DNA of 23,671 nt from NCBI GenBank assembly GCA_045545475.1, contig JAZQAZ010000006.1, positions 1-23,671 of the forward strand, given 5' to 3'. Source of the stretch: Clostridia bacterium (GTDB lineage Bacteria; Bacillota; Clostridia; CAKSNL01; HGM11501). The position numbers were made by a program, and so were the translations under genes. The notes below the pieces were generated by a model, which ran no database searches, was not told where the DNA came from, and saw only the letters and a list, made by a program, of their open reading frames with translations. Shown here in pieces: positions 1 through 23,671 of this stretch (the stretch's first letter is position 1; the number at the start of each line of letters is the position of its first letter).

Positions 1-40
1 TTTTGTTGTTCTGTAAATTGTTTTCTAATATTTTAATCAT
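1..40 (-). CDS. 5' end of a gene running off the left edge (MIKILENNLQNNK...), product unknown
   Basis: ATG at 40-38 on the minus strand, preceded by GGGGGTG Shine-Dalgarno (plus-strand cacccc around 50-56). Frame is open to the window edge; only 13 codons visible. Confidence 0.45.
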   Translation of the reverse strand, partial: MIKILENNLQNNK

Positions 41-448
41 AAAGGATTACACCCCCAAAAATAAATTTTATAATTATATTTTAATATAAGAAAAGAGTTT
101 TATTTAAAGATGATAGAATGTTATCAGAGATGTTGTAAATTGAAGTATGTTATTTATATTGGTATGATTTATAGTTTAATTCAGAAATAATATTTTGTGT
201 TTTGAATGAAGTTTTGTGGAACGATTTTGACTATAAATAACTGTATTAAGCAGGAATTTACAAGAAAAAAATACCCCTAAACTTATATATAATCATTTAT
301 ATCAACTAGTATTATTTGAGTTTAAAAAAGTTCTATTTTTATAATAAATAAACCACAAAAATTATCTTCATTATCATGGAAATTACATCTGGAAAAATCC
401 AAAAACAATAAGTATAATATAATCAAATTTAAAAAAAGGAGGTTCGCT

Positions 449-976
449 ATGAACGCAAACAAAAATTTCACAAAAGTTGTGACAGGAGAGGTAGTCCTCA
501 ACTATCCATGTCTAACCAAACCAAGAGAGAGTAGATTTGATTCTAATAGCTCTTTAAAGTATGGTACTACTATCATTATTCCTAAAGATGATGTACCTAC
601 AATAAAAGGTATTAAAAGGGCTATTGTTCATGCCAAATTACTTGGTAATTTTAAAGATGATGAGGATGTTAATTCGCCATTAAAAGATGGTGATATTGAA
701 TATCCCGACAATGAATTGTATAAAAACTCATACTTTTTATACACATCAACTTGTTTTAGACCTAATATAGTTGACGAAGATTTAAAAGAAATTGAAGAAA
801 ATATAGGAGAATATAAGTCGGGAACTGTAGCTAAGGTTAGTATGGTGTTTAACCCATATAATGTAAATGGTAATCGCGGGGTATCGGCTAGATTAAACAA
901 TGTTCAAATTTTACCAAGAAATAAATATTTAGAGTTGATGTCCTCTCCTCAGGATGATTTTGGGACAAGCGAATAA
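449..976 (+). CDS. DUF2815-family phage-type ssDNA-binding protein (T7 gp2.5-like)
   Basis: Motifs TKVVTGEV, KYGTTIIIPKDD, PLKDGD, SG...YNVNGNRGVSARLNNVQ and an acidic C-terminal DDF. GGAGG RBS just upstream. Confidence 0.85.
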   Translation: MNANKNFTKVVTGEVVLNYPCLTKPRESRFDSNSSLKYGTTIIIPKDDVPTIKGIKRAIVHAKLLGNFKDDEDVNSPLKDGDIEYPDNELYKNSYFLYTSTCFRPNIVDEDLKEIEENIGEYKSGTVAKVSMVFNPYNVNGNRGVSARLNNVQILPRNKYLELMSSPQDDFGTSE

Positions 977-988
977 ATAAATGAAATG

Positions 989-1037
989 GTGTAATAAATG
1001 TATTTTTTGAAAAAAACATTAAATACATTTATTACAC
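989..1037. repeat. Perfect 17-bp inverted repeat (GTGTAATAAATGTATTT / AAATACATTTATTACAC)
   Basis: Arms read directly at 989-1005 and 1021-1037, with a 15-nt spacer. Confidence 0.85.
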
Positions 1038-1053
1038 GGAAAGGAGATTTAAA

Positions 1054-2484
1054 ATGATAAAACATTGGGAAGAACCGAGATTATTTGATGCTTTCGACTT
1101 ACCAGCTTTTCCTATTGAGTGTCTACCATCTACAATGAGAAGATATGTAGGAACGATTTCAAAGAATCTTGCAACACCTATAGAAATGGCTGTGTTGGTT
1201 TCTTTATCCTTGATATCAGTTAGTACACAAGGAAGAGTTACAATAAATGTAAAAAAGGATTATAATGAATCAACTAATTTATATGTTTTAATTATCGCAG
1301 AACCAGGTGAAAGAAAAAGTCCTCTTTTAAAGTTAATGTCAAAACCCATTTATGAATACGAAAGAAATATAAATGAACAAATTAAGATTCAAATAAACAG
1401 AGAAAGAGCCGAATTAAAAAGGAAACAAAAGGAACTTATGGATTTGGAAGAACAAGGTGACATTGAAGAAGCAATTAAGAAGCAAAATGAAATTGACCAG
1501 ATGGAAAAGAATAAATCGCATTTAGTAAGATTAACGTCTGATGATTTTACTGTAGAAGCTCTTACAACCTTAATGGCTGAAAACAATGGTAAAATGTCGA
1601 TTATCTCATCTGAAGGAGGAATGTTCAACAATATATCAGGTAGATATAATAACAAAGTTTCCTTTGAAGTTTTATTAAAAGCCTTTTCCGGTGACACAAT
1701 TAGAGTTGATAGAAAATCAAGAGGACCGGAAATAATAGACAATGCTTTATTGACCATTCTTTTAATGGCTCAAGAAAGTGTACTTGAAGGAATCATGGAA
1801 AATGGAGATTTAAGAGGACAAGGATTATTAGGAAGATTTTTATATTGTGTTCCTAAATCACCATTGGGAAACAGAAAATATGAAACACCCCAATTAAACA
1901 AAGATATAATAGAAACATTTAATAACAAATTATTTGAGCTTCTTAATTGTAGGGATAATGTTTTGTTAACATTATCAGATGAGGCATATGAAATAAGTAA
2001 AGATTTTTTTAATTGGATTGAACCTAAACTTGTAGGCGAACTATATGAAATTCGAGATTGGGCAAGTAAATTACATGGTACATTTATTCGTTTAGCAGGA
2101 TTACTACACTGTATTGAATATGGTAGTAACTCAACAATTATAAATAAACAAACTATGGATAATGCAAGGAAGATTTCAATGTACTTTGTAGAACATTCAA
2201 AAAAAGCTTTTTCAATTATGGGTACTAATGAAGTTGTTATCAAAGCAAAGTATATATTAAAAAAATTAGAATCATTACACGTTACAGAAATATCAAAAAA
2301 AGATATTTATATACATTGTAGAAGTCGGTATTTCAAATCACCTGACGATATTATCAAACCCATAGAATTATTAATTGATTATAATTATCTTAGAGCGAAA
2401 GAGAATCAACCTACAAATTCAACAGGAAGGAAACCTTCAACTGTATATGAACTTAATCCGATATGGTTTTTAACGAAAATTTGA
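1054..2484 (+). CDS. YfjI / DUF3987-family P-loop ATPase (putative replication helicase of mobile elements)
   Basis: FPIECLP N-terminus, Walker A-like AEPGERKS, DDFTVEAL, SSEGG, LLKAFSGDTIRVDRKSR, GLLGRFLY, C-terminal GRKPSTVYELNP. AAGGAG RBS. Confidence 0.85.
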   Translation: MIKHWEEPRLFDAFDLPAFPIECLPSTMRRYVGTISKNLATPIEMAVLVSLSLISVSTQGRVTINVKKDYNESTNLYVLIIAEPGERKSPLLKLMSKPIYEYERNINEQIKIQINRERAELKRKQKELMDLEEQGDIEEAIKKQNEIDQMEKNKSHLVRLTSDDFTVEALTTLMAENNGKMSIISSEGGMFNNISGRYNNKVSFEVLLKAFSGDTIRVDRKSRGPEIIDNALLTILLMAQESVLEGIMENGDLRGQGLLGRFLYCVPKSPLGNRKYETPQLNKDIIETFNNKLFELLNCRDNVLLTLSDEAYEISKDFFNWIEPKLVGELYEIRDWASKLHGTFIRLAGLLHCIEYGSNSTIINKQTMDNARKISMYFVEHSKKAFSIMGTNEVVIKAKYILKKLESLHVTEISKKDIYIHCRSRYFKSPDDIIKPIELLIDYNYLRAKENQPTNSTGRKPSTVYELNPIWFLTKI

Positions 2485-2500
2485 AAGGAAGTAAAAAGCA

Positions 2501-2734
2501 ATGCATGTTAAAATTTTAGGGATAAAAAAAGTAAAGGGGACACATCCATATACAAAAAAATATAGGGATGGTTGTATAATTTTTTATTCCCATACAGATG
2601 AAAATGTTTTGGGCGAAAAAACCGACAGTAAATGGGTAGATGATAAATGTTATAAAACGGAAAATATAAAAATTGGTGAAAATTATAATATAGAATTTGC
2701 TAATTTTTTTGTTAACAAAATAGATGTCATATAA
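2501..2734 (+). CDS. Small hypothetical protein (77 aa), possibly a small beta-rich ssDNA-binding protein
   Basis: AAAGGAAG RBS, directly downstream of the DUF3987 gene. Function is inferred only from the alternating hydrophobic beta pattern. Confidence 0.65.
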   Translation: MHVKILGIKKVKGTHPYTKKYRDGCIIFYSHTDENVLGEKTDSKWVDDKCYKTENIKIGENYNIEFANFFVNKIDVI

Positions 2735-2998
2735 CAGTTTTAACCGTTTACATCAAGAAATATGTGTATTATAATATATTAATACTTTAAAGTACGTTGA
2801 GGTGTGTATTTACTCAACATTAATAAATAATCATAAAAAATACATTCCAAACGCTTTATAACAGATAAGGAGCGTTTGTTATGATGCAAAATGTAAAACT
2901 TATAAATCATAAAAAAGCGGTGTACTTTCATTATAATTTAGTTTATAATATAAAAGTTTCACTCCCTCTGTCTGATAGTGTGGGGAGTGAGGTGTTAT

Positions 2999-3178
2999 AT
3001 GATTAAGGATATCCAATCAGATAACACTACAAAACTAACTATTAACGGAATAGTAATCACAGTAAATTTTTTAAAAGATAGAAATTTTAGTGCAGAAAAT
3101 TTTGTTGGAAAGCTACTATTGGAAAATATGTTCGGGGAGGGTAGCAATGAAAAAACGAGTAAAGACTCTGTATCGTAA
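2999..3178 (+). CDS. Small hypothetical protein (59 aa) overlapping the recombinase start
   Basis: GAGGTG RBS at 2989-2994 before ATG at 2999, a better start than the ORF-track GTG at 2978. Its 3' end overlaps the recombinase by 32 nt. Confidence 0.65.
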   Translation: MIKDIQSDNTTKLTINGIVITVNFLKDRNFSAENFVGKLLLENMFGEGSNEKTSKDSVS

Positions 3179-4799
3179 CAGTACATTAAAACAATGTGCG
3201 ACATTAGTTGATGAAGAAAATAATAAATTTGACATACCTTTACAAAGCCGAGAATGTCAAAAATTTATTTCATTGCACCCTGATTGGATTTTAATTGATG
3301 AAAAGGTAGAGACAGGCATATCAGGTTACAAGGTATCGGCTAAAGACAGAGATAAAATTACTGAATTAAAAAATGAAGCATTACGTAAAGAATTTGATAT
3401 TCTTCTTGTCTTTATGTTTGACAGATTAGGTCGTATAGAAAGTGAAACCCCTTTTATAGTAGAATGGTTTGTTGAACAAGGAATCGAAGTATGGAGTGTA
3501 GTTGAAGGACAACAAAAATTTGATAATCACGTAGACAAACTTACAAATTATATTCGTTTCTGGCAAAGTGCTGGAGAATCAGCTAAAACAAGTACAAGGG
3601 TACGTAAGAAACGAGGACAAATGGTTGAAGATGGGTTATATGCAGGCGGTTATGTCCCTTATGGTTATAAGATTGTTAAGAAAGGAACTATTAATCACAA
3701 AAACCGAGAGGTTTATGATTTAGAAATTGACTCTTACGAATCAGATGTTGTGAGGTTAATATTTCAATTAGCATACGAAAATTTTTGGGGAGCAAGAAAA
3801 ATTTCCAATGAATTAGCCAAAAGAGGTATTAAAAATAAAAAAGGTAAATTTTTCGGACAATCTACAATTAACAGTATTATTGATAATATTTCATATACTG
3901 GTGTACTGAAAAGTGGTGAAACAGTATCTAAAATTCACCCACATTTACAAATTATTAAACCATCAGTTTTTGAATTTGTTCAAAAATTGAGACGTGAACG
4001 AAGTTCAAAAGATAAAGAAACAAAGGAAAAATCCCCAATGTCTTGTAATGACATATCAGATGTTCCTACTTTTGGGAAAGGTCTTGTATCAGGCATTATA
4101 CATTGCGATTGTTGTGGTGCTAAATTAAGAACAAAATCAACAAGATTAAACGGTCATAAACCAATCAGCGAAGATAACCCACGAATACCGACTTACGTAT
4201 GTGAAAATCGTTTGTATGAGGGCAAAAAAGAAAAAATCTGTATAAGTGATAATGTTCAGACACAATATAGAGCATACAAAATTGATGCTGTGATAGATGA
4301 AATGATAAAACAACTTTTAAGACGCACAAAAGCATTGCAAAGCGGTGAATTTGTCAATTACAAATATCAAACAGAGTGGAAACGGATACAAGGTAATCTC
4401 AATCACGTAAATACTTTGTATAAGAAAAAACAAAACGAAATTCGCTCAATGGAAAATAAGATTGTAAGTGCATCTCAATTTGATGAAGTTTTAAAAGAAT
4501 TACTTCAAATTCTAACAAGATTGAGAAAAGAAGCAGAAGCTTTATTTGAACAAGTGCAGAAATGCGAAAAAGACTTTGCGGAGTTACAAAAAAATTGCTA
4601 TGAAATAGAACAAGAATATAACAATGTTATCAAGTGGGCTGATATTTATGAAAATGCAGATTTACCGACAAAACAAATTATAGTTGCCCATCTTATTGAC
4701 AGTATATCAGTAAAGAAAGGGTATGAATTAACCGTTAATTTCAAAATCAATTTAGAACAGTACGAAAATGGATTAGAGTTTCAAGCACTATCGTCTTAA
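3147..4799 (+). CDS. Large serine recombinase (resolvase + recombinase + zinc-ribbon + coiled-coil domains)
   Basis: Catalytic LYRNST (YxRxS), FDILLVFMFDRLGR, GGYVPYGY, zinc ribbon CDCCGAKL...YVC and C-terminal coiled coil. Start moved to ATG 3147 behind the GGGGAGG RBS. Confidence 0.93.
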   Translation: MKKRVKTLYRNSTLKQCATLVDEENNKFDIPLQSRECQKFISLHPDWILIDEKVETGISGYKVSAKDRDKITELKNEALRKEFDILLVFMFDRLGRIESETPFIVEWFVEQGIEVWSVVEGQQKFDNHVDKLTNYIRFWQSAGESAKTSTRVRKKRGQMVEDGLYAGGYVPYGYKIVKKGTINHKNREVYDLEIDSYESDVVRLIFQLAYENFWGARKISNELAKRGIKNKKGKFFGQSTINSIIDNISYTGVLKSGETVSKIHPHLQIIKPSVFEFVQKLRRERSSKDKETKEKSPMSCNDISDVPTFGKGLVSGIIHCDCCGAKLRTKSTRLNGHKPISEDNPRIPTYVCENRLYEGKKEKICISDNVQTQYRAYKIDAVIDEMIKQLLRRTKALQSGEFVNYKYQTEWKRIQGNLNHVNTLYKKKQNEIRSMENKIVSASQFDEVLKELLQILTRLRKEAEALFEQVQKCEKDFAELQKNCYEIEQEYNNVIKWADIYENADLPTKQIIVAHLIDSISVKKGYELTVNFKINLEQYENGLEFQALSS

Positions 4800-4823
4800 T
4801 ATAGTATAAATGATTAATACAAT

Positions 4824-4869
4824 AAAAAAGGATTACTATTCATAAAATACGAATAGTAATCCTTTTTTT
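4824..4869. terminator. Bidirectional intrinsic terminator between the recombinase and tRNA-Pro
   Basis: AAAAAAGGATTACTATTC / GAATAGTAATCCTTTTTT inverted repeat with A and T tracts. Confidence 0.85.
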
Positions 4870-4945
4870 GGTCGGGATGACAGGATTTGAACCTGCGGCT
4901 TCTACGTCCCGAACGTAGCGCCCTACCAAACTGGGCCACATCCCG
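4869..4945 (-). tRNA. tRNA-Pro (anticodon CGG)
   Basis: Reverse complement CGGGATG TG GCCC AGTTTGGTA GGGC G CTACG TTCGGGA CGTAG AAGCC GCAGG TTCAAAT CCTGT CATCCCG A CCA folds as a full 77-nt cloverleaf with encoded CCA. Confidence 0.97.
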
Positions 4946-5143
4946 ATAATTCCATTAATGTTGTTTGATGTATGCTTCATTTATTAGATATTGTTGAGTA
5001 TACTCTGTGTCCAAGGTGTACTACCAAACTGGGCCACATCCCGATAATTCCATTAATGTTGTTTGATGTTTGCTTCATTTATTAGATATTGTTGAGTATA
5101 CTCTGTGTCCAAGGTGTACTACCAAACTGGGCCACATCCCGAT
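4923..5143 (-). repeat. Tandem 98-bp direct repeat (2 copies plus a 25-bp partial), each containing the 5' 23 nt of tRNA-Pro
   Basis: Units 4923-5020 and 5021-5118 differ at one base (A4972/T5070). Core CTACCAAACTGGGCCACATCCCGAT starts at 4923, 5021 and 5119. Confidence 0.97.
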
Positions 5144-5156
5144 TAACACAAAGAAT

Positions 5157-5185
5157 ATTATACATTAGCATCACGCTTTTGTCAA
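5157..5185 (-). promoter_or_regulatory. Consensus sigma-A promoter of tRNA-Pro
   Basis: TTGACA (5185-5180), 17-nt spacer, TATAAT (5162-5157). Confidence 0.88.
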
Positions 5186-5211
5186 GGAAAATCTTCTCTT
5201 TTATCCCCCAT

Positions 5212-5247
5212 AAAAAAGAGTATGCAGTTTTTCTGCACACTCTTTTC
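5212..5247 (-). terminator. Intrinsic terminator of the amidase-radA-ABC transporter operon
   Basis: Minus strand AAAAGAGTGTGCAG-loop-CTGCATACTCTTTTTT directly after the stop codon. Confidence 0.8.
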
Positions 5248-6987
5248 TTAAGATTCGTAAAGCTTATAAAGATTCTTATAAATGCCGCCTTTTGCAATTA
5301 ATTCGTCATGGCTTCCCGCTTCCTCTATTCCCTTATCAGTAAGAACAAGTATCATGTCCGCTCCTTTTATGGTTGTAAGCCTGTGAGCAATAGTGAAAGT
5401 TGTCCTTCCTTTTGCAAGGCGTGCAAGAGATTCCTTTACCAGAAGCTCACTCTCATTATCAAGTGCACTTGTGGCCTCGTCCAATATAAGTATAGGAGGA
5501 TTTTTAAGAAATACTCTCGCAATGCTTATCCTCTGCTTCTGCCCACCGGAAAGCTTGACTCCACGCTCTCCGACGTAGGTATTATATCCATCCGGCAAGT
5601 TCTTTATAAATTCGTCACATCCTGCCAAGGTTGCCGCTTTTTCAACCTCTTCCATGGTTGCTCCGGGTTTGCCGTAGGCAATATTTTCATAAATAGTTCC
5701 CGAGAAGAGATAAACATCCTGCTGTACCACACCGATATTTCCTCTCAGAGAATCCTGGGTATAGTCTCTGACATCCACACCATCAATTAAAATTCTGCCT
5801 TCCGTAACGTCATAAAATCGTGGAATTAAATTTACAAGTGTGGTTTTTCCGCCACCCGACGGACCGACAATAGCAATATTTTCGCCTTCGTTTACAGTTA
5901 AGTTTATTCCGGATAAAACTTCGCCTTCGCCATCAGAATAACCGAATTTCACATTTTCGAAATTTATTATTCCGCGAACCTTTGTAAATTCCTTTGCGTC
6001 TGTTTTGTCGACAATCTCAACCGGAGAGTCCATAATCTCTGTGAAACGCTCAATACCTGTCATGCCACGCTGGAACTGCTCTGTAAATTCCACAATTCTT
6101 CTTATGGCCGCAATCAGTGTGGATACATATAAAAGATATGCCGCATAGTCACCGGGGCTAAGCAATCCTTTAATCATGAAAAGTGCACCTGCCACCACGA
6201 CAATTATGTACATAAGACCGTCAAAAACTCTTACAGAAGTCTGAAAGCCTGCCATATAGCGATAGGTTTTATACTTAATTCCAAGAAAAGTTTTATTGCC
6301 TTTATCAAACTTGTCCCGTTCGATTTTCTCGTTGGCAAAGCTTTTTACTACTCTTATACCCAACATGCTGTCTTCCACCTGAGAATTAATTTCCCCTATC
6401 TGCTCACGGGATTCCTTGAATGCCTTCTTCATCTTTCTGTTATAATAAGTGGATACTATAAGCATAAAAGGCAATACTGCGAACATAATGAGTGTGAGCG
6501 GAAGATTCATTGACGAAAGAATTAAAAATGCCGCAACAATCTTTATTCCTGCAATAAAAAATTCCTCCGGGCAATGATGAGCAAATTCCGTTACATCAAA
6601 AAGGTCCGATGTAATCCTTGCCATAATCTGCCCCACCTTGGTGTTACTGTAATAAGAAAACGACAGCTTCATGAGGTGAGAAAACAAATCTGTTCTCATA
6701 TCCGTTTCTATTTTTGCACCCATTATATGCCCGTTATACGCCATAAAATAGTTGGCCGAAGCATCGATTATTCTCAAAAGAAGATATAATCCTCCGGCTT
6801 TCAGTACAAGGCTTACTGTGAGGGATGCAAAATCATCAATTGCCCTGTCTGTTATCTCCCTTACAATTAACGGCAGAATTATTTCGCATACCGTTGTAAG
6901 TGCGGCACACATTAAATCCAGTACCATTATCCATTTGTATTTCTTAAAATACGGCATAAACCGCTTTATCAATTGTGTAGCCTTCAT
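5248..6987 (-). CDS. ABC exporter, fused permease/ATP-binding protein (MsbA-like)
   Basis: N-terminal TM domain, Walker A GPSGGGKT, signature LSGGQKQR, Walker B ILILDEATSALD, AHRL switch. Confidence 0.95.
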   Translation of the reverse strand: MKATQLIKRFMPYFKKYKWIMVLDLMCAALTTVCEIILPLIVREITDRAIDDFASLTVSLVLKAGGLYLLLRIIDASANYFMAYNGHIMGAKIETDMRTDLFSHLMKLSFSYYSNTKVGQIMARITSDLFDVTEFAHHCPEEFFIAGIKIVAAFLILSSMNLPLTLIMFAVLPFMLIVSTYYNRKMKKAFKESREQIGEINSQVEDSMLGIRVVKSFANEKIERDKFDKGNKTFLGIKYKTYRYMAGFQTSVRVFDGLMYIIVVVAGALFMIKGLLSPGDYAAYLLYVSTLIAAIRRIVEFTEQFQRGMTGIERFTEIMDSPVEIVDKTDAKEFTKVRGIINFENVKFGYSDGEGEVLSGINLTVNEGENIAIVGPSGGGKTTLVNLIPRFYDVTEGRILIDGVDVRDYTQDSLRGNIGVVQQDVYLFSGTIYENIAYGKPGATMEEVEKAATLAGCDEFIKNLPDGYNTYVGERGVKLSGGQKQRISIARVFLKNPPILILDEATSALDNESELLVKESLARLAKGRTTFTIAHRLTTIKGADMILVLTDKGIEEAGSHDELIAKGGIYKNLYKLYES

Positions 6988-8339
6988 TGCCAGATATCCT
7001 CCTTAAGTATGTCCTTTACCGTCCTTGCACCAATAAGTTTTATCTTTACGTCTTTAAGACCGGAAAGGCTTCCTTCCGGAACTACACAGGTTTTAAATCC
7101 CAATCTTTCAGCCTCTCCCACTCGTCTCAATATTCCAGGGACGCTACGTACCTCTCCGGACAATCCTACTTCACCAAGAAATACTGTGGCAGGATCAATC
7201 GTCTTATTTTTGAGACTTGAAATTATGGCTGAAATTATGGCTAAATCCGCCGCAGTTTCATCCACCTTAAGTCCGCCAACCACATTTAAGTAAGCATCCT
7301 GATTCTGCATTGTAAGTCCCAGCTTTTTTTCAATTATTGCAATAAGCATAACAACTCTCGAAAAATCCACACCCTCCGCTGCACGGCGGGGCATGCCGAA
7401 ACCTGTTGGGGATGTAAGTGCCTGAATCTCCGCTAAAATTGGCCTTGTACCTTCCATAAGACATGTAACAGAAGAACCCGATGCGTTAAGAGGTCTACCG
7501 GAAAGAAGTGCCGCAGAAGGATTATCCACCGAAACAAGTCCCTCTCCCGTCATTTCGAAAACTCCCACCTCGTTGGTTGATCCGAAACGGTTTTTAACAC
7601 CTCTTAAAATTCTGTAGCTCTGATTTCTGTCGCCTTCAAAATATAGCACCGCATCAACCATGTGTTCAAGCATCCTCGGCCCTGCAATATTACCGTCCTT
7701 GGTAACGTGACCTACAATGAAAAAGGCACAGCCTGATTCTTTCGCCTTTCGCATTATTTTCATCGTCACGTCTCTTATCTGTCCTACGCTTCCTCCGCTC
7801 GAATCAACAGATTCAGAAAACATGGTCTGCACGGAGTCAATTATGCAAACATCGCACGCTGTTTCGTCCACAAATGAGAGAGCCTTGTCAATATCCGTTT
7901 CGGGAAGAATTAACAAATCATCTCCTGTAACAGAAAGCCTATCTGCTCTCATTTTCAGCTGCATTTCAGACTCTTCTCCCGATACATAGAGAATTTTTCC
8001 TTTTTGAGATACATTCTGACAAACCTGCATTAAAAGAGTGGATTTTCCAATTCCCGGCTCTCCGCCCACTAAAACAAGACTTCCCTTTACAAGACCGCCC
8101 CCAAGCACTCTGTCAAGCTCTGTAATATCCATGGTTATACGCTCGGACATATCTGTTTTTATCTCTTTGAGAGTCATTGGGCGTACGGAAGTTTCTCTAC
8201 TTAAAGAAGTTTTCTTTTCTTCCTTAAATATCTTCTGTTCCTTCATTGTATTCCATTCTCCGCAGGACGGACACTTTCCGAGAAACTTTACTGTTTCATA
8301 TCCGCACTCGCTGCAACAAAAAACTGTTTTACTTTTCAT
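6984..8339 (-). CDS. radA: DNA repair protein RadA/Sms
   Basis: C4 zinc finger CSECG...CPSCG, GEPGIGKSTL, KNRFG motif, Lon-like C-terminus. Start set at ATG 8339 behind AAGGAG. Confidence 0.97.
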   Translation of the reverse strand: MKSKTVFCCSECGYETVKFLGKCPSCGEWNTMKEQKIFKEEKKTSLSRETSVRPMTLKEIKTDMSERITMDITELDRVLGGGLVKGSLVLVGGEPGIGKSTLLMQVCQNVSQKGKILYVSGEESEMQLKMRADRLSVTGDDLLILPETDIDKALSFVDETACDVCIIDSVQTMFSESVDSSGGSVGQIRDVTMKIMRKAKESGCAFFIVGHVTKDGNIAGPRMLEHMVDAVLYFEGDRNQSYRILRGVKNRFGSTNEVGVFEMTGEGLVSVDNPSAALLSGRPLNASGSSVTCLMEGTRPILAEIQALTSPTGFGMPRRAAEGVDFSRVVMLIAIIEKKLGLTMQNQDAYLNVVGGLKVDETAADLAIISAIISSLKNKTIDPATVFLGEVGLSGEVRSVPGILRRVGEAERLGFKTCVVPEGSLSGLKDVKIKLIGARTVKDILKEDIWQ

Positions 8340-9051
8340 TGGTATCTCCTTTAAAATAGTCATCGATTCCGCAGGCTATAGCCTCCGCCATTTTTTCCTG
8401 ATATTCATCACCTGTAAGCAGAGCTTCATTTTCAGCATTTGACAAAAAGCCGCATTCCACAAGGCAAGCAGGTATATTTGCCTTTTTCATAAGATAAACA
8501 CTTTCAGGAGCCTCTTTAAGTATACGGTCGTTTTTTTCATAAAGCGGAACAATACGCTCCCTGATAGCCATAGCTAAATCTGGTGACTTTTCGTTATTTT
8601 TAGAATAAAAAACCTGTGCCCCCGAAACAGAACTGTCAGAAAAAGAATTCATATGTATACTTATAAATGCATCTGCTTTTGAGCCGTTCAATATTTTTTC
8701 CCGGTTATGCATATCCGAAAGCTTTTTTTCCCGTATGCTGTCTCCTTCTGAATATATTCCGGTTTCTGTTTCCCTGGTCATAATTACATTATAGCACTTT
8801 TCTTCAAGCATTGCACTAAGTTTTTTGGAAATTTTTAAATTAATTTCGCTTTCGGATGTTCCTTTAATCCCTGTTGCTCCGCCGTCAGGCTCTCCATGTC
8901 CTGCATCTATAATAACAGTATGGCTGTATTTCCCGGAAAAGGCAGGCCGTATTGCCTTTTTGTAAAGCGTTACTGTAAGATAAATTACCACTAAAGTCAT
9001 TACGATTAAAATTATTGTTGCCCTCTTTATATATATAACCAAATAAATCAC
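8329..9051 (-). CDS. N-acetylmuramoyl-L-alanine amidase (Amidase_3, CwlD-like)
   Basis: N-terminal TM helix, IIDAGHG, ISIHMNS, LVECGFLSN. Start codon (GTG) uncertain. Confidence 0.9.
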   Translation of the reverse strand: MIYLVIYIKRATIILIVMTLVVIYLTVTLYKKAIRPAFSGKYSHTVIIDAGHGEPDGGATGIKGTSESEINLKISKKLSAMLEEKCYNVIMTRETETGIYSEGDSIREKKLSDMHNREKILNGSKADAFISIHMNSFSDSSVSGAQVFYSKNNEKSPDLAMAIRERIVPLYEKNDRILKEAPESVYLMKKANIPACLVECGFLSNAENEALLTGDEYQEKMAEAIACGIDDYFKGDTNEK

Positions 9052-9080
9052 CCCATATATACATATTAAAAGGACATAGC

Positions 9081-9107
9081 AAAAATACCGCCCGGTGGGC
9101 GGTATTT
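9081..9107 (-). terminator. Intrinsic terminator after typA
   Basis: Minus strand AAATACCGCCC-ACC-GGGCGGTATTTTT. Confidence 0.8.
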
Positions 9108-9113
9108 CATATC

Positions 9114-10958
9114 TTATTTATTCTCAGCCTGCATCTTAAGACGCATCTGATGATCTGCCTTTGCTCTTAAATCAGCACTTAAAATCTTCTTTCTTAAGCG
9201 AAGGCTTTCCGGTGTTACCTCAAGAAGTTCATCTGCTGTGATGAATTCCAGGCACTGCTCAAGACTCATATCACGGGGAGGAGTAAGCTTTAACGCATCG
9301 TCAGATCCCGATGCACGGGTATTTGTAATGTGTTTTTTCTTACATACATTTACAACTACATCTTCAAGTCGGCAGTTTTCCCCGACAATCATACCTTCAT
9401 AAACTTTATCTCCGGGGTTTATGAAAAGAGTTCCTCTTTCCTGTGCATTAAAAAGACCGTATGTTACAGCATCTCCTGCTTCAAAAGCAATGAGAGAGCC
9501 GCGGCTTCTCTCGGGAATATCGCCCTTGTAAGGCTCATAATCAGAAAGCATATGGTTAATTACAACTGTTCCCTTGGTTGCCGTTAAGAGCTCACTTCTG
9601 TAGCCTATAAGTCCACGGGAGGGAATTGTAAATTCAAGCCTTGTATATCCTCCTGTTATGGGAATCATATTGGTCATTTCTGCCTTTCTCTTTGCGGCAC
9701 TTTCAATAACCGTTCCGGAATATTCATCAGGAACGTCGATAACCAGATCCTCAATAGGCTCAAGCTTTTCTCCTGCCTCGGAGTATTTATAAATAACCTC
9801 AGGGCGGGATACCTGGAATTCATATCCCTGACGACGCATGTTTTCAATCAATACAGATAAGTGAAGTTCTCCTCTTCCCGATACCACGAAGGAATCCGCC
9901 GTATCGGTATCTTCAACCTTTAAGCTGATGTTGCTTTCCAGCTCTTTATAAAGTCTCTCACGAAGATGTCGGCTGGTTACAAAATCGCCTTCACGTCCTG
10001 CAAAAGGACTGTTGTTTATTGAAAATGTCATAGACATAACAGGCTGGTCAATTTCAACGAAGGGCAACGGCTCAATGTTTGAAGGATCGCAAAGTGTTTC
10101 CCCAATTTCAATATCGGGCATTCCCGAGATGCATACAACCTCGCCTGCAGACGCCTCATTTACCGCCTGACGCTTAAGGCCTTCATAGGTGTAAATTGCG
10201 GCAGCCTTACCGGTTTTTATCTTTCCTTCACGGGTTGAAACAGCGATGGGGCTGTTTAACTTTATTGTTCCCCGCTCAATAGTTCCAACGGCAATTCTTC
10301 CGGTATATTCATCAAAATCAATATTAGAAACCAGCATCTGGAAAGGCTTATCGCTTTCTCCGTTGGGATGAGGAACATGCTTTATTATAAGGTCGAACAA
10401 GGGGGACATATCTCCCGACTTTGTTTCGGGATCCATATTTGCCCAGCCATCTCTTCCCGATGCATAAATCACCGGAGAGTCAAGCTGTTCTTCGGTTGCG
10501 TCAAGATCCAGGAAAAGCTCCAGAACTTCATCAACAACCTCGTATGGTCTTGCATTGGGACGGTCAACCTTATTTACAACGATAATGGGAACAAGATTTA
10601 ACGCCAAAGCTTTTTTAAGTACGAATCTGGTCTGGGGCATGCAACCTTCAAATGCATCAACAAGTAAAAGTACTCCGTCAACCATTTCAAGAGCACGCTC
10701 AACCTCTCCGCCAAAATCCGCATGGCCGGGGGTATCAACGATATTTATTTTATAATCCTTGTAATTTAACGATGTATTTTTTGCAAGGATAGTTATTCCT
10801 CTTTCCTTTTCCAGGTCATTGGAGTCCATAACACGTTCTTCCACCTGCTCGTTCTGACGGAAAGTTCCGCTCTGGCGGAGCATTGCGTCAACCAATGTTG
10901 TCTTTCCGTGGTCAACGTGAGCTATAATTGCAACATTTCTTATGTTTTTTGTATCCAT
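9114..10958 (-). CDS. typA: Translational GTPase TypA/BipA
   Basis: IAHVDHGKTTLVD, ERGITILAKN, DTPGHADFGGEVER, GRGELHL, EVTPESLRLRKK. Confidence 0.98.
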   Translation of the reverse strand: MDTKNIRNVAIIAHVDHGKTTLVDAMLRQSGTFRQNEQVEERVMDSNDLEKERGITILAKNTSLNYKDYKINIVDTPGHADFGGEVERALEMVDGVLLLVDAFEGCMPQTRFVLKKALALNLVPIIVVNKVDRPNARPYEVVDEVLELFLDLDATEEQLDSPVIYASGRDGWANMDPETKSGDMSPLFDLIIKHVPHPNGESDKPFQMLVSNIDFDEYTGRIAVGTIERGTIKLNSPIAVSTREGKIKTGKAAAIYTYEGLKRQAVNEASAGEVVCISGMPDIEIGETLCDPSNIEPLPFVEIDQPVMSMTFSINNSPFAGREGDFVTSRHLRERLYKELESNISLKVEDTDTADSFVVSGRGELHLSVLIENMRRQGYEFQVSRPEVIYKYSEAGEKLEPIEDLVIDVPDEYSGTVIESAAKRKAEMTNMIPITGGYTRLEFTIPSRGLIGYRSELLTATKGTVVINHMLSDYEPYKGDIPERSRGSLIAFEAGDAVTYGLFNAQERGTLFINPGDKVYEGMIVGENCRLEDVVVNVCKKKHITNTRASGSDDALKLTPPRDMSLEQCLEFITADELLEVTPESLRLRKKILSADLRAKADHQMRLKMQAENK

Positions 10959-11004
10959 AAAATCTTCCTCTCAGATTTTCTTCTGTCTTCTAATCAACCT
11001 TATT

Positions 11005-11033
11005 ATTTTACAAAAAAAACGCCCGTTTGTCAA
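11005..11033 (-). promoter_or_regulatory. Sigma-A promoter of typA
   Basis: TTGACA (11033-11028), 17-nt spacer, TAAAAT (11010-11005). Confidence 0.75.
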
Positions 11034-11048
11034 GACAAAAGGACGTTT
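11012..11048 (-). terminator. Terminator of the scfB-decarboxylase transcript, overlapping the typA -35 box
   Basis: Minus strand AAACGTCCTTTTGTC-TT-GACAAACGGGCGTTTTTTTT. Confidence 0.65.
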
Positions 11049-11059
11049 ATTATTAAGTT

Positions 11060-12391
11060 TTAATCGCTAACTGTTTTTATTTCGTCAATACCATAGTACA
11101 AAAGTGCTTCTATGACTTCTTCTGTTATTACCTCTCCACTTACTACAATGGGCACTGCAGGCGGACACGACACGGTAACAGAAGCACATATTTTCCCTTT
11201 GGCAAGCCGTGTTTCCGTTACTTCACTCTTTGCAAAAAAGGCCTCTCGTGCAGATATTTTTCGCACAGGATACGGAAGATGAGTAAAGCTTCTTTTAATT
11301 TCGCTTTTTGCATTTATCTCACAGAAAAACTTTTTCAATCTCCTAAAATCCCGGGTGGTATTTTGGGGAGAAATCATTAAAACAAGATAGTCATCATCAG
11401 AAAATTCCGCTTCCATTTTTGCTTTTCGCATCATTTTTGCAAGTTCAATCCCGGTGTATCCAGATTTTGCGGCATTTATCACAATTTTAAGAGGTTCGCT
11501 TTCCAATAGAACAAAACCTTTTTTCACAATTAAGGCTTTAACTTCTTTAATTTTTGCTATGCAGTCAGAAAGTTCCCTCCCGAAATTTCTCTTAATATAT
11601 AAATTGCACATATCAAGGGATTTCATTGTGAGATAAGACGGACTCGTGGAGGAGAAAAGAGCAATTTTTTCTCTTGCCGTTCCAATAAAGTCTTCCGCTC
11701 TTTTTGTAATATGAAGATATGCACCTCCTGTTAAAACAGGGAGCGTTTTATGTGCCGAATCACAGCAGATGTCTGCACCTTTATCAATAGGATGCATGCT
11801 TCCCTTCAAAAACTTAAGATATGCACCGTGGGCATTATCCACTAAAAGCGGAACATTATACTTATGACACACCTTCGAAATTTCTTCTATATCCCCTATT
11901 TGTCCCAGATAGTCAGGGGACGTTAAATAAACTGCGGAATATTTTCCTTCTGATGATGAAAGTGTAGCTTCCACATCAAAAGCCGTTATATCGCAGCTCA
12001 AAACACCATTTGCCGTTTTCGTCATAATCCAGTCTGCTTCAATGTCTAAAAGTGCAAGGGCATGTACAAAAGCTTTATGTACATTTCTTGCCGCAAGAAC
12101 ATACGTCTTTTCCCTCTCCGGCTTTTTAATCATCGAAAGCATTGCACATATTGCCGTACTTGAACCCTGGGTTATGTAAAAGCTTTTCCCGCTTCCGTAA
12201 AGAGCGGTTAAATTTTTCTCGCTTTCTTCAATGATTCCTTTTGCCGTACTTAATACATCCGCCCCGTCAATTTCGGTAATGTCGTATTTTTCAATTCCCA
12301 GCGGTCCTTTTCCTTTATGTCCAGGCATATGAAATCTCGATGTTCCGCTTTTTGCATAACGCTCTATAAAATCCGAAACAGGCGTTTTCAT
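11060..12391 (-). CDS. PLP-dependent Orn/Lys/Arg decarboxylase family protein
   Basis: RFHMPGHKG, DITEIDGAD, RNVHKA, VDNAHGA, PLP lysine in DSAHKTLP, STSPSY, CPPAVPIV. Substrate not determinable. Confidence 0.9.
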   Translation of the reverse strand: MKTPVSDFIERYAKSGTSRFHMPGHKGKGPLGIEKYDITEIDGADVLSTAKGIIEESEKNLTALYGSGKSFYITQGSSTAICAMLSMIKKPEREKTYVLAARNVHKAFVHALALLDIEADWIMTKTANGVLSCDITAFDVEATLSSSEGKYSAVYLTSPDYLGQIGDIEEISKVCHKYNVPLLVDNAHGAYLKFLKGSMHPIDKGADICCDSAHKTLPVLTGGAYLHITKRAEDFIGTAREKIALFSSTSPSYLTMKSLDMCNLYIKRNFGRELSDCIAKIKEVKALIVKKGFVLLESEPLKIVINAAKSGYTGIELAKMMRKAKMEAEFSDDDYLVLMISPQNTTRDFRRLKKFFCEINAKSEIKRSFTHLPYPVRKISAREAFFAKSEVTETRLAKGKICASVTVSCPPAVPIVVSGEVITEEVIEALLYYGIDEIKTVSD

Positions 12392-13761
12392 GCTTCTTCC
12401 TCAGCAACGCTCATCATAACGGCACATTCAATTCTCTTCTTGAAAAGCTCGCATCCGTATTCGTAAATTCCCGAAATACTTCCGCTTGCATGGTAAGAGT
12501 TTGCCGCACAGCCACCTGAGCAATACATTCTTGCCCAGCATTCCTTACATTCAGGACGTGCATAGGCGTTGCACTTTCTGAATTCGTCCTGCACTGCTTC
12601 GTTTTTAACGCCGTCCCATATATTTCCGAGACTGTACTTTTCGTCTCCCACAAACTGATGGCAAGGGAAAAGTTCGCCCCACGGGGTAACAGCCATATAC
12701 TCCGTTCCGGAACCGCAGCCTGTTATTCTCTTGTATATACAAGGGCCGTTTTTAAGGTCGAGCATATAGTGATAGAAGGTAAAGGGACGTCCTTCCCTCT
12801 TTCTTTTTATCATTTCCTTTGCAAGAATTTCATACTGCTCCATAAGTATAGGCAAATCTTCTTTTGTAAGAGCATAAGGATCACCCGGGGGACACACAAC
12901 AGGCTCCATACTCAGCTCTGTAAAGCCCATATCAGCCATATGTAAAATGTCCTTTGTAAAGTCGGTGTTGTTGTGGGTAAAGGTTCCTCGCATATAATAG
13001 TCCTTGCCACCACGCTTTTCCACAAACTCTTTAAATTTAGGAAGTATAACATCATAGCTTCCTTTGCCGTTATAATCCTTTCTGAAATGGTCGTGAACTT
13101 CCTTTCGGCCGTCAAGACTCAAAACCACGTTATTCATTTCCTTATTTAAGAAATCCATCTTTTCTTCGTCAAGCAGAACACCGTTGGTGGTGAGAGTGAA
13201 ACGGAAGTTTTTATTGTGCTTTTTTTCAATGCTTCTTGCATACTCAACAAGCTTTACAACCACATCCCAGTTCATCAAGGGTTCTCCGCCGAAAAAGTCA
13301 ACCTCAAGATTCCTTCTGCTTCCCGAATTTTCAATCAAGAAATCAAAGGCACGCTTTCCCACTTCAAAACTCATTAAAGCACGCTCGCCCTGGTATTTAC
13401 CCTGACTTGCAAAGCAGTAGGAGCAATTTAAGTTACAGCTGTGGGCAATGTGAAGGCAAAGTGCTTTTATTACCTTTGAGTTGCTCTTGTATTCCTCTGC
13501 TAATTTTTCATACTTGTCAACGCTGAAAAGCTTGCCTGTTTCTTCAAGCTCCTTTATGTCTACGATGCACTCTTTTATTTCTTCTTCCGTTACATCTGGA
13601 AGGTCTTTATATTTACAGAGAATCTCCTTAACGATTTCCTCTTCTGTTTTTTCTTTGTACATAGCTATAATGTCGTATGCAACCTCATCAACAACGTGAA
13701 CAGAGCCGCTTGGTGTATCAAGCACAATATTATAGCCGTTTAATTTATACTGATGAACCAT
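12388..13761 (-). CDS. scfB: Thioether cross-link-forming SCIFF (ranthipeptide) radical SAM/SPASM maturase
   Basis: N-terminal RRE-like region, CxxxCxxC (CNLNCSYC), FFGGEPL, SPASM cysteines (CGSG...PCHQF...CKECWARMYCSGGCAA...C). Adjacent to the SCIFF precursor. Confidence 0.95.
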   Translation of the reverse strand: MVHQYKLNGYNIVLDTPSGSVHVVDEVAYDIIAMYKEKTEEEIVKEILCKYKDLPDVTEEEIKECIVDIKELEETGKLFSVDKYEKLAEEYKSNSKVIKALCLHIAHSCNLNCSYCFASQGKYQGERALMSFEVGKRAFDFLIENSGSRRNLEVDFFGGEPLMNWDVVVKLVEYARSIEKKHNKNFRFTLTTNGVLLDEEKMDFLNKEMNNVVLSLDGRKEVHDHFRKDYNGKGSYDVILPKFKEFVEKRGGKDYYMRGTFTHNNTDFTKDILHMADMGFTELSMEPVVCPPGDPYALTKEDLPILMEQYEILAKEMIKRKREGRPFTFYHYMLDLKNGPCIYKRITGCGSGTEYMAVTPWGELFPCHQFVGDEKYSLGNIWDGVKNEAVQDEFRKCNAYARPECKECWARMYCSGGCAANSYHASGSISGIYEYGCELFKKRIECAVMMSVAEEEA

Positions 13762-13815
13762 TTTATCAAATCCTTTATAAGCATTGTGGGGGTCGACTCC
13801 CCTCGGCTTAAACTT

Positions 13816-13841
13816 AAAAACCGCTGCCGTGCAGCGGTTTT
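13816..13841 (-). terminator. Terminator-like hairpin between scfA and scfB
   Basis: Minus strand AAAACCGCTGC-ACG-GCAGCGGTTTTT. Confidence 0.7.
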
Positions 13842-13851
13842 ATTAAGCATT

Positions 13852-13998
13852 TTATTTTTCGATGTTTTCGCACTTCTGATTTGCTACACCGCAAGATGTT
13901 TTGCAAGCTGACTGGCAAGAAGTCTGGCATTCGCCGCATCCGCCGTTTTTAACTGAAGTTTCAATATTTCTTGTTTCAACTGTCTTAATTCTTTTCAT
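13852..13998 (-). CDS. scfA: SCIFF six-cysteine ranthipeptide precursor, 48 aa (not in ORF track)
   Basis: Manual translation MKRIKTVETRNIETSVKNGGCGECQTSCQSACKTSCGVANQKCENIEK. AGGAGG RBS. Confidence 0.97.
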   Translation of the reverse strand: MKRIKTVETRNIETSVKNGGCGECQTSCQSACKTSCGVANQKCENIEK

Positions 13999-14051
13999 TG
14001 TATAAGCCTCCTATTATTGTTCCGCTTTTGCCTTGCAAAAGCTTTTTTCAT

Positions 14052-14080
14052 ATTATACCATTTCACAAATAAAAAGTCAA
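14052..14080 (-). promoter_or_regulatory. Sigma-A promoter of scfA
   Basis: TTGACT (14080-14075), 17-nt spacer, extended -10 TGGTATAAT. Confidence 0.8.
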
Positions 14081-14134
14081 GGCTTAATTAACATTAATAA
14101 GAGAAGAAAAAAGATTTTTTATATATCTTTTTTA

Positions 14135-14163
14135 TTGACTAAATCACTTTTTTGGTATAAAAT
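14135..14163 (+). promoter_or_regulatory. Sigma-A promoter of asnA (divergent from scfA)
   Basis: TTGACT (14135-14140), 17-nt spacer, TAAAAT (14158-14163). Confidence 0.7.
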
Positions 14164-14196
14164 AGATTCATTAAGGTTTTTGAAAGGATGACTGTT

Positions 14197-15204
14197 ATGA
14201 ACAAAACCTACATCCCCGAAGGATACCGCCCGCTTCTTGACAAGTATGACACACAGCTGGCGATTTCCTACATAAAAAAAACATTCCAATCGGAGTTTGC
14301 TTCCGCACTTAACTTAAAAAGAGTTTCCGCTCCCCTCTTCGTAACAGAAGGAAGCGGTCTTAACGATAACCTCTCGGGCATTGAGCGTCCGGTATCCTTT
14401 GACATTCCTGCAGCAGGAGTTGATGCTCAGATTGTTCACTCCCTTGCAAAGTGGAAGCGACTTGCATTGAAGCGTTATGGCTTCAGGGTTGGTGAGGGCT
14501 TATACACCGACATGAACGCAATCCGCCGTGACGAAGAACTTGACAACCTTCACTCCATTTACGTTGACCAGTGGGACTGGGAAAAGATAATCACCGAGGA
14601 GACAAGAACCATCGACTATTTAAAGCTTATGGTTACAGCAATAGTAAATGCCATCTGCAACACCAATGAACGACTTCACGCACACTTCCCCCAGCTCATC
14701 AATTCTCTTTCCAGAGACGTTGCCTTTGTCACAACCCAGGAGCTTGAGGACATGTATCCTTATTATACCGCTTCAGAAAGAGAAAACGCCTTTGTTAAGG
14801 AACACAGAACTGCCTTCATTATGCAGATTGGCGGAGCACTTAAGAGCGGAAAACCCCACGATAACAGAGCACCCGACTATGATGACTGGTCGTTAAACGG
14901 AGATATTTTCTTCTGGAACGATACATTAAACCGTGCGGTTGAAATTTCCTCCATGGGGATAAGAGTAAATCCCGAGGTACTTGACCGCCAGCTTACAATT
15001 TCAGGCCATGATGAGAGAAGAAGCCTTACCTTCCACAAGATGTTACTCAAAGGAGAGCTTCCCTTAACCGTCGGCGGAGGTATCGGCCAGTCCAGGCTTT
15101 GTATGCTTATGATGAACTGTGCCCACATCGGCGAGGTTCAGTCAAGCATATGGGATGAGGACACTTTAAAAATCTGTGAGGAAGCAGGAGTTCCTATTTT
15201 ATAA
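14197..15204 (+). CDS. asnA: Aspartate--ammonia ligase (asparagine synthetase A)
   Basis: SGLNDNLSGIERPV, VHSLAKWKR, HSIYVDQWDWEK, RAPDYDDW, GGGIGQSR, HIGEVQ. ATG 14197 fits the GAAAGGA RBS better than 14188. Confidence 0.97.
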   Translation: MNKTYIPEGYRPLLDKYDTQLAISYIKKTFQSEFASALNLKRVSAPLFVTEGSGLNDNLSGIERPVSFDIPAAGVDAQIVHSLAKWKRLALKRYGFRVGEGLYTDMNAIRRDEELDNLHSIYVDQWDWEKIITEETRTIDYLKLMVTAIVNAICNTNERLHAHFPQLINSLSRDVAFVTTQELEDMYPYYTASERENAFVKEHRTAFIMQIGGALKSGKPHDNRAPDYDDWSLNGDIFFWNDTLNRAVEISSMGIRVNPEVLDRQLTISGHDERRSLTFHKMLLKGELPLTVGGGIGQSRLCMLMMNCAHIGEVQSSIWDEDTLKICEEAGVPIL

Positions 15205-15206
15205 TA

Positions 15207-15291
15207 ATAACTGCCACCGGGTAGTAAATGCAAAAAGCATTTGTTATGTAGCGTTAGGTCTTTGAAGCTACATGCAAATGCTTTATTTTTT
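15207..15291 (+). ncRNA. Guanidine-IV (mepA/GGAM-1 motif) riboswitch
   Basis: Small hairpin ACTGCC-ACCG-GGTAGT (15210-15225). Long terminator stem AAGCATTTG.TATGTAGC / GCTACAT.GCAAATGCTT with TAGGTC in its loop (15255-15260; GGT complementary to the ACC loop), then a U tract. Alternative helix AAATGC/GCATTT. Upstream of a pnuC-like gene, a known association for this class. Recognised from memory of the consensus. Confidence 0.82.
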
Positions 15292-15301
15292 GGAGGTATA
15301 C

Positions 15302-15988
15302 ATGATTAAGAAACTAAAATGTTATTTTACAAAATCTGAAGCTTTGCTCTGGGCTGTGTCCGCCTTTTTTATCACGTTTTCATTTATCATATTCGACAGA
15401 GAAAATTTTCTTACATTAATCGCATCTTTAATCGGTATAACATCCCTTATATTTGCTTCAAAAGGAAACCCCGTAAGTCAGATTTTAATGATTGTATTTT
15501 CCCTTCTTTACGGCTACATTTCTCTGGGCTTTGCCTACTATGGAGAAATGATAACCTACCTTGGAATGACGCTTCCTATGGCTGTTATTTCCCTTATCCA
15601 GTGGCTAAAAAATCCTTTCAAAGGAAAAAAGAGCGAAGTAAGTGTAAAAAGTGCAGGCAAAAAAGAGATAATTATAATGCTTGTCCTAACAGGTATGGTT
15701 ACATTTATTTTCTACTTTATATTAAAGATACTGAAAACATCTAACCTTCCGATAAGTACATTATCCGTGGCAACCAGCTTTTCGGCGGCTTACTTGACGG
15801 CCTTAAGAAGTCCTTACTTCGCCTTGGTTTATGCGATGAATGACCTTGTTTTAATTGTTCTCTGGACATATGCTTCGTTTTCCGATATATCATACCTTTC
15901 CGTTGTAATATGCTTTTTAATGTTTATGATAAATGATTCCTACTGCTTCATAAGCTGGAGGAAAATGCAAAAAAGGCAAATGCGTTAA
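15302..15988 (+). CDS. PnuC-like membrane transporter
   Basis: Multiple TM helices with ASLIGITSLIFASKGNP, YYGEMITYLGMT and RSPYFALVYAMNDLVLIVLW. True start ATG 15302 behind GGAGG. Confidence 0.85.
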   Translation: MIKKLKCYFTKSEALLWAVSAFFITFSFIIFDRENFLTLIASLIGITSLIFASKGNPVSQILMIVFSLLYGYISLGFAYYGEMITYLGMTLPMAVISLIQWLKNPFKGKKSEVSVKSAGKKEIIIMLVLTGMVTFIFYFILKILKTSNLPISTLSVATSFSAAYLTALRSPYFALVYAMNDLVLIVLWTYASFSDISYLSVVICFLMFMINDSYCFISWRKMQKRQMR

Positions 15989-16002
15989 GCATTTGCCTTT
16001 TT
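15969..16002. terminator. Bidirectional terminator
   Basis: AAAAAGGCAAATGC / GCATTTGCCTTTTT between convergent genes. Confidence 0.8.
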
Positions 16003-16015
16003 ACAATTTTTATTA

Positions 16016-16609
16016 TTAACCTCCCATGGAAGACTGAAGATCATTTGCTGCATCTTCAAGGCCGCCGAGGATAGCATTGGTAAACTCTCCGTCCATTTCA
16101 ACTCCCCATTCGCCATCTGCTTTTACAACGCTCACTGTATCTTCAATGGTAATCATAGCCAGATCTTCCTTGGATATGCATTCTAAAAAGATTTCCATCA
16201 TTTTCGCATTAGTTTCTTCTTCGGTGGTTTCTTCCGAACCCATGGTGGAAAACGCATACTGTAAAGCCGCCACAAAGAACTCACTCATTACAGGCTTCAT
16301 GTCAATGTTAGTTATGCTTACACTGACATTCACGGTGTTTTCATCAACTTCTTCGGAGCCGATAATTTCATATTCCATTCTACTTACTAAATTTTCTGCA
16401 AAAAGTGCTGCTTCTTCATCAAAAATTGAATCCTCATTTGCTCCTCCGGAAATATACTCTGCCGCTTCTTCAAAATCGGCATTCTTCATTTCGTCAAGCA
16501 AAGCTGTTACAGCTTTTTCTGCCTGAGCCGTAGGAGAGCATCCTGCAAATGCAAAAAGCATAATACCTGCCAGCAATACCGCCATTAATCTTTTCATTGT
16601 GTTTTTCAT
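16016..16609 (-). CDS. Acidic lipoprotein of unknown function
   Basis: Signal peptide MKNTMKRLMAVLLAGIMLFAFAG-C with lipobox. AAGGAG RBS. Confidence 0.85.
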   Translation of the reverse strand: MKNTMKRLMAVLLAGIMLFAFAGCSPTAQAEKAVTALLDEMKNADFEEAAEYISGGANEDSIFDEEAALFAENLVSRMEYEIIGSEEVDENTVNVSVSITNIDMKPVMSEFFVAALQYAFSTMGSEETTEEETNAKMMEIFLECISKEDLAMITIEDTVSVVKADGEWGVEMDGEFTNAILGGLEDAANDLQSSMGG

Positions 16610-16625
16610 AGTATTACTCCTTTAA

Positions 16626-16853
16626 TTAAAATTTTTTCTCACCGGATAAAATCATCATCTTATCCGCTTTTTTCTCAATTTCGGGTTTTACCACTTTTTC
16701 CTCCCACTCCTCGGGAAGAAAATTTTCCATTGAAACAGAAATTGCCTCCGGCGGGCATCCCCAGTATTTAAGGAAAATTTCGTTTATCTCTAAAACCACC
16801 TTTTTCTTGGTTTCCTCATCCTTTGGGTAAGCTTTAATTGCAATATAGGGCAT
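16626..16853 (-). CDS. 4-oxalocrotonate tautomerase family protein
   Basis: N-terminal catalytic Pro (MPYIAIK), 75 aa, pattern DEETKKK...WGCPPEAISVSME...W. Confidence 0.85.
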   Translation of the reverse strand: MPYIAIKAYPKDEETKKKVVLEINEIFLKYWGCPPEAISVSMENFLPEEWEEKVVKPEIEKKADKMMILSGEKKF

Positions 16854-16870
16854 ATATTATTCTCCTTTCT

Positions 16871-17653
16871 TTATCTCTTTTTATAATCCTTCGGAGACAC
16901 TCCGACGGTTTTTTTAAATACAGTTGAAAAATACAAAGGATCGGTAAATCCCGAAAGCAGAGCTACGTTTTTAACCGAGTCTATTCCATGCTCTAAAAGA
17001 GAGACCGCATATTTGATTCTTAAATTACGAAGATGCTCGGAATATCCTATTCCCATCTTCTCCTTAAAAAGGTGGGAAATGTATTTTGAATTATATGATA
17101 GTTCAGAAGCGAGAGCTGTAACCGAAAGCTCAGGGTCTGTGAAATTTTCCTCCGTAAGCGTAAGAATCTTATTTATAATGGTATTTCTCTCATCGTTGTC
17201 CACCACTATACGGGAAAAGGTATAAAGTAAGATTCCTTCCGACACAAGGTCTAAATTAATCTCCGATGCCCTGCATAAGGAATCGTGCCAGAGAGGAATT
17301 ATCCCTTCAAAACCCGTAAATATACGGTTTAACTTATTAATACAAAACCTCGCAAAAAGAGCTTCGGCTCTTGCTCCTCCGAAATCTATATACATATATT
17401 CGGTGTTTTCCCCCGCATTGACGCTGAATTTCTCTTCGCTGAAGGCAAAGATAAGGCTTCCCGCATTGAAGGGATATTCCATATCGTCAATTTTAACCTT
17501 TCCGCTCCCCTGTCTTATGAGCGTCATACGATGGTATTTAAGCTCCAGCTCTCTTTTCATAACTTCAGGTGAGGTCTCGTATATGAAACGGTGAGTATCT
17601 ATTTTTTCTACTGAGGATTCTTCAATGAATTTGCATATATTTTTCTCTTTCAT
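16871..17653 (-). CDS. AraC-family transcriptional regulator
   Basis: N-terminal cupin-like domain, C-terminal double HTH (YISHLFK...VALLSGFTDPLYFSTVFKKTVGVSPKDY). Confidence 0.93.
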   Translation of the reverse strand: MKEKNICKFIEESSVEKIDTHRFIYETSPEVMKRELELKYHRMTLIRQGSGKVKIDDMEYPFNAGSLIFAFSEEKFSVNAGENTEYMYIDFGGARAEALFARFCINKLNRIFTGFEGIIPLWHDSLCRASEINLDLVSEGILLYTFSRIVVDNDERNTIINKILTLTEENFTDPELSVTALASELSYNSKYISHLFKEKMGIGYSEHLRNLRIKYAVSLLEHGIDSVKNVALLSGFTDPLYFSTVFKKTVGVSPKDYKKR

Positions 17654-17670
17654 AACCCACCTCCTTTTTA

Positions 17671-17699
17671 AGTATAATACAACGTGCCGACAAAATCAA
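17671..17699 (-). promoter_or_regulatory. Putative sigma-A promoter of the AraC gene
   Basis: TTGATT (17699-17694), 17-nt spacer, TATACT (17676-17671). Confidence 0.55.
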
Positions 17700-17799
17700 T
17701 ACATTTCAAACTTTTTCACATAAAAAAATAGATTTTTTCTATTGTTTTAACCGTAATTTGTGATATACTTAAATTATTAAAATCGAAAGGAGCTTTATT

Positions 17800-19056
17800 A
17801 TGAGTAAAATTAAAGTTGGTATTTTTGGTGCCGGCAGAGGTATGGATATTGCAAGAAATTTCCTTCTGCTCAATGCCGATATTGTAGCAATATGCGATTT
17901 CCACGAAGAGAGACTCGCCAAGGCTTCAAAGGAGCTTGGCGACACGGTTAGTGCATACTCCGACTTCGATTCCTTTATCGAGCATGATATGGACGCAGTT
18001 ATCCTTGCTAACTTCTTCCACGAGCATACCCCTTATGCTATCCGCTGCTTTGAAAAGGGAATTCACGTATTTTCTGAGTGTATTAGTAACGGCACAATGG
18101 CAGAGGGTGTTGAACTTATCCGTGCCTTTGAAAAGAGCAATTCCATTTATTTTCTGGCAGAAAATTATCCCCAGATGATTTTTAACCGCGAAATAAAGAG
18201 AGTGGTTGACTCCGGAACGCTCGGAAGAATCCTTTATGCCGAGGGCGAATATAACCACCCCGGTGATCCCAGGGAAATAGGATTCAAGAAAACCTACAAC
18301 TACTTTCCCGGTCACTGGAGAAACTTCCTTCCCCGAACCTATTATGTAACCCATTCTCTAGGTCCCATTATGCACGCGACAGGCGCAACACCGAGGCAGG
18401 TTTCTGCTCTGGCTGTTTATGAGCCCTTCCTGGAGGACGACATTCCCACCGCATCAAGAAGCGGTGACAGAGTGGCAATAATCACCACTAAAAATGATGA
18501 CGGCTCGGTTTTCCGCTTCACCGGCTGTGCCGCCTTCGGCGGACACCATAACGCATACAGAGTTTGCGGAACTGAAGGTCAGATTGAAAACATCCACGGT
18601 ATGGGCGGCAAAATGGTGCTTCATTATAACGGATGGACCAAGCCCGAGGGAGCAGATGAAATTTCAATGTACGATGCAAAGTGGCACGATAAGGACGAAG
18701 AGCTTATTAAAAAGAGCGGCCACGGCGGTGCAGACTTCATTACCGCAAGAATGTTTTTGGAGTGTGTAAAGGAAGGTAAGCAGCCCTGCCATCCCTTCGA
18801 TATTTACTCTGCCGTTACAATGTCCTCTGTCGCAATATTAGCACACAGAAGCATGTTAAAAGGCGGAATTCCCTTTGAAATTCCCGATTTTAAAACAGAA
18901 GGTGCAAGAGTAATGTATGAAAACGACCGTCTCTCTCCTTTCCCCGGCAAAAACGGAGAAGAGCCTACACTTCCCTGCTGTTCAAAACCCGACTTCAGAC
19001 CGTCGGAGGCGCAGATGAAGCTTTTCAAAAAGGAAGTTATGGGTATAGAAGAATAA
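17800..19056 (+). CDS. Gfo/Idh/MocA-family NAD-binding oxidoreductase, GH109-like
   Basis: Rossmann GIFGAGRG, HVFSEC, AENY, YVTHSLGP, SGHGGADF. Confidence 0.88.
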   Translation: MSKIKVGIFGAGRGMDIARNFLLLNADIVAICDFHEERLAKASKELGDTVSAYSDFDSFIEHDMDAVILANFFHEHTPYAIRCFEKGIHVFSECISNGTMAEGVELIRAFEKSNSIYFLAENYPQMIFNREIKRVVDSGTLGRILYAEGEYNHPGDPREIGFKKTYNYFPGHWRNFLPRTYYVTHSLGPIMHATGATPRQVSALAVYEPFLEDDIPTASRSGDRVAIITTKNDDGSVFRFTGCAAFGGHHNAYRVCGTEGQIENIHGMGGKMVLHYNGWTKPEGADEISMYDAKWHDKDEELIKKSGHGGADFITARMFLECVKEGKQPCHPFDIYSAVTMSSVAILAHRSMLKGGIPFEIPDFKTEGARVMYENDRLSPFPGKNGEEPTLPCCSKPDFRPSEAQMKLFKKEVMGIEE

Positions 19057-19058
19057 TT

Positions 19059-19091
19059 AAAAGGTGTGTGGCAAATGCCACACACCTTTTT
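19059..19091. terminator. Bidirectional terminator
   Basis: AAAAGGTGTGTGGCA-AA-TGCCACACACCTTTT between convergent genes. Confidence 0.88.
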
Positions 19092-19868
19092 TCACGCCTT
19101 ATTGATATCTTTTTTTAGCCAATCAAATACGTATTTAATATATTCATCCCAGAACACCCAGCTGTGAGTTCCTTCCGACTCTCTGAAAGTATAGTCATAG
19201 GAAAGGCCTTCAAAGCATTCCTTGAGGCGGATGTTTTCAGCATAAAGGCCGTCCTTTGTGCCGACACCCATAAATATCCTGGGTTTTATTTCGCACTTGT
19301 CGGTTTTCTTTGCAAGGTAAAATAAATCGTCATCCTCAGGAATGTCGATATTTTCTCCGTAAACAGCCTTAAGCGGAACACTGAAGGTTTCCTTTCGCAT
19401 CATAATATCCGCAACGCTCGAAAGACCTGCGGCAGCGGCATAGCATTCGGGATTCTTAAGGGCAATTTTGAGTGCTCCGTATCCGCCCATAGAAAGGCCG
19501 GCGATGAAATTATCCTCTCTTTTTTCAGATATGTTAAAGAAGTTTCTCATAAGAAGCGGAAGCTCCTTTGCTATATATGAATAATACTTTCCGCCGTGAA
19601 CCATATCGGAATAAAAGCTTCTGTCACCAAATGGCATAATAACAGCAATACCGTGTGCTTCGGCATAACGCTCAACGGAGGTTCTTCGAAGCCATATCGT
19701 ATGGTCATCGCTTAAGCCGTGAAGAAGGTATAAGCATTTAAATTTTCCGGTAGTTTCAGCCTTTTCCACACCGATTTCACCTGTTGTAGCATTTTGCGGA
19801 ATTATGGCATAAACCGTGGTCTGAAGCCCTAAAGCTCTGCTAAATAAATGAAGTTCGCAAAAAGCCAT
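19092..19868 (-). CDS. Alpha/beta-hydrolase esterase (tributyrin esterase / S-formylglutathione hydrolase-like)
   Basis: LYLLHGLSDD, nucleophile GLSMGG, GTKD, HSWVFW triad motifs. Confidence 0.9.
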   Translation of the reverse strand: MAFCELHLFSRALGLQTTVYAIIPQNATTGEIGVEKAETTGKFKCLYLLHGLSDDHTIWLRRTSVERYAEAHGIAVIMPFGDRSFYSDMVHGGKYYSYIAKELPLLMRNFFNISEKREDNFIAGLSMGGYGALKIALKNPECYAAAAGLSSVADIMMRKETFSVPLKAVYGENIDIPEDDDLFYLAKKTDKCEIKPRIFMGVGTKDGLYAENIRLKECFEGLSYDYTFRESEGTHSWVFWDEYIKYVFDWLKKDINKA

Positions 19869-19873
19869 TTATA

Positions 19874-20845
19874 TCACTCCTTTGTATCTGCGGGATAATG
19901 TATTTTGCACTGTTTTCTTATCTCGTCCATCTGCTCTAAAATCTTTATACTTGAAGCTAAGGGATGAATGTCGCTTTCGGTTTTACCTTCCCTTATGCAG
20001 TTGCAGCATTCTGTAATTTCTTCTTCAAAGCCTTCGCCAATCATGGGTGCAAAAATTTTTTCGCCTGCTACGGTAAGCTCGCTTGCTCCGTAAAAGCAGG
20101 GCATATAAATCCTGCCCTTCGTTCCGTAGATGATTCCGTCGGCTGGTTTCGAAAGCCTGGTTGCGGAAGAAATTTTCGCAATAGCTCCGCTCTCATATTT
20201 TAACAGAACTTCCATGACTGTGTCAACACCGTCTTCAATTTTTGCGGCAGATTTTATTTCGACGGGATTTTCTCCGAAGAAAACGGATGCGAAATGAAGA
20301 CCGTAAACGCCAACGTCCAAAAGGGAGCCTCCCGCCATATTGACGTTAAACAGATTCGGCTCGTCCGCTTTTTCGGTACGGTAACAAAAGTCCGCCGAAA
20401 GCTCCATAGCCTCGCCGATTTTACCCTCCGATACCGCCTTAACGGCCTCTTTTGTTGCAGGAAGGAATTTTGTCCACATAGCTTCCATCAAAAATACTCC
20501 GTTTTTCTTGGCACAAGAAGCAACCTCTTTTGCCTCATCGGCATTTACGCAGAGGGGCTTTTCACATAAAACAGGCTTTTTCGCATTTAAGAAAATTTCC
20601 GCACAGCTTTTATGAAAAGGATGTGCCGTTGCAACATAAACCGCATCAACCACACCTGATGATGCCATTTCCTCATAGCTTGTAAAAACGTTTTCAATGT
20701 CGTATTTTTCACCGAAGGCTCTTCCTCTTTCCTCACTTCGGGATGCTACTGCAGCAAGGGTTGCACCTTTAACATTTTCAACTGCTTTTGCAAATTTATT
20801 TGCAATTCCGCCTGCTCCAGCGATTCCCCAGCGTATGTTTTTCAT
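19874..20845 (-). CDS. Gfo/Idh/MocA-family oxidoreductase
   Basis: WGIAGAGGIA, VLCEKP, MEAMWT, GGSLLDVGVY. Confidence 0.93.
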   Translation of the reverse strand: MKNIRWGIAGAGGIANKFAKAVENVKGATLAAVASRSEERGRAFGEKYDIENVFTSYEEMASSGVVDAVYVATAHPFHKSCAEIFLNAKKPVLCEKPLCVNADEAKEVASCAKKNGVFLMEAMWTKFLPATKEAVKAVSEGKIGEAMELSADFCYRTEKADEPNLFNVNMAGGSLLDVGVYGLHFASVFFGENPVEIKSAAKIEDGVDTVMEVLLKYESGAIAKISSATRLSKPADGIIYGTKGRIYMPCFYGASELTVAGEKIFAPMIGEGFEEEITECCNCIREGKTESDIHPLASSIKILEQMDEIRKQCKIHYPADTKE

Positions 20846-20865
20846 AAAAATTCCTCCTTACGAAA

Positions 20866-20905
20866 ACAGCTGAACAAAAATGCCGGGGCATATTTGTACA
20901 GCTGT
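20866..20905. other. Long imperfect hairpin just upstream of the oxidoreductase RBS
   Basis: ACAGCTG.ACAAA.ATGCC-GG-GGCAT.TTTGT.CAGCTGT, followed by a short T run on the minus strand. Confidence 0.65.
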
Positions 20906-20928
20906 AAAAATTCCGTCAGTAGTATCCG

Positions 20929-21043
20929 GGCAGATAAAAAAGAGTCAGAATGAACAAACTTTGCCCGTATGGGCAATAGCCCGAAGCTGTATGAGATACA
21001 GCGAGTGGCAAAGTTTGTTTATAGCAAGAAACTTTTTTCTGCC
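20929..21043. ncRNA. Unidentified structured intergenic element (long stem capped by a three-way junction)
   Basis: 16-bp stem 20950-20965/21007-21022, hairpins GGGC-AATA-GCCC and GCTGTAT-GAG-ATACAGC, basal stem GGCAGA/TCTGCC. Whether it acts as RNA or DNA is unknown. Confidence 0.55.
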
Positions 21044-21144
21044 AACAGAATAGTTATCCAAAAGCTTTGCTCTATTTTATTTAATGTTATTTTTTTCTGT
21101 ATAAAACACTTTTCTTGCGGTCTGAACTTTTTTAGCGACCGGAA

Positions 21145-22365
21145 TTATCTTATACCGTAGTTTTCGATAATATAGTCCATATCCTTATCTCCACGGCCGG
21201 AAAGGTTAATTAACACAGAGCCGTGATCCATTCTCTTTGCAAGCTTCATACCGAAAGCAACTGCGTGAGCACTTTCGATTGCAGGAATGATGCCCTCTAA
21301 GCGAGAAAGCTTGTAGAATGCATCGATGGTTTCTTCATCATCTATAACATCATACTTAACTCTGCCCATTTCCTGTAAGAATGCGTGCTCGGGACCGCTT
21401 GAAGGATAGTCAAGACCGCTGGCAACAGAGTATACGGGAGCGGGCTCGCCGTTTTCGTCCTTAAGCATTATACTGTTAAAGCCGTGCATAATACCCTCTG
21501 TACCGTACTTAAGGCTTGCTGCATGATCGCCAAGCTTTTCTCCTCTTCCCAGGGGTTCAATTCCGTATATGTCAACTGGATCGTTTAAGAATCCTGCAAA
21601 AAGACCTGCTGCATTGCTTCCGCCGCCTACACAAGCAACGATGGAATTGGGAAGGTGACCTGTCATTTCAATAAACTGCTCTCTCGCCTCAATACCAACA
21701 ACGCTTTGGAAGTCTCTTACCATCATGGGGAAAGGATGGGGGCCAAGCACTGAGCCGATGCAGTAAATCGCATCGTTATATTCCTTACTGTATGCATCAA
21801 ACGCCGCGTCAACCGCTTCCTTAAGAGTCTGAAGACCTTCAGTTACTTCGATTACGTTTGCGCCTAATATCTTCATTCTTGCAACGTTGGGTGCCTGCTT
21901 CTTTATGTCAACCGCACCCATATAAATATCGCATTCAAGGCCGAAATATGCCGCAGCTGTTGCAAGAGCAACACCGTGCTGACCTGCACCTGTTTCTGCA
22001 ATTACCTTTTTCTTGCCCATGTAGGAAGCAAGAAGAGCTTCACCCATACAGTGATTTAACTTATGAGCACCAGAGTGATTCAAATCCTCTCTCTTTGCAT
22101 AAAGCTGAACCTTGCCGCCAAGAGAATCGGAAAGTCTTTCAAGGTGTGAAATGGGTGTGGGACGACCCTGGAATTCTTTTCTTATTCTTCTGAGTTCCGC
22201 AATGAACTTTCTTGACTGGCAGATAGAGAAATATGCCTCTGTAATTTCAGCCATGGCAGCCTTTAATTTATCCTCTACAAATACTCCTCCGTATTTACCG
22301 AAATATCCTTCTTTATCGGGATAATTGTTAAAATATGTGTCAAAATCTACACCGTTTAATTTCAT
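21145..22365 (-). CDS. trpB: Tryptophan synthase beta chain, stand-alone
   Basis: [20 protein letters not shown] (PLP Lys), [51 protein letters not shown]. Confidence 0.96.
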
Positions 22366-22408
22366 TTTAATTACTCCTTTATATAAATCTTAGTTATTTT
22401 CTTATTTA

Positions 22409-22447
22409 TTACTTTACCTTTCGCCATCGCTTTGTAAGTATAAACAT
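22409..22447 (-). CDS. Putative 12-aa leader peptide MFILTKRWRKVK
   Basis: GGAGG RBS (22458-22454) 6 nt before ATG, located between the T-box terminator and trpB. Translation unproven. Confidence 0.5.
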   Translation of the reverse strand: MFILTKRWRKVK

Positions 22448-22462
22448 ATGTAGCCTCCAAAT

Positions 22463-22710
22463 AAAAAAGTCCTTGACAGTAAAACTGTCAAGGACGAATA
22501 AACTATCCGCGGTGCCACCTTGAATTCACGGTTTTCCGTGCACTTTAAAGGATACCAACATATCCCCGACTTCTTACGCGAGTCTTGCGTCAGTGCATTT
22601 AACACTGCCCTATGGCAGCCCATATTACTCAGTGGAACTTTACGGAACTCACACCATAATCCGCTCGCTTTAAAAGCCCTTTCTGCCTTTTTTCTGCCTC
22701 AACGGTTTTA
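22463..22710 (-). promoter_or_regulatory. T-box riboswitch, Trp (UGG) specifier
   Basis: T-box AAGGTGGCACCGCG (22521-22508). Terminator GTCCTTGACAGT-TTT-ACTGTCAAGGAC-TTTTTT (22495-22463). Stem I with AGCGAG bulge, GGTGTGAG distal loop and TGG (22622-22620) just before the CTGCC helix strand. Confidence 0.93.
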
Positions 22711-22720
22711 TTTTTTTGAT

Positions 22721-22749
22721 ATTATAGCACTCTTTTATCTTTTTGTCAA
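22721..22749 (-). promoter_or_regulatory. Consensus sigma-A promoter of the T-box/trpB transcript
   Basis: TTGACA (22749-22744), 17-nt spacer, extended TGCTATAAT. Confidence 0.88.
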
Positions 22750-22781
22750 CTGTTTTTTAAGCTTATTCTCCCTTAAAACCC

Positions 22782-22810
22782 TTGACAATCAAAAGACCTT
22801 ATGCTATAAT
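22782..22810 (+). promoter_or_regulatory. Consensus sigma-A promoter of tRNA-Leu
   Basis: TTGACA (22782-22787), 17-nt spacer, extended TGCTATAAT. Confidence 0.88.
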
Positions 22811-22834
22811 ACATTGTGTTTTCAAAAAAGATAT

Positions 22835-22921
22835 GCAGGTGTGGCGGAATTGGCAGACGCGTACGGTTCAGGTCCGTATGAGAGCAATTTCATGCAGGTT
22901 CAAGTCCTGTTACCTGCACCA
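22835..22921 (+). tRNA. tRNA-Leu (anticodon CAG)
   Basis: GCAGGTG.../TACCTGC A CCA acceptor, anticodon arm TACGG-TTCAGGT-CCGTA, long variable arm, GGTTCAAGTCC T-arm. 87 nt. Confidence 0.97.
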
Positions 22922-22924
22922 AAG

Positions 22925-22956
22925 AAGAGAGCACACCCTTCGGTGTGCTCTCTTTT
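22925..22956 (+). terminator. Terminator after tRNA-Leu
   Basis: AAGAGAGCACACC-CTTC-GGTGTGCTCTCTTTT. Confidence 0.88.
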
Positions 22957-22985
22957 ACAATACTTATATTTGAAAGGGTAAAATC

Positions 22986-23528
22986 ATGAACAAAAATCTT
23001 TATAAAATCCCACTTAAATTAACCGGAGACAGACTTTTATTTATTATAATAACCTGGGTATTTTCCGTTACACTTACTGTGGTTTTAGACTTTTTAACCG
23101 GCGGAAACAGTTTTGCTATCGGAATTTATTATTCTATAGTTACGTCAATCCCCTATTTGATGCTTATATACTATGAAGCCTTTGATGTCGGTCATCTTGA
23201 GAGGAACAAAGAAAGTGCATCAATGAAAAACGGTTTCTTATACTGTCTTATCTGGCAGATACCCTCACTTATTTTCTTCGTGCTTTACCTTTTAAGCTTC
23301 ACAGGAATCCTTTCAACCCCCATTACCTCCTGGCTATTTGGCGGTATATGGCTTGCTCCCTTCATGGGGCCAAGATGGAATACTGTAGAAAATGCAAATC
23401 TTATCCAGTACATCGTCTTTATGGCTTCAGAATGGGGATTTTTCCTTGTTTCTTACTATATGGGAATGAAGGACATAGTGTTAATAAAGCCCAAAAAGAA
23501 AAAAAGTTCAGGAAATATGAAAAAATAA
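22986..23528 (+). CDS. Hypothetical integral membrane protein
   Basis: About 4-5 hydrophobic segments, Lys-rich tail, GAAAGGG RBS. Confidence 0.8.
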   Translation: MNKNLYKIPLKLTGDRLLFIIITWVFSVTLTVVLDFLTGGNSFAIGIYYSIVTSIPYLMLIYYEAFDVGHLERNKESASMKNGFLYCLIWQIPSLIFFVLYLLSFTGILSTPITSWLFGGIWLAPFMGPRWNTVENANLIQYIVFMASEWGFFLVSYYMGMKDIVLIKPKKKKSSGNMKK

Positions 23529-23530
23529 TA

Positions 23531-23565
23531 AAAAAGGGGCTGTAAAATAATTACAGCCCCTTTTT
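23531..23565 (+). terminator. Intrinsic terminator-like hairpin
   Basis: AAAAAGGGGCTGTAA-AATAA-TTACAGCCCCTTTTT. Confidence 0.8.
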
Positions 23566-23581
23566 CAGGAGATAGGAAAAA

Positions 23582-23671
23582 ATGCTTCAGAACGGACAAA
23601 CTGAATTGAGAAAGTCTGTTTACAGACTTTTCGAAAGTTACCCGAAGGCGTATATAGATACGTTGAGGGTG
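23582..23671 (+). CDS. 5' end of a gene running off the right edge (MLQNGQTELRKSVYRLFESYPKAYIDTLRV...)
   Basis: AGGAGA/AGGA RBS before ATG 23582, open to the window end. Product unknown. Confidence 0.55.
   Translation, partial: MLQNGQTELRKSVYRLFESYPKAYIDTLRV

What the first reader, a model, noticed from the sequence alone, without database searches (positions are those of the whole stretch)
4923..5143. Array of 98-bp units carrying the tRNA-Pro 5' end, stacked between the tRNA and its promoter, next to a serine recombinase
Seen, reading the minus strand: consensus promoter, tRNA nt 1-23, 75 bp, tRNA nt 1-23, 75 bp, intact tRNA. The promoter-proximal fragment (5141-5119) sits where the tRNA would normally start. 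The two units differ by one base. Known: integrative elements usually duplicate tRNA 3' ends, and described tRNA-linked repeats such as those at E. coli tyrT hold 3' fragments downstream; 5' fragments upstream are atypical. Inference: this is the expected product (B-core-X-core-X-core-B') of repeated integration into the D-arm of a gene-less 98-bp mini-element that restores the tRNA 5' end, perhaps moved in trans by the neighbouring or another integrase. A deletion remnant that later duplicated is the alternative.
Basis: partly seen in the sequence, partly recalled or inferred. Interest (0 to 1): 0.85.

Follow-up and report, generated by a model that had tools for sequence, protein, structure and literature searches.

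The report
Stacked integration scars upstream of tRNA-Pro
The repeat is two copies of the junction scar left where a mobile element with a large serine recombinase cut the proline tRNA gene near its start and brought its own replacement tRNA, a new twist on a known way for mobile DNA to occupy tRNA genes.

Summary
There are 2.3 copies of a 98-bp unit at 4923-5143. Each unit holds tRNA-Pro(CGG) nt 1-23 plus a 75-nt spacer, and the array lies between a consensus promoter and the intact tRNA.

The gene-less 98-bp mini-element reading is not supported. Close homologues of the neighbouring large serine recombinase (80-92% aa) occur in six other loci from other Clostridia. In five of the six, the same module is present: recombinase, terminator, full tRNA-Pro, spacer, then a 5' fragment ending exactly at tRNA nt 23.

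Both ends were found in two elements of about 12 and 16 kb. There the 5' fragment and a distal 3' part rebuild the host tRNA, and the full tRNA is element cargo. The rebuilt attP is a roughly 52-bp imperfect palindrome.

The unit is therefore an attL scar. Because the cargo tRNA recreates the target, scars can stack. Two other loci carry two unlike units, which only serial integration explains.

Contigs from two metagenome runs with about 99% identical host flank have 0 units.

Closest known: tRNA-dependent lysogeny, described for tyrosine integrases. Verdict: new variant of a known kind. Whether the second unit here came from re-integration or local duplication is unresolved.

The parts
5157..5185 (-). 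Host sigma-70 type promoter of tRNA-Pro; the only promoter-like site upstream of the tRNA on this strand
   Evidence: 12 of 12 consensus matches, 17-nt spacer. The same promoter sits directly before the intact tRNA in G010, G003 and G007.
5119..5141 (-). Promoter-proximal 5' fragment, tRNA-Pro nt 1-23: the B arm of the outer attL, read as the remnant of the host's original tRNA
   Evidence: 100% match to tRNA nt 1-23. It ends at the same base as all 9 junctions in the family.
5044..5118 (-). Spacer copy 2 (75 nt). Its first 25 nt in tRNA orientation (5118-5094) is the conserved P' arm of the recombinase site.
   Evidence: The motif TACWCCTTGGACACAGRGTATACYC is present in 8 of 9 junctions.
5021..5043 (-). 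Second 5' fragment, tRNA-Pro nt 1-23 (B arm of the inner attL)
4946..5020 (-). Spacer copy 1 (75 nt), P' arm at 5020-4996. It differs from copy 2 by one base (4972 versus 5070).
4869..4945 (-). Intact tRNA-Pro(CGG), read as element cargo that replaces the cut host gene and recreates the target site
   Evidence: ARAGORN; Rfam tRNA 67.5 bits. DNA homology with family members in other hosts runs through it.
4824..4868 (-). Intrinsic terminator of the tRNA, part of the element
   Evidence: 20-pair stem followed by a T run. The hairpin is conserved in L024-L027, L034 and L037.
3147..4799 (+). Large serine recombinase. The ORF is listed from GTG 3090, but the likely start is ATG 3147.
   Evidence: Pfam Resolvase 9.5e-12, Recombinase 8.5e-14, Zn_ribbon_recom 2.3e-05. 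L024 and L027 have a stop in the stretch before the ATG. Homologues at 80-92% aa lie beside the same module.
2755..5045 (.). Integration module shared with family members in other species: recombinase, terminator, tRNA, spacer and one fragment
   Evidence: blastn gives 85-90% identity over 2755/2788-5045 to L024-L027 and 80% to L037.
1..2754 (+). Rest of the element, cut by the contig start: Enc34-type ssDNA-binding protein 449-976, DUF3987 protein 1054-2484, small ORF 2501-2734
   Evidence: Pfam. This part is not homologous to the G041 and G042 element bodies.

Best explanation
Each 98-bp unit is an attL junction scar of an integrative element of about 12-16 kb. The element's large serine recombinase recombines a roughly 52-bp palindromic attP with the D-arm of tRNA-Pro(CGG); the crossover is at the AG of nt 22-23. 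The host tRNA is cut and not rebuilt. The element instead carries a complete tRNA-Pro(CGG) gene with its own terminator 74-180 nt inside attL, in the orientation of the host promoter. After integration the order is: promoter, host nt 1-23, spacer, cargo tRNA, terminator, recombinase, element body, P arm, host nt 24-77. The cargo tRNA is presumably transcribed from the host promoter through the leader and released by RNase P (inferred; no promoter-like site was seen in the spacer). Because the cargo tRNA is itself a fresh target, a further integration converts it into a second fragment plus spacer, and scars stack upstream. In this genome two near-identical units are stacked before one recombinase module. 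I put about 45% on re-integration, followed by loss of one element copy through homologous recombination or carriage of the extra unit by the element. I put about 35% on local duplication of a single scar between the 25-nt cores. Shown: the anatomy, the shared module across hosts, both junctions in two relatives, and heterogeneous stacks. Inferred: catalysis by this enzyme, the transcription route, and the route to the second unit.
For: 1) Of six other loci with a close homologue of the recombinase (80-92% aa), five (L025, L026, L027, L034, L037) show a fragment ending at nt 23, the conserved P' arm, a spacer, a full tRNA-Pro(CGG), the terminator and the recombinase, in different host contexts. 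2) In G041 the 5' fragment has acceptor strand CGGGATA and the 3' part 11.9 kb away has TATCCCG, so together they make one tRNA. The internal tRNA has CGGGAAT/ATTCCCG, so it is cargo. G042 also shows both ends, about 15.9 kb apart. 3) The rebuilt attP has 20 of 25 (G041) and 19 of 25 (G042) complementary pairs around a central AG, against 6.6 +/- 2.2 in 5000 shuffles (maximum 15-17). 4) L025 and L037 carry two unlike units. The outer unit of G042 aligns over 97 nt to the G041 unit with 5 mismatches, including the G041-type tRNA 5' end, so a G041-type element was there first. 5) Same-genus genomes G003, G007 and G010 have promoter then tRNA with no unit. Contigs in runs X3 and X4 join 4922 to 5119 on a host flank with 13-15 differences in 1679-1853 nt. 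6) The spacer matches no Rfam family and has no promoter-like site. 7) Domain architecture of a large serine recombinase and an N-terminal YRNST stretch (the motif is recalled).
Against: No attR, P arm or tRNA 3' fragment was found in this assembly, so the element's far end and size here are unknown. Window 1-2754 is not homologous to the G041 and G042 element bodies. In this genome the cargo tRNA is 100% identical to the tRNA of unoccupied same-genus genomes, so host and element origin of the fragments cannot be told apart by sequence here. The two units differ by one base, so re-integration and local duplication predict the same sequence. G010 holds 108 bp 100% identical to 4779-4886 downstream of a unit-free tRNA, so units can also be absent beside remnants of the element. 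All read evidence comes from contigs. No recombination, excision or transcription has been observed.
Confidence: 0.75

Rival explanations
1. A single integration left one scar, and the second unit arose later by replication slippage or unequal exchange between the 25-nt cores. This shares the origin of the unit with the best explanation and differs only in how the second copy arose.
For: The units differ by one base in 98. Exact 25-nt direct repeats flank each spacer. Only one recombinase module follows and the contig runs through without a branch. G010 has an element remnant but no unit, which fits unit loss by the same kind of exchange.
Against: In this family, both other two-unit loci (2 of 2: L025 and L037) have unlike units that duplication cannot make, so re-integration is a demonstrated route. 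A 25-nt stretch is a short substrate for homologous exchange (established knowledge).
Confidence: 0.35
2. One reading: a gene-less 98-bp circular mini-element that carries the tRNA 5' end integrates repeatedly, moved in trans by an integrase.
For: The geometry core-spacer-core-spacer-core fits on paper. No element body lies between the two units.
Against: The spacer is contiguous with the tRNA, terminator and recombinase across five other hosts. Only its first 25 nt is an att arm; the partner arm lies 11.9-15.9 kb away at the other end of the element. The spacer was found free-standing nowhere: 0 hits for a 30-mer in viral and metagenome contigs, and 0 viral and 1 metagenome hit for the arm motif, that one being beside a recombinase. 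A 98-bp circle would hold no complete attP.
Confidence: 0.03
3. Assembly artefact: one unit, or none, was inflated by the assembler.
For: The assembly is a short-read draft of 50 contigs. Repeats of 98 bp are hard for short reads.
Against: A Logan contig of run X1 spans spacer-core-spacer (5016-5143, one other letter). The two copies differ at one base. Two-unit stacks occur in two other assemblies.
Confidence: 0.03
4. Ordinary fixed leader or regulatory RNA upstream of the tRNA, unrelated to mobile DNA.
For: It lies between promoter and tRNA and would be transcribed.
Against: It is absent from three same-genus genomes and from near-identical strains in two runs. No Rfam family matches. It always travels with the recombinase.
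Confidence: 0.02

Closest known systems
tRNA-dependent lysogeny of actinobacteriophages (Guerrero-Bustamante & Hatfull 2024, PMC10865867; abstract and passages read)
   Same: The element integrates into a host tRNA gene, shares only a short core with it and does not rebuild the tRNA. [quoted passage not shown]
   Different: Those systems are phages with tyrosine integrases and a crossover of about 10 bp at the anticodon region. Their phage tRNA lies elsewhere in the genome with its own promoter. Here the enzyme is a large serine recombinase and the crossover is in the D-arm at nt 22-23. The cargo tRNA sits 74-180 nt inside attL behind the host promoter, so 5' fragments pile up upstream. The G041 element examined shows replication and cargo genes but no capsid genes.
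Classical tRNA-targeting islands and prophages (Williams 2002, recalled, paper not held; Islander/TIGER as cited in PMC12884075, passages read)
   Same: A tRNA gene serves as the attachment site, the integrase gene lies next to the tRNA, and the locus is a hot spot for several elements.
   Different: Classical elements carry the tRNA 3' part in attP, rebuild the gene at the junction and leave 3' fragments downstream. Here the tRNA is not rebuilt, a whole copy is supplied and the 5' fragments lie upstream.
Serial integration at one tRNA, as in tycheposon islands (bioRxiv 10.1101/2020.12.28.424599; passages read)
   Same: Successive integrations occur at the same tRNA, neighbouring elements are separated by partial tRNA copies, and remnants accumulate. 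A minority of tycheposons have large serine recombinases.
   Different: There the newcomers push older elements away from the full tRNA and the partial copies lie between whole elements. Here short scars without element bodies accumulate between promoter and tRNA.
Serine-recombinase proviruses beside tRNA genes in Thermotogota and Firmicutes (bioRxiv 10.1101/2020.11.07.368316; passages read)
   Same: [quoted passage not shown]
   Different: The passages I saw give no att sites, no crossover position and no replacement tRNA. Relatedness of those enzymes to this one was not tested.

Membership tests
Large serine recombinase integrative elements | N-terminal resolvase catalytic domain followed by Recombinase and zinc-ribbon domains | tested here: met
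   Pfam PF00239 9.5e-12, PF07508 8.5e-14, PF13408 2.3e-05 (the last at 25.1 bits against a cut-off of 25.3). Weak match to PhiC31 integrase chains, E 4e-4.
Large serine recombinase integrative elements | Catalytic serine in a conserved N-terminal Y-x-R-x-S-T motif | tested here: inconclusive
   A YRNST stretch is invariant in 6 of 6 aligned homologues. The motif definition is recalled and was not checked against a reference alignment.
Large serine recombinase integrative elements | Short attP (about 50 bp) that is an imperfect inverted repeat around a central dinucleotide, with little identity to attB | tested here: met
   Rebuilt from the attL and attR of G041 and G042: 20 of 25 and 19 of 25 complementary pairs around AG, against 6.6 +/- 2.2 in shuffles. 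attB and attP share TGGTAG at the crossover. This could not be rebuilt for the window's own element because no attR was found.
Large serine recombinase integrative elements | The enzyme catalyses attP x attB recombination | not testable with these tools
   Needs an in vivo or in vitro assay.
tRNA-dependent lysogeny (PMC10865867) | attB overlaps a host tRNA and the tRNA is not reconstructed at the junction | tested here: met
   In 9 of 9 junctions, nt 1-23 is followed by non-tRNA sequence. The host 3' part was found at the far end in G041 and G042.
tRNA-dependent lysogeny (PMC10865867) | [quoted passage not shown] | tested here: met
   A full tRNA-Pro(CGG) is present in the window, L025, L026, L027, L034 and L037.
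tRNA-dependent lysogeny (PMC10865867) | Tyrosine-family integrase | tested here: not met
   The enzyme here is a serine recombinase. This locus is therefore not filed as a member; it works in a like manner.
tRNA-dependent lysogeny (PMC10865867) | Temperate phage whose tRNA is required for viable lysogens | not testable with these tools
   No capsid or terminase family was found in the eight ORFs of the G041 element scanned. tRNA-Pro(CGG) is the only tRNA-Pro in the assembly, but only 35 tRNAs are assembled.
Classical tRNA 3'-end integrating islands | attP holds the tRNA 3' part, the gene is rebuilt and a 3' direct repeat lies at the far end | tested here: not met
   The crossover is at nt 22-23 and the duplicated parts are 5' fragments upstream.

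The most novel reading that the evidence does not exclude
The cargo tRNA makes the locus a self-renewing landing pad. Every integration destroys one tRNA-Pro copy, installs the next, and pushes a dated 5' fragment plus spacer towards the promoter. The leader then becomes an ordered ledger of past integrations by different family members. Mixed pairing of an outer attL with an inner attR would let an element pick up and carry earlier scars, and would leave elements locked beside a scar-free tRNA, as in G010.
Probability: 0.4. Interest if true: 0.65.

Novelty: new variant of a known kind. Interest (0 to 1): 0.55.

Why it matters
It extends the recently described principle of cutting a tRNA gene and bringing a replacement from tyrosine integrases of actinobacteriophages to a large serine recombinase family in gut Clostridia. 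The cis layout is new: the replacement tRNA is slotted behind the host promoter and recreates the target.

It explains upstream tRNA 5' fragments, which standard island finders that look for 3' repeats would miss.

It also offers a defined enzyme and site pair: an attP of about 52 bp and a tRNA D-arm attB that tolerates variation at nt 3-15. This pair could be tested as a genome-engineering tool for poorly tractable Clostridia.

Tried and rejected
Source of the spacer:
- A 30-mer from inside the spacer gave 0 hits in viral contigs and 0 in metagenome contigs.
- The degenerate 25-nt arm motif gave 0 hits in viral contigs and 1 in metagenome contigs, L037.
- blastn of 4860-5260 against phages and plasmids matched only the tRNA part.

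Far end of the element in this genome:
- No tRNA 3' fragment was found in this assembly.
- There was no homology to the G041 or G042 far ends.
- No P-arm-like site was found with up to 6 mismatches other than the two P' arms themselves; three weak hits with 6 mismatches look like chance.
- A candidate 3' fragment in G045 (L040) proved to be part of another tRNA gene, not an attR.

Wider survey and reads:
- Six distant recombinase homologues (33-40% aa, L028-L033) have no tRNA in their flanks, so tRNA targeting is a trait of the close clade only.
- The class-wide sample gave one close homologue (89% aa) and one distant match (39%) in 398 other genomes scored; two genomes were not scored.
- Read laying returned only Logan contigs. 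Stretches without cover, depth figures and the low-identity pieces over the recombinase in X3 and X4 are not used as evidence.
- Rfam at E<=1 found nothing credible but the tRNA.
- PDB sequence search gave only weak PhiC31-type matches.
- tblastn against phages and plasmids found nothing above 37.4% identity.

Literature:
- No paper describing a serine recombinase crossover in a tRNA D-arm with a cis replacement tRNA was found by six searches.
- The library lacks most subscription journals, and supplements were not opened.
- Williams 2002 was not held and is cited from recall.

Full report
**Observation**

The array is real.
- Tandem Repeats Finder gives 4923-5143, period 98, 2.3 copies, 99% matches.
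- The repeat finder gives two 98-nt copies with one mismatch and three exact 25-nt cores spaced 98 nt apart.
- ARAGORN places tRNA-Pro(CGG) at 4869-4945 on the minus strand.
- Read on that strand, the order is: a 12-of-12 consensus promoter at 5185-5157; tRNA nt 1-23 (5141-5119); 75 nt; tRNA nt 1-23 (5043-5021); 75 nt; the intact tRNA; and a 20-pair terminator hairpin at 4868-4824.
- The 3' end of a 569-codon ORF at 3090-4799 (+) then faces the tRNA. It has Resolvase, Recombinase and zinc-ribbon domains, so it is a large serine recombinase.
- Left of it lie an Enc34-type ssDNA-binding gene and a DUF3987 gene, and the contig starts inside this mobile-looking DNA.
- Right of the promoter lie host genes: an ABC transporter, a RadA-like protein, an amidase and BipA.
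- The spacer has no other copy in the 2.74-Mb assembly.

**Empty sites**

In the same genus, G007, G010 and G003 have the homologous promoter followed directly by a tRNA that is 100% identical over 81-83 nt. These are 0 units.

Logan contigs of runs X3 and X4 come from two studies. They join 4922 to 5119, skipping both units, and continue into a host flank with 13-15 differences in 1679-1853 nt. Very close strains therefore lack the array.

A 128-nt contig of run X1 covers 5016-5143 with one other letter. It spans a spacer-core-spacer junction that only an array of two or more units contains. X1 may be the source sample, so this speaks against an assembler artefact rather than giving independent support.

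**What the unit belongs to**

The search for related loci with the recombinase returned 11 loci.
- Five are close: L024-L027 at 88-92% aa over the full length, and L034 at 80% over the C-terminal part.
- Six are distant (33-40% aa) and have no tRNA in their flanks.
- The arm motif brought in one more close locus, L037.

DNA homology to the window runs from about 2755-2788 through the recombinase, the terminator and the tRNA, and on to 5045. That is exactly one spacer plus one fragment. Beyond that point each locus has a different host context: its own promoter, or a tRNA-Ser in L026.

In five of these six loci the layout is: host flank, tRNA nt 1-23, a conserved 25-nt arm (TACWCCTTGGACACAGRGTATACYC), the rest of the spacer, a full tRNA-Pro(CGG), terminator, recombinase.

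All 9 junctions in the 6 loci, the window included, fall right after the same base, nt 23. Eight carry the conserved arm and one carries a diverged version.

The sixth locus, L024, has lost the 5' part of the element tRNA to the end of another element.

**Both ends**

Searching the genomes behind these loci with the tRNA found 3' fragments downstream on the same contigs. I fetched both regions.

In G041 (L035):
- The left junction is after base 397.
- The element tRNA is at 472-548.
- The right junction is after base 12338 and is followed by tRNA nt 24-77 and a different terminator.
- The element is 11,941 bp.
- The upstream fragment begins CGGGATA and the distal 3' part ends TATCCCG, so the two make one coherent tRNA.
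- The internal tRNA has CGGGAAT and ATTCCCG.
- The fragment is therefore what is left of the host gene, and the full tRNA is cargo.

G042 (L036) shows the same arrangement with the ends about 15.9 kb apart.

Joining the right-end arm to the spacer arm gives an imperfect inverted repeat. It has 20 of 25 (G041) and 19 of 25 (G042) complementary pairs around a central AG. Shuffles give 6.6 +/- 2.2, with a maximum of 15-17 in 5000. The tRNA site itself has only 6 of 25.

A short palindromic attP, an asymmetric attB and a few shared bases at the crossover (TGGTAG) are the anatomy expected of a large serine recombinase site (established knowledge). The central dinucleotide is inferred from the symmetry.

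The G041 element also encodes a rolling-circle-type replication protein, an Enc34-type ssDNA-binding protein, a 950-aa BspA-type leucine-rich-repeat protein and two tyrosine-recombinase-like ORFs. No capsid family was found in the eight ORFs scanned.

**Stacking**

L025/L036 and L037 each carry two units that are not alike.

In G042 the outer fragment is host-type and pairs with the distal 3' part. The inner fragment is identical to the 5' end of the G041-type cargo tRNA. The outer unit aligns to the G041 unit over 97 nt with 5 mismatches. A G041-type element must have integrated first. A second family member then integrated into its cargo tRNA.

In L037 the outer unit has the diverged arm and the inner one the standard arm.

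Local duplication cannot make such stacks, so re-integration into the cargo tRNA is a demonstrated route in this family. In G042 only one element body follows. The earlier body was therefore lost. Likely routes are homologous recombination between the tandem, similar elements, or an extra scar that travelled inside the incoming element after an outer attL paired with an inner attR (inference).

**This genome**

The two units differ at one base, and the cargo tRNA equals the genus-type tRNA. Sequence therefore cannot tell re-integration from slippage between the 25-nt cores. I give the two routes roughly 45% and 35%.

The far end was not found in the assembly. The assembly is a 50-contig draft with 35 tRNAs.

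The spacer has no promoter-like site and matches no Rfam family. The cargo tRNA is therefore most simply expressed from the host promoter through a 196-nt leader and trimmed by RNase P (inference).

**Comparison with what is known**

- **Closest described mechanism:** tRNA-dependent lysogeny (PMC10865867; abstract and passages read). There a tyrosine integrase recombines at a short core in a host tRNA, the tRNA is not rebuilt, and a phage tRNA of the same isotype complements the loss. The present family meets those functional features. It fails the tyrosine-integrase feature and differs in crossover position, in the cis placement of the tRNA behind the host promoter, and in the stacking that results.
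- **Serine recombinases beside tRNA genes:** these have been noted in Thermotogota and Firmicutes proviruses. The passages I read give no att details.
- **Serial integration leaving partial tRNAs:** this is described for tycheposons.
- **Classical islands:** they rebuild the tRNA from a 3' part (recalled from Williams 2002, not held; stated in passages of PMC12884075).

Six literature searches found no description of a D-arm crossover with a cis replacement tRNA. The library is incomplete, and supplements were not opened.

**Verdict**

The gene-less 98-bp mini-element is not supported. The unit is the attL scar of a 12-16 kb serine-recombinase element that carries its own tRNA-Pro. This is a new variant of a known kind and of moderate interest.

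The family looks rare. One close homologue (89% aa) and one distant match (39%) were found in 398 other class genomes scored. Five close loci came from one scan of the species-representative collection, which finds close relatives only.

Noticed in passing
L007 (G002) 1300-1580; L009 (G009) 1302-1580; L011 (G039) 485-770; G009:C18:13407-13460; L024 5650-6000: A second, unrelated element family uses the same tRNA. In these loci host tRNA-Pro nt 1-41 is followed by a conserved spacer of about 160 nt and a full variant tRNA-Pro, then a tyrosine integrase. G009 holds the native 3' part (nt 32-77) on another contig, so the core is about 10 nt in the anticodon loop. This matches tRNA-dependent lysogency as described for tyrosine integrases, here in gut Clostridia. 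In L024 the far end of such an element has cut the cargo tRNA of the serine-recombinase element.
   Followed up: partly
L005 (G010) 1804-1911 versus window 4779-4886: 108 bp are 100% identical between species whose promoter regions are only about 83% alike. The stretch covers tRNA nt 60-77, the element terminator and the last 20 nt of the recombinase gene. It lies downstream of a unit-free tRNA and is followed by unrelated DNA with an IS200-like transposase start. It is probably a decayed remnant of the same element.
   Followed up: partly
L004 (G007), L005 (G010), L006 (G003), 200-250 nt downstream of the tRNA: Duplicates of the tRNA 3' end (nt 60-77) follow short non-coding inserts. These are classical 3'-end att scars, so the locus is a hot spot for at least three kinds of elements.
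   Followed up: no
window 4869-4945; L025, L026 versus L027, L034, L037: In 3 of 6 loci (the window, L025 outer fragment, L026) the promoter-proximal fragment is identical to the 5' 23 nt of the cargo tRNA. In G042 the whole cargo tRNA equals the rebuilt host tRNA. In the other 3 loci they differ. How an element comes to carry the host-type tRNA is unexplained; capture, gene conversion or a narrow host range are possible.
   Followed up: partly
window 3090-3146; L024 4001-4060; L027 4001-4060: The 19 codons before ATG 3147 contain an in-frame stop in L024 and L027. The recombinase therefore most likely starts at 3147, not at the GTG of the ORF listing.
   Followed up: yes
L035 4906-7758 (-), 8093-8689 (-), 8972-9991 (+): The G041 element carries a 950-aa BspA-type leucine-rich-repeat surface protein and two tyrosine-recombinase-like ORFs besides the serine recombinase. 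The body is not shared with the window's element, so the family is mosaic around a common integration module.
   Followed up: no
window 5092-5144, run X2: A low-depth (2.6) contig has a core, the arm, 38 other letters and then another core. This looks like a relative with a different, shorter spacer in another sample (table 5c).
   Followed up: no
window 22835-22921: A tRNA-Leu(CAG) lies near the other end of the window. It was not examined for fragments or elements.
   Followed up: no
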